Below are positions 1 through 38,216 of a DNA stretch of 38,216 bases, piece by piece; within the stretch, counting starts at the first letter, position 1, and every line of letters starts with the position of its first letter. The stretch is from positions 1 to 38,216 of the forward strand of contig DHFM01000052.1 of assembly GCA_002400405.1 (NCBI GenBank), written 5' to 3'. This DNA comes from Candidatus Moranbacteria bacterium UBA4824. Lineage in GTDB: Bacteria > Patescibacteriota > Minisyncoccia > Moranbacterales > UBA2206. Both the position numbers and the translations under genes were made by a program. The notes beneath the pieces were generated by a model. It was given only the letters and a program-made list of their open reading frames with translations, had not been told where the DNA came from and did not search any database.

Positions 1-36
1 TCTAGTCTAGAGCCTTAAAAATTATACTAATTGACC

Positions 37-476
37 TAATTTCTAATTGTTCTAAATAAATCCCAATTTCAAAAATTATTTTTTCTTAAGCTTATTATTA
101 ATAGCATTAAATATAAGATTCAATTCTTTTGCTTCTTTCCACAAAATCCTAGCTTCTTCTTTTATTTCAATTTCTGCTATAACTAGCATCCTTAGCCAAT
201 GCTTACATTCTCTAGATTCTTTTTTGCATATACCTATTTTATGTTTAAAATCTTTTCCTGATTCGGCATCATCAGCTTCACTATAATTAGCCCCAACACT
301 AGTACCGGCCCTAACGAGCTGTGAAATCATTGGATTAGTTATTATATTTCGAGGAATTTTTTTACAAAATATAATTATGTTCTCACCAAATTTAGCAGTT
401 CTTTCCTCCAAATCATAAATCCTATTACTCATTTGTAGTTTTTAGACTAATTAGAAATTAGAATAATTAGAAATTA
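37..476. mobile_element. TIR-bounded mini-cassette carrying the four-helix-bundle gene
   Basis: taatttctaattgttctaa (37-55) is the reverse complement, with 1 mismatch, of ttagaataattagaaatta (458-476). The two arms bracket ORF 76-432. The right arm overlaps the stop codon (474-476) of the neighbouring phosphomannomutase gene. Confidence 0.5.
76..432 (-). CDS. four-helix-bundle protein (23S rRNA intervening-sequence protein / Avd-like family)
   Basis: 118 aa. The LEERTAKFGENII..CKK.P start and the QLVRAGTSVGANYSEA core are typical of this family (recalled, not searched). Confidence 0.7.
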   Translation of the reverse strand: MSNRIYDLEERTAKFGENIIIFCKKIPRNIITNPMISQLVRAGTSVGANYSEADDAESGKDFKHKIGICKKESRECKHWLRMLVIAEIEIKEEARILWKEAKELNLIFNAINNKLKKK

Positions 477-1823
477 TTTTCTTATCATCCCTAAAACTTC
501 CTCCCTCTTCTTCTCCATCATCTCCTCTGTCTTAGCTTCAAGATTTAGGCGAAGCACTGGTTCAGTATTGGAAGCGCGAACGCTAAACCACCAATCAGGA
601 AAATCAATTCTAATTCCATCCATTTTATCCAATTGTCCATCCGCATATTTTTCTTTTAGTTTTTCCATTACCACATTCTTATCCGCCACTTCGGAATTTA
701 TTTCTCCAGAGTGAAAATATCTTTTGAGATCTGCCACAAGCTCTGACATTTTCTGACCATTTTCGTTCATTAGATTAAGTAACATCAAAACTGCCAGCGT
801 GGCCATTTCAGCTTTGGAATTAGCTTCGAAAAAATAGTGACCAGAAAGTTCACCGGCAAAAATTGCCCCCTGCTCTCGCATTTGTTTTTTAATGAGAGAA
901 TGTCCCACTCGACAACGATTTACTTTTCCGCCTGCTTCTTCAATTACTTCTTTGACTGCATTGGAACTGCGAAGATCCATAAGAATGAGACTGCCAGGAT
1001 TTTTTTTGAGAACTTCCTTAGCTAAAAGGGCAATCATATAATCCATTGGCACTACCCCCCCTTTTTCATCTACAAAACCCACTCGATCCGCATCACCATC
1101 ATAAGAAATTCCCAAATCGGCATTTTTTTCTAAAACTGTTTTTTGTAAAGCTTCCAAAGTTTCAACTTTCAAAGGATTAGCTTCATGATTAGGAAAATTT
1201 CCATCCAGTTCAGAAAATAGATATTCGACTTCCAAATTTTCTGGAAATTTTTCAAACACTCCCTTCTCTACTGCTCCCATGCCATTACCAAAGTCAACTA
1301 TGATTTTCTTTTTAGCAAAATTTTTGTTAAAAAATCCCGCCGTATAATCAATATATTGATTTTTGATTTCAAAATTTTCTTCAACTTTTCCTTTGTTTTC
1401 GGCGTCAACAAATTCACCTTTTATGGCCAACTCTTTTATTTCCTCCATTCCGCTTCCCTCTCCAATCGGCACCGCACCTTTCCAGCAAAATTTCATTCCA
1501 TTATACTGCGCCGGATTGTGCGAAGCTGTGATGATAACCGCCGCATCCACCTCCATCTTCCAAGAAGAAAAATAAATCATCGGAGTTGAAACCAATCCAA
1601 TCTTCACCACGTCTGCTCCCTGATCAGCTATCCCTTTCACCAAAGCCTCTTCCATTTCAGGTGAAGATACACGCATATCGCTTCCCACTGCAATTTTTTT
1701 GGCCTTGGTAAATGTCACCAAGGCTCGACCGATATTATAAGCTGTTTCGCCATTTATCTCTGACGGATAAAGCCCACGAATGTCATAGGCTTTGAAAATT
1801 TTAGGATTTATTGCTTGTTTCAT
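474..1823 (-). CDS. phosphomannomutase/phosphoglucomutase (alpha-D-phosphohexomutase)
   Basis: 449 aa. Has FKAYDIRG at the N-terminus, the active-site TASHNP motif, the metal loop DGDADR and GELSGH. Confidence 0.9.
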   Translation of the reverse strand: MKQAINPKIFKAYDIRGLYPSEINGETAYNIGRALVTFTKAKKIAVGSDMRVSSPEMEEALVKGIADQGADVVKIGLVSTPMIYFSSWKMEVDAAVIITASHNPAQYNGMKFCWKGAVPIGEGSGMEEIKELAIKGEFVDAENKGKVEENFEIKNQYIDYTAGFFNKNFAKKKIIVDFGNGMGAVEKGVFEKFPENLEVEYLFSELDGNFPNHEANPLKVETLEALQKTVLEKNADLGISYDGDADRVGFVDEKGGVVPMDYMIALLAKEVLKKNPGSLILMDLRSSNAVKEVIEEAGGKVNRCRVGHSLIKKQMREQGAIFAGELSGHYFFEANSKAEMATLAVLMLLNLMNENGQKMSELVADLKRYFHSGEINSEVADKNVVMEKLKEKYADGQLDKMDGIRIDFPDWWFSVRASNTEPVLRLNLEAKTEEMMEKKREEVLGMIRK

Positions 1824-1892
1824 AGTTATAATTTAGTATTTATGCCTATATAATAGCATATCTTGAGTAATTTTTGAATTATTATTACGAAT

Positions 1893-3251
1893 ATGTATAT
1901 AAAATGCTATAATTTAACTATGGAAACTTTCATTTTGCCTTACAAGAAAAAACTTATCTTTCTCGCTCTCGGCGCTGAATCCGCTGGGAATTTTTCTGTT
2001 TTTAATAATGGAAAGATTTATTTTTCTGAAAACTTCGACGACCTCTTAGAAGAAAATAATTGGATAAAATATCAAGCATCAATTTTAAAATATTTGAGAG
2101 ATAATAAAATTAAGCCACAAATTATCTTAACTGATCTTCATCCCCTTTTCAAAACTACTCTTTGGGGAGAAAAGCTCGCCAAAAAATTTAGCGCCAAATT
2201 TGTTCAAGTCCAACATCACCACGCTCACATTTTCTCCGCCATTGGAGACAAAATTTTGCATAATGCTTCCTACTTACTACCTCCTACTTTCTACGGTATT
2301 ACTATGGACGGAACTGGTCTTGGAACGGATGAAAAAATTTGGGGAGGAGAGACTTTCAAAGTAGTAAGTAGCAAGAATAAAGTAGAAAGCATTGAAAGAA
2401 TTGGATATTTGGAAAATCAGGTTATGATTGGTGGGGATTTAGCAATAAAAGAACCTGCTAGAATGCTAATAAGTATTTTATATAAAGTTTTTTCTAATTC
2501 CTCCTCTCCCTTTGGGAGAGGATGTCGCGTACTCGCGACAGGAGAGGGTACAAGCAAAATACAACACAAAAAACTTATCTATAATTTCGTCAAAAAATAT
2601 TATACCAAAAACGAATTTGAACTTATCTACAATCAGCTTCAACAAAATTTCAACTGCCTCGAAACTTCTAGCACTGGGAGAGTTTTGGATGCTGTTTCAT
2701 TTTTATTGGGTTTTTGTGAAAACAAAAGAAATTACAAACACGAGCCAATCGATCTCTTGGAAAAAAATTCGACTAAGCCTTATTCTGAATTAAAACCAAG
2801 AATAATAATTTCAGAAAATAAATATGTCCTAGATACTACCTACTTATTTAATTACATAATTAAATACTTACACAAAAGAGATAAGTATCGCCTCACCACC
2901 ACCGCCCAACTTTATATTGCGGAAGGATTATATGAAATAGTAAAATTATCTTGTCATCCTGAGCGAAGTCCGTACTCGGACGAAGTCGAAGCCTGCCTGC
3001 CGGCGAGGCAGGGATCTACTAAATATTATAACCAACCAAACTACAACGCAGATTCTTCGACTTCCCCTTCGACTCGTTGCACTCGCTCAGGGTTCGCTCA
3101 GAATGACATATTTATCGCTGGTGGCTTAGCTAATAATAAAATAATTTCCGATTTTTTTATTTCTAAAGGCGCTTACGCTTCCAAGATAATCCCCCTCGGC
3201 GACGCCGGACTTTCTTTCGGGCAAATTATTTATTATCTTTTGCAAAAATAA
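1893..3251 (+). CDS. hypF: HypF-like protein, C-terminal (Kae1/ASKHA-like) half only; acylphosphatase, Zn-finger and YrdC domains absent
   Basis: 452 aa. Has LALGAE, DLHP....VQHHHAH, MDGTGLGTDEKIWGGE and a C-terminal AGGLANNK. The start could be the ATG at 1920. Contains two GC-rich palindromic in-frame inserts. Confidence 0.6.
   Translation: MYIKCYNLTMETFILPYKKKLIFLALGAESAGNFSVFNNGKIYFSENFDDLLEENNWIKYQASILKYLRDNKIKPQIILTDLHPLFKTTLWGEKLAKKFSAKFVQVQHHHAHIFSAIGDKILHNASYLLPPTFYGITMDGTGLGTDEKIWGGETFKVVSSKNKVESIERIGYLENQVMIGGDLAIKEPARMLISILYKVFSNSSSPFGRGCRVLATGEGTSKIQHKKLIYNFVKKYYTKNEFELIYNQLQQNFNCLETSSTGRVLDAVSFLLGFCENKRNYKHEPIDLLEKNSTKPYSELKPRIIISENKYVLDTTYLFNYIIKYLHKRDKYRLTTTAQLYIAEGLYEIVKLSCHPERSPYSDEVEACLPARQGSTKYYNQPNYNADSSTSPSTRCTRSGFAQNDIFIAGGLANNKIISDFFISKGAYASKIIPLGDAGLSFGQIIYYLLQK
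2503..2548. repeat. GC-rich nested palindrome inside the hypF-like ORF
   Basis: cctctccc-ttt-gggagagg, then tgtcgcg-tac-tcgcgaca, then ggagaggg. It encodes SSPFGRGCRVLATGEG within an otherwise AT-rich gene. Confidence 0.55.
2952..3108. repeat. TGTCAT-ended palindromic element (family E) inserted in-frame in the hypF-like ORF
   Basis: Termini tgtcatcctgagcgaa (2952-2967) and ttcgctcagaatgaca (3093-3108) are inverted repeats. Inside are gaagtcgaag/cttcgacttc pairs and a gcctgcctgccggcgaggcagg hairpin. It encodes CHPERS...SGFAQND between conserved HypF blocks. Confidence 0.7.
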
Positions 3252-3310
3252 AAGCCCCATACGATTTTGTAGAGGCTCCGGATTGTATTCGCCCAATCTG
3301 GTAGGCTTTT

Positions 3311-3334
3311 GTGGCGAGCTTGCCACCTTTTTGG
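3311..3334 (+). terminator. possible weak intrinsic terminator after the hypF-like gene
   Basis: gtggc-gagctt-gccac followed by cttttt. The stem is only 5 bp. Confidence 0.35.
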
Positions 3335-3363
3335 AAAAATAATAACCATATACTAAATCGGAA

Positions 3364-3777
3364 TTAAACTAATTCCAATTCGAGATCGGTCATGAGATTT
3401 ATAAGAAAATCCGTACCTTTTTGACCAACGCCAAATGGATTTCCAATGATCCTTTTTTGAATTTGATGTTTTTCAAAATTAATTAATGACAATTTAATAT
3501 TTTTATCCAATAGGCATGAAATTATAAAAGTTCTTTTAACTTCCATTTCGCTTATAATTCCTTTGGTCTTTTTTCTGGATTTATCAATATCTTCAAAATT
3601 GGTGTCCGTTATTAATTTTGTAAATAAATCACCGACACGATGTTCATTTTTCTCAATCAGATCTATCATCTGACTCAAATTAAAATTATTAGATAGATAA
3701 ACCCAATCAATGTTATTCCTAAAAAAAGACGCCACTGCGTGAGCTTGCTGAACCGTAATTCCTATTCCCATAATCAC
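3364..3777 (-). CDS. hypothetical protein (137 aa), last gene of the hyp-containing operon
   Basis: GTG start at 3777 sits 7 nt downstream of a GGAGG Shine-Dalgarno (cctcc at 3785-3789 on +). No family recognised. Confidence 0.5.
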   Translation of the reverse strand: MIMGIGITVQQAHAVASFFRNNIDWVYLSNNFNLSQMIDLIEKNEHRVGDLFTKLITDTNFEDIDKSRKKTKGIISEMEVKRTFIISCLLDKNIKLSLINFEKHQIQKRIIGNPFGVGQKGTDFLINLMTDLELELV

Positions 3778-3844
3778 TTTAATTCCTCCAAGTTTAATTC
3801 CCGCGTTAGGTTAAATTTATTTTAATTTTAAAAGAGCTATTGCT

Positions 3845-4855
3845 CTAGCAAATTCTTGGGATAAGTTTTCCCCTCGGCACTTCAATTTTTTTGACAGCGC
3901 CAATTTTGGTTTTCAGCCAAACTTCTTTCCCGTTTTGCACTTCTCCGACAATTCTAGCAGATTTATTATATTTTTTCAAAATTTCAATAACTTTTTTAGA
4001 ATTTTTTTTCGCCACTGTCGCTACAAACCTTCCCTCAGACGGGAAAGAAAAAAAATCAATGCCAAGTAGTTCTGAAATAGCCATGGTTTCTTTTTTAAAT
4101 GGCAAAGTTTTTTCATCCAGTACAAATTTAGTTTTGGATTTTTGGGCCATTTCATTGAGCACCGCAGACAGTCCACCGCGCGTTGGATCTTTGCAGGAAG
4201 TTAGATATTTTGAGACTGCTTGAATTTCCTGCAGGAGTGGCTGGCAATCACTTTTTATTTTTGTTTGGTAGTTAAACCTCTTAGCCAAAAGCGCCACAGC
4301 ATGTTCGCCCAAATCACCAGAAACGATTATGTCATCGCCGACCTTTGCGCCGTCATTAGAAATTATTTTAGAAGCAAGCCCTACTCCAGAAGTAGTAATT
4401 TCAATTTTGTCGATTTTTCCTTTTTCCGTCACCTTAGTGTCCCCTGTCACAATCGGCACGCCCGTAATTTTTGAAACATTTTGAATGGAATTTATTATTT
4501 TCTCTAAGTCACTTTCCAAAAATCCCTCCTCAATCACAATACTTAGTGACAATCCAATTGGCTTAGCTCCCATCACCGACAAATCATTTAGTGTTCCACA
4601 AATCGCAATCTTTCCAATATCTCCACCAGAGAAAAACAGTGGGTCAACAATAAAAGCGTCTGTGGTAAATACTAATTTATTGCACCCCGTAGAGACGCAA
4701 AATTTTGCGTCTCTACCTAAATCGTAGATTGCCCCATCATCCTTAGTGTTCTTCCACTTCCCTTTCACGCTCAAAATTTTCCTTATATTTCCAATAAGTT
4801 CTTCTGATTTTTTTCCGCCTCCGCCCATTTCCAATTCGATTATTTTATTTTTCAT
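3845..4855 (-). CDS. hypE: hydrogenase expression/formation protein HypE
   Basis: PurM/AIR-synthase-like fold motifs and the C-terminal PRIC typical of HypE. The ATG at 4855 (MKNKIIELEMGGGG) lies 4 nt after the hypD stop. The longer ORF call to 4975 overlaps hypD and is rejected. Confidence 0.88.
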   Translation of the reverse strand: MKNKIIELEMGGGGKKSEELIGNIRKILSVKGKWKNTKDDGAIYDLGRDAKFCVSTGCNKLVFTTDAFIVDPLFFSGGDIGKIAICGTLNDLSVMGAKPIGLSLSIVIEEGFLESDLEKIINSIQNVSKITGVPIVTGDTKVTEKGKIDKIEITTSGVGLASKIISNDGAKVGDDIIVSGDLGEHAVALLAKRFNYQTKIKSDCQPLLQEIQAVSKYLTSCKDPTRGGLSAVLNEMAQKSKTKFVLDEKTLPFKKETMAISELLGIDFFSFPSEGRFVATVAKKNSKKVIEILKKYNKSARIVGEVQNGKEVWLKTKIGAVKKIEVPRGKLIPRIC

Positions 4856-4859
4856 AATT

Positions 4860-5894
4860 TTATTCAGTGAAACGAAAATTAATATTACATGACCCTTCCC
4901 TCGAAACCATACAAGCGCCCTGTGGATTATCCGGTGTGCAAACTTTTCCAAACAATGGACACTGCTTTGATTCAATTAGCCCTTGCAAAACTTCTCCGCA
5001 ACGACAGGCGCTTTTCCTGGGTTTAATCTCTTTTTTTATTTTTGCAATTAATTCTTTATGAATAAATTCAGCATCGATATTTTGATATTTTTTTCGAATT
5101 TTCAATCCGGAATTTTTAATCTCTCCCAATCCTCTCCAGGAAGCGTTTCTTATTTCAAAAACTTCCGAGATTATTTTTTGCGCTTTTTTATTACCTGTCT
5201 TTTTCACCAGACTTATATATTCATTTTCTACCTTTTTTTCTCCGGTAATTATTTGTTCTAGGAGCATTTCAATCGCCAAGAGAACATCCTCCGCGCTAAA
5301 TCCAGCCACTACTTGCGGGATTTTGAATTTTTCATAAGCTTTCATTCCGATAATGGCGCTCACATGCCCAGGATTGATAAAACCATTAATTCTAATTTTA
5401 TTATTTTCTAGTAGTGCCTCCATCGCCGGCGGAAAAAGTTTGTGTGAAGAGAAAACTGTAAGACCCTGTTGAATCCCCCAAGCCGTCATTACAGTTGTTG
5501 TTTCAAAACCAATTCCCCAAAAAACCAAATTAGGAATTTTTCTGGAAAGTTCCAGCGCTTCAGCCACATCATAAACAATGAAAATTTGTGCGCCCTTTTG
5601 CCGAGCATTTTCCAAGCTCCCTAAACTTCCTGGGATATTAGTGGCGTCGCCATAACAAGCAATCGGAATTCCTGAAAGCGCCAATCCCGCTACCACATCA
5701 ATTTCACCTTGATCCGTCACGCAAACTGGACAACCAGGACCAGTGATGAGTTTGATATTTTCTGGTAAAATATTTTTTATTCCGTGTTTGGCAATCGCTT
5801 CACTATGCGTCCCGCAAAGTTCCATAAATCGAAGTGGCCGATTTATTATTCGTACCTTTTCTTGAATGTTTTTCAAAATCTTTTTATATTCCAT
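4860..5894 (-). CDS. hypD: hydrogenase formation protein HypD
   Basis: 344 aa. Has MELCGTH, GPGCPVCVT, FETT and the C-terminal Cys cluster CRCGEVLQG...CPLFG..CTP..P.GACMVS.EGSC. Confidence 0.9.
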   Translation of the reverse strand: MEYKKILKNIQEKVRIINRPLRFMELCGTHSEAIAKHGIKNILPENIKLITGPGCPVCVTDQGEIDVVAGLALSGIPIACYGDATNIPGSLGSLENARQKGAQIFIVYDVAEALELSRKIPNLVFWGIGFETTTVMTAWGIQQGLTVFSSHKLFPPAMEALLENNKIRINGFINPGHVSAIIGMKAYEKFKIPQVVAGFSAEDVLLAIEMLLEQIITGEKKVENEYISLVKKTGNKKAQKIISEVFEIRNASWRGLGEIKNSGLKIRKKYQNIDAEFIHKELIAKIKKEIKPRKSACRCGEVLQGLIESKQCPLFGKVCTPDNPQGACMVSREGSCNINFRFTE

Positions 5895-5910
5895 AGTTAC
5901 AATAAATTGG

Positions 5911-5979
5911 TGTCATGCTGAATTTATTTCAGCATCTGGTTTTTTACACATAAGATCCTGAAACGAGTTCAGGATGACA
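5911..5979. repeat. TGTCAT-ended palindromic element (family E, short form)
   Basis: tgtcatgctgaa (5911-5922) versus ttcaggatgaca (5968-5979). Internal hairpins are atgctgaa/ttcagcat and atcctgaa/ttcaggat. The right arm supplies the last codons and the stop (5969-5971) of hypC. Confidence 0.65.
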
Positions 5980-6172
5980 AAAGATAAGTTTCAATTTCTC
6001 TCACATTATCTTTCCCCATTTTTTCAATCGCAAAACCAGCGTGCACCATCACATAATCTCCAACCTTAACATCCACAATACTAATATTTATTTCTTTTTT
6101 GACGCCTTGAAAATCAACTTCGGCTAGTTGATTTTTTATTTTTATAATTTTTCCTGGGATTGCTAAACACAT
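5969..6172 (-). CDS. hypC: hydrogenase assembly chaperone HypC/HupF
   Basis: 67 aa starting with the canonical MCLAIPGKI. Confidence 0.85.
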   Translation of the reverse strand: MCLAIPGKIIKIKNQLAEVDFQGVKKEINISIVDVKVGDYVMVHAGFAIEKMGKDNVREIETYLLSS

Positions 6173-6427
6173 TTACCCTATTAAGTAAGATTTGAGCCTA
6201 CTTTTTATATATCGCTTGCCGTAAATAGTTTTTAGATACTTTTCTCTTTTAGTAGCATCTTGTTGATTTAGGCAAGCTTCATAATATATAAGGCTTAGTG
6301 GTGTTCTATTTTTCGTAGAAAGCACTAGCCCCTTGTTATGTTGCTCAAATCTTAATTTTAAATTTTTAGTATAACCTACATAATTTTTGTCATCTTTTTT
6401 ACTTTTCAAAACATAGACATACTGCAT
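6173..6427 (-). CDS. small GIY-YIG nuclease family protein (UPF0213/YhbQ-like)
   Basis: 84 aa. Has YVYVL...YVGYT...RFEQHN...REKYLK, which covers the GIY, YIG, Arg and Glu positions. Its stop abuts the hypC start with 0 nt spacer. Confidence 0.8.
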   Translation of the reverse strand: MQYVYVLKSKKDDKNYVGYTKNLKLRFEQHNKGLVLSTKNRTPLSLIYYEACLNQQDATKREKYLKTIYGKRYIKSRLKSYLIG

Positions 6428-6466
6428 GCAAATTTGGCTAAAAATTTAAAATTTACTTAATAGGGT
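6175..6466. mobile_element. TIR-bounded GIY-YIG mini-cassette
   Basis: accctattaagtaa (6175-6188) and ttacttaatagggt (6453-6466) form a perfect 14-bp inverted repeat bracketing the GIY-YIG ORF. The right TIR encodes the last residues and stop (HPIK*) of ORF 6453-7490. Confidence 0.7.
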
Positions 6467-7490
6467 GAATTTTTCCCTTCCCTATCTTCTCCTTATTCCT
6501 CACCAATCTCGCCACTTCTCTTTCGCTAAGCACATAATCCAAATATTTTCCTAAATTTTTCTTTTTATAAATTTTAGAGGAAATAAAAAATATCACAATA
6601 TTATCTGGATTTATTTTTTCATGTTTAGCATATTCTATTTTAATCTTTCTTATTATTTCATCTTCTAAATTTTCTTTTTCAACTTCAACAATTTTTTCAA
6701 AACCCAATTCAGTCAATAACTTTTTCAAATTTTTTTCGGGCGTAATATCGGTCAATTGTTTTTTTATTTTTTCTTTTATGTCAATATCCAAAACAGCCAC
6801 CGAAAATTTTTCAAGATTATCCAAATCATCAATTATTTTCACATAATCATTTTTGTCTGTGAGTGCTCCTGTCGGACAAACTTCAATACATTTTCCGCAA
6901 AAACTACAGTCCAGAACTTTTTCATAAGGCGTCCCAACCACCACTGCGCTTCCACGATGATTAAAACCAAACTTTTTTTCTGGGCAAATATTAATACATC
7001 TTCGACATTCAATACAAAGTTCAGAGTTTCTTGATATACAAGGATTCTCATTTTCCACCACCACTCGTGACCAATTATCGCGAATTAAATCCAACTCTTC
7101 TTGTCCAGTTATTTCTCCTTTCCTTGGAATGAAATGAAAGTTTTCAATTTTATATTCCAACGCCAATTTCTGCAGTTCGCACATTAGATTTTTTTTGCAA
7201 GTGGCGCATTTTCCCGCGTGATCCGCCCAAAGTAGTTCCAGATTTATTCTTCTTGCTTTATTTATATCTTCACTTTCAGTAATCACTTCTAAACCTTCGC
7301 AAACCTTTGCCGTGCAAGAAGTAGTTAATCTTCCACCAATTTCCACCAAACATAACCGACAAACCGCGCCTCGCAAAAGATCTTCAAAAGCACAAAGCGT
7401 GGGAATTCTAATTCCTTCTCGTCGACACACATCCAAAACAGTTTCGTTTTCTTTGGCTTCGTAAATTTTATTGTTTATTTTAATATCCAT
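6453..7490 (-). CDS. HydA/HndD-like iron-sulfur protein: 2Fe-2S, His-ligated 4Fe-4S and two 4Fe-4S ferredoxin domains, plus a degenerate truncated remnant of the [FeFe]-hydrogenase H-domain
   Basis: N-terminus matches the NuoG/HydA F-domain (C..C..C, HAGKCATCKKNLMCELQ, CIECRRCINICP, CSFCGKCIEVCPTGAL). The C-terminal 130 aa align by eye to CpI blocks (LGFEKI, NPDNIVIFFISSKIYKKK versus DPKNVFTVTVMPCTSKKFE, LDYVLSEREVARLV versus IDAVITTRELAKMI). It lacks TSCCPGW, the MPC Cys and the CxxGGCxxGGGQP motif. Confidence 0.7.
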   Translation of the reverse strand: MDIKINNKIYEAKENETVLDVCRREGIRIPTLCAFEDLLRGAVCRLCLVEIGGRLTTSCTAKVCEGLEVITESEDINKARRINLELLWADHAGKCATCKKNLMCELQKLALEYKIENFHFIPRKGEITGQEELDLIRDNWSRVVVENENPCISRNSELCIECRRCINICPEKKFGFNHRGSAVVVGTPYEKVLDCSFCGKCIEVCPTGALTDKNDYVKIIDDLDNLEKFSVAVLDIDIKEKIKKQLTDITPEKNLKKLLTELGFEKIVEVEKENLEDEIIRKIKIEYAKHEKINPDNIVIFFISSKIYKKKNLGKYLDYVLSEREVARLVRNKEKIGKGKIHPIK

Positions 7491-7515
7491 AAATCATACT
7501 AGTATATTAGCATAC

Positions 7516-7579
7516 TAACATTTTAACAAATTTAACACTAGAAAATATTGCTTTTTTGTTAATATGTTAAAATGTTAAG
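7516..7579. repeat. AT-rich intercistronic hairpin
   Basis: taacattttaaca (within 7516-7537) pairs with tgttaaaatgtta (within 7558-7579). The right arm includes the last codons and stop of the nuoF-like gene. Confidence 0.45.
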
Positions 7580-8862
7580 ATGTTTTTTGTTATTGCATCT
7601 CGAAACGCCGTCCCCGCAAATTTTCCCAAGGGGCAAAAAGTCGTGTTGTCGAGCGTCCATAAAATATCTTCGACCGCTGTTTTATCTCGATCGGAAATTT
7701 TTCCATCACGAAATCTTTTTGCGATTTCCCAAAGCCTGAAAGTTCCTTCTCGGCACGGCACGCATTTTCCGCAAGATTCTCGCCGAAAAAAATCTGTCCA
7801 AGAAATTAACAAGTCATGAATGTTGACACTTTTGTCCACCACTAAAATTGAGCCTGAACCCATTTGTACGGACAGGTCGCGACCTGTCCCTACACAAAAT
7901 TCCATTTTTGCTTTTAGCTCTTTTTCTAAGAGGAGTTTTCCACAAGCGCCACCAATTTGCGCAAACCAAAACTCTTTGCCTTTTTTTATCCCGCCAGCAT
8001 ATTGGTCAATTAATTTTCTCACATTAATTCCTGTTGGTGCTTCATATATTCCTGGTTTTGCCACAGCGCCACTCAAAATGAAAAGCTTTGTTCCAGGGGA
8101 ATTTTTTGAACCAATGCGCGCAAATCTTTCTCCACCATTAGAAATTATCCAGGGAATATTAGAAATTGTTTCTGTATTACTCACGGCAGTTGGACAACCA
8201 AAAAGTCCAGCCTCAGTTGGAAATGGCGGACGAATTTTTGGCTCTCCGCGATTACTTTCAATGGAATTTATCAGCGCCGTTTCCTCTCCGCAAATATATG
8301 CGCCAGCACCAGAATATATTTCAATTTCCAGATTATAATTTGAACCAAGGATATTTTCTCCCCAATATTTTTTTTCTTTCGCTTGCGAAATTGCAATTTC
8401 CAAAATTTCTTTTTGTTTTTCATAATTACCATTAATATAAATGTAGGCTTTTTTTGCTTCGATAGAAAGTGCAGAAATTATTATTCCCTCCAAGAGAAGA
8501 TGCGGATTATTATCCACTATCAATCTATCCTTATATGTCCCTGGTTCTGATTCTTCTAAGTTACAGATAAAATATTTTTTACCCTGTGGAGTATCCCGAC
8601 TTGTCGGGATAATTTTGTAATCAAAATTTACTCCACAGGGTGAATTCCTTGCCACCATCTCCAATTTATCCCCAGTTGGAAATCCCGCGCCTCCCCGCCC
8701 GCGAAGTCCAGATTTTTTAATCTCCAAAATAGCCTCCTCCGGATTCATTTTAAAAATAAATTTTTCCAAAGCCATGTATCCGCCAACACAAATATAATCC
8801 TCTATTCTTAGTGGATTAATCTTGCCCCAGTACTTTGTTAACACTTTTAAATTATCAGTCAC
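7567..8862 (-). CDS. NuoF/HydB/HoxF-like NADH-binding FMN and 4Fe-4S flavoprotein subunit
   Basis: 431 aa with a GTG start. Has GLRGRGGAGFPTG, CN.EESEPGTYKDR, GAGAYICGEETAL and ESCGKCVPCREG. Confidence 0.88.
   Translation of the reverse strand: MTDNLKVLTKYWGKINPLRIEDYICVGGYMALEKFIFKMNPEEAILEIKKSGLRGRGGAGFPTGDKLEMVARNSPCGVNFDYKIIPTSRDTPQGKKYFICNLEESEPGTYKDRLIVDNNPHLLLEGIIISALSIEAKKAYIYINGNYEKQKEILEIAISQAKEKKYWGENILGSNYNLEIEIYSGAGAYICGEETALINSIESNRGEPKIRPPFPTEAGLFGCPTAVSNTETISNIPWIISNGGERFARIGSKNSPGTKLFILSGAVAKPGIYEAPTGINVRKLIDQYAGGIKKGKEFWFAQIGGACGKLLLEKELKAKMEFCVGTGRDLSVQMGSGSILVVDKSVNIHDLLISWTDFFRRESCGKCVPCREGTFRLWEIAKRFRDGKISDRDKTAVEDILWTLDNTTFCPLGKFAGTAFRDAITKNILTF
8582..8640. repeat. palindromic element inserted in-frame in the nuoF-like gene
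   Basis: ccctgtggagta (8582-8593) pairs with tactccacaggg (8629-8640), with an inner atcccgac/gtcgggat hairpin. It encodes PCGVNFDYKIIPTSRDTPQG, an extra loop relative to E. coli NuoF between the GxGGAGF and CNADExEPG motifs. Confidence 0.6.
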
Positions 8863-8975
8863 TAATTTTCAATTACCAATTCTCAATTTACATTGAATTT
8901 TCAATTATCAATTTTCATTGGAAATTTAGTCATTGAAAATTGATTGAAAATTAGAAATTGAAAATTAGAAATTTA
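8863..8975. repeat. ATTGAAAA-type long hairpin element, copy C1 (fills the whole intercistronic spacer)
   Basis: aattttcaattaccaattctcaat ... attgaaaattgattgaaaattagaaattgaaaatt. About 90% identical by eye to 10311-10422. Confidence 0.7.
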
Positions 8976-9425
8976 TTAGATATATTCTCCCAATATCCCA
9001 TGCACTGAACTTTTTGTTACTCGCTCGTAAATCTTTCCGTTTACCACCATCACTGGGCCATCAGCACAACGACCAAGACAACTAATTTCTTCCAATTTAA
9101 ATTTCGAACTGGCCGAGCTACCTGCTTTTATTTTTAATAAATTTTCAACCTCAGAAATTATTGAAAAAGAATTATTCACGGTGCAGTTAGCTGAATTACA
9201 GATTTGAATTAGAATCTCCGGCTGTTTTTCAGTTTTAATTTCATCATAAAAACTAGTGGTTTCAAAAATCTTGCTTTCTGAAACATCAAAATATTCGGCT
9301 ATTATTTTAGCCTCTTTTTCGCCCACAAAACCAAAAATGGCGTTAGTTTTTTTTAACGCCGGTAAAATATTCTCGCTCTTAGGCTCGAACTCCAAGATTA
9401 TACTTTGTATTGTTTTTTGTTTCAT
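8976..9425 (-). CDS. NuoE/HydC/HoxE-like thioredoxin-like 2Fe-2S ferredoxin subunit
   Basis: 149 aa. Has ICNSANC (C-x4-C) and CLGRCADGPVMVVNG (C-x3-C). Confidence 0.8.
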   Translation of the reverse strand: MKQKTIQSIILEFEPKSENILPALKKTNAIFGFVGEKEAKIIAEYFDVSESKIFETTSFYDEIKTEKQPEILIQICNSANCTVNNSFSIISEVENLLKIKAGSSASSKFKLEEISCLGRCADGPVMVVNGKIYERVTKSSVHGILGEYI

Positions 9426-9453
9426 GTTTCATGTTTCATGTTTCATGCTTTAT
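9419..9453. repeat. tandem heptamer repeat (GTTTCAT x4 plus degenerate copies; ATGAAAC on the coding strand)
   Basis: Four perfect GTTTCAT units span 9419-9446, followed by gctttat. This makes up the whole fba-to-nuoE-like spacer and includes the nuoE-like start codon. Confidence 0.8.
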
Positions 9454-10310
9454 GCTTTCCCCTCACTTCCAAAATATTTTATTTTTTGCTTAACTATTTC
9501 CTTGGCGGATTCCCTAGCTGCTTCCAGAATCTTTCTGACATCAAAATTAGTGCTTCCTCCTTTTAGGGAATTAATCAGACTACTAACAAACGCCACTCGA
9601 ATAGCAGTATCAACATTAAAACAAGATATGCCGTTTTTAATAGCTTCAACAACTTTCCCATTTTCCCAATCTGACGCGCCATGAAGAATGAGTGGGATAT
9701 TGCAAAGCTCATTTATTTTTTTCAATCTTTCAAAATCCGGTTCCGACCTTTCTTTGAGAAAGCCATGTGAATTGCCAATCGCTACTGCTAATGCATCCAC
9801 TCCAGTCTTTTCAATAAATTCAGCCGCTTTTTGCGGATCAGTCATAAAATCATCCCAATTAATTTCTCCGCCTTCTGTTTCACCAATATAGAGAACACTG
9901 CCCAATTCTCCTTGCACATCCACTCCTTTTTCATGACAATATTCCACTACTTTCTTAGTATTTCTTATATTATCTTCAAATTTTGCTCTTGATCCATCAT
10001 ACATCACCGAACCAAAACCAATTTCCGCACAACGCTGAGTAGCTTCAAAGCTCTTGCCATGATCTAAATGAATGCCCACGGGAATTTCCGGGGCATAAAA
10101 CTCCACATCATTTTTCACAATATTAAAAATCATTCGACCTCCGGCATATTCCATCGTCCTCTCTGTAATTTGGATAATCACTGGTGAACGCATTTCCTTG
10201 GCGGCATCCACAATTGCCCGCGTAGTTTCCAAATTAACTGTGTTAAATGCTCCAACCGCATATCCCCCTTCCCTAGCTTTAGTTAGAATTTCTTTAACGC
10301 TTACTATCAT
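9450..10310 (-). CDS. fba: class II fructose-bisphosphate aldolase
   Basis: Has YAVGAFN, HLDHG and a GNSHG-type motif. The ATG at 10310 (MIVSVKEIL) is preferred over the TTG at 10322, which lies inside repeat C2. Confidence 0.9.
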   Translation of the reverse strand: MIVSVKEILTKAREGGYAVGAFNTVNLETTRAIVDAAKEMRSPVIIQITERTMEYAGGRMIFNIVKNDVEFYAPEIPVGIHLDHGKSFEATQRCAEIGFGSVMYDGSRAKFEDNIRNTKKVVEYCHEKGVDVQGELGSVLYIGETEGGEINWDDFMTDPQKAAEFIEKTGVDALAVAIGNSHGFLKERSEPDFERLKKINELCNIPLILHGASDWENGKVVEAIKNGISCFNVDTAIRVAFVSSLINSLKGGSTNFDVRKILEAARESAKEIVKQKIKYFGSEGKA

Positions 10311-10422
10311 AATAATTTTCAATAACCAATTCTCAATTTACATTGAATTTTCATTTGTCAATTTTCATTGTAAATTTAGTCATTGAAAATTGATTGAAAA
10401 TTGTAAATTGAAAATTGAAAAT
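10311..10422. repeat. ATTGAAAA-type long hairpin element, copy C2 (fills the whole intercistronic spacer)
   Basis: Near-identical to C1. Bounded by the fba start and the tpiA stop. Confidence 0.7.
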
Positions 10423-11187
10423 TTATTTATCGTTTATTATTCCTGATATCTTTATGAATTCATACGGCACCAAACTTTCTCTACCAATCAACACACCATC
10501 CATTCCCGGATCCAAACAAGTTTGTTTAGCTGTCGAAGCTGAAACTGATCCACCATAAATTATTTTTACTTTTTCAGCATATTTAGTACCAAAAAGCCCA
10601 GTTAGAATTTTAAAAATCAAAACCCTAGCCTCCATCACTTCATTTGATTTAGGAATTTCATCCGTCCCCACTGACCAAATCGGCTCATAAGCAACAACTA
10701 AATTTTCTGCTTTTGCTCGACTGACTTTTTCCAAAGCTGATTTTACTTGCCGTGTAATAACGCTTAGTGTTTGATTATTTTCTTTTTCTGACTTAGACTC
10801 CCCCACGCAAAGGATTGGTTTCAAACCATTCTTGAGCGCTGAAATAACTTTCAAATTCACTTCTTCATCTCGCTCACAAAAATATCGCCTTCTTTCACTG
10901 TGTCCCAAAATCGCATAAGCACAGCCAAAATTCTTGAGCATTGATGGAGAAATTTCTCCGGTATAAGAACCTTTTTCTTCCCAAAACATATTTTGCGCCC
11001 CAAGAATTATTTTTTTTATCTTAGCTTTTTGGAATCCCGGTAAATGAATAGCTGGCGGACAAAGAATGAGCTCACAATTATTTATCTTTTTGCCAGTCAA
11101 TTCTTTTTTGAATAAATTCAAATATTGTTCTTGCTGGGCAGGAGACAAAATATTCATCTTTAAATTTCCTATAATTAGCTTGCTCAT
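10423..11187 (-). CDS. tpiA: triosephosphate isomerase
   Basis: 254 aa. Has GNLKMN, ILGHSERR, AYEPIWSVGT and YGGSV. Confidence 0.92.
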   Translation of the reverse strand: MSKLIIGNLKMNILSPAQQEQYLNLFKKELTGKKINNCELILCPPAIHLPGFQKAKIKKIILGAQNMFWEEKGSYTGEISPSMLKNFGCAYAILGHSERRRYFCERDEEVNLKVISALKNGLKPILCVGESKSEKENNQTLSVITRQVKSALEKVSRAKAENLVVAYEPIWSVGTDEIPKSNEVMEARVLIFKILTGLFGTKYAEKVKIIYGGSVSASTAKQTCLDPGMDGVLIGRESLVPYEFIKISGIINDK

Positions 11188-11190
11188 ATT

Positions 11191-11823
11191 TTATAATTGT
11201 TTCTTTTTTAGTTTACTTTTGATTAGTTTGAATATTCCTGGAAAAACTGATATCGCGATTATTCCCATAATGACTATGGAAAAATTATCTCTTATTATTG
11301 GAATATTCCCGAAAAAATATCCTGCAAAAACAAAAAGTCCCACCCAAGTAAAACCACCAAGAATGCTATAGGAAATAAATTTGCGATAATGCATTTTTCC
11401 AATTCCAGCTACAAATGGTGCAAAAGTTCTTATAATTGGCATAAAACGAGCTAGAAAAATAGTTTTTCCGCCATGCTTATGATAAAATTCTTGAGTACTA
11501 TCTATGTGCTTTTGATTGACTGGTACATATTTATTATTCACTATTTTTTGTCCAAAATAGTAACCCACCCAATAATTTATATTATCTCCCAAAAAAGCAG
11601 CTGTCCAAAGAAGGAGAGCCAAAAAAATCACATTAAACGAACCGGTCGCAGAAAACATTCCAGCGGCAAAAAGCAATGAATCTCCGGGAAGAAACGGCGT
11701 AAAAACAAATCCGGTCTCTGCAAAAATGATTAGAAATAAAATGGCATAAGTCATTCTGCCATAATTGGCAATAATTTCCCCTAAATGAACATCGATATTG
11801 AGTATGAAATCTATAATTAGCAT
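11191..11823 (-). CDS. DedA family membrane protein
   Basis: 210 aa, multi-TM. Has E.G....PFLPGDSLLF and FLARF.P..RTF.P..AG. Confidence 0.85.
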   Translation of the reverse strand: MLIIDFILNIDVHLGEIIANYGRMTYAILFLIIFAETGFVFTPFLPGDSLLFAAGMFSATGSFNVIFLALLLWTAAFLGDNINYWVGYYFGQKIVNNKYVPVNQKHIDSTQEFYHKHGGKTIFLARFMPIIRTFAPFVAGIGKMHYRKFISYSILGGFTWVGLFVFAGYFFGNIPIIRDNFSIVIMGIIAISVFPGIFKLIKSKLKKKQL

Positions 11824-11841
11824 AAAAGTAATTCTGATTTA

Positions 11842-12852
11842 TTAGTTTTTTAAATACTGCGCTGCGTCTTCCGGACTGATTGTGATTATTTCTACTCCCG
11901 TTGAAATTTCAAATCCCGCCCAAATATTTGTTTTTGGCAAAATCTCGATGTGCCAGTGAAAATGAGGATAATCCTTTCCGTCACAAGGAGAGGTGTGGAT
12001 ATAGAAATTGAAATCAGGGTTGTTGAGTTTTTCACTCAGTCTCTTGATTGCCTCATGAAGGGCAACTCCGGCTGAAATTTTTTCATCTTGGGTTATTCTT
12101 TCAAAATATGGTTTATGTTTTTTGGGGATGAGCCACATTTCAAAATTAGCTCGCGAAGCAAACGGACAAAACAGCAAAAAATTATCATCTTCGAAAACTA
12201 TTCTTTTTTTCTGTTCCATTTCCCATTCGACCATTGCGCAATAGACACAATGCTTGTTTTGTTTATGGTATTCTTCCGCACCATCCAATTCACTTTTTAC
12301 ATACGGTGAGATCACAGGGATAGCCATGAGTTGTGAATGCGGATGAGGAATTGATGCGCCGGCCGAGGCGCCGTGATTATGAAAAATGTCGATGTAACTC
12401 ACAGACTTTTTGTTCATCAAATCAATATATCTCGATTGATAGGCATCCAGAATTTCAGCGACTTGAAGCGGTTCCATTTTGCCAATATGATTCCAGTGAT
12501 CTTTGGTCACAATCACTTCATGATATCCGACGCTATCCATCCAAAAATACGGCCCGTCTTCTTTATGTTTGATTTGTCCGCCAGAAGGCCGAGAAAAAGC
12601 TGGGAATTTATTGGGAAAAACTCGCAGACTCCAATCGCCATCCGATGTGTTATAAATCAAAACATCTTTTTCTTGCTCAGATTTTTCCGGATCGCAAAAC
12701 AAACATTCGCTTGGATTATCCTGCGTCGCATCTTGTTCTTTTTTAGCAAACTCATCTGGCCGACGGGCGCGAATCTTGGAAACTACCACCCAATCCCCCG
12801 TCACCAAATCCTGCCTAAGTTCACTGGTTTTGTTTTTGTCCTCCTTGTTCAC
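11842..12852 (-). CDS. galT: galactose-1-phosphate uridylyltransferase family (HIT superfamily) nucleotidyltransferase
   Basis: 336 aa. Has a CLFC zinc motif and the active-site HPHSQ (His-x-His-x-Gln). Confidence 0.8.
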   Translation of the reverse strand: MNKEDKNKTSELRQDLVTGDWVVVSKIRARRPDEFAKKEQDATQDNPSECLFCDPEKSEQEKDVLIYNTSDGDWSLRVFPNKFPAFSRPSGGQIKHKEDGPYFWMDSVGYHEVIVTKDHWNHIGKMEPLQVAEILDAYQSRYIDLMNKKSVSYIDIFHNHGASAGASIPHPHSQLMAIPVISPYVKSELDGAEEYHKQNKHCVYCAMVEWEMEQKKRIVFEDDNFLLFCPFASRANFEMWLIPKKHKPYFERITQDEKISAGVALHEAIKRLSEKLNNPDFNFYIHTSPCDGKDYPHFHWHIEILPKTNIWAGFEISTGVEIITISPEDAAQYLKN

Positions 12853-12892
12853 TTTATTTATTTTTTTATTTTAAATCTATTTTTTATTTTTT

Positions 12893-13035
12893 ACCCTGTT
12901 AAATAAGATTTGATTCTCTTTTTGAAAAATAGCTTCTTTAAAAATAAAATGTCTATATTAAAATAATTTCCATCCAAGTCAATTCAAATCTTAATTTTAA
13001 ATTTTTATAAAAATTTAAAATTTATTTAACAGGGT
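12893..13035. mobile_element. degraded, ORF-less derivative of the GIY-YIG mini-cassette (MITE-like)
   Basis: accctgttaaataa (12893-12906) and ttatttaacagggt (13022-13035) form a perfect 14-bp TIR. Both ends extend the homology to 6175-6466 (gatttga... on the left, aaaaatttaaaattta... on the right). An internal caaatcttaattttaaattttta block matches the GIY-YIG coding region. The right TIR supplies HPVK* to the GT2 gene. Confidence 0.7.
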
Positions 13036-13795
13036 GAATTTCACTCATTTTCTTTTTGAGTTGATATACCCCTCGCATATTATTCCACCAAACTTTGAAC
13101 AATTCACGAAGCGTGATGAAATATCCTTTCATTCCAACTAAGCTGTATCCCATATCCAACCAAACTACTGGCACTTCAGAAATCCGATAACCCAGCTTTT
13201 TCGCTATCATCAAAATTTCAAAATCGATTCCCCAGCGATCCACTTTCGTGCGAGGAAAAACTTCTTTCACCACCTCTTCACTAAAAGCCTTGAACCCACA
13301 TTGCGTATCATAAATTCCCCGAAGACCCAGCATAACTTGAATCAAAATATTCCCCGCATTTCCCAGCCACTCTTTCCATTTCGGCTGATGCTTTTCAATG
13401 TTAGAAGTTTTGAGATCGCGAGATCCAATCACTACATCGGCTTTTTTGAATTCTGGAATAAACTTGTCTAAATTATCAATCGGTGTGGCACCATCCATAT
13501 CAGTCCAAAGTCGCCACTCACCATGCGCCGCAGCAAATCCTTCGCGAATGCTATATCCCTTACCTTTGTTTTCTTTTCGATCTATTACCCAAAAAGTCGG
13601 TTTGTCTTTTATTTTTTCTTTGACAATTTCCGGAGTGTTATCCGTTGGACCATCAAGCACAATCACCACTTCATAAGTTTCGTCTATTCTTTCAAAATAG
13701 TCCCTGATGGATTTCAAATGCACTCCCATTTCTTTTTCTTTTGGCGCTTCGTTATAAGTTGGGATGATCACTGATATGAAAGGTTTTTGTTCCAT
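13022..13795 (-). CDS. family 2 glycosyltransferase (polyprenyl-phosphate sugar transferase-like)
   Basis: 257 aa. Has ISVIIPTYNE, VLDG.TD, DMDG and QCGFKAF. Confidence 0.85.
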   Translation of the reverse strand: MEQKPFISVIIPTYNEAPKEKEMGVHLKSIRDYFERIDETYEVVIVLDGPTDNTPEIVKEKIKDKPTFWVIDRKENKGKGYSIREGFAAAHGEWRLWTDMDGATPIDNLDKFIPEFKKADVVIGSRDLKTSNIEKHQPKWKEWLGNAGNILIQVMLGLRGIYDTQCGFKAFSEEVVKEVFPRTKVDRWGIDFEILMIAKKLGYRISEVPVVWLDMGYSLVGMKGYFITLRELFKVWWNNMRGVYQLKKKMSEIHPVK

Positions 13796-13829
13796 TGCTC
13801 TTATAGTTTAATAATTATTTTACACTCAA

Positions 13830-13838
13830 ATTATATCA
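13830..13838 (-). promoter_or_regulatory. possible extended -10 (TGaTATAAT) upstream of the GT2 gene
   Basis: Minus-strand tgatataat lies about 35 nt upstream of the ATG at 13795. The -35 is weak. Confidence 0.3.
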
Positions 13839-13844
13839 TAAATT

Positions 13845-13906
13845 CATGAAACATGAAACATGTAGCATAAAACACAAAAAAAACACTCCTTGTTTCATGC
13901 TACATC
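13845..13906. repeat. CATGAAAC-family hairpin (copy F2)
   Basis: catgaaacatgaaacatgtagcataaaaca ... tgtttcatgctacat forms a 15-bp stem with 1 mismatch. The right arm abuts or overlaps the ruvX stop. Confidence 0.6.
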
Positions 13907-14327
13907 ACTTGTCCAACCAGCTTTGCAAAATTATCTTGGCCGATTCGCCGTCATCAAATTTGCCCACATTTTTCATTCCCTTTTCCACCAAATTCGCCTG
14001 CGCCATTTTGGTAGAAAACATTTCGCTTTGGAATTCAATTGAAATCTCCGGCAAAACTCTCAAAATATCTGTCTTTAGTTTTTCTATCTCGCTATTTTCT
14101 GAATTGACATAAGTGGGAATTCCCATTATAATTTTTCCGACGCTTTCTTTTTTGACAATTTTGACTAGATTATCCAGAAAATTTTTGTCATTAGAGAGTG
14201 TAGTATAAACAAAAGCAATTTTAGTCTCTTCGTCTGCCAACGCCAATCCGACCTTGGCTTTACCATAGTCGATGCCCAAAATATGGCTTGTTTGAGGGAT
14301 ATTCGGTTTTTGCGCTTGACAATTCAT
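13905..14327 (-). CDS. ruvX: Holliday junction resolvase-like protein RuvX/YqgF
   Basis: 140 aa. Has ILGIDYGKAKVGLALAD and a C-terminal DE..SA..ILQ motif. Confidence 0.8.
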   Translation of the reverse strand: MNCQAQKPNIPQTSHILGIDYGKAKVGLALADEETKIAFVYTTLSNDKNFLDNLVKIVKKESVGKIIMGIPTYVNSENSEIEKLKTDILRVLPEISIEFQSEMFSTKMAQANLVEKGMKNVGKFDDGESAKIILQSWLDK

Positions 14328-14344
14328 TGTTTTAGTAGTATAAT
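14316..14344 (+). promoter_or_regulatory. consensus sigma70-type promoter (TTGACA-17-TATAAT)
   Basis: ttgaca at 14316-14321, a 17-nt spacer, and tataat at 14339-14344. It overlaps the ruvX start codon on the opposite strand. Confidence 0.7.
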
Positions 14345-14437
14345 TAAAAGTTAGTGAAAAGTTAGTTCTTAATAGCGGTCGCTGATTCTAACGACCATCA
14401 ATATAAATTCATTTAAACCCTAAATTAGGAGAAAAAA

Positions 14438-14728
14438 ATGAAAGCAATATTTTTTTGGAAATTAGTAAATTGGATGAGTAAGTTTGTTATTGTTATCTTC
14501 GCAGGGCTCGTTTTGTCCCTGCAGGATTTCAATAACTTCCAAATGTTGTTTGTTTTTTTGTTGGTGGCGAGCATTACTATTGCCACCAGTTTGAAATTAA
14601 CTTCAGTTTCCTGCCGAAAGATAAAGGAGCATCTTTTGGCCGGGAATTATAACCGGCTTTTCCCTCGCAATGATGAGGGGAAGCCAATCGTTATGGCTCG
14701 GGTAGTATACCCATACAACCCAACCTAA
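14438..14728 (+). CDS. small hypothetical membrane protein (96 aa, about 2 TM segments)
   Basis: AGGAG Shine-Dalgarno 7 nt upstream, a consensus promoter upstream and a strong terminator directly downstream. No family recognised. Confidence 0.6.
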   Translation: MKAIFFWKLVNWMSKFVIVIFAGLVLSLQDFNNFQMLFVFLLVASITIATSLKLTSVSCRKIKEHLLAGNYNRLFPRNDEGKPIVMARVVYPYNPT

Positions 14729-14736
14729 ACGGAAAC

Positions 14737-14778
14737 CCGGAGTGCGTCTAGCATCTTAGACGCCCTCCGGTTTTTTTT
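14737..14778 (+). terminator. strong intrinsic terminator
   Basis: ccggag-t-gcgtcta / loop gcatct / tagacgc-c-ctccgg gives 13 bp with 1 mismatch, followed by T8. Confidence 0.85.
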
Positions 14779-14799
14779 ATTTCAAAAAACTTCTTTTTC

Positions 14800-14907
14800 T
14801 GTCATCCTCGCGAATGCGGGGATCTAGTCTCTTAACTTATTTGCTTCTAATGATTAACCCATTTCACAAAACTTCTTCACTAGATTCCCGCGTTCGCGGG
14901 AATGACA
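14800..14907. repeat. TGTCAT-ended inverted-repeat element (family E, intergenic copy)
   Basis: tgtcatcctcgcgaatgcggggatctagt (14800-14828) versus actagattcccgcgttcgcgggaatgaca (14879-14907). These are roughly 29-bp imperfect TIRs. Confidence 0.7.
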
Positions 14908-14943
14908 AGCTTTTTTGTATATTCGTACATTCGTACCAATTCG

Positions 14944-14963
14944 CCTGCCTGCCGGCAGGCAGG
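14944..14963. repeat. perfect 20-bp GC-rich palindrome just downstream of map (possible operon-end hairpin)
   Basis: cctgcctgccggcaggcagg is its own reverse complement. A related gcctgcctgccggcgaggcagg occurs inside element 2952-3108. No U-tract follows on the minus strand. Confidence 0.6.
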
Positions 14964-14978
14964 TAATTCGTAAAACAA

Positions 14979-15737
14979 TCATCTCGTCAAAATCTCACAC
15001 CCTCCTTTTTTCACCACGATTGTATCTTCAAAATGAGCGCTGAGTTTGTCGTCTTGCGTTAAGTATGTCCAACCATCCGCCCCTAGTTTTATTTTATATG
15101 TTCCGACATTTATCATTGGCTCAAGTGCCAGCGTCATCCCCTCTTTCAAAATTATATCCTTAGCACTCCAATGATAATTTGGTACAACCGGATCTTCGTG
15201 CAAAATTTTTCCCACGCCGTGTCCGACAAGATCACGAATAACTGAAAAGCCATTTGAGCGCGCATAGCTTTCCACTGCAATTGAATATTCACTGAGTTTT
15301 GCTCCCGTCTTAATTTTGGCAATTCCCTGATTCAAAGCCTCTCTGGTCACATTCATAATTTTATGCGCCTCGGGACTCATCGCACCAACTGAAAAAGTCC
15401 GCGCCATATCAGTGATCATCCCTTCAAATTCCATTCCGATGTCAATTTTCACCAAATCCCCCTCTTTTATTATTTTTTCTACACTTGGAATAGCATGCAC
15501 AATTTCATTGTTAATTGAAGCGCAGATTGTAGCGGGATAGGGATTGCTTTTGTCACCATAACCTTTGAAGGCTGGTGTCCCTCCATTATCAAAAACAAGC
15601 CTTTCGGCCAGCTTGTCTAACTCCTGTGTATTTACGCCCGAAGCAATCATTTTTCCAATTTCACTCATAATCATCGAGAGTATTTTTCCACCCCGACGCA
15701 TCGACGCTATTTCATTTTGAGTTTTGATTATTATCAT
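14979..15737 (-). CDS. map: type I methionine aminopeptidase
   Basis: 252 aa. Metal ligand blocks D.G....G...D, GHG.G, LEPM and FE.T are present. Confidence 0.95.
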   Translation of the reverse strand: MIIIKTQNEIASMRRGGKILSMIMSEIGKMIASGVNTQELDKLAERLVFDNGGTPAFKGYGDKSNPYPATICASINNEIVHAIPSVEKIIKEGDLVKIDIGMEFEGMITDMARTFSVGAMSPEAHKIMNVTREALNQGIAKIKTGAKLSEYSIAVESYARSNGFSVIRDLVGHGVGKILHEDPVVPNYHWSAKDIILKEGMTLALEPMINVGTYKIKLGADGWTYLTQDDKLSAHFEDTIVVKKGGCEILTR

Positions 15738-15739
15738 AT

Positions 15740-16381
15740 TTACATGTTATCTAAAATATTTTTAAACACCTCGTCAATTTCTTTATCGCCATCAATTTCA
15801 ATAACTTTACCTTGCTTATTATAATACTCAACAATTGGCATTGTTTCTTCGTTGAATATTGCCAATCTTTTTTTCACACCTTCCTCCGTATCATCAACAC
15901 GCTGAATTATCCGACCTCCACATATATCACATTTTTCGTCTTCACTTTGAATATCTTTTCCAAAAATAAAAACTTTTTTGCATTTTTCACAAATTCTTCT
16001 TTTAGAAATTCTTTTTAGCGATTCTTCTTGCGAAAGCTTAATTAGAATTACTTTATCAATTTTCCTGCCAGACTCCTTGACCACTTTTTCAAAATATTCA
16101 AGCTGTTCGATATTTCTCGGTACCCCGTCAAAAACAACTCCTTGCTCTCTTCCTAATCCCATAATTTTCAAATGAATCACTTCTCGCAGAATTTTGTCGC
16201 TCACTAATTCTTTTTTGATATTTATAATTTCATGAATTTCTTTTCCTAATTGAGTATCTAGAAGTGCCACCTCACGCAAAAACTTTCCCATATCAATATG
16301 TTCCAGATCAAATTTCTGCGCTAATTTTTCTGCCTGCGTTCCCTTGCCGGAACCTTGTGGACCAAGAATAATGATATTCAT
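15740..16381 (-). CDS. adk: adenylate kinase (zinc-lid type)
   Basis: Has GPQGSGKGTQ and the lid CxxC...CxxC (CEKCKK...CDICGG). The ATG at 16381 is preferred; the TTG at 16390 lies inside repeat C3. Confidence 0.95.
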   Translation of the reverse strand: MNIIILGPQGSGKGTQAEKLAQKFDLEHIDMGKFLREVALLDTQLGKEIHEIINIKKELVSDKILREVIHLKIMGLGREQGVVFDGVPRNIEQLEYFEKVVKESGRKIDKVILIKLSQEESLKRISKRRICEKCKKVFIFGKDIQSEDEKCDICGGRIIQRVDDTEEGVKKRLAIFNEETMPIVEYYNKQGKVIEIDGDKEIDEVFKNILDNM

Positions 16382-16487
16382 AATTTTCAATTTCTAATTT
16401 TCAATTTTCAAAAAATTTTCAATTACTAAATTTTAAAATTAAAAATTTATAAATTGATTGAAAATTGTGAATTGAAAATTAAAAATT
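16382..16487. repeat. ATTGAAAA-type hairpin element, diverged copy C3
   Basis: aattttcaatttctaattttcaattttc ... aaattgattgaaaattgtgaattgaaaattaaaaatt. The right half is close to C2. Confidence 0.55.
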
Positions 16488-16504
16488 CGAGCAAAGCGAG
16501 TTTT

Positions 16505-17776
16505 CTAAAAGCCTTCATAATCCCTCATCACTAATTGCCCTTCAATTTGTTGGATAAGTTCAATAACCACGGAAACCACAATCAAAAGTCCGGTACCACC
16601 GATTGAGATAGAACCGATTTTAGTAAAACCCTGAACGATGAAAGGAAGAACTGCGATAAGGCCAAGGAATGTTGCGCCTGTGAGCGTCACGCGATTCATA
16701 ATTCTAAAAAGATATTCAGAAGTGTTTTTGCCTGGGCGAATTCCGGGGATGTACCCACCTTGTTTTTGCAAATTTTCCGCAATTTTGTTTGGATCAAAAA
16801 CTACAGCAGTATAAAAATAGGTAAAGGCCACTACTAGAAGAAAATATAGCGAACCATAGAAAAATTGATTTTGAAAAAAATTCCCGACTGCTCGCGCTAC
16901 GCTAGCGACAGTGCCATTAGATGAACTAGCCAAAAAATTAGCAATCATTCCTGGGAAAAGCATAATTGACATCGCAAAGATAATTGGAATCACACCTGCT
17001 TGATTGATGCGCAGTGGCAGATGGGTATTGGTTCCGCCAAACATTTTGTTTCCCCTAATCCTCTTAGCATAAGCAATTGGAATGTTCCTTTGTCCTTCTG
17101 TCATAAAAACCACCGCACCAACTGCACCAACCACAACAACTAGTAGAAAAACGTAGGCGAAAAATTGTGTTGGATCCCAAGTAGATACGATGCGCGAAAT
17201 GGCTGAAGGCAAACTAGAAACTATTCCAGCAAAAATCAAAAGTGATACTCCGTTGCCAATCTTTTTTTCAGTGATCAGTTCCCCTAGCCACATCAAAAAA
17301 ATTGTTCCGGCCGTAGCCACAATCACAATAGAAAACAATCCATACGCTCCGCTTGGCGCCATAATTTGTTGAGAACGAAAAAGAGAAATCATACCGATTG
17401 TTTGCAAAGCTGCCAGTGGAACCGCAATCCATCTGGTCCACTGATTGAATTTTTCCCTCCCAGCCTCTCCCTCTTCCTTATAGATTTGTTCCAAGCGCGG
17501 GATAATCATAGTCATAAGTTGCATGATAATCGAAGAAGTAATATATGGTCCGACGCCAAGCATCACAATAGAAATGCTCGATAGTCCTCCACCGGAAAAA
17601 AGGTTAAGTAGTCCGAAAAATTGATTGCCTTCAAAAAACATTTTGAGTCGTTCTTGATCAATTCCGGGAATAGGAATGTTGGCCGCTAGACGAAAAATCA
17701 CCAAAAGCGCCAAGATAAAAAATATCTTGTTTCTGAGCTCTTTGACTTTGAAGATTTGAATTATTTTTTGAAACAT
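16505..17776 (-). CDS. secY: preprotein translocase subunit SecY
   Basis: Start MFQKIIQIFKVKELRNKI..., with typical SecY TM blocks. The 12 upstream codons of the ORF call lie in the repeated leader. Confidence 0.95.
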   Translation of the reverse strand: MFQKIIQIFKVKELRNKIFFILALLVIFRLAANIPIPGIDQERLKMFFEGNQFFGLLNLFSGGGLSSISIVMLGVGPYITSSIIMQLMTMIIPRLEQIYKEEGEAGREKFNQWTRWIAVPLAALQTIGMISLFRSQQIMAPSGAYGLFSIVIVATAGTIFLMWLGELITEKKIGNGVSLLIFAGIVSSLPSAISRIVSTWDPTQFFAYVFLLVVVVGAVGAVVFMTEGQRNIPIAYAKRIRGNKMFGGTNTHLPLRINQAGVIPIIFAMSIMLFPGMIANFLASSSNGTVASVARAVGNFFQNQFFYGSLYFLLVVAFTYFYTAVVFDPNKIAENLQKQGGYIPGIRPGKNTSEYLFRIMNRVTLTGATFLGLIAVLPFIVQGFTKIGSISIGGTGLLIVVSVVIELIQQIEGQLVMRDYEGF

Positions 17777-17938
17777 GCCAATTTTGTCTGCGAACATAGT
17801 GAGCAGGAACAAAATTGAGCATCCCGCACCAATTCACAAACTAATTTTATATTATCTAAAAACTAAGCCGTAGGCGATTCCGTGAAATAATCATTATTTT
17901 ACAGTAAATCTAATTCGGAATTGGTGCGGGATAGCCCC
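17777..17938 (-). repeat. repeated ~160-nt leader element D1 with a 14-bp GC-rich TIR
   Basis: tcccgcaccaattc (17822-17835) pairs with gaattggtgcggga (17918-17931). It is homologous along its length to 37484-37645, including gctcaatttt and aaaattggcATG next to the start codon. Confidence 0.7.
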
Positions 17939-17941
17939 TTC

Positions 17942-18382
17942 CTACAAACCAATTTTCCCGCCGGCTTTTTCGATCATTTCTTTGGCCGATTTTGAGAGAA
18001 GAATATCCTGGCTGAAAGAAAGTTTTTTGGAAAAAGCACCTGCGCCAAGAATTTTGATCTTTTCATTTTTCACAACCTTGCCAAGCAATTTTACCTTGAC
18101 TAAAGATTCAATATTCACGGTTTCACCATCCTTAAACACTTTTTCAATTTGCTCCAAGGACAACACGGTTTTTTTAGCCTCTCTTGATTTAAATCCTTTT
18201 TTCTTTTTCATGTGATCAATAAGCGTTGAACGGCCACCTTCAAACAAAGGATCAACATGCGCTCCGCTTCGCGCTTTTTGCCCCTTATTACCCTTACCAC
18301 AATAGGTGCCTTTTTTTCCACCTCGTCCAATAGTCTTTCTTTTCTTCTTTTTGCTATTAAGTTTTAGAGTATTAACTTGCAT
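17942..18382 (-). CDS. rplO: 50S ribosomal protein L15
   Basis: 146 aa. Has GRGGKKGTYCGKG.KGQKARSG; position is after rpsE. Confidence 0.93.
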   Translation of the reverse strand: MQVNTLKLNSKKKKRKTIGRGGKKGTYCGKGNKGQKARSGAHVDPLFEGGRSTLIDHMKKKKGFKSREAKKTVLSLEQIEKVFKDGETVNIESLVKVKLLGKVVKNEKIKILGAGAFSKKLSFSQDILLSKSAKEMIEKAGGKIGL

Positions 18383-18402
18383 TTTTTTAATTTAAGTAAA
18401 AA

Positions 18403-18894
18403 TTATTTGACTCTCTCACCTCTTTTTTTCGAATCTTGAAATGTTCTCAGAGCTTCGATAGTGGCTCTAGCTACATTCAATTTATTGGCAGTTCCCAATG
18501 ATTTCGAAATAATATCTTTGATTCCAGCCAAATCAACCACGGCGCGCACCGCTCCACCAGCCACAATTCCCCTTCCTTCTGGAGCAGGTTTGAGCATAAT
18601 TTTAGCACTGCCTGATTTTATAAACATATCATGCGCAATTGTGTTTTTGTTCACATCAACATTGATCATATTTTTCTTGCCGTCATCAAAAGCTTTCTTG
18701 ATTGCATCCGTCACATCCGCTCCCTTTCCAACGCCCACACCTACTTTTCCTTTTCGATTACCGATAACCAAGGTAGCACGAAAACGAAATCTTCTTCCGC
18801 CCTTAACCACGCGCGTCACTCTAGCTAAATCCAAAAGCTTCTGATCGTATTCAGGTTTTTCTTTTTTAGTTCTTGTTCGTTTGTCTCTTCCCAT
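18403..18894 (-). CDS. rpsE: 30S ribosomal protein S5
   Basis: 163 aa. Has VVKGGRRFRFRA.V..GN..G.VG.G.GKA. Confidence 0.95.
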   Translation of the reverse strand: MGRDKRTRTKKEKPEYDQKLLDLARVTRVVKGGRRFRFRATLVIGNRKGKVGVGVGKGADVTDAIKKAFDDGKKNMINVDVNKNTIAHDMFIKSGSAKIMLKPAPEGRGIVAGGAVRAVVDLAGIKDIISKSLGTANKLNVARATIEALRTFQDSKKRGERVK

Positions 18895-18957
18895 AAAATT
18901 TTCAAATTTATAACAACTTATTTATTTCGTATTTCGCTTATTTCGTATTTCGTAAAA

Positions 18958-19305
18958 CTAGAATTTTAATCCACCTTCTCTAGCTCCCTCGGCTAGCGCC
19001 TTTATTTTTCCATGATATTTATAACCACTTCTATCATATACAATTTCACCAATCTTTTTCTCCAGACATTTTTTTGCTATCAAGATTCCAACATTCTTTG
19101 CGCCTTCAATATCATTTTTAGCTTGCTTTATTTCTTTGAGATACGCCGAAACTATGGTAGTTGATTTTTCATCATCAATAACCTGAGCAGATATGCCCAT
19201 GAGACTTTTGAAAACAGCGAGTCGCGGTCTTTTTGCGTCACCCTTAATCTTAGCTTTTATTCGCTTTTTTCGATATAATCTTAAATTGTTTCTACTATTT
19301 TTCAT
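18958..19305 (-). CDS. rplR: 50S ribosomal protein L18
   Basis: 115 aa. Has RPRL.VF.S and a C-terminal YHG...ALA...REGGLKF. Confidence 0.93.
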   Translation of the reverse strand: MKNSRNNLRLYRKKRIKAKIKGDAKRPRLAVFKSLMGISAQVIDDEKSTTIVSAYLKEIKQAKNDIEGAKNVGILIAKKCLEKKIGEIVYDRSGYKYHGKIKALAEGAREGGLKF

Positions 19306-19313
19306 TGTTTTTC

Positions 19314-19382
19314 ATTTACGAAATTACTAATCGAGCGAAAATACGAATTCGTAATTTAGTTTAATTCGTACTTTCGTAAATT
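19314..19382. repeat. TACGAA/TTCGTA hairpin element B1 (fills the rplF-rplR spacer)
   Basis: atttacgaaa...cgaaaatacgaattcgta...attcgtactttcgtaaatt. Homologous to 36949-37015 and ends at the rplF stop codon. Confidence 0.65.
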
Positions 19383-19928
19383 TTACTTTACGGCGCCGGC
19401 TTTCTTACCGACTTTTCTTCTAACTTTCTCTCCTTGATATCTAAAACCTTTTCCTTTATATGGTTCAACTTTTTTTAATGCTCTGATATTAGCCGCGAAT
19501 TGTCCTACTTGTTGCTTATCTATTCCAGAGATTGAAAGGACATTATTATCTTCAATTTTAACCGTTAGTCCTTCCGGAATTTCCTCCTCCACTGGATGAG
19601 AAAAACCAAGAGCCATAACTAGTTTTTTGCCTTGCAAGGACATTCGAAATCCCACTCCCTGTAGTTCTAATTTCTTTTCGAAACCATCTTTGGCACCGAC
19701 AATCATATTGTTCACTAGTGCTCGAGTGAGACCCCAAATAGCATTAGCTTCCTTGGTATTTCTTGTGCGAGAAAATTTCATTTCTCCGTCAGTGACCTCT
19801 ACTTTGATTTGTCGACTAATTTCCAAATTCAAAGTGCCTTTTGGACCCTTGACTTCCAATTTTTCACCGTCGAGCTTGATCTCGATTCCTTGTGGTATAG
19901 CTATTATTTTTTTTCCGATCTTTGACAT
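19383..19928 (-). CDS. rplF: 50S ribosomal protein L6
   Basis: 181 aa. Has SKIGKK.I..P.G and a C-terminal EPYKGKG.RY.GE. Confidence 0.95.
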   Translation of the reverse strand: MSKIGKKIIAIPQGIEIKLDGEKLEVKGPKGTLNLEISRQIKVEVTDGEMKFSRTRNTKEANAIWGLTRALVNNMIVGAKDGFEKKLELQGVGFRMSLQGKKLVMALGFSHPVEEEIPEGLTVKIEDNNVLSISGIDKQQVGQFAANIRALKKVEPYKGKGFRYQGEKVRRKVGKKAGAVK

Positions 19929-20045
19929 AAATTTTCATTTACGAACTACGAAATTAGCGAAATACGAAATATTTTTTAATATATTTTCGTATTTAATTTT
20001 AATTTTCGTACTTTCGTATTTCGTATTATTTTCGTATTTCGTAAT
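19929..20045. repeat. TACGAA/TTCGTA-rich hairpin spacer (rpsH-rplF)
   Basis: tttacgaactacgaaattagcgaaatacgaaatat...atattttcgtattt...ttcgtatttcgtaatt. The arms are built from tandem cgtattt/tacgaaa units. Confidence 0.55.
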
Positions 20046-20438
20046 TTACCAAACTTCACAAATATATTCTCCTCCTAATCCAAGCTTTCTTGACTGAGCT
20101 CCCGTCATCACGCCCTTGGAAGTAGAAATGATAGCTGTACCGTAATTATTCTTAACATTCTTAATATCTTTATTTTTAATATAGATTCTTTGTCCTGACT
20201 TAGAAATTTTCTTGATCCCCTTGATTGCAGGAATTTTTCTGGTTGGAGTAATTTGATAATATTTCAAAATTATCTTTATCAAACCTTGCGCATCCATAGA
20301 AGTTTTTTCTACAAAACCTTCTTTTTCTAAGATTCCAGCTAAGGCAATTCTAAGTTTAGATGGTTTTATAGCCACTTCTTTGTGCCCAGCCATCTGAGCA
20401 TTTCTTATTTTAGTTAACATTTCAGAAATTTTGTCCAT
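20046..20438 (-). CDS. rpsH: 30S ribosomal protein S8
   Basis: 130 aa. Has D.I..MLT.IRNA and a C-terminal GGE..C.VW. Confidence 0.95.
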   Translation of the reverse strand: MDKISEMLTKIRNAQMAGHKEVAIKPSKLRIALAGILEKEGFVEKTSMDAQGLIKIILKYYQITPTRKIPAIKGIKKISKSGQRIYIKNKDIKNVKNNYGTAIISTSKGVMTGAQSRKLGLGGEYICEVW

Positions 20439-20474
20439 AGTTTATAGTTTGATGATTTTAAATTTATCTCTTTT

Positions 20475-20584
20475 CCTACGAATTACGAATCTGTACAAAT
20501 GTACTAATGTGAACTGAATAATTTTTACTGCTTTATTAAATTATTCGTAATTCGTACATTCGTAAATATTCGTAATTCGTAAGG
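20475..20584. repeat. 110-bp TACGAAT inverted-repeat element, copy A1
   Basis: cctacgaattacgaat...gtactaatgtgaa...attattcgtaattcgtacattcgta...attcgtaattcgtaagg. It ends 1 nt from the rpsZ stop codon. Confidence 0.8.
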
Positions 20585-20585
20585 A

Positions 20586-20771
20586 CTACCAACTTGCTTT
20601 TTTAACTCCAGGTATTTGTCCGGTAATAGCCAACTCTCTAAAACATATTCGGCAGATATCAAATTGTCTCATATATCCATGTTTTCTTCCGCACTTCCAA
20701 CAACGTCTCACGATTCTCGTCGAAAATTTAGGTTTTTTTCGGGCTCTTGCTTCTGTTGATTTCTTCGCCAT
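20586..20771 (-). CDS. rpsZ: 30S ribosomal protein S14 type Z (zinc-binding)
   Basis: 61 aa. Has CWKCGR...CRICFRE and a C-terminal SW. Confidence 0.93.
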
Positions 20772-20805
20772 ATTCTTTATCTACAATTAATAAACTTTAA
20801 ATAAA

Positions 20806-21351
20806 TTAACTTTTTATCTCCATTGGAAATCCCAATAATTTAACCAGTGCCAATCCTTTCGCTCTATCCTGTGCATCTGTGACTACTGTCACTTCTAGGC
20901 TGAAAGTATTCTTTACTTGTTCCGGCAAAATTTCTGGAAAAATCAATTGTTCTTTTATCCCGATATTCAAATTACCACTTGCATCAACAGCTGAAGTTTT
21001 CAAACCATGAAAATCTTTCACGCGAGGAAGGGCAGCTTTGACTAATCTTTCGATAAAACTCCACATTCTTTTCCCTCGCAAAGTCACTTTCATTCCGATT
21101 TCTAATCCTTCTCTTGTTTTGAATCCAGCAATTGATTTTTTTGCTTTAGTCGGTAATGGTTTTTGCCCAGTAATGACAGTGAGAGTTTTCGCAATATCTT
21201 CAACTTGAGCAGAATCTTTCAAAAATTTTCCTATTCCAACATTAACCACGACTTTCTTTATCTTTGGCACTTCGAAATCATTGGAAAGATTAAGCTCTTT
21301 TTTCATTTTTTCCACTATTTCTTTTTTGTACTTTTCGCGAATACTAGTCAT
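20806..21351 (-). CDS. rplE: 50S ribosomal protein L5
   Basis: 181 aa. L5 blocks and position. Confidence 0.95.
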   Translation of the reverse strand: MTSIREKYKKEIVEKMKKELNLSNDFEVPKIKKVVVNVGIGKFLKDSAQVEDIAKTLTVITGQKPLPTKAKKSIAGFKTREGLEIGMKVTLRGKRMWSFIERLVKAALPRVKDFHGLKTSAVDASGNLNIGIKEQLIFPEILPEQVKNTFSLEVTVVTDAQDRAKGLALVKLLGFPMEIKS

Positions 21352-21371
21352 GGTATTTCTCTAAATATTTA

Positions 21372-21677
21372 TTATATTTCTCCTTGGCATTTTTTACAAA
21401 CTCTTTGCTTTTTTCCAGCTACTATCTTATATCCTATTCTGGTAGGTTTAGCACATTTTGGGCAAATCAGCATAACATTAGAAATTTGAACTCTTCTTGG
21501 CACTTCGATTCTTTGTCCTTTCTCTCCTTGTTTTCTTGGTTTAGAATGTTTTTTTACGATATTCAAACCTTCCACCACAACTTTTCCATCTTGCGGAACC
21601 GCCTGCAAAACTTTCCCGGTTTTTCCGGAGTCCTTGCCTGCGAGCATTTTTACTAAATCATTTTTCTTTATCTTCAT
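21372..21677 (-). CDS. rplX: 50S ribosomal protein L24
   Basis: 101 aa. Has KGD.V....GKD.GK.G.V with a KOW motif and a C-terminal CxxC...CxxC. Confidence 0.93.
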   Translation of the reverse strand: MKIKKNDLVKMLAGKDSGKTGKVLQAVPQDGKVVVEGLNIVKKHSKPRKQGEKGQRIEVPRRVQISNVMLICPKCAKPTRIGYKIVAGKKQRVCKKCQGEI

Positions 21678-21685
21678 AATAATAT

Positions 21686-21753
21686 CACAGAATTACACAG
21701 AAACCTTACGGAACGACACTGAATTTTTTCTGTGTTGCTCTGTCTTATTCTGT
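21686..21753. repeat. CACAGAA-type hairpin in the rplN-rplX spacer
   Basis: cacagaattacacagaaa (21686-21703) versus tttctgtgttgctctgtcttattctgt (21727-21753). The architecture matches the other spacers but uses a different oligomer unit. Confidence 0.5.
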
Positions 21754-21766
21754 ATCTTTTTGTGTT

Positions 21767-22132
21767 TTATAATACTTCTGGCGCGAGAGAAATTATCTTG
21801 CTAAATCCTTTGTCTCTAATTTCTCTGGCAATCGGTCCAAAAATTCTGGTCCCTTTTGGTTCTTTGTTTTCCAAAATCACTGCGGCATTTTCATCAAATC
21901 TGATGTATGATCCATCTTTTCTTCTAAATTCTTTTCTTTGTCTAACAATCACGGCTCGCACCTTATCCCCTTTTTTTACCATGCCTCTCGGCTCAGCAGT
22001 TTTCACTGAAGCTACAATAATGTCACCAATGCTAGCAAAGCGTCTTCTCGTTCCGCCTAAAACCTTAAAGCATTGAATCATTTTTGCTCCACTATTATCA
22101 GCTACTTTCAATTTTGTTTGAGCTTGTATCAT
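21767..22132 (-). CDS. rplN: 50S ribosomal protein L14
   Basis: 121 aa. Starts [13 protein letters not shown]. Confidence 0.96.
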
Positions 22133-22136
22133 ATTC

Positions 22137-22385
22137 TTAAACTACTTTATATTTTTTATCCTTACTTATTGGTCGGCAAGCAATTATTTCCACCGTATCA
22201 CCAATTTTGCATTTATTTTCTTCATCATGAGCCTTATATCTCTTGGTTGATTTATATTTTTTCTGATATTTTTTATGAGTTTTGAATATATCCACAGCAA
22301 TAATAGCGGTCTTATTACCCTTATCGCTGACTACCACACCTTTCTTTTTGGCTAATATTTTATTGTTATTTGAATTATTTTCCAT
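22137..22385 (-). CDS. rpsQ: 30S ribosomal protein S17
   Basis: 82 aa. Has G.VVSDK..KT..V.V and YK.HDE.N. Confidence 0.92.
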
Positions 22386-22393
22386 TTTCTTTA

Positions 22394-22576
22394 TTATTTT
22401 TCACTAATTAAAGTATTTATACGAGCAATGTCTTTTTTTTCACCTCTCAGCTCGCGAGTGTTTTTCACTTGCTTGACTGCAATATCAAATCTAAGCTTTC
22501 TGACTTTTTCTTGTTTTTCTGAAAGCATTTTTTTCAACTCTTCAATATTTTTTTCTCGTAATTCTTTAATTTTCAT
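22394..22576 (-). CDS. rpmC: 50S ribosomal protein L29
   Basis: MKIKELREK start at 22576, 1 nt after the rplP stop. The longer call to 22594 overlaps rplP. Confidence 0.9.
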   Translation of the reverse strand: MKIKELREKNIEELKKMLSEKQEKVRKLRFDIAVKQVKNTRELRGEKKDIARINTLISEK

Positions 22577-22577
22577 A

Positions 22578-22988
22578 TTATTCTTTTTCAACAAATTTAG
22601 TCTTTACATTTAATTTATAAGCTGCGAGTCGCATCGCTTCCTTAGCAATTTCTCTTTTTACGCCATCCATTTCAAATAATATCGTTCCTGGTTTTACCAC
22701 TGCCACAAAATGATCCACTGCGCCTTTACCTTTACCCATTGGGGTTTCATCACCTTTTTTTGTCATTGGCTTATCAGGAAAAATTCTAATCCAAATTTTT
22801 CCTCCGCGCTGGACAGATCTTGTCATAGCTCGTCTAGAAGCCTCTATTTGACGCGCTGTGACTAAGCTTGCCCCCATAGCTTTCAAACCAAAACTGCCAA
22901 AACTAATCTCGTTACCGCGATGAGCTGTTCCGCGAATTTTCCCTCCGCGTTGGATCTTTCTGTGTTTTACTTTTTTTGGCATCAACAT
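22578..22988 (-). CDS. rplP: 50S ribosomal protein L16
   Basis: 136 aa. Starts MLMPKK.K.RK. Confidence 0.95.
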
Positions 22989-22998
22989 AATAATTTAT

Positions 22999-23109
22999 CT
23001 TACGAATTACGAATTCTTACGAATGTACTAATGTGAGTTAAAAATAATTTTTGTATTTTATTAAATTATTCGTAATTCGTACATTCGTACTGATTCGTAA
23101 TTCGTAAGG
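22999..23109. repeat. 110-bp TACGAAT inverted-repeat element, copy A2
   Basis: Identical by eye over about 110 bp to 27357-27468. It ends 1 nt from the rpsC stop codon. Confidence 0.85.
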
Positions 23110-23110
23110 A

Positions 23111-23755
23111 TTACTCAAATACTTCTCCTTTATACAACCAAACTTTCACTCCTAATGTTCCATATGTCGTATAGGCCGTCGCTCGGGAAAAATCGATATC
23201 GCATCGCATAGTATGCAGTGGTAATGTTCCCTTAGCTGACCATTCTCTACGACTCATTTCCGCTCCGCCCAATCTTCCAGACATTTCAATTTTCACTCCT
23301 TTGATATTCTTATTTTTCATTACTTGTTCCAAAGCTGATTTCATAGCTTTTCGGAAAGGCAATCTTTTTTCTAATTGATCAGCAATGTTTTGCGCCATAA
23401 TTGCAGCGCTCTCTTCCATATTCTTAACTTCGACAATATCCACTTTCAAATTCATATTCTTATTGCCTTTGAAAAAATTCTTTTGAATATAACTCTTAAT
23501 ATCTTCGATGCCACTACCACCGCGTCCGATTAGCACTCCCGGTCTGGCAGTTTTGATGATTACTCGAATCATTTTGGCTGATCTTTCTATTTCTACTTCA
23601 GATATAAAAGCCGCTTTCCATTTTTTGGAAACTCCACCTCTAATTTCAATATCTTGCTTGAGGTTCTTTGTATATTCTCTTTTACTAAACCATTTAGATT
23701 TCCAGTCTTGAGTTATCCCCATCCGGAATCCAATTGGATTTACTTTATGTCCCAT
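23111..23755 (-). CDS. rpsC: 30S ribosomal protein S3
   Basis: 214 aa. Starts MGHKVNPIGFR, with KH domain blocks. Confidence 0.96.
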   Translation of the reverse strand: MGHKVNPIGFRMGITQDWKSKWFSKREYTKNLKQDIEIRGGVSKKWKAAFISEVEIERSAKMIRVIIKTARPGVLIGRGGSGIEDIKSYIQKNFFKGNKNMNLKVDIVEVKNMEESAAIMAQNIADQLEKRLPFRKAMKSALEQVMKNKNIKGVKIEMSGRLGGAEMSRREWSAKGTLPLHTMRCDIDFSRATAYTTYGTLGVKVWLYKGEVFE

Positions 23756-23790
23756 GCTAATTTAATTTTATATGCTTTAGTTAACTATTT

Positions 23791-23903
23791 CCTTACGAAT
23801 TACGAATTTTTACGAATGTACTAATGTGAATTGAATAATCTTTTGCTGTTTTATTAAATTATTCGTAATTCGTACATTCGTACCGATTCGTAATTCGTAA
23901 GAG
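23791..23903. repeat. 110-bp TACGAAT inverted-repeat element, copy A3
   Basis: ccttacgaattacgaatttttacgaatgtac...gtacattcgtaccgattcgtaattcgtaag. It ends about 4 nt from the rplV stop codon. Confidence 0.8.
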
Positions 23904-23907
23904 TTAT

Positions 23908-24450
23908 TTACATTGACTTTCTTTGGAATATTTTTTTTGCCCAACCCTTATTAGGGGTTTCTTTTTTGGCACGCTCTTCAATTTTATTATTTCCTTCGGT
24001 CTTTTTTTCTGGGTCGCTCTGTTTCTCCTCTGCCTCTTTCTGCTCTTTCTTTCTTTCTTTTTCTCTTTTTTTCATTTCCGCTTCCATTTCTTCTTTAGTT
24101 TTTCTATTCTTTCCTTCCACTCTTTCTTCTAGAATAATTTCTATCTTGGAGGTTCTTTTGAGAATTTCACCAGCTCGTCCGAAGGCTTTCGGCATCCAAC
24201 GTTTCATTGTCGGTCCTGCTCCAACTCTGGCATCATATACATACAGATTATTCTTATCCAAACCAAAATTATTTTCTGAATTAGCGATTGCACTTAAGAG
24301 CAACTTTTTCATATGCGGACTAGTTCTTTTCACATGCACATCAAGCTGATCAAGCGCTTCCAAGACATCCAAACCTTTGATCAAATCAGCCACTAATTTT
24401 GACTTTCTTGGAGCGATTCTTAAATTGTTTAATTTTGCATTAACTTTCAT
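23908..24450 (-). CDS. rplV: 50S ribosomal protein L22 with a ~70-aa K/E-rich C-terminal extension
   Basis: The first ~110 aa carry the L22 core (ISPRK-like, RA.GRA..I.KRTSHI.-like). The tail is low-complexity Lys/Glu. Confidence 0.9.
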   Translation of the reverse strand: MKVNAKLNNLRIAPRKSKLVADLIKGLDVLEALDQLDVHVKRTSPHMKKLLLSAIANSENNFGLDKNNLYVYDARVGAGPTMKRWMPKAFGRAGEILKRTSKIEIILEERVEGKNRKTKEEMEAEMKKREKERKKEQKEAEEKQSDPEKKTEGNNKIEERAKKETPNKGWAKKIFQRKSM

Positions 24451-24461
24451 AATTGTTGAAA

Positions 24462-24803
24462 TTATTTCTTGGTATCAGTTGAAGCCTTAGCCGCTTTAGC
24501 CGCATCTAATTCTTTTTGTTTAGCAGCTGTTTCCAATTCTTTTTGCATCTTTCCTCCGTGTCTTACAAATTTCTTAGTTGGAGAAAATTCTCCTAATTTG
24601 TGTCCTACCATTTCTTCAGAAACCAAAACAGGAATATGAATTTTTCCATTATGCACACCAAAAGTAAAACCAATCATTTCCGGAGAAATTACACAGGCGC
24701 GAGACCAAGTCTTGATCGCTGTTCGATCACCCGGTTTCTTATCTTTAATTTTCTTGATAAGCCTCTCGTCAATATAAAGGCCTTTCTTTAAACTTCTTGT
24801 CAT
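24462..24803 (-). CDS. rpsS: 30S ribosomal protein S19 (with a short A/K-rich C-terminal tail)
   Basis: Has SLKKG.Y, the GHKLGEF..T block and position. Confidence 0.95.
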
Positions 24804-25637
24804 TTATTTTCTCTTAGATCTTCTTTTGATTATGAATTTATTGCTATATTTCTTCTTCTTTCTGGTTTTTTTACCAAGAGCTATCTTACCCCATGGAGTT
24901 TTTGGATGTTTGAGCCCAATTCCTTGTCGGCCTTCACCTCCACCATGTGGATGATCAACTGGATTCATAGCGCTACCTCGCACTCCTGGTCTCACTCCCA
25001 TATGTCTTTTTCTTCCAGCTTTTCCAATGTTAACAGAATTATGTTCAAAATTACTTACTTGACCGATAGTAGCATAGCATTCACTACTTATCAAGCGAAT
25101 TTCTCCAGAGGACATTTTCACTTGAGCAGTTTTTTGATCTATGGCAGTAAGAGTTGCACCTGTTCCGGCACTTCTGGCTATTTGTCCACCACGACCGGAA
25201 AAAAGTTCCAAATTGGAAACAACTGTTCCGATAGGAATATTTTTCACCTTAGCACGATTACCAATTTTTATTGGGGCATCTTCCTGAGAAATTATTTTTT
25301 GATCAATAGCCAAACCTTCCGGTGCTAACACATATCTTTTCTCTCCATCGGCATAAATTACAAGAGCGATAAAAGCACTTCTGACAGGATCTTTTTCAAT
25401 TGAAGCCACTCGCCCCCAAATGCCAAATTTGTCTTGCATGAAATCAACTTTGCGATATCTTTGTTTCGCTCCGCCACCTTGATGACGCACAGAAATTTTT
25501 CCTCCCGATCTTCCAGCTTTTTTGGTCATTTTTGCCAAAAGAGACTTCTCCGGTTTTCGGTCGGTTATCATAGAAGACTTCACAATAGACATGTTTCTTC
25601 TACCAGCTGTATTTCGTTTATAAATTTTAATCGCCAT
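24804..25637 (-). CDS. rplB: 50S ribosomal protein L2
   Basis: 277 aa. Has G.RN..G.I..RH.GGG and MNPVDHPHGGGEG. Confidence 0.97.
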   Translation of the reverse strand: MAIKIYKRNTAGRRNMSIVKSSMITDRKPEKSLLAKMTKKAGRSGGKISVRHQGGGAKQRYRKVDFMQDKFGIWGRVASIEKDPVRSAFIALVIYADGEKRYVLAPEGLAIDQKIISQEDAPIKIGNRAKVKNIPIGTVVSNLELFSGRGGQIARSAGTGATLTAIDQKTAQVKMSSGEIRLISSECYATIGQVSNFEHNSVNIGKAGRKRHMGVRPGVRGSAMNPVDHPHGGGEGRQGIGLKHPKTPWGKIALGKKTRKKKKYSNKFIIKRRSKRK

Positions 25638-25661
25638 ATTGGTTCGAGTTATCTCTCTAAA

Positions 25662-25937
25662 TTATTTTCCTCCAAAAACATCAATACTTTCTCCTTTTTT
25701 TACTTTTACAATTGCTTTTCGGTAGCCTGATTTAGTTCCAAGCACTCTGCCTCTAAGTCTTTTTTTGCTAGGAACATTAATTGTTCTGACAGTTATCACT
25801 TTTACTTTATATAATTCTTCAACTGATTTTTTAATTTGAATCTTAGTTGCTTTTTTAGCCACCTTGAAAATATATTTATTCTGCTCTCCCGCTGTTGTCG
25901 CCGCTTCAGTTATCCATGGTTCAATGAGTATTGTCAT
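25662..25937 (-). CDS. rplW: 50S ribosomal protein L23
   Basis: 91 aa. Has F.V...A.K..IK..VE.L..VKV; position is between rplD and rplB. Confidence 0.9.
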   Translation of the reverse strand: MTILIEPWITEAATTAGEQNKYIFKVAKKATKIQIKKSVEELYKVKVITVRTINVPSKKRLRGRVLGTKSGYRKAIVKVKKGESIDVFGGK

Positions 25938-25946
25938 TTTTTTCTA

Positions 25947-26573
25947 TTACTTATTATACTTTTCTTCTAAATATTTAACGCTGTCTTTTGACATTAATAA
26001 AAATTTATTCTTAAGCATTTCTAAAACATTCAATTGGCTAATCAGGATATTTTCTACTTTTTTGATATTTCGACTGGCAATTCTCAAATCTTTTTCAGCC
26101 GTTGAAAAAGCCATCAAAGTTTTTCCGCTTATTTTCAAGTTTTTCAGCGTCTGCGCCATTACCTTAGTTTTCTTATCTTTCAAATCAAATTTATCCAAAA
26201 TCATAATTTCATTGTCCTTAAGTTTTCCACTCAGCACCATCAGGATTGCCTTGGCATTCATTTTCTTGTTGATTTTTTTAGTAAAATTTCGATCGCTTCT
26301 TGGTCCGAAAGCCACTCCACCTTTTTTCCAAGCGGGATTTCGCACTGATCCTACTCGTGCTCGGCCTGTTCCTTTTTGTTTCCATGGTTTGATTCCCGAA
26401 CCAGCTCGGTCTCCTCGATTTTTTGTATGAGCCAAAACTTGTCTTTGATTTGATTGAATCGCCACCATTGCCTGATGGATAAGAACATCATTTTTCTTCA
26501 CTCCAAAAACAGCTTCGGATAAATCCATTTTCTCCACTTCCTGACCGGCTATATTGTAAACAGAAATTTTCAT
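25947..26573 (-). CDS. rplD: 50S ribosomal protein L4
   Basis: 208 aa. Has the KPWKQKGTGRAR block. Confidence 0.95.
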   Translation of the reverse strand: MKISVYNIAGQEVEKMDLSEAVFGVKKNDVLIHQAMVAIQSNQRQVLAHTKNRGDRAGSGIKPWKQKGTGRARVGSVRNPAWKKGGVAFGPRSDRNFTKKINKKMNAKAILMVLSGKLKDNEIMILDKFDLKDKKTKVMAQTLKNLKISGKTLMAFSTAEKDLRIASRNIKKVENILISQLNVLEMLKNKFLLMSKDSVKYLEEKYNK

Positions 26574-26581
26574 AATTGTTG

Positions 26582-27142
26582 TTATTTAACGCTGGCTATT
26601 TCCACCACTCGTCCCATTACTCCTGGAACTGGGCCTTCAAGTCCTAAAATATTTTTTTCTTTATCTATAAAAACAATCTTAATATTCTTACTTGTGACTC
26701 TTTTGCCTCCCATTCTTCCTGCCATTCTTTTGCCCTTAACCACATGTTCAGGAAATCCAGAGCCAATCGCACCAGGAGCTCGAAGATCATGCTTGTGTCC
26801 GTGAGTCTTAGGCGATCCACCAAAACCATGTCTCTTTACTACGCCTTGAAAACCTTTCGCCTTGCCTAATCCACTTATCTTTACTTTGTCGCCAATTTCA
26901 AAAATCGAAACATCCAGCACAGCGCCTTCTTCTAGTTTTATCTCCTCTACTCGGAATTCTTTTTTGAATTTCTTGTTCTTAGTTTTATCTATTTCCAATT
27001 GAACCGCTTGATACCCATTTTTTTCTTTATTTCTAATCAAACTAACTTTTGAAGCACATTCAACCAGCGTCACATTTTGCGCACCCTCTTCGCCGTAAAG
27101 CGTTGTCATACCTAATTTTTTTCCTAATATAAATTTATTCAT
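26582..27142 (-). CDS. rplC: 50S ribosomal protein L3
   Basis: 186 aa. Has G.K.GMT, KG.GFQG..KRH.F and GR.GG. Confidence 0.93.
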   Translation of the reverse strand: MNKFILGKKLGMTTLYGEEGAQNVTLVECASKVSLIRNKEKNGYQAVQLEIDKTKNKKFKKEFRVEEIKLEEGAVLDVSIFEIGDKVKISGLGKAKGFQGVVKRHGFGGSPKTHGHKHDLRAPGAIGSGFPEHVVKGKRMAGRMGGKRVTSKNIKIVFIDKEKNILGLEGPVPGVMGRVVEIASVK

Positions 27143-27356
27143 CTTTTTTTAAAAATAAAAACTGGTTTATTACCAGCCAAAACTCCTCGGGGAGTTTATA
27201 GAAATTTCTTTCTTGGCTAGTTGAGTATCTCGCCTGCCTAATTTTCCTATCTTATTATATATCCTCAACTGTTTGGGTCAGATAATCATTATTCTTAGTT
27301 GGGGAAAAATATAACAAAGTAAGAAAATTTGGCAGGTACAGACTTTAACTAGAATT

Positions 27357-27468
27357 CCTTACGAATTACGAATTCTTACGAATGTACTAATGTGAGTTAA
27401 AAATAATTTTTGTATTTTATTAAATTATTCGTAATTCGTACATTCGTACTGATTCGTAATTCGTAAGG
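27357..27468. repeat. 110-bp TACGAAT inverted-repeat element, copy A4
   Basis: Identical by eye to A2. It ends 2 nt from the rpsJ stop codon. Confidence 0.85.
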
Positions 27469-27470
27469 GG

Positions 27471-27797
27471 TTACATTTTTATCTCAACATCCACTCCCGC
27501 TGGCAAATCTAGATTTGTGAGACTATCAATCGTTTTAGGAGTTGGGCTGATTATATCAATCAATCTTTTGTGGATTCTCATTTCATACTGATCGCGAGAA
27601 TCTTTGTGAACAAATGTTGATTTATTAACCGTGTACCTTCTTATTTCAGTCGGCAAAGGCACTGGTCCGGCAATACTCGCGCCTGATCTCTGAGCTGTTT
27701 CAACAATAAGCTTAGCTGATTGATCAATAATTTTATGATCATACGCTTTAATCTTAATCCTGATTCTTGGTTTTACTTCTCCTTCTACCTTCAACAT
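27471..27797 (-). CDS. rpsJ: 30S ribosomal protein S10
   Basis: 108 aa. Has IRIK..A.D...ID, GP.PLPT and the HKDSR.Q.E.R.HKR block. Confidence 0.96.
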
Positions 27798-27880
27798 TTA
27801 GTTTTTAATATAATCTATTAATTATGCTTTATAAAGCTCGCCTCATATAAATTTTAGAGACGAGCTCTGAAAGCAAACGA

Positions 27881-29074
27881 TTATTTTATAATTTTTGTTA
27901 CCACTCCGGCGCCAACAGTCTTTCCACCTTCTCGAATAGCAAATCGCATTCCTTCTTCCATAGCTACTGGAGCACCTAATTTAACTCCAAAACTCACTGT
28001 ATCTCCCGGCATAACCATTTCAGTTCCTTCTGGAAGAATCACTTCTCCTGTCACATCAGTTGTTCGAACATAGAATTGAGGTTTGTAGCCTTTGAAAAAT
28101 GGAGTGTGTCTTCCGCCTTCTTCCTTGTTTAGGATATACACTTCACCATCGAATTCAGTGTGTGGAGTAATTGATCCTGGTTTAGCCAAAACTTGACCTC
28201 GTTCCACATCTTCTTTTTTAGTTCCGCGAAGCAATACTCCGGCGTTGTCTCCCGCTTGTCCGCTATCAAGAGATTTGTTAAACATTTCAATTCCCGTAAC
28301 AATAGTTTTTTGTGTTGGTCTGATTCCCACAATTTCCACTTCGGTGTTAACATTGATTGTGCCTCTTTCAATTCTTCCTGTCACCACTGTTCCACGACCT
28401 TCAATTGAGAAAATGTCTTCAATCGGCATAAGAAAATCTTTTTCTGTTTCTCGCACAGGTTGTGGAATTTTTTCATCCAAAGCAGCCATAAGATCAATCA
28501 CTGGCTTAGCCGCTTCTTCTTCAGCTGATTTTGCTTCAAGTGCTTTTAGGGCTGATCCACGGATAACCTTAGCATTGTCTCCATCAAATTCATATTTTGT
28601 AAGCAGTTCACGAACTTCCGCCTCCACTAAATCAACCAATTCAGGGTCGTCCACCATATCAACTTTATTCAAAAATACCACAATTTCTGGAACACCCACT
28701 TGTTTTGCAAGAAGAATGTGTTCTCGAGTTTGTGGCATAGGGCCGTCAGTGGCAGCTACCACCAATATTGCACCGTCCATTTGAGCGGCACCTGTAATCA
28801 TGTTTTTGATATAGTCAGCATGTCCTGGGCAGTCAACATGAGCATAATGTCTTTTTTCTGATTCATATTCACAATGAGCAGTAGCAATGGTGATTCCACG
28901 TTCCTTTTCTTCCGGAGCTTTGTCAATTTCGTCAATTCCTTTTTCCTTAGCTTTTCCAAGGAAAGCCAGCACATGAAGAATAGCCGCTGTCAAAGTGGTT
29001 TTGCCATGGTCAACGTGGCCAATAGTTCCAACGTTAACATGAGGTTTAGTTCTTTCAAATTTTTCTGCTGCCAT
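27881..29074 (-). CDS. tuf: elongation factor Tu
   Basis: 397 aa. Has [18 protein letters not shown] and NKVD. Confidence 0.98.
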
Positions 29075-29180
29075 AGTTTTAATTTTGCCGTGACTTTTGC
29101 GCCCCCCGCTAGAGCGGAAAATTCCGGCTCAAACTCCGGATTCGCAATTAGTCGCGATTTTTTATTAAGTTATATTATTT

Positions 29181-29264
29181 ATCCCCCACCACTTTTTAGC
29201 TTTTTTCTAAATAAATTTACTTTATTTTAGCCCACCTAGCTTAAGTAAAAAAGTGGTGGGGGAT
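29181..29264. repeat. 84-bp element with a perfect 17-bp inverted repeat in the tuf upstream region
   Basis: atcccccaccacttttt (29181-29197) pairs with aaaaagtggtgggggat (29248-29264). Confidence 0.7.
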
Positions 29265-29336
29265 GAACAAAATTTAGTTTAATACACTTTTATTATTTTG
29301 GCAAGTCCCCCGCATAATTATTGTTGTGGATAAGAC

Positions 29337-29615
29337 CTACTGCGTCTTTTCATAGCGTATTTCCTCACTTTTCGTTTCGCTTATTTCGGAAAGATCCATA
29401 TCTTCAATTTTCTCTTCTTCTTGCATCACTTTCCAACTTGCTATATCATTGTTGATTTTATCAACCAATTCTTGTTTTGTCAAGCCTTCTATGCCTTCTT
29501 TCTTTATTTTCTTGAATTCCGCCAGACTTAGAATCACATAATACTGTTCTTGGTCTTTTATCACCGCTTTTCCTCCCAAGAGATCAAGCGCTTCTTTGAG
29601 TTTTTTATCCAACAT
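29337..29615 (-). CDS. small acidic protein, Phd/YefM-antitoxin-like N-terminus (tentative)
   Basis: 92 aa. GKAVIKDQEQYYVILSLAEFKKI resembles the Phd/YefM beta-strand core, and the C-terminus is an acidic tail. No toxin partner is adjacent. Confidence 0.4.
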   Translation of the reverse strand: MLDKKLKEALDLLGGKAVIKDQEQYYVILSLAEFKKIKKEGIEGLTKQELVDKINNDIASWKVMQEEEKIEDMDLSEISETKSEEIRYEKTQ

Positions 29616-29640
29616 AAACTTTGAATTATTTTATATTTTT

Positions 29641-29669
29641 ATGCTAACTTATTTGAAATTGGATGTCAA
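29641..29669 (-). promoter_or_regulatory. candidate promoter for ORF 29337-29615 (TTGACA-17-TAGCAT)
   Basis: On the minus strand, ttgaca (+29664-29669) is followed by a 17-nt spacer and tagcat (+29641-29646), about 25 nt upstream of the ATG. Confidence 0.4.
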
Positions 29670-29768
29670 TGGAAAATTTACATAAGTCTGGCAAAAATAA
29701 ACATTACACAAGCTGTTATGTAACATACTACTTACATTGATACTTACGCCTAAAATAAAATTGTTTTC

Positions 29769-30938
29769 TTATCGATTCCCCTTTGCTCTATTGTGCGTCT
29801 TACACAGCATTTCACAATTTTTTACTGAAGTTGCACCGCCTTTACTCCAAGCAGTTACATGGTCGGCGTCCATTTCATCTAGCTTCCAAATTTTGCTTTT
29901 GTTAGCATCGTGTCCAATAGCGCAATGTGAACAATTTGATTTGCCTTTTTTCTCGGCCTTGGCAGTTTGCACGGCGTAAACTGATTTTTTAGTTGCATCA
30001 TCGAAAATTCGAACCTCAAGTAATTTTGTGTTGATGGATCCACCAAGAATATATTCAAAAATACCTTTTCGATTTTTGATATACGGATCACCGTAAAGTT
30101 TTTTCACTTCTGCCGACACTTTGGCAGGATCATAAACTTTCTTGTGATACTGCTCATATAATCGACCCCACTCAAGGCCTTTCATTTCACTCTCAATATC
30201 AGTAAATACACTAGATACCCAATCAATCACACTATTAAAATAGGTTTTTAATTCAGTAATATTTTTATCATTGCGATGACTGCTCATATAATCACCAACA
30301 TTTCCACGACTGACCCAATTAAGCGCGCATTCTAAAAATTCTTGCCGATTGGCACTACCTGATACATACGTGCTCCATTTTTGAATATTGGCGTTTTGAC
30401 TATTGCTAAATTCTTCTTTACTAAGGGTTACGAACGGACCAGAATAAACCGCATTGAGAAGTTCTTGATTATTAAGTGGCACACCGGCAATGTTAATCGT
30501 CCGAAACCATTCCTTTATTTCACTTTCCGTGCCTTCGCATTCATAAATGAGAAGTTTAGTTTTCAAAATTTTATCTTGTTTATCTTTCGCGATACCGCTA
30601 AAATATTGCTCCATACCATTTTCATCTTTGATGGCAAATTTATCAGTCACAAACCGTCCAAGACTGGTGATTCTCTGTTGTCCGTCCAAAACTTCGAAAT
30701 TATCTTTACTAACTTTATTGAAATAAATCAAACCTATTGGATAACCTTTGAGGATCGATTCAATAACAGCTATTTCTCTTTTTCCACCATCGGAAGCATA
30801 AATATAGTTGCGTTGATATTCCGGTTGAATGGTTAATTTTCCAGACAAACCAAAAAGTCCTTTGCCTTCAAGCTCGTTATAGACAAATCCTTCACAAATA
30901 TCTTTGACAGTAATGTCGGTTTTTAAAATTGTTTTCAT
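29769..30938 (-). CDS. DUF262 (ParB-like/GmrSD N-terminal domain) plus C-terminal HNH nuclease fusion protein
   Basis: 389 aa. Has [21 protein letters not shown] and [19 protein letters not shown] (DUF262 motifs). The C-terminal CSHC...[12 protein letters not shown]...N...[11 protein letters not shown] is HNH. Confidence 0.85.
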
Positions 30939-30939
30939 A

Positions 30940-31953
30940 TTATTTTTTTGGTTTATTATTTTTAACTTTTTTCTCTAAAATTTTAATGCTTTCCAAATAA
31001 TCTTTTTCTACCAATGAAAAAGTTTTTGCCTGATATTTTTTATATTCATTTTCAGCCTTATCCATAGCCCTCTCATGACTCACACTTCCCGCATCCAGCA
31101 AGAGCTGTTCTCCCGTGGATGTAAGGATGCTATCAAGATGTTTCACCCAATCCAACATTTTCATGGGAATCTCACGCTCTGCCTGACGCTCGGCAAAATC
31201 AAGATACCCCGAAACGATTTGTCCGAGAGCACGCAATTCTTTTTCGTTGAGATAATTCTTGGCAATTTTTGCATCTTTAAGTTGTGGCGTTGAACTAGAA
31301 AATGTTGCAAGCCCCATAAAATCTTTTTTTGCGTCAGCACGATTATAAATAACTTCTGCGGCAGTTTGTCCGTGTACCGCGTAATGAACTTTATTTTGTA
31401 CTTTTTTAAAAAACTCTACTGATGTTTTTGTGTTTGCGTCATAATCAATACTGGTTGCATAGATATCTAAAATTTGGCGATAGAAAACTTTTTCACTGGC
31501 ACGAATGTCGCGAATACGAGTAAGAAGCTCTTTCCAATATCCACCACCTCCTAAATTTTTTAATCGCTCATCATCCATGACAAAACCTTTGATGATATAT
31601 TCTTTGAGCCGTGCTGTTGCCCATTGGCGAAATTTTGTACCTTGTACTGATTTCACACGATAACCGACAGAAATAATAACCTCTAGATTATAAAAATTGG
31701 TCGGTTTGGTAGAAAAATCGGAATTTCCGATTTTTCTCACAGATTTAGCTTCATTTAGCTCTTTTTCGACATAAATATTCAAAATATGCTCGTTAATCGT
31801 AGAACGGCTCTTGTTGAAAAGTTTTGATATTTGATCAATAGTAAGCCATACCGTCTCACCCTCAACACGCACTTCAATATTCGGCGCCCCATCCGCGCCT
31901 TCATAGATAATTATTTCACCGGAATTATGGTTATTTTTTATATTATTTTTCAT
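30940..31953 (-). CDS. RhuM-family protein (virulence protein RhuM-like)
   Basis: 337 aa. Has [72 protein letters not shown] and [21 protein letters not shown]. This matches the remembered RhuM consensus closely. Confidence 0.85.
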
Positions 31954-32551
31954 AGTTTATAATATCAGGCAAATCTTCTAATTTTTTGCCATTATATTCG
32001 AAATAACTAGCTCCTCGATATGATCCAGTTAATCTTCCTTTTTGTTCAAATATTTTATTAGTAAGCGGTGATAATTTCCAAACTTGCCCATCGTATTCAA
32101 CCTCTCGTTCTCCGCAAACTTTTGCGATTATACTTTTATCTTGAGTAAACGCAATTTCATCACCATTCCTTAATCCTTTTTTGTAAAAACTAAATAAGCC
32201 ACTTTTCTTTCTAATCTCCGAAACCTTATCAAATTCTTTTTCTTTATTTATGTTTTCTGGATAAATAATTTTTCCATCAAAAGAAAGAAGTAATTGCTTA
32301 ACTAATTCATAATCCAAAGCAAATAATTCGCTATCACCAACTCTATGCTTACTAAAAATTTCTTTCAAAAGATTTTCCTTGTCAGAATAATCATCAAGTT
32401 CAATAGCAAAAAATCTTTTTAATCCTGATACATTGGAATATCCATTTGCTTCTAAAAATCGCATTCTTTCAGAATAATTTTTAGTGCCAGTTTGACCGAT
32501 TTTTATCAATCCAGAAACTGCCGTTGTCATTATGTAGATAATTCCTTTCAT
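31943..32551 (-). CDS. T5orf172/MUG113-type GIY-YIG-like domain protein with an uncharacterised C-terminal domain
   Basis: 202 aa. Has GIIYIM...LIKIGQT...SERMRFL...SELFAL, covering the GIY-YIG-like Tyr, Arg and Glu positions. It starts 1 nt after the methyltransferase stop and overlaps the RhuM start by 11 nt. Confidence 0.7.
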   Translation of the reverse strand: MKGIIYIMTTAVSGLIKIGQTGTKNYSERMRFLEANGYSNVSGLKRFFAIELDDYSDKENLLKEIFSKHRVGDSELFALDYELVKQLLLSFDGKIIYPENINKEKEFDKVSEIRKKSGLFSFYKKGLRNGDEIAFTQDKSIIAKVCGEREVEYDGQVWKLSPLTNKIFEQKGRLTGSYRGASYFEYNGKKLEDLPDIINYEK

Positions 32552-32552
32552 A

Positions 32553-33650
32553 TTATTTTTTCTTATGTCTAATTAAAATCCTTTGATAAATTTTTCTGCT
32601 ATTTGAAATGGGATTATTGTAAACTTTGAAATTCCCAATCTTAAACTTATCAGGCACTTGTCCGTTTGCTGTACCACCAATAATTTCAAATTGCTCAGGA
32701 GAGTATTTATCAAGAAAACTCAATGGCACACCCATTACATCAAAATAATCGCTTGGTATAGAATCGGTAAATGGCACTTCTATCGCATTATAATTATCAT
32801 ATTTTTCATACAATTTTTTACCCTTAATTTCTTTGTGTTTGCTGTATTTTAAATTTTCTTCCATTGTCATAAGTGGTAATGGCTGATGACGACGACCATG
32901 ATCCAAATTAGTAAACCAACAACAATTTCTAAATTTCACTAAACCAGTTTCGGGCATATAGACCCCCTCTCCATATTCTTTAGCAAAAGGCGTTGAAAAA
33001 AAGGCATTACCAGCGTGAAAGCCGTTGCCAAGCCACATTTTATTCTCTTTTATCAATGGAAATGTCTCCTTATAAGTAATTGCGTTCATATTTCCGATAA
33101 TCACAAATTGTTTTCCATAATCAAAAAGTTGCTTCACATATTCGCGAAATAAACTAAACGGCGGATTGGTCACCACAATATCGGATTGTTTAAGTAAATC
33201 TACACATTCATCGCTACGAAAATCGCCATTGCCATTGAGAGGTTTAGCTATATTAGCATCATGTCTTAGCAACCATTCAATATCTGCCAACCCAATTGCG
33301 CCATCTAAGTTAAAATCCTTCACTTCATTAATTTCAATCCTAAATGGCTCCTTGCCTTCCGGTTTTAATCCTTCAATCTCAAATAAGGGTAATTGTCCTC
33401 CAGCAATTGGAGAAGGGATATAGCTGGTGGTGATCAGCTTTTTCAATCCAAGCTTGTTGAAATTGAGCACGAAATAGCGAAAGAAATTGCTCTCAAACGG
33501 ATCGTCGCAATTGCAATACACTACCTTCTTTCGGAACACATTTTTGTCATATTCCAAATACGCCTCAATCTCTTTTTGAATATCACCAAACTGGGTATAG
33601 AATTCATCATTCTTTGCTTTTTTTGCGTTTGTAAGGTTGCTGTTTGCCAT
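32553..33650 (-). CDS. N6-adenine DNA methyltransferase, EcoRI-methylase-like family
   Basis: 365 aa. Has NAKKAKNDEFYTQ..DI.KE, VVYCNCDDP.ESNFF.YF and the catalytic DIVVTNPPFSLFREY (NPPF). Confidence 0.85.
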   Translation of the reverse strand: MANSNLTNAKKAKNDEFYTQFGDIQKEIEAYLEYDKNVFRKKVVYCNCDDPFESNFFRYFVLNFNKLGLKKLITTSYIPSPIAGGQLPLFEIEGLKPEGKEPFRIEINEVKDFNLDGAIGLADIEWLLRHDANIAKPLNGNGDFRSDECVDLLKQSDIVVTNPPFSLFREYVKQLFDYGKQFVIIGNMNAITYKETFPLIKENKMWLGNGFHAGNAFFSTPFAKEYGEGVYMPETGLVKFRNCCWFTNLDHGRRHQPLPLMTMEENLKYSKHKEIKGKKLYEKYDNYNAIEVPFTDSIPSDYFDVMGVPLSFLDKYSPEQFEIIGGTANGQVPDKFKIGNFKVYNNPISNSRKIYQRILIRHKKK

Positions 33651-33785
33651 AAAACTACTTATTTAAATCATAACCTTGCTTGATTAAAAAAACTGATCCA
33701 AAATTTTTTCATATTCCCATACTACCACCATCCCCCCAACAATTCAAGCCACAAAAAAACTAACTTCAACCTATTTTTCACAATT

Positions 33786-34664
33786 TCATTTCAACTTTCT
33801 CGCAGATTTTCTCTTTTCTTTTTTCTTATTATCCACACCCTTAAGCATTTTTTTATTTTCTGATTTTATTCTTCTTTCAACCTTTTTCACATCTTCTTCG
33901 GCTGGCAATATTTCCGGATAAATTTCTTTTTCTGCAAGAAGATTGCGCACACTCCTATTATTTTTTACATGCTCGGAAGTAATGGATTGCTCTCCTTGTA
34001 TATGGGTGTCACGCTTTAGTGTAAAATTTGTAATCTCATTGGCGAAATCCTTGGCTTTGATGGTTATAGCTGGCAGAAAATCCGCCAACACTCGACTATC
34101 TTTGATTCCAAGTTTCTTTTTCATATCTTGCGTCGTATTCCCGCCGAAAAGAGCTTGATCGCCCCTACTTCTAATGCGTGCAAAACCCATACCGTCAACA
34201 CCTCTTTCATAAATAATTCCTGATAATTCTTTTTCTGAATTGGTAAGTTTTTCACGAAAAGTTAGCCTTTCTATTTCAGCTATTCTTTTTTCAATAAGTT
34301 CTTGCTTTCTTGTTTGGACAGCAAAATATGCCATCGCAAAAGCAATCTCTTCCTTCCTTGGATCGCCATTTTGTGCAATCAAATAACATGCGTGCCGAGT
34401 GAGTGCAATATCGTCGATTTCCCGAGATGCACCCTTGCCGGCAGTTATCATCTTTCCGACGTCGGCAAATTGATCATCCACTTTCAAACCACTGTTTTCA
34501 CAAGCTATTTTGGCCTTTTCTATAACTTTTTGAAAATTTTTCCACTGATCATATCCAAGTAAAACTTGCAAATCTCGAGCAAACCAAAACTCCGGACCAT
34601 CATCTGCTTTCTGTGTATAATCATTAAAATTTTTGTGAAGTTTTTGTATGATTTCATGTTTCAT
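33786..34664 (-). CDS. dinD: DNA-damage-inducible protein D (DinD)-like protein
   Basis: 292 aa. Has FWFARDLQ.LLGY..W.NF..VI.KAK.AC..SG, LTR.ACYLIAQNGDPRKEEIAFA..YFA.QTRKQE and a basic C-terminal tail. Confidence 0.75.
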   Translation of the reverse strand: MKHEIIQKLHKNFNDYTQKADDGPEFWFARDLQVLLGYDQWKNFQKVIEKAKIACENSGLKVDDQFADVGKMITAGKGASREIDDIALTRHACYLIAQNGDPRKEEIAFAMAYFAVQTRKQELIEKRIAEIERLTFREKLTNSEKELSGIIYERGVDGMGFARIRSRGDQALFGGNTTQDMKKKLGIKDSRVLADFLPAITIKAKDFANEITNFTLKRDTHIQGEQSITSEHVKNNRSVRNLLAEKEIYPEILPAEEDVKKVERRIKSENKKMLKGVDNKKKEKRKSARKLK

Positions 34665-34697
34665 ATATTTTTATTTTTTAATATTACTTATAATGAT

Positions 34698-34725
34698 ATT
34701 ATAACACTACATATTTTTTCGTCAA
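34698..34725 (-). promoter_or_regulatory. near-consensus promoter with extended -10 (TTGACG-16-TGtTATAAT) for the dinD-like gene
   Basis: On the minus strand, ttgacg (+34720-34725) is followed by a 16-nt spacer and tgt tataat (+34698-34706), about 35 nt upstream of the ATG at 34664. Confidence 0.65.
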
Positions 34726-34738
34726 ACCCTCCGCCCAC

Positions 34739-34766
34739 AAAAAAGACGAGGCAGTGCCTCGTCTCT
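34739..34766 (-). terminator. intrinsic terminator after fusA
   Basis: On the minus strand: agacgagg / loop cactg / cctcgtct, followed by tttttt. Confidence 0.8.
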
Positions 34767-34784
34767 ACGGAATTTAAATTTATT

Positions 34785-34819
34785 GCATGCTACATGCTTT
34801 ATGCTTCATGTTTCATGAT
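34785..34819. repeat. CATGAAAC-family repeat (copy F3) directly after the fusA stop
   Basis: gcatgctacatgctttatgcttcatgtttcatgat. Shares catgtttcatg and atgctacat blocks with 9419-9453 and 13845-13906. Confidence 0.55.
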
Positions 34820-34822
34820 TTA

Positions 34823-36913
34823 CTATTTCTTATCCCCACCAATAATTCCTTCCGCCACATTCTTCGGCACTTCGGCGTAGTGGGAAAATTCCATCACATA
34901 GTTGGCGCGACCTTGAGTCATTGAGCGAAGTTGAGTAGCATAACCAAACATTGACGAAAGTGGAGCCTCGGCGTCGATTTCTTTTACTCGCGCGTTGCCT
35001 TCACCGCGATCATTCATTTCTTTGATGATTCCTCGTTTAGAGTTCAAATCCCCTACCACGTCACCCATAAAATTTTCTGGAGTCGTGACTACTACTTTCA
35101 TAATCGGTTCCATGATAATTGGATTAGCCCGACGAGAAGCTTCCTTGAAAGCCATTGAGCCGGCGATTCTAAAAGCCGCTTCAGAGGAGTCAACATCATG
35201 GAAAGATCCATCATACACAGTCGCCTTGATGTCAACCATTGGATACCCAGCCAAAACTCCGTTATCCATTGCTTCCTTGATTCCCTTGCCAATCGGTGCG
35301 ATATATTCTTGCGGAATAGCCCCACCTTTGATTTCATCCACAAATTCAAATCCTTTGCCAGCTTCTTGTGGTTCCACCTTAATCCAACAATGACCATATT
35401 GTCCACGTCCACCGGATTGTTTGATATATTTTCCTTCAGCTTGGGCATTGGATTTAATTGTTTCGCGATAAGCTACTTGCGGTTGTCCAATATTAGCTTC
35501 CACTTTGAATTCTCTTTTCATTCGATCCACGATAATATCAAGATGCAACTCACCCATGCCGGAAATGATAGTTTGACCAGTTTCTTCATCAGTTCTAATT
35601 TTGAAAGTTGGATCTTCTTCGGCTAATTTTCGCAGAGCCATTCCCATCTTTTCTTGATCGGCTTTGGTTTTTGGTTCTACGGCAATTGAGATAACTGGTT
35701 CTGGAAAAGTTATTTTTTCAAGCAATACTGGTTTTTCCGGATCGCAAAGCGTATCTCCCGTAGTAGTATTTTTCATTCCCACTAAGGCTCCAATCCCGCC
35801 AGTATAAATTTCATCCACTTCTTCTCGATGATTAGCGTGCATACGCAAAATTCTTCCCACTCTTTCTTTTTCTCCTTTGGAAGAATTCAATATATATGAA
35901 CCAGCCTTCAACACTCCGCTATAAACTCGGAAAAAAGTTAGTTGTCCCACAAATGGATCAGTCGCCACCTTGAAAGCCAAAGCAGAAAAAGGAGCATTGT
36001 CGTCATATTTAATGGCGACTTCTTTAGTTTCATCTTCTACTTCAGTAGCTTTAATTGCTGGAACGTCAACCGGTGAAGGTAGATAGTCTACAACTGCATC
36101 CAATACTAATTGCACGCCTTTGTTTCGAAGAGCTGTGCCTGTGAAAACTGGAATAAGAGTCACTTCATTGACACCTTTTCTAAGAGCAGTTTTCAATTCC
36201 ACTTCAGAAATTTCTTCTCCATTTAGAAATTTTTCTGTGAGTATATCATCCGTTTCAGAAATTTTTTCCACCATTTTTTCTCGCCATTCTTTGGATTTAT
36301 CCAACATATCCGCTGGAATTTCTCCTTCATTCACAATCTCTCCCATATCTCCAGAGAAAGTATAGGCTTTCATTTTGATCAAATCTACCACTCCTGAAAA
36401 ATCTCCTCGCTCTCCGATTGGAAGTTGTACTGCGATTGCATTAGGAGTAAGTCGATCCCAAATAGTTTTTAGGGCGTAATAGAAATCTGCGCCTTCTTTG
36501 TCGATCTTATTGATAAAACAAATTCTTGGTACTTTATATTTTTCTGCTTGTCTCCAAACTGTTTCAGATTGTGGTTCCACGCCTTCTTTTCCATCAAAAA
36601 CTACCACACCACCATCAAGAACTCGGAGTGATCGTTCCACTTCCACAGTAAAGTCAACGTGCCCAGGAGTATCGATAATATTAATTTGATGATCTTTCCA
36701 AAAACAAGTCGTCGCGGCGGAAGTAATGGTAATTCCACGTTCTTTTTCTTGTTCCATCCAGTCCATTGTCGCAGCGCCTTCATGCACTTCACCAATTTTG
36801 TGAGTGATGCCGGTATAAAACAAAACACGCTCAGTGGTGGTGGTTTTTCCAGCATCAATATGAGCGATAATTCCGATATTGCGATATTTTTCGATTGGGT
36901 ATTGTCTGGCCAT
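34823..36913 (-). CDS. fusA: elongation factor G
   Basis: 696 aa. Has [26 protein letters not shown] and NKIDK. Confidence 0.98.
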
Positions 36914-36948
36914 ATAATTTGATTTTTACTTTCTTAATTTTATTTATA

Positions 36949-37015
36949 ATTTACGAATATACGAATTAAACGAAAATACGAATTCGTACTTTCGCCAGAT
37001 TCGTACTTTCGTAAA
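36949..37015. repeat. TACGAA/TTCGTA hairpin element B2 (rpsG-fusA spacer)
   Basis: Homologous to 19314-19382, sharing cgaaaatacgaattcgta and the terminal attcgtactttcgtaaa. It ends at the rpsG stop codon. Confidence 0.65.
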
Positions 37016-37483
37016 TTAAGCGAAGTGTGCAAAGGCCTTATTAGCATCAGCCATTCGGTGAACATCTTCTCGTTTTTTCATAGCTCCACCAATTTTATTT
37101 GAAGCGTCGATTAGTTCATCGGCTAATTTTTCTGCCATTTTCTTGCCTTTTTTCGCATTAATAGCGGCTTTGAGCCAGCGAATAGCTAGAGTTGTTCTTC
37201 TATCTCCCGCAACTGGCACCGGTACCTGATAGTTAGCGCCTCCTACTCTTCGAGATTTTAGTTCAACTAGAGGAGAAACATTTTTGATAGCTTGTTCAAA
37301 GATATTCAAACCGCCTTTTTTTGTTCTTTCATGAATGATATCAAAAGAATCATACATTATTTTTTCGGCGATAGTTTTTTTGCCACTTTCCATAATACTC
37401 ACCATAAATTTACCCACGAGCATATTATTATACCTTGGGTCTGGTTTAGTATTTTTTTGATAAACTCTTTTTCTTCTTGCCAT
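37016..37483 (-). CDS. rpsG: 30S ribosomal protein S7
   Basis: MARRKRV start at 37483. The 19 upstream codons of the ORF call lie in repeat D2. Confidence 0.95.
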   Translation of the reverse strand: MARRKRVYQKNTKPDPRYNNMLVGKFMVSIMESGKKTIAEKIMYDSFDIIHERTKKGGLNIFEQAIKNVSPLVELKSRRVGGANYQVPVPVAGDRRTTLAIRWLKAAINAKKGKKMAEKLADELIDASNKIGGAMKKREDVHRMADANKAFAHFA

Positions 37484-37645
37484 GCCAATTTTTCCTGCGA
37501 GCGATAGCGAGTAGCTGAAAAATTGAGCACCCCGCACCAATTCGCATATGAAATTAATGTGTATTTATAATTTAAGCCGTTAGGCGAATCCGCGCGTAAT
37601 TCTTTCTGTAATATAAATTTAAGTCGGAATTTGGTGCGGGGTCAC
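37484..37645 (-). repeat. repeated ~160-nt leader element D2 with a GC-rich TIR
   Basis: ccccgcaccaattc (37530-37543) pairs with gaatttggtgcgggg (37627-37641, 1-nt bulge). Homologous to 17777-17938. Confidence 0.7.
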
Positions 37646-37665
37646 TTTTAGAAAATTTCTTTCTA

Positions 37666-38085
37666 CTATTCCTTTGCTTTTTCTCTTTTTGCCCCATATT
37701 TTGATCGGCCTTGTTTTCGATTAGCTGCTCCCGCGGTATCAAGCACGCCTCTTACTATATGATAGCGCACTCCAGGAAGATCCTTAACGCGACCTCCGCG
37801 AATCATCACAATTGAATGTTCTTGCAAATTATGTCCAATTCCTGGAATATAGGCGGTCACTTCCATTCCATTTGTGAGACGCACACGAGCAATTTTTCGT
37901 AAAGCTGAGTTAGGTTTTTTTGGAGTAGTAGTTGAAACCTTAATACAAACTCCTCGTTTAAATGGACCAGCCGTATCCGTTGGTCTGTTTTGAATAGTAT
38001 TGAAAACATATTTAAAAGCCGGAGTTTTGCTTTTGTTATCCGTAGTTTTTCTTGGTTTTCTTTTCAACTGATTGATTGTTGGCAT
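37666..38085 (-). CDS. rpsL: 30S ribosomal protein S12
   Basis: 139 aa. Has [22 protein letters not shown] and [14 protein letters not shown]. It carries about 13 extra aa near the N-terminus relative to E. coli. Confidence 0.96.
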
Positions 38086-38149
38086 ATAAAATAAAAAACA
38101 TTAATTAAAAAACGAAACATCTGGGGCTTCGAAATTGCCCAGTGAAATA

Positions 38150-38178
38150 ATCTTAATTGATTGAGTTTATTATGTCAA
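38150..38178 (-). promoter_or_regulatory. candidate str-operon promoter (TTGACA-17-TAAGAT)
   Basis: On the minus strand, ttgaca (+38173-38178) is followed by a 17-nt spacer and taagat (+38150-38155). A second TTGACA lies at +38194-38199. Confidence 0.35.
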
Positions 38179-38216
38179 TAGCTTGTGGATAATTGTCAAC
38201 ATTAAGTAAGAATGTC

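Follow-up and report, generated by a model that had tools for sequence, protein, structure and literature searches.

A 292-nt GIY-YIG nuclease cassette with a three-way junction fold, and its gene-less copies, in Candidatus Moranbacteria

The spread of short palindromic repeats, such as REP-like repeats, Rickettsia palindromic elements (RPEs) and CGTC-tagged repeats, has been explained in part, mainly for the REPs associated with RAYTs. The CGTC-tagged REPs were reported without a dedicated transposase (Di Nocera et al., 2013; PMC3733652); a link to Ssn was made later. Ssn proteins (cd10448) are GIY-YIG nucleases that cut single-stranded DNA beside the cognate hairpin repeats (NTS/SRM) flanking their genes, an architecture likened to an insertion sequence by its authors (Chenal et al., 2025, Nat Commun; PMC11893778). 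In Neisseria, SsnA and the NTS repeats are proposed to restrict or shape incoming single-stranded DNA (PMC11893778). That work tied one repeat class to a GIY-YIG nuclease, while neither movement nor a master copy was demonstrated (PMC11893778). Beyond these two reports, we found no inverted-repeat-bounded GIY-YIG cassettes in the bacterial literature.

Here we describe a GIY-YIG gene of Candidatus Moranbacteria bacterium UBA4824 that forms part of such a bounded unit. The window analyzed is a stretch of 38,216 nucleotides (contig DHFM01000052.1, assembly GCA_002400405.1); the genome under study is referred to as G000 and the other G numbers denote compared genomes. We consider it probable that the cassette is the complete, protein-coding member of a family of small structured mobile elements of Patescibacteria and is moved by its own nuclease.

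Ends, neighbors and fold of the cassette

The first-pass annotation of this DNA described the GIY-YIG reading frame as bracketed by a perfect 14-bp inverted repeat, and both arms are indeed present exactly (ACCCTATTAAGTAA and its exact reverse complement; Table 1), lengthening to TTTACCCT...AGGGTGAA (6172-6469) if one mismatch is allowed. Shuffling excludes chance as the origin of this match. Allowing up to two mismatches, the terminal 14-mer matches the window four times where 0.41 matches are expected, a count reached in none of 100 shuffles; the two matches outside the bracket make up another inverted pair (12893/13022). Counting perfect inverted 14-mers whose arms are separated by 50-400 nt gives 26 word pairs (approximately 10 places) in the window, whereas 200 dinucleotide shuffles average 0.26.

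Table 1. Features of the cassette, its host genes and two gene-less copies in the window (gene strand is minus).
Feature	Position	Strand	Description
Complete cassette	6175..6466	-	292 nt, gene strand ACCCTATTAAGTAA ... TTACTTAATAGGGT; flanks TTC and AAA
GIY-YIG nuclease gene	6173..6427	-	84 aa, catalytic domain only
Terminal stem P1, low-coordinate arm	6175..6188	.	Encodes the last residues of the nuclease (YLIG)
Terminal stem P1, high-coordinate arm	6453..6466	.	Codes for HPIK and the stop codon that end the upstream Fe-S protein gene
Inner stem P2, first arm	6187..6197	.	Plus-strand AAGATTTGAGC; reads RLKS on the gene strand, close to the C-terminus
Inner stem P2, second arm	6343..6353	.	Reads RFE(Q) on the gene strand, part of the conserved LxxRxxxH motif
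Inner stem P3, first arm	6354..6369	.	Gene strand encodes TKNLKL; 16-nt perfect inverted repeat I3
Inner stem P3, second arm	6438..6453	.	Within the 5' leader of the nuclease gene
hypC, downstream host gene	5969..6172	-	Start directly after the stop codon of the cassette
Upstream host gene	6453..7490	-	Fe-S protein, HydA/NuoG-type N-terminal domains only (HydA relic)
Short copy, 61 nt	8581..8641	-	P1 and two small hairpins; in frame inside a NuoF-like gene
Gene-less derivative, 143 nt	12893..13035	-	P1, P2 and P3 as in the cassette; both loops shortened

The cassette is wedged tightly between its neighbors. As the annotation had it, the GIY-YIG stop codon (6173-6175) adjoins the hypC start at 6172 with zero spacer, and the right terminal repeat supplies the end of the hydA-like gene, this Fe-S protein reading frame (7490..6453) finishing in ...KIHPIK*, its final codons and stop lying within the right arm. 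The further suggestion that the native 3' end of this gene had been replaced holds for the last 2-4 codons only, with relatives that are free of the element ending in GKIKM*, GKIHL* and similar. The truncation of the Fe-S protein was not caused by the cassette, because the 345-aa truncated form is common to all congeners.

As single-stranded DNA, the whole cassette is predicted to fold into a three-way junction of -48 kcal/mol, compared with -21.7 +/- 3.2 kcal/mol for shuffles (z = -8.1). P1 joins the two ends, and P2, which corresponds to inverted repeat I6, is included in the minimum-energy fold. The arms of P1 covary across cassettes (TA/TG/CG at positions 5-6 and G/A at position 11), and P2 carries compensatory changes (GAGC/GCTC to GAGG/CCTC and AAGA/TCTT to ACGA/TCGT); in the cassette L065, P2 is a wholly different pair that is still complementary. 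In the P3 arm, each of codons 19-25 is written with a single codon in 10 cassettes, compared with 2-4 codons at neighboring positions. The reading frame is threaded through stems P1, P2 and P3 of a conserved three-way junction. A scan of the window against Rfam at gathering thresholds returned no match, therefore the fold of the cassette is not a described RNA family.

The nuclease and its relation to described systems

The sole reading frame of the cassette encodes the GIY-YIG nuclease (Pfam PF01541, E = 4.3e-15), and no transposase of the DDE, serine, tyrosine or HUH type is present in it. Confident Pfam matches (GIY-YIG and T5orf172) are confined to the catalytic core, with a MUG113 match being weak and below the cut-off, and in NCBIfam no specific family was matched, the group I intron endonuclease model again being weak and below the cut-off. 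The AlphaFold2 model is a single compact domain (mean pLDDT 92.6; beta-beta-alpha-beta-alpha-alpha), and neither the model nor the Pfam search reveals a DNA-binding domain in the 84 residues. The nearest solved folds are UPF0213 BH0048, Slx1 and I-TevI, with 1zg2 and Slx1 leading the Foldseek results (probability 1.00), while a sequence search of solved structures gave weak UPF0213 matches only (1ywl and 1zg2, E about 0.002). Purifying selection acts on the protein (dN/dS 0.04-0.22), with Y3, Y5, Y16, G18, R26, H30, E50 and E62 invariant, and 5766 protein clusters match it at E <= 1e-10.

The closest resemblance is to Ssn. In both systems a single-domain GIY-YIG protein (approximately 90-100 aa in Ssn, 84 aa here) lacks a DNA-binding domain, cognate repeats able to form hairpins enclose its gene and recur many times elsewhere in the genome, and repeat and nuclease diversify together. 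However, the cassette nuclease lies across a deep split (support 100/99, long branches) that separates a 24-row SRM-flanked clade from the 50-row class to which it belongs, in a tree where the comparison is with locally SRM-flanked proteins and not with SsnA of Neisseria directly. Neither the SRM motif HGTCWYN(0-2)YYVSBRHN(0-5)WNVSBRGN(0-2)RNCYNB nor a GTCAT hairpin occurs within 130 nt of the gene, whose bracket is ACCCT...AGGGT. A GTCAT hairpin within this distance is found at 0/52, bar one, in the cassette nuclease class vs. 21/25 in the SRM-flanked class. Where Ssn has local hairpins, the cassette has one stem formed from both ends across the whole gene plus two partly coding inner stems, and in contrast to Ssn its length is fixed (292-293 nt), filled and empty sites document its movement, and short copies occur in frame within genes. 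A canonical Ssn-type example also exists in G000 as an SRM-flanked paralogue (C50 6375-6680), and SRM hairpins occur in the window at 14800 and 14880.

Several other repeat systems share part of this organization. As in REPtrons and the IS200/IS605 elements, one gene is flanked by its own palindromes and accompanied by many gene-less copies, insertion occurs beside a short motif without target duplication, and recognition of a single-stranded hairpin is the likely logic; the enzyme, however, is a hydrolytic GIY-YIG nuclease and not a HUH tyrosine transposase able to rejoin DNA. A RAYT link was tested for this genome and rejected, the three PF01797 genes having other hairpins with no ACCCT motif. 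Terminal inverted repeats, and short internally deleted derivatives with the ends of the coding element, recall MITEs and insertion sequences, but there is no transposase of a known class, no target site duplication and the coding element measures only 292 nt. RPEs are likewise palindromic repeats tolerated in frame in protein genes (six cases here); the cassette repeats are unrelated to them in sequence, therefore this is a likeness of behavior and not membership. Unlike RPEs and CGTC-tagged REPs, which are simple hairpins, the unit folds as a three-way junction, and for its family we can point to a candidate coding master copy. Finally, the catalytic fold and conserved residues are those of the GIY-YIG homing endonucleases (I-TevI, Seg proteins), UPF0213/YhbQ and Slx1, and presence or absence at a conserved site among related genomes is a trait that the cassette shares with homing endonuclease genes, although the linker or DNA-binding domain, the intron and the co-conversion of flanks seen with GIY-YIG homing endonucleases are all missing.

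Filled sites, empty sites and gene-less copies

The annotation regarded the GIY-YIG gene as a discrete mobile unit with defined ends, and this is borne out by the further copies and the empty sites found in relatives. The hydA-relic/hypC junction is free of the GIY-YIG cassette in 6 of 8 congeners and also in G017, with G007 providing a clean empty site, and the same junction is filled in three species by near-identical cassettes. Across this shared site, identity falls from 94-95% inside the cassette to 64-86% outside, the step lying exactly at its ends (75-84% in the adjoining 100 nt). The cassette arrived recently relative to its flanks. Elsewhere, near-identical complete cassettes occupy other sites in congeners (G003:C34, G001:C30 and G004:C64), such that cassettes 93-98% identical are found at four different sites in four species. 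In G004, two copies with the same frameshift occupy two sites, and in another lineage a cassette lies between rplK and rplA.

Further empty sites were found for G004:C64, where G000 is empty and approximately 10 extra bases are present at the filled site, and for the 143-nt derivative, which is present in G000 and G008 with empty sites in G001, G005 and G006. The cleanest pair (G000/G008 filled, G006 empty) fits an insertion of CACCCT...AGGGT at GAAATT^AAAAAA with no bases duplicated. No target site duplication was seen at four filled/empty pairs, two of which, the NuoF copy and G004:C64, are not simple insertions, and the four unrelated insertion sites have only a short AAATT^AAA-like context in common. 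An asymmetry at the base of the stem (TTC...AAA in the sense of the gene) tracks gene direction in 21 of 22 elements of G000 but is opposite in other cassette lineages, and we therefore do not propose it as a general rule. As to replication vs. transcription direction, the G000 elements agree with GC skew in 19/23 and with gene direction in 21/22, with few cases telling the two apart. In the cassettes L112 and L113 the right ends have decayed and the gene is intact, therefore many copies may be immobile.

A genome-wide search for the terminal repeat, which the annotation had proposed, found 31 inverted-repeat units with the termini of the cassette in G000 (61-153 nt, plus the 292-nt cassette itself). 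The repeat is therefore the terminus of a defined element family and not part of a larger unrelated repeat, the outcome that would have spoken against a mobile unit. The units of 143-153 nt have the subterminal stems of the cassette, and the relation between full and short copies is read from these common stems, a global alignment of the two being misleading. The 143-nt derivative gives the upstream glycosyltransferase gene its end IHPVK*. Six short copies in G000 lie in frame within reading frames; for example, the copy in the NuoF-like gene adds approximately 18 residues (net 54 nt), and none of the 17 other genomes with an alignment across the site has it in the orthologue.

Two further GIY-YIG cassettes occur in G000 with ends (CCCCCACACCAATTATG and TTCATCCCCCACCAC) that differ from those of the main cassette. 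All three are 292-293 nt long, each has its own family of short copies, and the end type tracks the nuclease clade in the tree. The number of intact cassettes per genome is usually one. Over 201 genomes, additional termini average 10.2 per genome with a cassette vs. 2.0 without (Mann-Whitney p = 1e-6, kinship ignored), while 8-20 termini are present in 11 of 170 cassette-less genomes and extra copies are few in approximately half of the genomes with a cassette. G002 has 68 termini and no close cassette, and no cassette with a stem matching the commonest short subfamilies (P1 = ACCCTRTGGARTA) was found among the 41 closest genomes in which cassette ends were read.

How the cassette may move, and what this would mean

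We infer from these patterns that the nuclease is the agent of movement, that its substrate is single-stranded DNA and that the cut falls at the folded end. On one free strand the ends would pair as P1, with P2 and P3 completing the three-way junction, and the nuclease probably recognizes its own termini in this folded state as a stem with a short unpaired tag at its base. By analogy with the related Ssn nucleases, which cut at hairpin repeats, it may cut at that folded terminus and so start the movement or copying of the cassette, as well as of the gene-less derivatives that keep only the fold. To our knowledge, GIY-YIG nucleases have no rejoining activity, and we know of no enzyme for the integration step. 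Sealing would then fall to the replication or repair machinery of the host, as a hydrolytic nuclease is unable to rejoin DNA.

The alternative that survives best, although unlikely, is a domesticated Ssn-like host nuclease that would recognize the ACCCT repeats as its sites in the genome, with the bracket as a relic of an old mobile past; for example, such an enzyme could act on incoming single-stranded DNA, restricting or shaping it in natural transformation or at replication forks. The Ssn precedent, the strong purifying selection on the protein, the presence of mostly one intact cassette per genome and the intact genes behind the decayed ends of L112 and L113 would all fit such a role. However, a fixed host function does not sit well with a cassette that is missing in most congeners, occupies different sites in different species and is much younger than its flanks. 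Broken copies exist and were duplicated (G003 and G004), short copies lie inside essential genes and the overall pattern is typical of selfish elements.

Less likely again is a free-standing homing endonuclease or a unit of the ribosomal IVS type, where a double-stranded empty target would be cut and repair would copy the gene in, the terminal stem acting mainly in RNA (e.g., as an RNase III processing site that separates the messages on either side) and the short copies being independent palindromes. GIY-YIG is a classical homing endonuclease fold, one junction is filled in three species by near-identical cassettes, and cassettes are wedged into tightly packed operons with zero-base spacers. 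Yet an 84-aa protein lacks the DNA-binding domain that enzymes of the I-TevI type need, and no co-conversion tract is seen in the flanks because the drop in identity is sharp at the cassette ends. The four unrelated insertion sites, alike only in their short AAATT^AAA-like context, also argue against homing. A role in translation or RNA processing for the gene alone does not explain why the gene-less derivatives keep the inner stems, and a stem cut in RNA would harm the genes that carry in-frame copies. Overall, cutting of its own folded single strand by the nuclease is better supported than cleavage of the empty site as in classical homing.

It is very unlikely that the elements are moved by a RAYT-type or other transposase with the GIY-YIG gene merely riding inside. 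Three Y1/RAYT genes are present in G000, some short subfamilies are without a matching cassette, and G002 has its 68 termini without a close one. However, the hairpins beside each RAYT gene are its own and unrelated, none being of the ACCCT type, and the reading frame is built into P1, P2 and P3 rather than carried in a loop. Three GIY-YIG lineages, each with its own ends and short copies, and the lack of a target duplication of the cut-and-paste type also oppose a passenger gene. An ordinary gene with a chance inverted repeat has practically no probability left: short inverted matches are common in AT-rich sequence, but the shuffle tests, genome-wide copies, covariation and empty sites refute it.

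Movement by the cassette's own nuclease is the probable reading. A more far-reaching version of it is offered tentatively and is, on balance, doubtful: the 292-293-nt cassettes might be the smallest autonomous protein-coding mobile elements known, transposase-free units whose nuclease recognizes a three-way junction made partly of its own coding sequence, cuts at the base of that junction and leaves excision and insertion to be completed by replication or repair in the host, with several nuclease/fold pairs in one 1-Mb genome. Much of the palindromic repeat load of Patescibacteria could then trace back to them, the in-frame repeats in essential proteins included.

The thousands of Patescibacteria genes annotated as "GIY-YIG nuclease family protein" (5766 clusters) are probably mobile cassettes and not housekeeping genes, and odd C-terminal tails and internal inserts of neighboring genes may have the same explanation. 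Should the nuclease cut a single strand defined by both sequence and structure, it would widen the range of site-specific single-strand DNA nucleases available as tools. The system offers a 292-nt unit with exact ends, a conserved fold, gene-less derivatives, dated insertions and clean empty sites. With these five features the spread of palindromic repeats becomes testable, on substrates that are already defined: an 84-aa protein and oligonucleotides of 60-150 nt.

Terminal repeat and gene neighbourhood

The perfect 14-bp inverted repeat that the first-pass annotation placed around the GIY-YIG ORF was found at both arms, ACCCTATTAAGTAA at 6175-6188 and its exact reverse complement at 6453-6466, and it is not a product of chance. 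Allowing up to two mismatches, the 14-mer occurs four times in the window vs. 0.41 expected, and perfect inverted 14-mers with arms 50-400 nt apart are ~100 times as frequent in the window as in shuffles. The minus strand carries all genes of the neighbourhood, from the NuoE-like gene through hypE. The 0-nt spacer between the GIY-YIG stop and the hypC start is borne out by the ORF coordinates (6173/6172), as is the claim that the right arm encodes the end of the upstream "hydA-like" ORF, with its C-terminus (...KIHPIK*) falling within this arm. By Pfam, this Fe-S protein (6453-7490; hereafter the hydA relic) lacks the H-cluster domain, carrying only 2Fe-2S, NuoG-type and 2x[4Fe-4S] domains; a 343-368-aa form is common to all congeners and 465-600-aa forms occur in other genera.

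Two GTCAT-tagged hairpins in opposite orientations occupy the hypC-hypD spacer downstream of hypC (5908-5972). A HypF-like ORF (1893-3251) contains an in-frame block of GTCAT and GC-rich hairpin repeats at about 2950-3110, translated as ...SCHPERSPYSDEVEACLPARQGS....

Genes, cassettes and repeat elements in the window and in its genome, G000 (C, contig; P1, terminal stem of the cassette)
Feature	Coordinates	Strand	Details
NuoE-like gene	9425..8976	-	
NuoF-like gene	8862..7567	-	
Fe-S protein	7490..6453	-	345 aa, HydA/NuoG-type N-terminal domains only
GIY-YIG ORF	6427..6173	-	84 aa
hypC	6172..5969	-	then hypD and hypE
292-nt copy (cassette)	6175..6466	-	sole gene-bearing member among the 31 pairs
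143-153-nt copies	incl. window 12893-13035		n=5
83-98-nt copies			size class of ACCCT-type family in G000
61-64-nt copies			n=11; P1 + two small hairpins
Second GIY-YIG cassette of G000	C15 17746-18038		293 nt, perfect ends CCCCCACACCAATTATG, 9 own gene-less copies
Third GIY-YIG cassette of G000	C26 3950-4241		292 nt, perfect ends TTCATCCCCCACCAC, 5 gene-less copies
Gene-less copy of C26 cassette family	window 29181-29264		84 nt, inverted-repeat ends ATCCCCCACCAC
Fourth short-copy family (CCCGCAC...)	window 17823-17930, 37531-37640		108-110 nt, ends CCCGCACCAATT
SRM/NTS-type hairpin	window 14800-14827	+	inverted relative to 14880-14907
SRM/NTS-type hairpin	window 14880-14907	-	TGTCATTCCCGCGAACGCGGGAATCTAG, one base off Neisseria NTS consensus of PMC11893778

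Cassette fold and nuclease

The P1 arms form just the outermost stem of a more elaborate architecture. Read along the gene strand, the order is P1a, P3a, [leader, ATG, codons 1-19], P3b, P2a, [codons 29-76], P2b, P1b, and the three stems are directly contiguous with 0 unpaired bases in between. In P3 (16 bp) the 5' leader pairs with the TKNLKL codons, in P2 (11 bp) the RFE(Q) codons, within the conserved LxxRxxxH motif, pair with the RLKS codons near the C-terminus, and P1b encodes the final residues of the nuclease, YLIG. Folded as single-stranded DNA, a 298-nt stretch yields precisely this three-way junction, with an energy of -48 kcal/mol (z = -8.1; shuffles -21.7 +/- 3.2 kcal/mol). Among cassettes with 74-100% protein identity the stem arms are near-invariant in nucleotides, with one codon each at codons 19-25 and 2-4 at neighbouring codons, and changes in one arm are matched in its partner. 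In P1, positions 5-6 read TA, TG or CG and position 11 reads G or A; in P2, GAGC/GCTC becomes GAGG/CCTC and AAGA/TCTT becomes ACGA/TCGT, the latter synonymous on both sides; a more distant cassette, L065, has a wholly different 14-bp complementary pair at P2.

The protein is under purifying selection (dN/dS 0.04-0.22). Its Pfam match is the GIY-YIG catalytic core alone, and at 84 aa it is too small for an additional DNA-binding domain. The AlphaFold2 model, a confident one (pLDDT 92.6), has a beta-beta-alpha-beta-alpha-alpha fold, its best solved matches being UPF0213 protein BH0048, the I-TevI catalytic domain and the nuclease domain of Slx1, which acts on branched DNA in a structure-specific manner. 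Residues Y3, Y5, Y16, G18, R26, H30, E50, and E62 do not vary across 34 relatives. Relatives form 5766 clusters at E <= 1e-10, nearly all of the top 120 being 84 aa long, and the close ones are labelled Parcubacteria/Moranbacteria in their sources.

Copies, derivatives and mobility of the cassette

A genome-wide search of G000 (979 kb, 77 contigs; the window is C58) recovered the terminus motif ACCCYRTKRARTA 66 times, making 31 inverted pairs. In the 143-153-nt copies the sequences of the cassette's P2 and P3 stems are retained, as are several bases past the stems; these copies are therefore internal-deletion derivatives. The copy at 12893-13035 supplies the end of an upstream glycosyltransferase, IHPVK*, paralleling IHPIK* from the cassette. 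Six 61-64-nt copies lie in frame within G000 genes; that at 8581-8641 lengthens the NuoF-like protein by ~18 residues and is missing from the orthologue in 17/17 other genomes with alignment across the site. No cassette matching the commonest short subfamilies was found in the 41 closest genomes with cassette ends read, and another genome (G002) has 68 termini, yet no close cassette.

Comparison with relatives supports the first-pass view of the GIY-YIG gene as a discrete mobile unit with defined ends. The hydA-relic/hypC junction is without the cassette in 6/8 congeners and in a further genome, G017. It is cleanly empty in G007 (...GGGAAGATTAAAATGTAAATTTATGTGT), and at the other cassette-less junctions this position is taken by unrelated inverted-repeat elements, with CCCGCAC... 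family elements in three congeners (L012, L018, L019). Cassettes at this junction in G003 and G004 are 94-95% identical to that of G000 and their flanks 64-86%; the step coincides with the cassette ends, and no co-converted flank was seen. Cassettes of 93-98% identity occupy three further sites (G003:C34, G001:C30, G004:C64), the last being empty in G000. The G004 copies (G004:C43 487-780; G004:C64; L034, L060) are 98.3% identical and share a 2-nt insertion that frameshifts and truncates the nuclease, therefore a defective copy had spread to a second site. Outside the genus, the G000 cassette has its nearest relatives (86% and 82%) in different families of the same order, closer than a congener lineage at 76%, which points to horizontal spread. 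Of the more distant cassettes, one separates rplK from rplA and another separates a tyrosine recombinase gene from lepA, here too with a 0-nt spacer; some cassettes elsewhere have decayed ends. On a metagenome contig (L115/L116 1227-2726), the lepA gene adjoining a GIY-YIG cassette is interrupted, between its GTPase-domain halves, by a PDDEXK_3 nuclease domain.

The cleanest filled/empty comparison is the glycosyltransferase junction, which reads GAAATTC[ACCCT...AGGGT]AAAAAATAAAA when filled (G000, G008) and GAAATTAAAAAATAAAA (G006) or GAAATTGAAAAATAAAA (G001) when empty. No duplicated target bases were seen here, and the alignment fits plain insertion of 5'-CACCCT...AGGGT-3' at ATT^AAA. All six lineage-A cassettes have AAAATTC on the left and AAA on the right; G000 copies are flanked by TTC...AAA or its complement, never by perfect TTC...GAA, and 21/22 copies, when written TTC...AAA, are co-oriented with neighbouring genes. 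This asymmetry leaves one mismatch at the P1 base, on one strand. The deviation is at the opposite end in other cassette lineages, and two filled/empty sites are not simple insertions. At the glycosyltransferase junction in G002 (C25, L106), the CCCCGCAC-type element that G007 carries intact has its left part replaced by a 63-nt ACCCT element, with joins at AAAATTC and AAAAAC; elements of different families thus seem to replace one another at the same spot.

Related systems and a possible mechanism

The three G000 cassettes are near-equal in length, although the C15 and C26 proteins are just 46-53% identical to the window nuclease. For the CCCGCAC... family, the sole coding copy seen was in a genome other than G000 (L059, ends CCCCGCACTAACTTTCATT), and end type tracks protein clade among the 74 local GIY-YIG proteins placed in a tree. 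Four elements with TACGAAT-heptamer arms (CTTACGAATTACGAAT...ATTCGTAATTCGTAAG) also lie in the window, at about 20477-20590, 22999-23110, 23792-23905, and 27357-27470.

Among described systems, the closest is the Ssn family (Chenal et al., 2025, PMC11893778), whose members consist of one GIY-YIG domain and measure about 94 aa. Ssn genes often have cognate hairpin repeats on both sides (NTS/SRM, known as CGTC-tagged REPs in PMC3733652), and Ssn cleaves single-stranded DNA only, cutting one strand at a point a few bases to the 5' side of the hairpin; its authors remarked that the arrangement resembles an insertion sequence as well as RAYT/REP (PMC11893778). The canonical pair is also present in G000, where a paralogue (C50 6375-6680) has flanking GTCAT hairpins and the window holds the SRM hairpins at 14800 and 14880. 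GTCAT hairpins lie near 21/25 proteins of the SRM-flanked class vs. 1/52 of the class of the cassette nuclease, and the tree divides the two classes with 100/99 support. The three RAYT genes of G000 each have their own hairpins, unrelated to the cassette repeat, and the window has no Rfam match.

We infer that the nuclease drives cassette mobility, considering its co-diversification with the ends, the weaving of its frame into the fold, the Ssn precedent, and terminus counts. Across 201 genomes of the order, additional termini average 10.2 in cassette-bearing vs. 2.0 in cassette-less genomes (Mann-Whitney p = 1e-6, or 2e-5 without the own genus, relatedness being ignored), with 11 exceptions. 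In the most likely scheme, the element would fold on a free single strand at a replication fork, in a transcription bubble or in incoming DNA; the nuclease would bind the junction and a short tag and cut at the P1 base; and donor and target would be sealed by putative host ligation or repair, this rejoining being the main weakness of the scheme.

Overall, the TIR-bounded mobile cassette is real and its interpretation as such is supported, with unit, fold, derivatives and mobility all demonstrated. It is a variant of a partnership, recognised only recently, in which small GIY-YIG nucleases are paired with palindromic repeats; the comparative evidence for its mobility is unusually complete, and its three-way-junction design is distinctive.

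Follow-up and report, generated by a model that had tools for sequence, protein, structure and literature searches.

Hairpin repeats behind stop codons in a Moranbacteria ribosomal-protein operon share their arms with cassettes that carry a GxxExxY nuclease gene

Why should the ribosomal-protein operon of an ultra-small bacterium carry, directly behind the stop codons of its genes, four copies of the same inverted repeat? An initial annotation of this locus in Candidatus Moranbacteria bacterium UBA4824 had offered two answers, namely a MITE-like element with target or selection specificity, or an RNA structure dedicated to the operon. The window analysed here is a stretch of 38,216 nt of contig DHFM01000052.1 (GCA_002400405.1), in which the repeat finder returned a single four-member family (20474-20584, 22999-23109, 23792-23902 and 27358-27468), designated T1. 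Together with reading of the sequence, this bore out the earlier description of four copies of about 110 bp, each 1-4 nt past a stop codon (Table 1). The copies are 110-113 nt long, with the word TACGAAT laid out in a 2 + NNN + 2-3 pattern, and the sole ORF in them is a 7-codon remnant; gene identities were confirmed for S10, L22, S3, type-Z S14, L16, S8 and L3, and Rfam gave no match at gathering score across the whole window. A2 and A4, described earlier as identical over about 110 bp, are 100% identical over 111 nt, this 111/111 match being that of the assembly sequence, in which the assembler may have smoothed a few differences; the A4 sequence recurs at 111/112 nt at the orthologous site of an independent MAG (G007). 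A3 is 89% identical to A2/A4 and A1 is ~91% identical to A3 by BLAST, the ungapped identity of A1 being just 60% because it carries an indel.

Table 1. T1 copies and other word-array elements in the window, with position, strand and genic context.
Feature	Position	Strand	Context
T1 copy A1	20475-20584	-	1 nt past rpsZ stop (TAG 20586-20588); rpsH start 36 nt on
A1 arms	20477-20508 and 20550-20583		
T1 copy A2	22999-23109	-	1 nt past rpsC stop (TAA 23111-23113); rplP start 10 nt on
T1 copy A3	23791-23903	-	4 nt past rplV stop (TAA 23908-23910); rpsC start 35 nt on
A3 arms	23792-23825 and 23868-23901		
T1 copy A4	27357-27468	-	2 nt past rpsJ stop (TAA 27471-27473)
A4 arms	27357-27391 and 27434-27468		42-nt centre
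T3 hairpin, TACGAAA/TACGAAC words	19938-20043	-	Fills rpsH-rplF spacer; stop 1 nt before, start 10 nt after
T2-family palindrome, 62-75 nt (TTTACGAAA-TACGAAT...GAATTC...)	19311-19385	-	rplF-rplR spacer; second copy 36947-37018
Solo arm, TTTCGTA words	18919-18956	-	rplR-rpsE spacer
ACAGAAT-word hairpin	21678-21766	-	Fills rplN-rplX spacer; -23.4 kcal/mol
AATTTTC-word hairpin	16381-16487	-	secY-adk spacer; more copies 8862-8977, 10313-10427

As delimited by the repeat finder, the T1 arms in the window are 34-35 nt long, show 88-89% complementarity and enclose a centre of 42 nt. Computational folding, a check suggested by the initial annotation, predicted a very stable hairpin for every copy in the mRNA sense (minus strand), with energies of -40.0 to -43.4 kcal/mol and z = -8.5 to -10.8 (A4, -43.4 kcal/mol, z -10.8; A3, -42.8; A1, -40.0); none of 200 shuffles folded as well. 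The element is AT-rich and its stem comprises ~50 bp. Given such stable stems directly behind genes, and a promoter-like site with a separate leader after A4 and before rplC, one might take the hairpins for intrinsic terminators or attenuators subdividing the operon, but we find this hardly credible: the absence of a U-tract noted earlier holds, with no T-run past any copy on either strand; no T1 copy is among the terminator-like sites called in the window; the copies stand upstream of essential co-directional genes, the next start being just 10-36 nt off; and hairpin frequency is similar across gene-pair types (co-directional 15%, divergent 11%, convergent 20%). A Shine-Dalgarno idea for the elements failed.

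T1 is one of several families of this build. The ~1 Mb genome holds ~150 intergenic hairpins whose arms consist of repeated short, mostly 7-nt words, and a count of inverted repeats of 16 or more matches gave 223 in the genome vs. ~9 in a shuffle; T1 accounts for 7 full copies plus solo arms, beside other word families. Strong hairpins occur in 110 of the genome's 343 co-directional spacers of 50-260 nt, with median distances of 5 nt to the stop and 12 nt to the start. TACGAA-type hairpins genome-wide begin at a median of ~1 nt past the stop and leave a median of ~10 nt to the start. Tabulated across the genome, the insertion contexts do therefore show a stop-proximal preference. The target or selection specificity read from it stands in this respect but not as a property of the operon, and much of the proximity arises because insertion into very short spacers must leave ~8-10 nt before the next start.

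The orthologous spacers, whose comparison had been proposed earlier, were followed junction by junction in four congeneric operons (G000, G001, G007 and G008), and junctions were found to be filled, empty or occupied by another family, presence and absence differing among the congeners. At rpsZ-rpsH, the site of A1, the spacer is empty and 15 nt long in G001 and G007, and G008 has the same insertion as A1 with its 3' arm deleted and its 5' arm nearly unchanged (about 42/44 nt, a manual count without tool alignment). At rpsC-rplP, the site of A2, G001 has a 122-nt spacer, as here, filled with a degenerate TACTAAT-word version (63/109 identical), and G007 has an empty 30-nt spacer; A2 thus seems to be of recent origin, as an overwrite by, or a copy of, the A4 type, and the recent copying deduced earlier from the A2/A4 identity holds as recent copying or conversion. 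At the T3 site (rpsH-rplF), one half of a T1 occurs in G001 and a TACAAAA-word hairpin in G008, and G007 has an empty spacer of 17 nt. At rplN-rplX, G001 has the ACAGAAT-word element of the window at the matching site (about 91% identical), G007 a hairpin of GCTAAT words and G008 one of TACGAAA words; some junctions are filled in G008 only. Neither a target-site duplication nor a constant target sequence was seen at six filled/empty comparisons, and no direct repeats flank the copies among the 29 that were aligned.

Beyond these operons, the T1 family was found in all 8 congeners (2-48 matches per congener) and in 24 of 41 relatives, and the exact T1 arm occurs in at least 117 stretches from Moranbacteria, other Patescibacteria and Bacteroidota. 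Whole arrays change their word in concert, and there are solo arms, lacking a partner, that have kept 4-5 perfect words. The initial annotation's alternative of an RNA structure dedicated to the ribosomal operon finds no support in these comparisons, as the family adjoins non-ribosomal, functionally unrelated genes, extends to other phyla and is missing at the orthologous junctions of sister species.

A source for such arms is suggested by a gene-bearing cassette, the full form of which comprises a gene for a ~130-aa PD-(D/E)XK nuclease of the GxxExxY type (PF13366/TIGR04256) between two inverted arrays of 7-nt words. At locus L137 (Moraniibacteriota), between rpsG and fusA, this cassette is armed with T1: the rpsG stop is followed by 4 nt, the T1 5' arm with the ATG of the ORF inside it, the ORF (133 aa; PF13366, 88.7 bits), the T1 3' arm, 6 nt and the fusA ATG. 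Compared with those of L137, the arms in the window agree at 29-35 of 31-40 nt (5' side) and at 25/27 to 35/39 nt (3' side). Within the genus, T2-type and TACTAAT/TACAAAT-type arms frame GxxExxY genes (T2-type at locus L049 of G002), and the two GxxExxY genes of the UBA4824 genome are framed by CACTGATTA-word arms. Gene-bearing cassettes were co-oriented with their neighbours in 5/5 cases checked (L137, L049, L058, C52 and C24). The GxxExxY and D...ExK motif residues are invariant in a 6-row alignment; structure prediction (pLDDT 86.7) confirmed the nuclease fold, whose structural neighbours are Cas4, lambda-exonuclease and Hjc; and protein similarity follows the arm word, at 47-52% identity among proteins with TAC-word arms and 29% to those with CACTGATTA arms.

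Since the arms of the window hairpins are shared with nuclease-gene cassettes elsewhere, the four copies look like gene-less, MITE-like miniatures, and we conclude that they are probably non-autonomous copies of the GxxExxY cassette family, lodged behind stops and transcribed with the host genes. The MITE-like character claimed initially is upheld by their dispersal, lack of a gene, varying insertion sites and arms common to gene-bearing relatives, but not by a target-site duplication, and the partner is not a known transposase. No nuclease gene with TACGAAT arms was found in the UBA4824 genome; T1 is therefore an orphan there, and the identity of A2 and A4 may reflect ordinary recombination. 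Comparison of the T1 centre with the ends of the nuclease ORF revealed no traceable derivation. The nuclease-gene cassette is apparently undescribed so far, and a literature search by name, GxxExxY being seldom mentioned, returned no known activity of such proteins on arms of this kind.

At three sites, orthologous copies in two species are 96.5-99% identical vs. 58-79% at flanking third codon positions (binomial P = 1e-7 to 4e-13), which makes the resident copies 5-25 times less diverged than the adjacent third positions. Beside the A4 orthologue in G007, third codon positions agree at 70.6% in rpsJ and 73% in tuf; the A3 orthologue in G001 is identical at 109/113 nt, and the identity of rpsC is 92.6% over the whole gene and 79% for third positions. 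Copies group by site, not by genome, and Watson-Crick pairing holds in 699 of 725 stem cells. Because the copies are far more conserved than synonymous sites, there is real constraint on resident copies at the level of RNA or DNA. That resident copies are near-frozen was unexpected, being contrary to the prediction for a purely selfish, decaying insert.

Such constraint might indicate that the copies were recruited and kept primarily as host regulatory RNA, with a role in the ribosomal-protein operon as processing site, 3'-end stabiliser or translational uncoupler. Conservation is indeed higher in paired than in unpaired columns (P = 0.0013), four of the 7 full T1 copies fall in 22 of the 749 co-directional junctions (P = 2.4e-5), and the UBA4824 genome has the rnc gene for RNase III. 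We nevertheless consider this explanation unlikely in view of the empty orthologous junctions at rpsZ-rpsH (G001 and G007) and rpsC-rplP (G007), further junctions occupied in G008 only, the unrelated word families that occupy one junction in different species, the half-deleted copies, and the occurrence of the family beside non-ribosomal genes and in Bacteroidota. Alternatively, the word arrays may be sites at which a sequence-specific protein (a regulator or nucleoid protein, for instance) binds DNA or RNA, with the hairpin a by-product of their inverted arrangement. The words are almost invariant whereas the 3-nt spacers between them are free to vary, solo arms survive, the 5' arm at rpsZ-rpsH of G008 is nearly intact though its 3' arm is gone, and both arms switch word together (TACGAAT to TACTAAT). 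This is to our mind quite improbable, because the neighbouring genes share no common function, the arrays sit stop-to-start inside operons, not at promoters, and the only protein consistently linked to them is the cassette's own nuclease, which fits descent from the GxxExxY cassette better than a host regulator.

For the GxxExxY cassette family, we surmise that the nuclease would act on the word arrays and promote copying, chiefly to places where arms are present already, since these would supply homology. Cassettes and miniatures, which lie inside operons immediately past a stop and a few to a few tens of nt ahead of the following start, would be co-transcribed with the host genes, and in the mRNA the ~50-bp stem would loop the insert out, leaving the upstream stop and the downstream start close to each other, so that expression of the essential operon would be little disturbed. 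RNase III could plausibly act on the long duplex, and selection may hold resident copies as a clean, autonomous fold or binding site. More tentatively, we speculate that GxxExxY cassettes and gene-less hairpins could form an undescribed operon-dwelling mobile class of Patescibacteria and Bacteroidota, "intercistronic intervening sequences", which would enter highly expressed operons exactly behind stops and be co-transcribed, the residents being near-frozen by selection since the stem or word array would need precise recognition (looped out, excised by RNase III or their own nuclease, or bound) to keep essential neighbours expressed.

Several known repeats resemble T1 in part. The Correia repeat enclosed elements of Neisseria are MITEs that are co-transcribed into mRNA (PMC2649163; reviewed in PMC10969869 and PMC2229807). 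Both kinds are about 100-150 bp long and have terminal inverted repeats around a variable core; their copies are numerous, dispersed and intergenic, and insertions are polymorphic between close relatives. Transcription of Correia elements together with their neighbours yields long hairpins open to binding or cleavage by RNase III, a likeness to T1 that may hold by analogy. Unlike them, T1 has no sequence similarity to Correia elements and no TA duplication (none of any kind was seen), its arms are arrays of 7-nt words, the gene that shares these arms encodes a ~130-aa PD-(D/E)XK nuclease and not a transposase, and it is lodged tightly stop-to-start inside operons. ERIC/IRU elements, which can affect mRNA decay, are imperfect palindromes about 127 bp long that lie in the transcribed spacers of operons. 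Like T1, they occupy orthologous sites in some genomes and not in others, yet their conservation between species is unexpectedly high; in contrast, their sequence and host range are unrelated, they lack the heptamer-word architecture, and we know of no gene-bearing parent for them. The sources for these elements of enterobacteria are reportedly Wilson and Sharp 2006 and De Gregorio et al. 2005. REP/BIME palindromes with RAYT share with T1 an extragenic position often few nt past stops and a nuclease-type gene tied to its own repeats. An effect on translation of REPs located within 15 nt of a stop is reportedly described by Liang, Rudd and Deutscher 2015. We rejected a REP/BIME identity, as REPs are 20-40 nt long, GC-rich and linked to an HUH Y1 enzyme, whereas T1 is 110 nt long and AT-rich, with a 50-bp stem and a PD-(D/E)XK link. 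The 23S rRNA intervening sequence of Coxiella burnetii is a long-stem selfish insert in a highly expressed transcript, sometimes with a small ORF, and is removed by RNase III (PMC4990558). T1 may be analogous as an insert with a long terminal stem, sometimes ORF-bearing, in a highly expressed transcript, but its setting is the spacers of protein-coding genes and not 23S rRNA, where intervening sequences are inserted in helix 25 or 45; the 23S/LSU rRNA gene is absent from the UBA4824 MAG, and none of 18 Bacteroidota loci with T1 arms contains rRNA.

CPR bacteria have genomes of about 1 Mb and few recognised mobile elements; here, hairpin inserts occupy about one third of operon spacers of 50-260 nt, including those of the most highly expressed, essential operon, and they combine turnover of junctions with near-frozen retained copies, which is unusual. 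Conserved "leaders" in such genomes can be repeat copies, a caution for annotators and comparative-genomics pipelines. Through its GxxExxY proteins, a very large family whose annotation is just "PD-(D/E)XK nuclease superfamily" acquires a role that can be tested, and a hairpin placed 1-2 nt past a stop may be a way for an insert to be tolerated, even required, in tightly packed operons.

The repeat finder returned a single four-member direct-repeat family, T1 (the ~110-nt TACGAAT-word hairpin element), confirming the four copies (A1-A4), their coordinates and their inverted arms as they had been described in the initial annotation, together with the claimed identity of A2 and A4 (100% over 111 nt). 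The window corresponds to contig C58 of the UBA4824 genome (G000; 0.98 Mb, 35% G+C, 77 contigs); the genes of the region all lie on the minus strand, with EF-Tu, S10, L3, L22, S3, L16, type-Z S14, S8, L6 and L18 confirmed, and genes outside the window are longest-ORF calls. Each copy comprises two arms of 34-35 nt (88-89% complementary) around a 42-nt centre, begins directly behind a stop codon as had been claimed (see table of features), and folds in the mRNA sense into a stable hairpin of -40 to -43 kcal/mol (z = -8.5 to -10.8). T1 is a strong hairpin that lacks the features of a terminator: as the initial annotation had also noticed, no T-run follows any copy, and the terminator-like calls in the window include no T1 copy. 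The frequency of hairpins in the genome was similar across gene-pair orientations (co-directional 15%, convergent 20%, divergent 11%), which argues against a terminator role, and we rejected an intrinsic terminator given the absence of U-tracts and of enrichment at convergent pairs. Scanning of the window against Rfam yielded zero family matches, and the tRNA scan was likewise empty.

T1 lodges in the operon behind stop codons, and its stop-proximity extends throughout the genome, so that the refuting outcome named in the initial annotation, a lack of preference for such positions among the other copies, was not observed. Co-directional spacers of G000 are bimodal in length, with 35% at 20 nt or less and 39% at 61-200 nt; among the spacers of 50-260 nt, 110/343 harbor a strong hairpin, with median gaps of 5 nt to the preceding stop and 12 nt to the following start; the corresponding medians for the TACGAA-type hairpins are ~1 and ~10 nt. 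Much of this stop-proximity can follow from entry into very short spacers (a few nt) together with the need for an unstructured stretch ahead of the next start. Reading the terminal TAAGG as a sequestered Shine-Dalgarno (SD) site of the downstream gene was dropped because G000 has no SD signal, the frequency of SD-like motifs in the -20 to -4 region of start codons being 15.6% vs. 13.4% background over the whole genome; in addition, the related TACGAA-type families T2 and T3 end in CGTAAA. Translation initiation in this organism is apparently largely SD-independent. With orthologous copies taken once, the polarity of T1 relative to host transcription was one way in about 10 insertion events and the other way in 2 (the C22 and C66 sites).

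T1-type hairpins are not special to the ribosomal-protein operon. Inverted repeats of 16 or more matched bases number 223 in G000 vs. ~9 in a shuffled genome, and 153 of the 223 are intergenic. The arms of these hairpin families are made of a short word in tandem, most often of 7 nt; TACGAAT, TACGAAA, AATTTTC, AATTTTT, CATGAAA, GTAGGAA, ACAGAAT and CACTGATTA are among the words used. The T1 inventory of G000 consists of seven full copies, A1-A4 and three on other contigs, plus about ten solo arms; the preservation of five of these solo arms, several of them 2-5 nt from a start codon, exceeds what would be expected for decaying half-elements.

Features in the window and in related loci (positions without a contig or locus refer to the window)
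Feature	Location	Strand	Description
A1	20474-20584	minus	1 nt 3' of rpsZ stop (TAG); next start 36 nt on
A2	22999-23109	minus	1 nt 3' of rpsC stop (TAA); next start 10 nt on
A3	23792-23902	minus	4 nt 3' of rplV stop (TAA); next start 35 nt on
A4	27358-27468	minus	2 nt 3' of rpsJ stop (TAA); next start 214 nt on
T3	rpsH-rplF spacer		window operon
T2	rplF-rplR spacer		window operon
Solo arm	rplR-rpsE spacer		window operon
ACAGAAT hairpin	rplN-rplX spacer		window operon
AATTTTC hairpin	secY-adk spacer		window operon
Other full T1 copies, G000	C41:5085, C22:1845, C66:9925		
Solo T1 arms, G000	C52:10344-10384, C68:33659-33702, C68:64087-64121, C57:1457-1490, C67:12835-12868		4-5 perfect TACGAAT words, no partner arm
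GxxExxY genes, G000	C52:13178-13564 and C24:1611-2024 (TIGR04256, 136 bits)		inverted arms (~45 nt) built from CACTGATTA-type words; wedged between neighbouring genes
Gene-less hairpin, G000	C43:5912-6073		same CACTGATTA-type arms as around the C52 and C24 GxxExxY genes
Remainder of rpsJ-rplC spacer	27143-27356	minus	rest of the 328-nt spacer; contains the promoter-like site and a leader
Promoter-like site	27281-27254		CTGACC-16-TATAAT
Terminator-like hairpin + T-run	27178-27160		end of leader, just before rplC
rplV	23908-24450		L22, 180 aa; bacterial L22 model spans residues 5-106 only
rplC	26582-27142		L3 model covers only residues 54-182 of 186-aa ORF (model positions 71-201)
tuf-rpsJ spacer	27798-27880		18-bp hairpin, -25.5 kcal/mol
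Different hairpin	17813-17941		129 nt, more G+C-rich, -46.5 kcal/mol, 48 pairs; fills rplO-secY spacer
55-nt repeat	37504-37558		shared with 17813-17941 hairpin, 76% identical
Centre-less T1 hairpins (G007:C20)	L040 1621-1703, 2404-2486		79 nt each; 2-4 nt after stop, 8-9 nt before next ATG
Head-to-tail T1 arm module (Bacteroidetes MAG JADKFA010000044)	L071 3421-3660		60-nt unit, at least 4 copies, no inverted pair

Several other features of the operon deserve mention. The core of the rpsJ-rplC leader recurs in the congeneric genomes G007 and G008, G000 carrying an extra ~100-nt insert; the leader has no Rfam match and could be a ribosomal-protein autoregulatory leader or an attenuator. The C-terminal tail of L22 (~70 residues) weakly matches an 'L22/unknown domain fusion' model, and the N-terminal third of L3 is either divergent or shortened.

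T1 turns over between species. Matches to T1 were found in 8/8 congeneric genomes (2-48 each) and in 24/41 relatives, and the orthologous operon was compared by reading in G001, G007 and G008 (see table of junctions), with about 4 occupied junctions in G007 and at least 13 in G008. The initial annotation had also considered a dedicated intercistronic structure of this operon, a view that the comparison does not bear out, the pattern being one of gain, loss and replacement between species and not of a fixed operon feature; the rplN-rplX junction, for example, is filled in 4/4 species with three different word families. Filled sites share one layout (stop, 1-2 nt, CCTTACG...CGTAAGG, 8-10 nt, ATG), and neither a target-site duplication nor a constant target was visible in filled/empty comparisons or in aligned copies, so both of these readings were set aside. 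Half-deleted T1 copies are also present among the congeners, and in G007 a gene within a secretion-type cluster has a centre-less T1 hairpin on either side.

Occupancy of operon junctions in G000 and three congeneric genomes
Junction	G000	G001	G007	G008
rpsZ-rpsH	A1	empty, 15 nt	empty, 15 nt	same insertion, 3' arm deleted
rpsC-rplP	A2	degenerate TACTAAT-word T1, same 122-nt spacer	empty, 30 nt	80 nt
rplV-rpsC	T1 (A3)	T1	degenerate T1	75 nt
rpsJ-rplC	T1 (A4)	contig ends	T1	T3-type hairpin
rplC-rplD	empty, 8 nt	contig ends	empty, 5 nt	T1
rpsQ-rplN	empty, 4 nt	empty, 6 nt	GCTAAT-word hairpin	T1
rplN-rplX	ACAGAAT hairpin	ACAGAAT hairpin	GCTAAT hairpin	TACGAAA hairpin

Resident copies are under constraint and nearly frozen. 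At the A4 site, G000 and G007 agree in 111/112 element positions vs. 90.2% identity in rpsJ overall and 70.6% at its third positions (73% for tuf third positions); at the A3 site, G000 and G001 agree in 109/113 element positions and in 33/35 of the 35-nt tail to rpsC, a gene with 92.6% identity overall and 79% at third positions; for the C66 copy, the element is 110/112 identical between G000 and G007, the flanking genes being 88.6% and 77.3% identical overall and 76% and 58% at third positions. Under the third-position rates, the binomial P of such element identity ranges from 1e-7 to 4e-13. Concerted evolution, transfer of the locus and smoothing during assembly are all unlikely because T1 copies group by site and not by genome and because divergence returns right at the element borders; the relatives' genomes also come from independent studies. 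Among 29 T1 copies, the arms are almost invariant, with variation in the apical region and in the 3 x 3 internal loop. Conservation is higher in paired than in unpaired columns (P = 0.0013), and 699/725 stem cells are Watson-Crick. The stem mismatches (16 G·U vs. 9 A·C) are uninformative on the strand under selection. At the A2 site, by contrast, G000 and G001 are identical at only 63/109 positions, while A2 equals A4; here an A4-type copy probably overwrote the resident element, the arms giving homology, or alternatively the element was re-inserted. Between G000 and G007, identity is 96% in the tuf-rpsJ spacer and about 90% in the genes that flank it.

As for its origin, T1 is a gene-less relative of a cassette encoding a GxxExxY protein, a small PD-(D/E)XK nuclease. 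PF13366 genes occur in 9/9 genomes of the genus, and both GxxExxY genes of G000 lie between inverted word arms; the gene-less hairpin on C43 has the same type of arms, and therefore the CACTGATTA word family has miniatures too. GxxExxY genes were also found between T2-type TACGAA arms (L049, G002), between arms of T1 layout with the word TACTAAT (L058, G007; in L057 and L061, from G003 and G002, the same flanking positions carry matching arm hits, again inverted), and at a further G002 locus with the arm word TACAAAT. When the exact T1 arm TACGAATTACGAATNNNTACGAATGTAC was scanned against 185,579 species genomes, at least 117 stretches were recovered; the family is spread across phyla, with Moranbacteria, Parcubacteria, Falkow-, Uhr-, Sungii- and Doudnabacteria, Paceibacterales and many Bacteroidota MAGs among the matches listed. 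One Moraniibacteriota locus (L137) is a gene-bearing T1 cassette: on its 5' side, the rpsG stop is followed by GATT and CTCTACGAATTACGAATTTGTACGAATGTACGAA, within which lies the ATG of the ORF (third word + G); the ORF encodes 133 aa (PF13366, 88.7 bits), and on the 3' side TTCGTACATTCGTACAAATTCGTAATTCGTAGA and 6 nt precede the fusA ATG. The window copies match the 5' arm of L137 in 29-35 of 31-40 nt and its 3' arm in 25/27 to 35/39 nt. The T1 centre did not align with L137, including its ORF ends, and with arms too symmetric for the purpose, the attempt to read the polarity of T1 relative to the nuclease gene was abandoned. All gene-bearing cassettes checked for orientation (5/5) point the same way as the host genes on either side. 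A link to rRNA-IVS was set aside, as 23S rRNA is absent from the MAG and rRNA occurs in 0/18 Bacteroidota loci with T1 arms. The T1 arm module also occurs head-to-tail in a Bacteroidetes MAG, and in L095 T1 arms surround a further pair of arms, made of GCTAAT words, forming a nested element.

The GxxExxY and D...ExK motif residues are invariant in the protein, which is 47-52% identical among proteins with TAC-word arms vs. 29% to those with CACTGATTA arms. Searching the PDB with the nuclease sequence gave no meaningful match; the protein models well (pLDDT 86.7), and the fold search found generic PD-(D/E)XK neighbours only, at TM about 0.35-0.53 (Cas4 SSO0001, lambda-type exonucleases, Hjc and tRNA-splicing endonuclease). 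In the literature searched, three papers use the name GxxExxY, none of them about such cassettes.

In the account that we consider most likely, the cassette would depend on host transcription, and its nuclease would act on the word arrays and drive copying, mostly into sites already bearing arms. Within the mRNA, the stem would loop the insert out, so that stop and start would remain adjacent, and the long duplex is a candidate substrate for RNase III, the rnc gene being present in G000. The word arrays may instead be protein-binding sites in their own right, a reading that we keep alive in view of the intact solo arms and of the 5' arm conserved in G008. Returning to the resident copies, selection would hold them either as clean folds or as binding sites.

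Follow-up and report, generated by a model that had tools for sequence, protein, structure and literature searches.

Core-gene-flanked hot spots of horizontal gene transfer (HGT) and defence have been described for the pangenomes of E. coli and Pseudomonas. The locus analysed here is like them in that one core pair brackets varying, often defence-type gene sets, with one site empty, and in that a dedicated integrase is not required, while it differs in its flanks, which are fusA and small-ORF/tuf in the str cluster of a CPR (candidate phyla radiation) bacterium, and in its small cargo (2–5 kb, and at least 10 kb at locus L008). A full-text literature search found no published hot spot at the fusA/small-ORF–tuf junction.

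Restriction-modification (R-M) operons are also known to carry accessory genes, such as PrrC in EcoprrI, or RhuM, DinD, Fic/DOC or GIY-YIG between the Type I hsd genes. A toxin role has been proposed for RhuM where it occurs in R-M loci (PMC3710099), and in one Type I R-M locus the core genes are separated by coding sequences for dinD, RhuM and GIY-YIG (PMC9881135). The present kind of cassette resembles these systems in the gene families (DinD, RhuM, GIY-YIG/T5orf172 and Fic) that are inserted into an R-M operon or beside it (PMC3710099, PMC9881135, PMC12707154), and differs from them in that the host operon is a two-gene cassette of methyltransferase (M) and nuclease (R), not Type I, and in that the embedded genes keep the exact TAA-T-ATG coupling junction on both sides.

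The window (the whole 38,216-nt stretch of DNA analysed) comes from a Moranbacteria bacterium. Between fusA and tuf, positions 29337–34766 hold six minus-strand, co-oriented ORFs, as the first-pass annotation had described and the ORF listing confirms. They are flanked by rpsL-rpsG-fusA and by tuf-rpsJ-rplC. The families which it had assigned to five of them (DinD, EcoRI-like methyltransferase, T5orf172, RhuM and DUF262-HNH) are backed by Pfam, NCBIfam and PADLOC matches (Table 1).

The stretch 29686–34675 (at most to 34822) is quite probably horizontally acquired defence cargo in two modules, occupying a lineage-specific hot spot whose limits are the fusA terminator and the small-ORF/tuf promoter. 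Module 1 would be the DinD (Bro-N) gene under a resident promoter, and module 2 a mobile R-M cassette, M followed by the DUF262-HNH protein R, with T5orf172 and RhuM seamlessly inserted between the two. The methyltransferase would mark host DNA and the nuclease would cut unmarked incoming DNA, while DinD, T5orf172 and RhuM may serve the R-M system as linked auxiliaries or as a back-up defence of the toxin type, roles proposed for these families where they lie within Type I R-M loci. If so, a tiny-genome bacterium of the CPR has acquired an R-M cassette and further defence-type genes between essential translation genes.

Table 1. Features of the fusA–tuf region of the window
Feature	Position	Strand	Basis
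tuf (EF-Tu), right conserved flank	27881..29074	-	ORF
Window-specific 91-nt hairpin insertion in the small92–tuf spacer	29176..29266	-	Fold (-37.5 kcal/mol, z -6.2), alignment gap
Conserved 92-aa ORF (small92), resident gene	29337..29615	-	tblastn, homologues
Small-ORF promoter, right border of variable region	29641..29669	-	TTGACA-17-TAGCAT, 10/12
Spacer specific to this genome, cassette end to resident promoter	29686..29768	.	Without homology
DUF262(GmrSD_N)-HNH nuclease (R), putative restriction enzyme	29769..30938	-	PF03235 (GmrSD_N/DUF262, E 3.7e-21, residues 36–165) + PF01844 (HNH, E 3e-6, residues 336–389); PADLOC REase_II PDLC03418 (best model, E 1e-85, full length)
Junction repeat, RhuM stop / R start	30927..30948	.	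Repeat match
RhuM-family accessory gene between M and R	30940..31953	-	PF13310 (E 1e-104); PADLOC PDC-S05 (E 1e-159)
T5orf172 (GIY-YIG-like) accessory gene between M and R	31943..32551	-	PF10544 (27.3 bits, GA 20); PADLOC PDC-S57 (E 3e-55)
Junction repeat, M stop / T5orf172 start; copy of M/R junction	32540..32561	.	Repeat match
EcoRI-family N6-adenine DNA methyltransferase (M), first cassette gene	32553..33650	-	PF13651 (EcoRI_methylase, E 3e-126, full length)
DinD (Bro-N domain), polymorphic first slot of hot spot	33786..34664	-	NF008573 (NCBIfam equivalog, 352.7 bits, cut-off 242), Pfam Bro-N; PADLOC PDC-S13
Promoter-like site 5' of DinD slot	34698..34725	-	TTGACG-16-TATAAT, 11/12, extended -10 TG
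Intrinsic terminator of fusA, REP-like palindrome copy, cGTAGAGACGAGGCACTGCCTCGTCT(CTAC)	34739..34766	-	Fold (-21.5 kcal/mol, z -4.3) + U-run
fusA (EF-G), left conserved flank	34823..36913	-	ORF; EF-G 85–86% aa identity to Moraniibacteriota

The methyltransferase and DUF262-HNH nuclease cassette

The core of the cargo is a mobile pair of a methylase and a DUF262-HNH nuclease. The translation of M carries an NPPF motif (IVVTNPPFSLF), and cassette homology to locus L084 begins at 33664. R, a protein of 389 aa whose C-terminus also matches PF14279, contains the motifs DGQQR and D-H...N...H-N, the residues of the latter being invariant in 26 homologues, and no PDB relative of this nuclease family was found. 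Homologues of R number at least 8000, the top 120 at 85–97% identity and spread over many phyla. Of about 120 loci, 110 have M upstream of R, and in 91 of these 110 the two genes directly abut (gap of -23 to +14 nt), in many phyla, on plasmids and in a phage; in the other 19 the gap measures 0.07–2.5 kb and in 16 cases is occupied by embedded genes. The pair is also found on Moraxella, Enterococcus and Arthrobacter plasmids and in a Flavobacterium phage. Two observations count against reading the pair as an R-M system: DUF262 is a domain known chiefly from modification-dependent Type IV enzymes, and R occurs without a nearby M at L083, where it is apparently intact, and without an upstream M at L109 and L184.

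As in Type II R-M systems, M and R are separate genes, adjacent and co-oriented, M comes first and is translationally coupled to R, M is of the EcoRI-family gamma-class N6-adenine type with NPPF, R has an HNH motif, and the pair travels on plasmids and phages. Unlike in those systems, the N-terminal domain of R is of the DUF262/ParB-like NTPase type, which elsewhere belongs to Type IV enzymes, R is more conserved than M, and up to three accessory genes stand between M and R. Three features of Type II systems, namely separate and consistently co-occurring M and R genes, methyltransferase motifs and intact nuclease active-site residues, are present at the level of sequence. An indirect lead to the recognition site may be given by ACGT, which is the most depleted 4-mer of the window (14 observed against 40.9 expected) and whose median observed/expected ratio is lower where the cassette is present (0.64 vs 0.88).

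The accessory genes have been fitted into the cassette with precision. T5orf172 starts 1 nt past the M stop, at the TAATATG position which R holds in unembedded cassettes, and the two junction repeats match at 20 of 22 positions, 14 nt of them an exact run. Moreover, the sequence of the repeat at the M stop is the canonical M-stop/R-start junction of the 91 loci. Elsewhere, the genes embedded between M and R include RhuM, SoFic, AAA_15/21, PDC-S45 and T5orf172-like proteins.

The cassette is also found at unrelated loci. R together with RhuM is 93% identical in nucleotides to L086, which lies between pyruvate kinase and acetyltransferase, and R is 88–90% identical to L083–L085, again at other loci, whereas fusA and its 3' end reach 84–93% against the closest relatives and much less against the L083–L086 lineages. 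In addition, R homologues at 85–89% amino acid identity occur in Kazan-, Pace-, Levy-, Wolfe- and Nealsonbacteria, Omnitrophota and Actinobacteria, a distance at which EF-G identity is only 63–70%.

Such promiscuity would also suit a selfish element, a possible though rather unlikely explanation under which the M and DUF262-HNH pair would be mainly addictive and self-propagating (post-segregational killing), lodged beside essential genes, with defence as a by-product and the accessory genes as passengers. R-M systems are well known as mobile selfish units (Kobayashi 2001, as cited in PMC4619093). The breadth of the homologues, which span host GC contents of 0.31–0.60 besides plasmids and phage, the stronger conservation of the nuclease over the methyltransferase (97% of 4950 pairs) and the mosaic nucleotide identity to L086 (M 78%, R 93%) speak in its favour. 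Nevertheless, this behaviour does not exclude a defence role, and the embedded gene families recur in defence loci.

It is improbable, in turn, that R acts as a modification-dependent (Type IV, GmrSD/BrxU-like) or methylation-independent nuclease, with the methyltransferase as a separate, for instance orphan or anti-restriction, enzyme. The N-terminal domain is indeed GmrSD_N, the weaker PADLOC matches of R are to NsnA, PD-T4-2_A and HEC-05/06, the DUF262 enzymes characterised so far belong to Type IV (PMC12707154), and the three loci without a neighbouring M agree with this assignment. However, M is directly upstream of and translationally coupled to R in the 91 abutting loci and is kept in all 19 with a wider gap, the C-terminus of R is a classical HNH domain and not DUF1524, for which a profile search of R gave no match, and the top PADLOC model is a full-length REase_II. 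Given that R hardly ever lacks a coupled methyltransferase, its cutting would be methylation-sensitive, not methylation-dependent.

A comparison with GmrSD, BrxU and SspE (DUF262 + DUF1524) was made on the domains themselves. R shares with them the N-terminal DUF262 with DGQQR and a C-terminal nuclease of the His-Me type, and departs from them in its PF01844 C-terminus and its length; membership in the GmrSD Type IV family is improbable, DUF262 being present but DUF1524 absent and M coupled in nearly all loci.

The fusA–small92 junction in related genomes

The proposal of accessory, largely defence-type and horizontally mobile DNA between fusA and tuf has been upheld, both by the cassette copies at unrelated loci and by empty or variable sites in relatives. 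The empty junction expected there was found in L003, where fusA is followed by 193 nt and then by the 92-aa ORF (small92) and tuf; the small ORF also stands directly 3' of fusA in L007, L010, L013 and L026. Instead of the same six genes, eight more related lineages each have a gene set of their own at this position: GT2 and a membrane protein (L001); unknowns (L002); Bro-N, NUDIX and an HI0933-like flavoprotein (L004); DUF2238, Bro-N, Fic, two methyltransferases and a DpnI-family protein (L008); a different DinD and an M24 peptidase fragment (L211/212/214); DUF6922+AbiEii and a RAYT-like gene (L215); DUF4116 and a RAYT-like gene (L216); and 1.5–1.6 kb of unknown ORFs (L018/L022). Outside this junction, the str-S10-spc cluster is collinear with that of relatives at 85–94% nucleotide identity, and its sole multi-kb break is at fusA|small92. 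The junction is a core-gene-flanked HGT hot spot, and a clear one, though of a fairly ordinary sort. The insertion is not as unusual as had been claimed: of the 80 fusA loci retrieved from relatives, 50 have tuf downstream, and in 11 of these the fusA–tuf gap exceeds 1 kb.

The flanks are well conserved, at 85–95% nucleotide identity overall. The nucleotide identity of fusA to L211/L215/L216 is 88–89% as far as the stop codon, tuf shows 90–92% amino acid and 87–92% nucleotide identity to the closest relatives, and the small92 flank 90–92% nucleotide identity. Every relative, even the one with the empty site, has its own terminator 3' of fusA and a conserved TTGACA promoter 5' of the small ORF, the -35 hexamer of which is invariant in five genomes, empty site included. 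The first-pass annotation had the island splitting the str operon, a view contradicted by these signals: fusA and tuf appear to have been separate units before the cargo arrived. This probably explains the site's tolerance of insertions, since DNA placed between a terminator and the next promoter would have no polar effect.

The terminator proposed 3' of fusA is present, its hairpin being followed by a U-run; a consensus terminator scan missed it, probably because the T-run was swallowed by greedy stem extension. As regards the near-consensus promoter, the site itself was recovered as the top match within the 10 kb scanned, where promoter-like sites overall show no excess (36 found vs 31 expected from shuffled sequence), but it is not the island's own. 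Promoter and terminator are resident sequences, not imported with the R-M cargo: they are common to L211/L212 at 87% identity, ahead of a different DinD allele, the left-flank homology extending to window position 34676. At the right border, cassette homology stops at 29753–29768 and flank homology starts at 29685, and the spacer between them matches neither the relatives nor the other cassette loci in sequence.

Five of the six genes are accessory cargo. The sixth, small92, is a resident gene, found directly before tuf in every close relative, empty site included (L001–L004, and more distantly, by tblastn, L007, L010, L013, L018, L022 and L026). All named ones among its 308 homologues are from Moranbacteria/Parcubacteria. 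Neither Pfam nor NCBIfam gave a family match, even at E<=5, a profile search of the PDB gave none, and Foldseek with a predicted model (pLDDT 61) returned nothing below E 0.7. The sole link to Phd/YefM is transitive, through a positionally equivalent ORF of L015 which matches small92 (hhalign E 2e-5) and PF02604 (E 9e-6, below the gathering score). No cognate toxin adjoins small92, the next gene being tuf in all relatives.

The DinD slot is itself polymorphic. L211 has a DinD in the equivalent position which is only 38% identical in amino acids, the closest alleles (90–92%) lie at other loci in other Moraniibacteriota, and the position is held by DUF6922+AbiEii in L215 and by the DUF4116 protein in L216. 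Part of the island may therefore be an old resident slot. To extend this to all five genes, as ancestral between fusA and tuf and lost or replaced in relatives, is very hard to sustain. A DinD equivalog behind the same upstream promoter in L211/212/214, Bro-N proteins 3' of fusA in L004 and L008, and a host-like composition would fit such losses, but distant Parcubacteria have the small ORF and tuf directly after fusA, R and RhuM are 88–93% identical in nucleotides to copies at unrelated loci of other lineages, and the DinD alleles sharing the position are far more divergent than those elsewhere. For the R-M cassette, differential loss is largely refuted.

The composition check suggested for 29.3–34.8 kb was run and left the island indistinguishable from the host (GC 0.352 vs 0.378; 4-mer correlation 0.967; codon Jensen-Shannon distance 0.018, below that of ribosomal vs other genes). 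GC3, codon usage and tetranucleotide frequencies all resemble those of the host, with no compositional mark of foreignness, and the test is therefore without power here.

Junction integrity and route of exchange

The fusA/DinD and nuclease/small-ORF junctions are not assembly artefacts. A chimera at either, to which a metagenome contig and a repeated palindrome at the left junction might lend some colour, is hardly credible, because three assemblies from different runs (ERZ27315071, ERZ27315072 and SRR5324142) are 100% identical over them (L082 from 34230 to 29000, L209 from 30144 to 29021) and a second contig of 20–50 kb has the same neighbours. The island is present in all three assemblies, and no variant of the same population with an empty site was found among them.

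Family searches revealed no integrase or recombinase among the six proteins, the window has no tRNA genes, and no convincing direct repeat (att) spans the borders, so that the mechanism of insertion can only be inferred. A classical integrative genomic island was considered and rejected, as integrase, tRNA/tmRNA target, att repeats and atypical composition are all lacking. The most likely route for the defence cargo is exchange by recombination between the conserved flanks, which are among the most conserved sequences of the genome and would offer long homology arms for swapping the content between them.

A second route is hinted at by a REP-like palindrome and RAYT-like transposases in the sister hot spots. 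Like REP elements, the fusA terminator is a GC-rich palindrome with GTAG ahead, repeated in sister hot spots (L211, L215 and L216 have 2–4 copies each, all within the same hot spot), and Y1-transposase genes lie in the hot spots of L215 and L216. Unlike in REP/RAYT systems, there is one copy and no RAYT gene in the 38-kb window, and the NCBIfam scores of the L215/L216 proteins are below the curated cut-off (best match NF047646, E 1e-15 to 5e-17, 57–62 bits, cut-off 80), with 23–28 bits against Pfam Y1_Tnp (GA 23).

A further insertion lies outside the cargo. The hairpin in the small92–tuf spacer, of which no other copy was found in any sequence searched, appears as a clean gap in the alignments to L211/L215/L216.

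The fusA-tuf interval in the window and in its relatives

The window derives from a Candidatus Moraniibacteriota (Parcubacteria, CPR) bacterium. Its EF-G shares 85-86% identity with that of five Moraniibacteriota/Parcubacteria MAGs; the values for other phyla and for the remaining Patescibacteria are 62-70%. The gene order, on the minus strand, is rpsL, rpsG, fusA, six ORFs, tuf, rpsJ, rplC and the S10/spc genes. Pfam, NCBIfam and PADLOC matches place five of the six ORFs in the families named in the first-pass annotation (see table), and a search of the whole window against Rfam gave no family up to the gathering score. The accessory island is real and had been correctly spotted, with three corrections: it comprises five genes instead of six, it lies at a pre-existing operon break and its composition is host-like.

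Features of the fusA-tuf region and its surroundings (window coordinates)
Feature	Position	Strand	Evidence
fusA	34823-36913	-	ORF call
Promoter-like site	34725-34698		11/12 consensus match, top of region
DinD		-	NF008573, 352.7 bits, cut-off 242
Possible degenerate terminator unit	33740-33765		alignment
EcoRI-family adenine methyltransferase	32553-33650	-	PF13651, E 3e-126
T5orf172		-	PF10544; PADLOC PDC-S57
RhuM		-	PF13310; PADLOC PDC-S05
DUF262/GmrSD_N + HNH nuclease	29769-30938	-	PADLOC REase_II, full length, E 1e-85
17-nt direct repeat	30924-30940, 29756-29772		16/17 identical
Small ORF (92 aa)	29337-29615	-	
Promoter-like TTGCCA-17-TAAACT	29304-29276		
91-nt insertion	29176-29266		
tuf	27881-29074	-	ORF call
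MITE-like element, four copies	~27350-27470, 23781-23901, 22999-23109, 20473-20584		

The comparison with related fusA-tuf junctions that had been proposed at first reading yielded an empty site: in locus L003, fusA is followed by 193 nt with terminator and promoter, the small ORF and tuf. In other relatives the interval between fusA and the small ORF is a hot spot holding unrelated genes, namely GT2 and a large membrane protein (L001), three unknown ORFs (L002), Bro-N, NUDIX and an HI0933-like flavoprotein (L004) or, in L008, where no tuf lies within 10 kb, DUF2238, a DinD fragment, Bro-N, Fic, two methyltransferases and a DpnI-family protein. Closer relatives, retrieved via the small ORF (93-97% identity), contain a DinD equivalog only 38% identical to that of the window plus M24 peptidase fragments (L211, L212 and L214), DUF6922-AbiEii with a gene resembling REP-associated tyrosine transposases (RAYT; L215), or a DUF4116 repeat protein, again with a RAYT-like gene (L216). 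Outside the hot spot, the str-S10-spc cluster is collinear at 85-94% nucleotide identity. The limits of flank homology provide the borders of the variable region, homology reaching 34676 (L211), 34740 (L215) and 34823 (L216) on the left and beginning at 29685 on the right. Looking up exact proteins did not reveal any empty-site variant in this population. In Patescibacteria this junction is frequently expanded: of 80 related fusA loci that were fetched, 50 have tuf downstream, the gap exceeding 1 kb in 11 of these, and some of the genes inserted are pilin-like and not defence genes.

The idea that the island splits the str operon had to be abandoned, since in every relative fusA is followed by a terminator of its own and the small ORF is preceded by the conserved promoter, and the signals of the window are common to L211. 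The intrinsic terminator recognized 3' of fusA (34739-34766) was confirmed (hairpin of -21.5 kcal/mol, z -4.3, then a U-run), as was the promoter-like site beside it. Nevertheless, this promoter is not the island's own, terminator and promoter being 87% identical to those of L211, where they stand ahead of a different DinD allele. The island occupies a pre-existing, transcriptionally insulated gap, and this insulation, combined with very conserved flanks, would be the reason why cargo accumulates there. The degenerate terminator unit seen by alignment after DinD is suggestive only.

Sister genomes have additional variable spots in this cluster (L211:3412-4293, L215:1-3029 and L216:2141-3734). 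One has an extra ORF of 277-293 aa between rpsG and fusA, and in others rpsL is immediately preceded by RhuM/Fic, MazE, LexA-DNA methylase, RadC and Phd-domain genes, so that the 5' side of the str cluster constitutes a second insertion site.

The literature search found no paper on a fusA-tuf hot spot. The locus is a new example of two known patterns, the core-gene-flanked hot spot and defence genes embedded in a restriction-modification (R-M) operon, which are thus extended to a new place and a new lineage, current ideas not being overturned. CPR bacteria have tiny genomes, from which CRISPR is mostly absent, which makes the way in which defence genes are gained and exchanged in them an interesting question. 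In this context, the locus represents a well-delimited, easily recognised landing site, whose ultra-conserved flanks suit PCR or read recruitment and which could be used to track defence-gene turnover in uncultivated Moranbacteria populations.

The methyltransferase-nuclease cassette

The methyltransferase and the nuclease, with T5orf172 and RhuM between them, form a cassette which was compared with 110 loci from metagenomes, viral contigs and exact-protein look-ups. The methyltransferase lies upstream of the nuclease in all 110 and in the window. In 91 of the loci the two genes are -23 to +14 nt apart, typically joined as ...AAAAAATAA-T-ATGAAAACA... or by an ATGA overlap; in the other 19 the gap measures 0.07-2.5 kb, and 16 of these contain embedded genes, which begin at the same TAATATG position and finish with ...AATAAT-ATG. 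A 22-nt repeat (20/22, 14 exact) is found in the window at both ends of the T5orf172-RhuM block. The pair is also annotated on Moraxella, Enterococcus and Arthrobacter plasmids and in a Flavobacterium phage.

Such tight coupling, methyltransferase first, speaks for a system of the classical 'methylate self, cut non-self' type. The DUF262 domain at the N-terminus of the nuclease is otherwise familiar chiefly from Type IV enzymes (PMC12707154), but the protein lacks DUF1524 and has a canonical HNH. No paper on the pairing of an M.EcoRI-like enzyme with a DUF262-HNH nuclease was found in the literature, and PDB sequence searches with both proteins gave no usable match. The AlphaFold2 model of the nuclease (pLDDT 46.8, from a shallow alignment of sequences 85-97% identical) was not used for fold searching.

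In 97% of 4950 pairs conservation is higher for the nuclease than for the methyltransferase, the reverse of what is usual in R-M systems. Median pairwise identity over 100 pairs of the two genes (L087-L207) was ~80% for the nuclease and ~55-65% for the methyltransferase. One Moraniibacteriota genome (GCA_049303905.1) has an apparently intact, 95% identical nuclease (L083:9738-11170) near a DDE transposase, preceded by only two RhuM fragments and with no methyltransferase within 10 kb; this orphan is not easily explained by the classical R-M model. The same genome also has the nearest DinD allele, adjoining a diversity-generating retroelement (L218).

As regards specificity, ACGT is the most depleted tetranucleotide of the window (14 observed, 40.9 expected), followed by GGCC (34 observed, 69.6 expected). 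For ACGT the median observed/expected ratio is 0.64 in cassette-bearing loci versus 0.88 in controls (p 4e-6), and 0.65-0.89 for the same genes of close relatives. The depletion suggests long exposure to an ACGT-specific restriction, possibly the island's own, and ACGT may be taken, as a lead only, as a candidate recognition site of the cassette.

At other methyltransferase/nuclease junctions the embedded genes include RhuM (the commonest), T5orf172-like genes, an AAA_15/21 ATPase, SoFic, DUF2130, trypsin-like PDC-S45 and unknowns. For RhuM-like proteins a role as toxins alongside R-M systems has been put forward (PMC3710099), a Type I locus has been recorded with dinD, RhuM and GIY-YIG coding sequences between its core genes (PMC9881135), and for back-up effectors that sit inside R-M loci the classic precedent is PrrC in EcoprrI (PMC12707154). 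In view of these precedents the combination of the five window genes is a familiar one, placed in a new host operon, and their roles are inferred. The locus also draws attention to a very widespread, uncharacterised R-M family with an unusually conserved nuclease, and to a junction into which candidate defence genes are slotted (RhuM, T5orf172, SoFic and others), a convenient natural experiment on accessory-gene roles.

Mobility of the cargo and proposed route of insertion

Sequence relationships show the cargo to be mobile. Of at least 8000 homologues of the nuclease, the best 120 (85-97% identity) come from many CPR classes, Omnitrophota and Actinobacteria, and the nuclease is far more conserved than EF-G across the same distances. 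RhuM and nuclease share 93% nucleotide identity with L086, in which pyruvate kinase and an acetyltransferase flank the cassette, and the nuclease 88-90% with L083-L085, at other loci, whereas the methyltransferase reaches only 78-82%, which makes the cassette a mosaic. Its limits are at 33664 and 29753-29768, where homology stops. The nearest DinD alleles (90-92%) are at unrelated loci of other Moraniibacteriota.

A chimeric assembly is excluded, since the junctions are 100% identical in three assemblies from different runs (ERZ27315071, ERZ27315072 and SRR5324142). The GC and codon-usage profiles suggested at first reading, complemented by GC3 and tetranucleotides, revealed no anomaly and so cannot discriminate; host-like composition fits with donors among other low-GC CPR bacteria.

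Family searches detected no integrase among the island genes, ARAGORN no tRNA or tmRNA in the window, and att-type flanking direct repeats, besides those at the methyltransferase/nuclease junction and a 17-nt repeat, were limited to short AT-rich matches at chance level. The most economical route would be homologous recombination via the conserved fusA and small-ORF/tuf flanks, in agreement with a report in which translation genes, tuf and rpsL among them, figure prominently in the transfers inferred for Patescibacteria (PMC12455944). A different route is hinted at by the fusA terminator, a GTAG-headed palindrome (GTAGAGACGAGGCAnTGCCTCGTCTCTAC) with 2-4 copies within the hot spot of L211, L215 and L216. 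Moreover, L215 has a 48-nt repeat (47/48 identical) on both sides of its AbiE module, and L215 and L216 encode putative Y1 transposases, with 'REP-associated tyrosine transposase' as their best-matching family. Since the window has a single palindrome and no Y1 transposase gene, involvement of palindrome and RAYT in cargo exchange is put forward as a hypothesis; if they did mobilise whole genes, a new gene-capture mechanism would be at hand. We consider it improbable that two nested slots share an undescribed logic of seamless capture, namely the hot spot, as a hairpin-delimited cassette array whose modules lie between duplicated copies of the palindrome in the presence of RAYT-like transposases, and the methyltransferase/nuclease junction, where defence genes would come and go with TAA-T-ATG restored on either side.

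The 17-nt repeat brackets the nuclease ORF exactly, from its start-codon region to just past its stop, and may be due to chance in AT-rich DNA or be a footprint of nuclease-gene movement.

The small ORF upstream of tuf and neighbouring repeats

Of the six genes first attributed to the island, five are cargo, but the 92-aa ORF is a resident, directly upstream of tuf in all close relatives (tblastn; 64-80% identity in L001-L004, weaker matches in L007, L010, L013, L018, L022 and L026). It has 308 homologues, those with names being hypothetical proteins of Moranbacteria/Parcubacteria, and the TTGACA -35 box and the -10 box upstream of it are kept in five genomes. No Pfam or NCBIfam match was obtained even at E<=5, a PDB search with the family profile gave no usable match, and Foldseek against PDB with the AlphaFold2 model (pLDDT 60.8, too poor to decide the fold) found nothing below E 0.7. 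The profile aligns with the positionally equivalent 97-aa ORF of L015 (hhalign E 2e-5), which matches PF02604 Phd/YefM at E 9e-6, below the gathering score. Through this ORF the earlier 'Phd-like' label may be right for the fold, but the gene is resident and has no toxin partner. ORFs with a Phd/YefM-like N-terminal pattern, comprising that of the window, L015:13414-13707, L016:5729-6010, L023:12750-13124 and L054:2642-3235, are apparently conserved in several Patescibacteria lineages, each immediately preceding tuf and unaccompanied by a toxin gene. The small ORF could be a candidate regulator of tuf.

Between the small ORF and tuf, the window genome alone has a 91-nt insertion folding as a long hairpin, with a GC-rich stem of 17 bp (CCCCCACCACUUUUU...; -37.5 kcal/mol, z -6.2). 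Searches of the window, of the fetched loci and of IMG/VR gave no further copy. The insertion closely follows the conserved promoter-like TTGCCA-17-TAAACT and is thus probably part of the tuf leader. A MITE-like element of ~115 nt, with terminal inverted repeats CCTTACGAATTACGAAT ... ATTCGTAATTCGTAAGG and internal TACGAAT repeats, occupies intergenic spacers within the S10/spc ribosomal-protein operons, one copy, in the rpsJ-rplC spacer, being common to L211 at 99% identity.

Follow-up and report, generated by a model that had tools for sequence, protein, structure and literature searches.

A probable two-gene restriction-modification cassette with defence-type passengers at its gene junction in Candidatus Moranbacteria

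Four tightly packed genes in the genome of Candidatus Moranbacteria bacterium UBA4824 raise the question of whether they form a single composite defence system, as an earlier note on this DNA had proposed, or a smaller core into which other genes have been introduced. We investigated this question in a stretch of 38,216 nucleotides (hereafter the window). With a probability of roughly 0.7, we read the block as a two-gene restriction-modification (R-M) cassette of a very widespread type, a methylase (M) followed by a nuclease (R), with defence-type passengers lodged at the junction of the two genes, the whole being a mosaic built by recombination.

Organisation of the block between fusA and tuf

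The ORF list for positions 29769-33650 contains four intact ORFs, all on the minus strand and tightly packed, separated by 1 nt or overlapping by 11 nt, and the coordinates and spacings previously given for them were borne out exactly. The entire block is placed between fusA and tuf. It exceeds the limits first drawn for it, as a DinD-type gene precedes the four ORFs and no terminator separates it from them. The features, from the fusA side to the tuf side, are as follows.

34734..34771, minus strand: terminator-like hairpin of fusA with a U-run after it, the upstream boundary of the block (MFE -18.1 kcal/mol, z -3.6 against shuffles)
34698..34725, minus strand: promoter-like site TTGACG-16-TATAAT with TG extension, 5' of the DinD-type gene (11/12 consensus matches)
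33786..34664, minus strand: DinD-type BRO-N protein, PADLOC candidate PDC-S13, 292 aa, from profile matches
32553..33650, minus strand: EcoRI-family N6-adenine DNA methyltransferase (M), 365 aa (PF13651, MTase_II)
32540..32561: direct repeat of 22 nt, left copy (AAAAAATAATATGAAA..AATT, as read on the minus strand), spanning the M stop and the T5orf172 start
31943..32551, minus strand: protein with T5orf172 (GIY-YIG-type) nuclease domain and C-terminal RAMA-like domain, PADLOC PDC-S57, 202 aa; putative first passenger
30940..31953, minus strand: RhuM-family protein, PADLOC PDC-S05, 337 aa; putative second passenger
30927..30948: direct repeat of 22 nt, right copy, spanning the RhuM stop and the R start
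29769..30938, minus strand: R, with DUF262 (ParB-like, DGQQR), helical middle and HNH (CCCC zinc), 389 aa; predicted restriction partner of M
29337..29615, minus strand: 92-aa ORF between the nuclease gene and tuf, from the ORF list

Direct reading of the sequence gave ...RHKKK TAA-T-ATG at the M/T5orf172 junction, ...KPKK TAA-T-ATG at the RhuM/R junction, and an 11-nt overlap, ATGAAAAATAA, at the T5orf172/RhuM junction. This packing exceeds chance and is like that of methylase-nuclease junctions in other genomes, where M and R are likewise joined by a stop, 1 nt and ATG (34 loci) or by an ATGA overlap (19 loci), in keeping with the earlier suggestion of one tight operon with coupled translation. 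The two copies of the 22-nt repeat (repeat families D4/D13) are identical at 20 of 22 positions, with 14 nt exact, and bracket 1.6 kb of cargo; the left copy has the sequence form of the M-R junction of cargo-free loci.

The hairpin at the upstream boundary was detected by folding energy and is absent from the pattern-scan listing. The adjacent promoter-like site (34725-34698) has the joint top score in the region, tied with a site at 29483-29455, and judged by its consensus match could be the promoter of all five genes; no terminator-like site turned up in the pattern scan from there to where the nuclease gene ends. The DinD-type protein matched the NF008573 DinD equivalog at 352.7 bits, above the 242-bit cut-off, as well as Bro-N in Pfam (E 8e-11) and PDC-S13 in PADLOC (E 3e-114), and a 135-nt spacer separates its gene from that of M. 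At the other end of the block, the 92-aa ORF gave no matches in Pfam, PADLOC, NCBIfam or PHROGs, and the consensus scan associated it with a promoter-like site at 29669-29641.

Profile searches supported all four domain assignments made from the sequence (PF13651, PF10544, PF13310, and PF03235 with PF01844). The T5orf172 and DUF262-HNH proteins, whose motifs had also been picked out, both look catalytically intact, with key residues conserved in homologues. No named system matches the combination, as had been remarked.

The methylase and its nuclease partner

M matched EcoRI_methylase in Pfam (PF13651, E 3e-126, positions 1-345 of 345) and MTase_II in PADLOC (E 7e-104). An NPPF motif is seen in its translation, and its catalytic motifs appear intact, as in the methyltransferase of a Type II system. 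It is 43.9% identical to the methylase partnered with an annotated EcoRI enzyme on the E. coli plasmid pU90-3, the family thus partnering the annotated EcoRI enzyme too.

R combines PF03235 (GmrSD_N, E 4e-21) with PF01844 (HNH, E 3e-6); no DUF1524 (PF07510) match was found in Pfam, and a classical HNH with a CxxC...CxxxC motif stands in that place. The protein also matched the PADLOC restriction enzyme profile REase_II PDLC03418 (E 1e-85, positions 4-371 of 372), and its family profile matched the structures of HNH 4h9d (2e-6), McrA 6ghc and the DUF262 domain of BrxU 7p9k (E 4.5e-4). DGQQR (D85-R89), D359-H360, N374, H382-N383 and four cysteines are invariant or nearly so; among 61 diverse relatives, D85, G86 and R89 never vary and Q87 and Q88 hardly do. 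Conservation of R is unusually high, at about 82% pairwise although synonymous sites are saturated, and exceeds that of EF-G when the same genomes are compared.

Of 88 related loci, 82 (about 93%) have an EcoRI-family M upstream of R, and in 60 of these 82 the two genes are directly adjacent. The pair occurs across many bacterial phyla, in DPANN archaea, on plasmids, in phages including a Flavobacterium phage, and in 41 IMG/VR contigs. A small C-protein-like HTH gene lies upstream of M in two loci (L006/L007). In four loci (L001, L024, L040 and L152) R has no detectable EcoRI-family M nearby, and either M lies elsewhere in the genome or R is tolerated alone. We found no biochemically characterised member of the R clade in the literature, and palindrome avoidance gave no signal for a recognition site. 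With its full-length REase_II match and its position downstream of EcoRI-family methylases, R is a separate endonuclease gene linked to a methylase, as in Type II systems; the view that the locus has no canonical restriction subunit is therefore not sustained.

Like the EcoRI system, this one has a PF13651 methylase and an operon in which M and R are separate genes. In contrast, its R is a ParB-like DUF262 and HNH protein whereas EcoRI is a PD-(D/E)XK enzyme, its genes run M then R with coupled translation, and the NTP-binding-type domain suggests that the behaviour of R may differ from that of a simple Type IIP enzyme. R shares with GmrSD, BrxU and SspE an N-terminal DUF262 with invariant DGQQR, a helical middle and a C-terminal His-Me-finger nuclease, but ends in a classical HNH with four cysteines where they have DUF1524, is about 390 aa long against about 590-750 aa, and has a near-constant cognate methylase, so that it is probably modification-blocked and not modification-dependent. 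Membership in the GmrSD family (Type IV) was rejected: DGQQR is present in its DUF262, but DUF1524 is missing and the context is not methylase-free. GmrSD and BrxU, both characterised DUF262 nucleases, depend on modification, and SspE is described as modification-blocked in phosphorothioate systems (PMC12707154). The antagonism that the earlier note had seen between a DUF262 nuclease and a co-encoded methylase does not fit a clade with a paired methylase in about 93% of its loci, and this clade is best read, by analogy, as modification-blocked like SspE.

In the mechanism that we propose, M would methylate its sites on host DNA and R would cut DNA without that mark through its HNH centre, perhaps modulated by NTP through the ParB-like DGQQR domain. 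Translation of R would normally be coupled to the gene immediately 5' of it.

Probable passengers at the M-R junction

Co-directional cargo lies between M and R in 22 loci, and at least ten unrelated gene families use this slot. These include RhuM (nine loci), a BRO-N/PDC-S13 protein (five) and T5orf172 (two), as well as OLD nuclease, PIN_8, PD-Lambda-5 A+B, HEPN AbiU2, DUF2130 and Schlafen/AlbA_2. The first cargo gene begins exactly at the expected R start, 1 nt past the M stop, in at least 11 of the 22 loci, the window included.

The neighbourhood survey that the earlier note had called for found no second exact quartet in about 170 related loci, and unrelated genes fill the slot too. The block is a mosaic. 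In the closest locus (L089) an unrelated 209-aa gene replaces T5orf172; RhuM and R have 93% DNA identity to the window over 2.2 kb whereas M has 78%, and the pS values of this pair of loci are 0.14 (R) and 0.58 (M). L061 still carries, between M and its RhuM cargo, 16 codons left over from the R start. Copies of RhuM cargo are 43 to 88% identical to that of the window, implying separate acquisitions. Thus, the proposal of one four-part system gives way before a quartet that is not conserved and whose T5orf172 and RhuM genes each occupy the slot alone elsewhere, and both appear by these comparisons to be passengers lodged between M and R. The junction is a recurrent lodging site, taken here by the T5orf172-RAMA-like and RhuM genes with the DinD-type gene just upstream, and recombination, with the highly conserved R gene and the sequence of the junction as its anchors, would have put the block together. 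Strict coupling through both passengers could make their expression matter for R.

RhuM is matched over its full length by its family profiles (PF13310, E 1e-104, 349 bits against a cut-off of 33.7; PADLOC PDC-S05, E 2e-159, positions 4-329 of 330). In E. coli, a single PDC-S05 gene with a RhuM domain reduced the plating of both T7 and T5 by about 1000-fold (bioRxiv 10.1101/2024.09.26.614923), and RhuM-like proteins have been described in loci combining R-M components (PMC3710099). The RhuM and DinD-type proteins most likely act alone, as single-gene defence or toxin-type modules, and their genes would gain co-expression and linkage from the cassette. Defence genes inside a defence operon are also found in R-M operons with embedded RhuM, Fic/DOC or PrrC-type genes (PADLOC PDC candidates); unlike in these, the host here is a two-gene Type II-like M-R pair, and the cargo sits at one precise junction with stop, 1 nt and ATG coupling on both sides.

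The T5orf172 protein matched PF10544 (E 5e-6, 27.3 bits against a cut-off of 20), with weak Foldseek fold matches to Slx1, UvrC and I-TevI. GIIY, KIG (K17-G19), R29, R31 and E75 are conserved across 37 homologues, giving the window protein the conserved Tyr, Arg and Glu of GIY-YIG enzymes. Its C-terminal domain, modelled by AF2 at a pLDDT of about 90, appears similar, in fold alone, to the DNA-binding domains of CcrM (6pbd, Foldseek probability 1.00, E 0.02) and MPND bound to DNA (7ydw, probability 0.96, TM 0.55 to the target), no match reaching E <= 0.001, and we accordingly term it RAMA-like. Neither the C-terminal 85 aa nor the whole protein matched the RAMA sequence family (hmmscan, E <= 10), and a sequence-profile search of the PDB gave nothing.

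The genomic context fits the tie to a methylase that had been suggested for this protein. An adenine methylase, of many classes, directly adjoins the T5orf172 gene in at least 64 of 83 loci, 10 of the 64 resting on an MmeI_Mtase score of 26.6 bits, below the 27-bit cut-off. An EcoRI-family M adjoins it in 34 of the 83, in the orders M-T5orf172-R or T5orf172-M-R, with R often only 26-48% identical to that of the window; at least 30 more have a D12, N6_N4, N6_Mtase/HsdM, IIG-type or MmeI-type methylase immediately downstream. Among the RAMA fusions predicted by Iyer, Zhang and Aravind (PMC4738411), T5orf172 is one of the nuclease domains listed. Like those fusions, our protein would join a T5orf172 domain to a domain of CcrM/MPND fold, and its gene neighbours N6-adenine methylases of many classes, the setting that served to define RAMA; unlike them, its RAMA assignment comes from structure prediction and the Pfam RAMA model does not match. 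Its most likely role is that of an accessory nuclease or reader dependent on an adenine methylase; it has a GIY-YIG-type core and a RAMA-like domain and travels with adenine methylases of any class. The T5orf172-methylase-nuclease trio is found in about 32 loci, from which it follows that T5orf172 may be a working part of the system instead of a passenger.

Rival readings and what the locus may mean

A single integrated system, in which the methylase marks self, two nucleases cooperate and RhuM is a dependent sensor or effector in a set of four or five genes, would account for the translational coupling of all junctions, for metagenomic loci with the order M-T5orf172-R (about 21) or T5orf172-M-R (about 11), and for the few other loci (L109 and L152) in which RhuM, T5orf172 and this R-M family co-occur. 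We nevertheless consider it unlikely, as M and R stand alone in 60 of 88 loci, the exact quartet does not recur in the about 170 related loci, RhuM, T5orf172 and unrelated genes use the slot singly, L089 keeps RhuM and R almost unchanged beside a different gene, the diversity of the RhuM cargo implies separate acquisitions, and a RhuM-domain gene defends alone (bioRxiv 10.1101/2024.09.26.614923). It is very improbable that R is GmrSD-like and modification-dependent, or otherwise independent of the methylase, with M serving another role such as regulation. Characterised GmrSD and BrxU are of that kind (PMC12707154) and a few methylase-less copies of R exist, but M precedes R in about 93% of loci with the coupling placing M first, the Type II REase profile is matched over its full length, the nuclease domain is a classical HNH and not DUF1524, and C-protein-like genes lie upstream in some loci.

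We also rate as decidedly improbable that T5orf172, and perhaps the other passengers, are selfish free-standing homing genes that invade the junction without a defence role. T5orf172 proteins are documented phage homing endonucleases beside conserved genes (ICP1, T5-like; PMC10448857); they share with our protein an N-terminal GIY-YIG-type domain with conserved Glu and a gene tightly set between conserved genes, and our protein matched a PHROG "homing endonuclease" family (E 1e-8). Its presence is also polymorphic at one precise junction, where the 22-nt repeat flanks the cargo. However, sampled homologues 73-94% identical and essentially full length, which fit purifying selection and not a homing-gene decay cycle, adjoin unrelated methylase classes without a common DNA target. 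The gene is chromosomal and linked to methylases, not to essential phage genes, and the zinc-finger repeats of the phage enzymes are absent: no CapR, DUF723 or DUF4397 match was found in Pfam even at E <= 10, nor any Cys clusters in the C-terminal half of the 37-homologue alignment. The phage-type class was rejected on these grounds.

An extension of the cassette reading, which we regard as tentative and rather doubtful, makes the M/R pair a mobile carrier of defence genes with the junction as its cassette site, and the T5orf172-RAMA-like protein a general m6A-reading nuclease that can be plugged into any adenine methylase. Passengers would be captured or swapped by recombination anchored on the ultra-conserved R gene, expressed by translational coupling, and stabilised because their loss risks uncoupling nuclease from methylase.

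Read as a cassette with passengers, an apparent new four-gene system resolves into separately testable pieces, and experiments are feasible with carriers that are in culture (Enterococcus faecium, Moraxella osloensis, Pediococcus, Arthrobacter plasmids and a Flavobacterium phage). R would be a nuclease of Type IV-like build that is nonetheless a methylase-paired restriction enzyme. The precise junction for defence-gene exchange could be mined to find new defence genes, an approach that reportedly has precedent in other host systems. Finally, the small T5orf172 nuclease accompanies adenine methylases whatever their class and may serve as a reader of adenine methylation.

The fusA-tuf locus and its predicted restriction-modification pair

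In the window, fusA and tuf, which are usual neighbours in the str operon, are separated by a 5.7-kb block (27881-36913 with both flanking genes). The region is of low GC content (approximately 36%) and contains ribosomal-protein genes, and all relevant genes are on the minus strand, in the following order:

34823-36913, minus strand: fusA, at the upstream end of the gene order
33786-34664, minus strand: DinD-type BRO-N gene, matching the PADLOC candidate PDC-S13
32553-33650, minus strand: M, the EcoRI-family methylase
31943-32551, minus strand: T5orf172 protein
30940-31953, minus strand: RhuM protein
29769-30938, minus strand: R, the DUF262-HNH protein
29337-29615, minus strand: 92-aa ORF between R and tuf, with its own promoter-like site (29669-29641)
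27881-29074, minus strand: tuf, followed by rpsJ

The fusA end carries a hairpin and a U-run, followed by a near-consensus promoter-like site (TTGACG-16-TATAAT), and no terminator-like site was found between the DinD-type gene and the four-gene block from M to R. The junctions of this block agree with the earlier note, whose domain and motif calls were also borne out: M/T5orf172 and RhuM/R both read TAA-T-ATG, and T5orf172 overlaps RhuM by 11 nt. The 92-aa ORF had no match in Pfam, PADLOC, NCBIfam or PHROGs. A long, stable hairpin (29172-29273; MFE −38.2 kcal/mol, z −5.1), with arms including CCCCCACCACTTTTT / AAAAAGTGGTGGGGG, is located approximately 100 nt 5' of tuf; it has no Rfam match and its motif is absent from the rest of the window, across the whole of which no Rfam family was found at threshold.

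Around the whole insert we found no att-like direct repeats, the sole repeat being a 22-nt junction repeat further inside. In a Buchananbacteria MAG (L078, 1-7612), the same M-R pair and a 353-aa ORF lie directly after rpsL-rpsG-fusA, in convergent orientation. Insertions just 3' of fusA may recur in Patescibacteria, the two cases being suggestive only.

Within this block, R is the predicted restriction partner of M. The PADLOC Type II restriction-enzyme model PDLC03418 matches R over its full length (E 1e-85), and an EcoRI-family methylase was found upstream of R in 82 of the 88 loci examined, directly adjacent in 60 of them, usually joined through stop, 1 nt and ATG (34 loci) or overlapping at ATGA (19 loci). 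Some loci have a small HTH gene 5' of M, resembling that of C-protein-controlled systems. The window M is 44% identical to an E. coli plasmid methylase whose partner is an annotated EcoRI enzyme, indicating that nucleases of unrelated fold can partner this methylase family, as is usual for Type II systems. R has more than 8000 close relatives and was present in at least 586 loci of a genome scan, and the M-R pair was additionally identified on plasmids of cultured bacteria, in a Flavobacterium phage and in 41 IMG/VR contigs. Cultured carriers include the E. faecium plasmid pair WP_214330490.1 / WP_214330488.1, Moraxella osloensis pSKB0120-6 and plasmids of Pediococcus and Arthrobacter. We found no characterised pair of a DUF262-HNH protein and an EcoRI-family methylase in the literature; R resembles GmrSD but, unlike what a GmrSD reading would imply, is paired with a methylase.

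The main caveat to the restriction-partner reading is that a few R loci have no EcoRI-family methylase nearby. R is preceded by an AAA_21 ATPase and a 190-aa gene in L001 (5891-9170), by two metabolic genes and RhuM in L024 (3405-5620), by a 347-aa protein of no identified family ending 1 nt before R in L040 (50-2264), and by an HxHxDH-motif protein, T5orf172 and a frameshifted RhuM in L152. A search for the recognition site by palindrome avoidance, over 1.26 Mb of carrier loci and with no control set, gave no system-linked outlier (observed/expected 0.96 for AATT, 0.84 for GAATTC and, lowest, 0.61 for GAGCTC). The AlphaFold model of R, built on a shallow alignment of 35 close homologues, was unusable (mean pLDDT 50); phmmer of R against PDB returned no match, and HNH and BrxU domains in PDB were reached solely by a profile of diverse R relatives.

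The M-R junction as a cargo slot

The earlier note had read the four genes from M to R as one candidate undescribed composite restriction/defence system. Its observation was confirmed and its interpretation is supported in part, but the four genes are not conserved as a unit: co-directional cargo occupies the M-R junction in 22 loci and varies across them. This cargo included RhuM (nine loci), a 283-aa BRO-N/PDC-S13 protein (five) and T5orf172 alone (two), as well as an OLD ATPase-TOPRIM nuclease, a PIN_8 protein, a two-gene PD-Lambda-5 system, HEPN AbiU2 with RhuM, DUF2130, a Schlafen/AlbA_2 protein and several proteins without an assigned family. The PD-Lambda-5 system (A and the D12-type methylase B) lies complete inside the slot of L037 (7870-10004), a defence system nested in a second one.

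The position of this cargo is often exact. Among the 22 loci listed, at least 11, the window being one of them, have their first cargo gene beginning at the expected start of R, 1 nt past the M stop, and the last cargo gene often closes with the same A-rich TAA-T-ATG junction. In the window, the 22-nt direct repeat spans the junction and flanks the T5orf172-RhuM cargo on both sides. In L061, a remnant of R is left between M and the RhuM cargo: the first 16 R codons are duplicated (1250-1303 / 2251-2300), with a truncated copy and a stop right after M, then RhuM, then the full R. This duplicated start is the footprint of cargo and nuclease recombining in.

Set against its closest relative, L089, the window locus is a mosaic. 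The L089 block is in a different genomic place and has an unrelated 209-aa gene in place of T5orf172, and protein identity to the window is 97% for R and 88% for RhuM. RhuM and R together show 93% DNA identity over 2.2 kb, whereas M shows just 78%, and pS is lower in R (0.14) than in M (0.58). The identities of M and R are weakly correlated (r 0.43), which together with this contrast in pS indicates that R changes methylase partners and takes the neighbouring cargo along. Thus, the variable cargo, exact start sites, junction repeat, comparison with L089 and L061 remnant show that one slot has been loaded by recombination repeatedly and independently.

The accessory proteins

The window T5orf172 protein is one of a family of approximately 200 aa, with 73-94% identity among the homologues listed, and its N-terminal half keeps GIY-YIG-type residues. 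The C-terminal half, which gave a confident structure model, resembles in fold the domains with which CcrM (at its C terminus) and MPND bind DNA, and we therefore treat it as RAMA-like on the basis of the modelled fold; neither Pfam at E<=10 nor a PDB profile search identified RAMA in this protein. T5orf172 has been listed among the nucleases fused to the RAMA domain family (PMC4738411).

An EcoRI-family methylase adjoins T5orf172 in 34 of 83 metagenomic loci, in the order M-T5-R or T5-M-R, and R in these 34 loci is often just 26-48% identical to that of the window. In at least 30 further loci, T5orf172 is followed directly by a methylase of the D12, N6_N4, N6_Mtase/HsdM, IIG or MmeI type. Methylase neighbours of so many classes are strong evidence, from genomic context, that the T5orf172 protein is an adenine-methylase-associated predicted nuclease. 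T5orf172 proteins of phages act in homing (PMC10448857), and we considered whether this protein could likewise be a homing enzyme directed at a single DNA target; the adenine-methylase context across loci makes this unlikely.

The exact window T5orf172 protein was not among the protein-search matches, the best of which was 92% identical; R was found at 100% identity. The C-terminal tail of the window T5orf172 protein (...IINYEK) runs past the ...PDIN at which most homologues end, and the extra residues fall where the gene overlaps the RhuM start. In L095, on a 390-kb contig, a stretch of approximately 4 kb (3136-7179) that follows a T5orf172 homologue is without called genes.

The RhuM and DinD-type proteins are best read as autonomous modules. 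RhuM was long ago proposed as a toxin domain in R-M loci (PMC3710099), and a single RhuM-domain PDC-S05 gene alone was later reported to reduce plating of T7 and T5 approximately 1000-fold (bioRxiv 10.1101/2024.09.26.614923). The window DinD-type protein and the 283-aa slot cargo have in common just the BRO-N domain and the PDC-S13 label, with no significant similarity by BLASTP.

Conservation and spread of R

R is more strongly conserved than M, with mean pairwise identities of 82% and 64%, respectively, across 54 full-length pairs, and dN of 0.11 and 0.30. This conservation reflects long-term purifying selection. Recent spread is ruled out as its cause by the saturation of synonymous sites in both genes (pS ~0.75) and by the GC3 of R, which ranges from 0.23 to 0.74 and tracks host GC (r 0.64). 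R was identified in many Patescibacteria, DPANN archaea, Bacteroidota, Proteobacteria, Chloroflexota, Firmicutes and others, and is 82-83% identical in genome pairs with EF-G at just 59-68%. The wider family comprises 463 clusters at 50% identity (E below 1e-30), with full-length members 34-65% identical to the window R.

Overall, the locus consists of a Type II-like R-M pair in which two accessory genes have lodged and upstream of which lies one more, and is a variant of an already known theme, that of defence genes embedded in R-M operons. The features worth pursuit are the M-R slot, which is precise yet promiscuous, a nuclease that is extremely conserved and, although GmrSD-like, paired with a methylase, and a methylase-following T5orf172 protein with a putative RAMA-like half.
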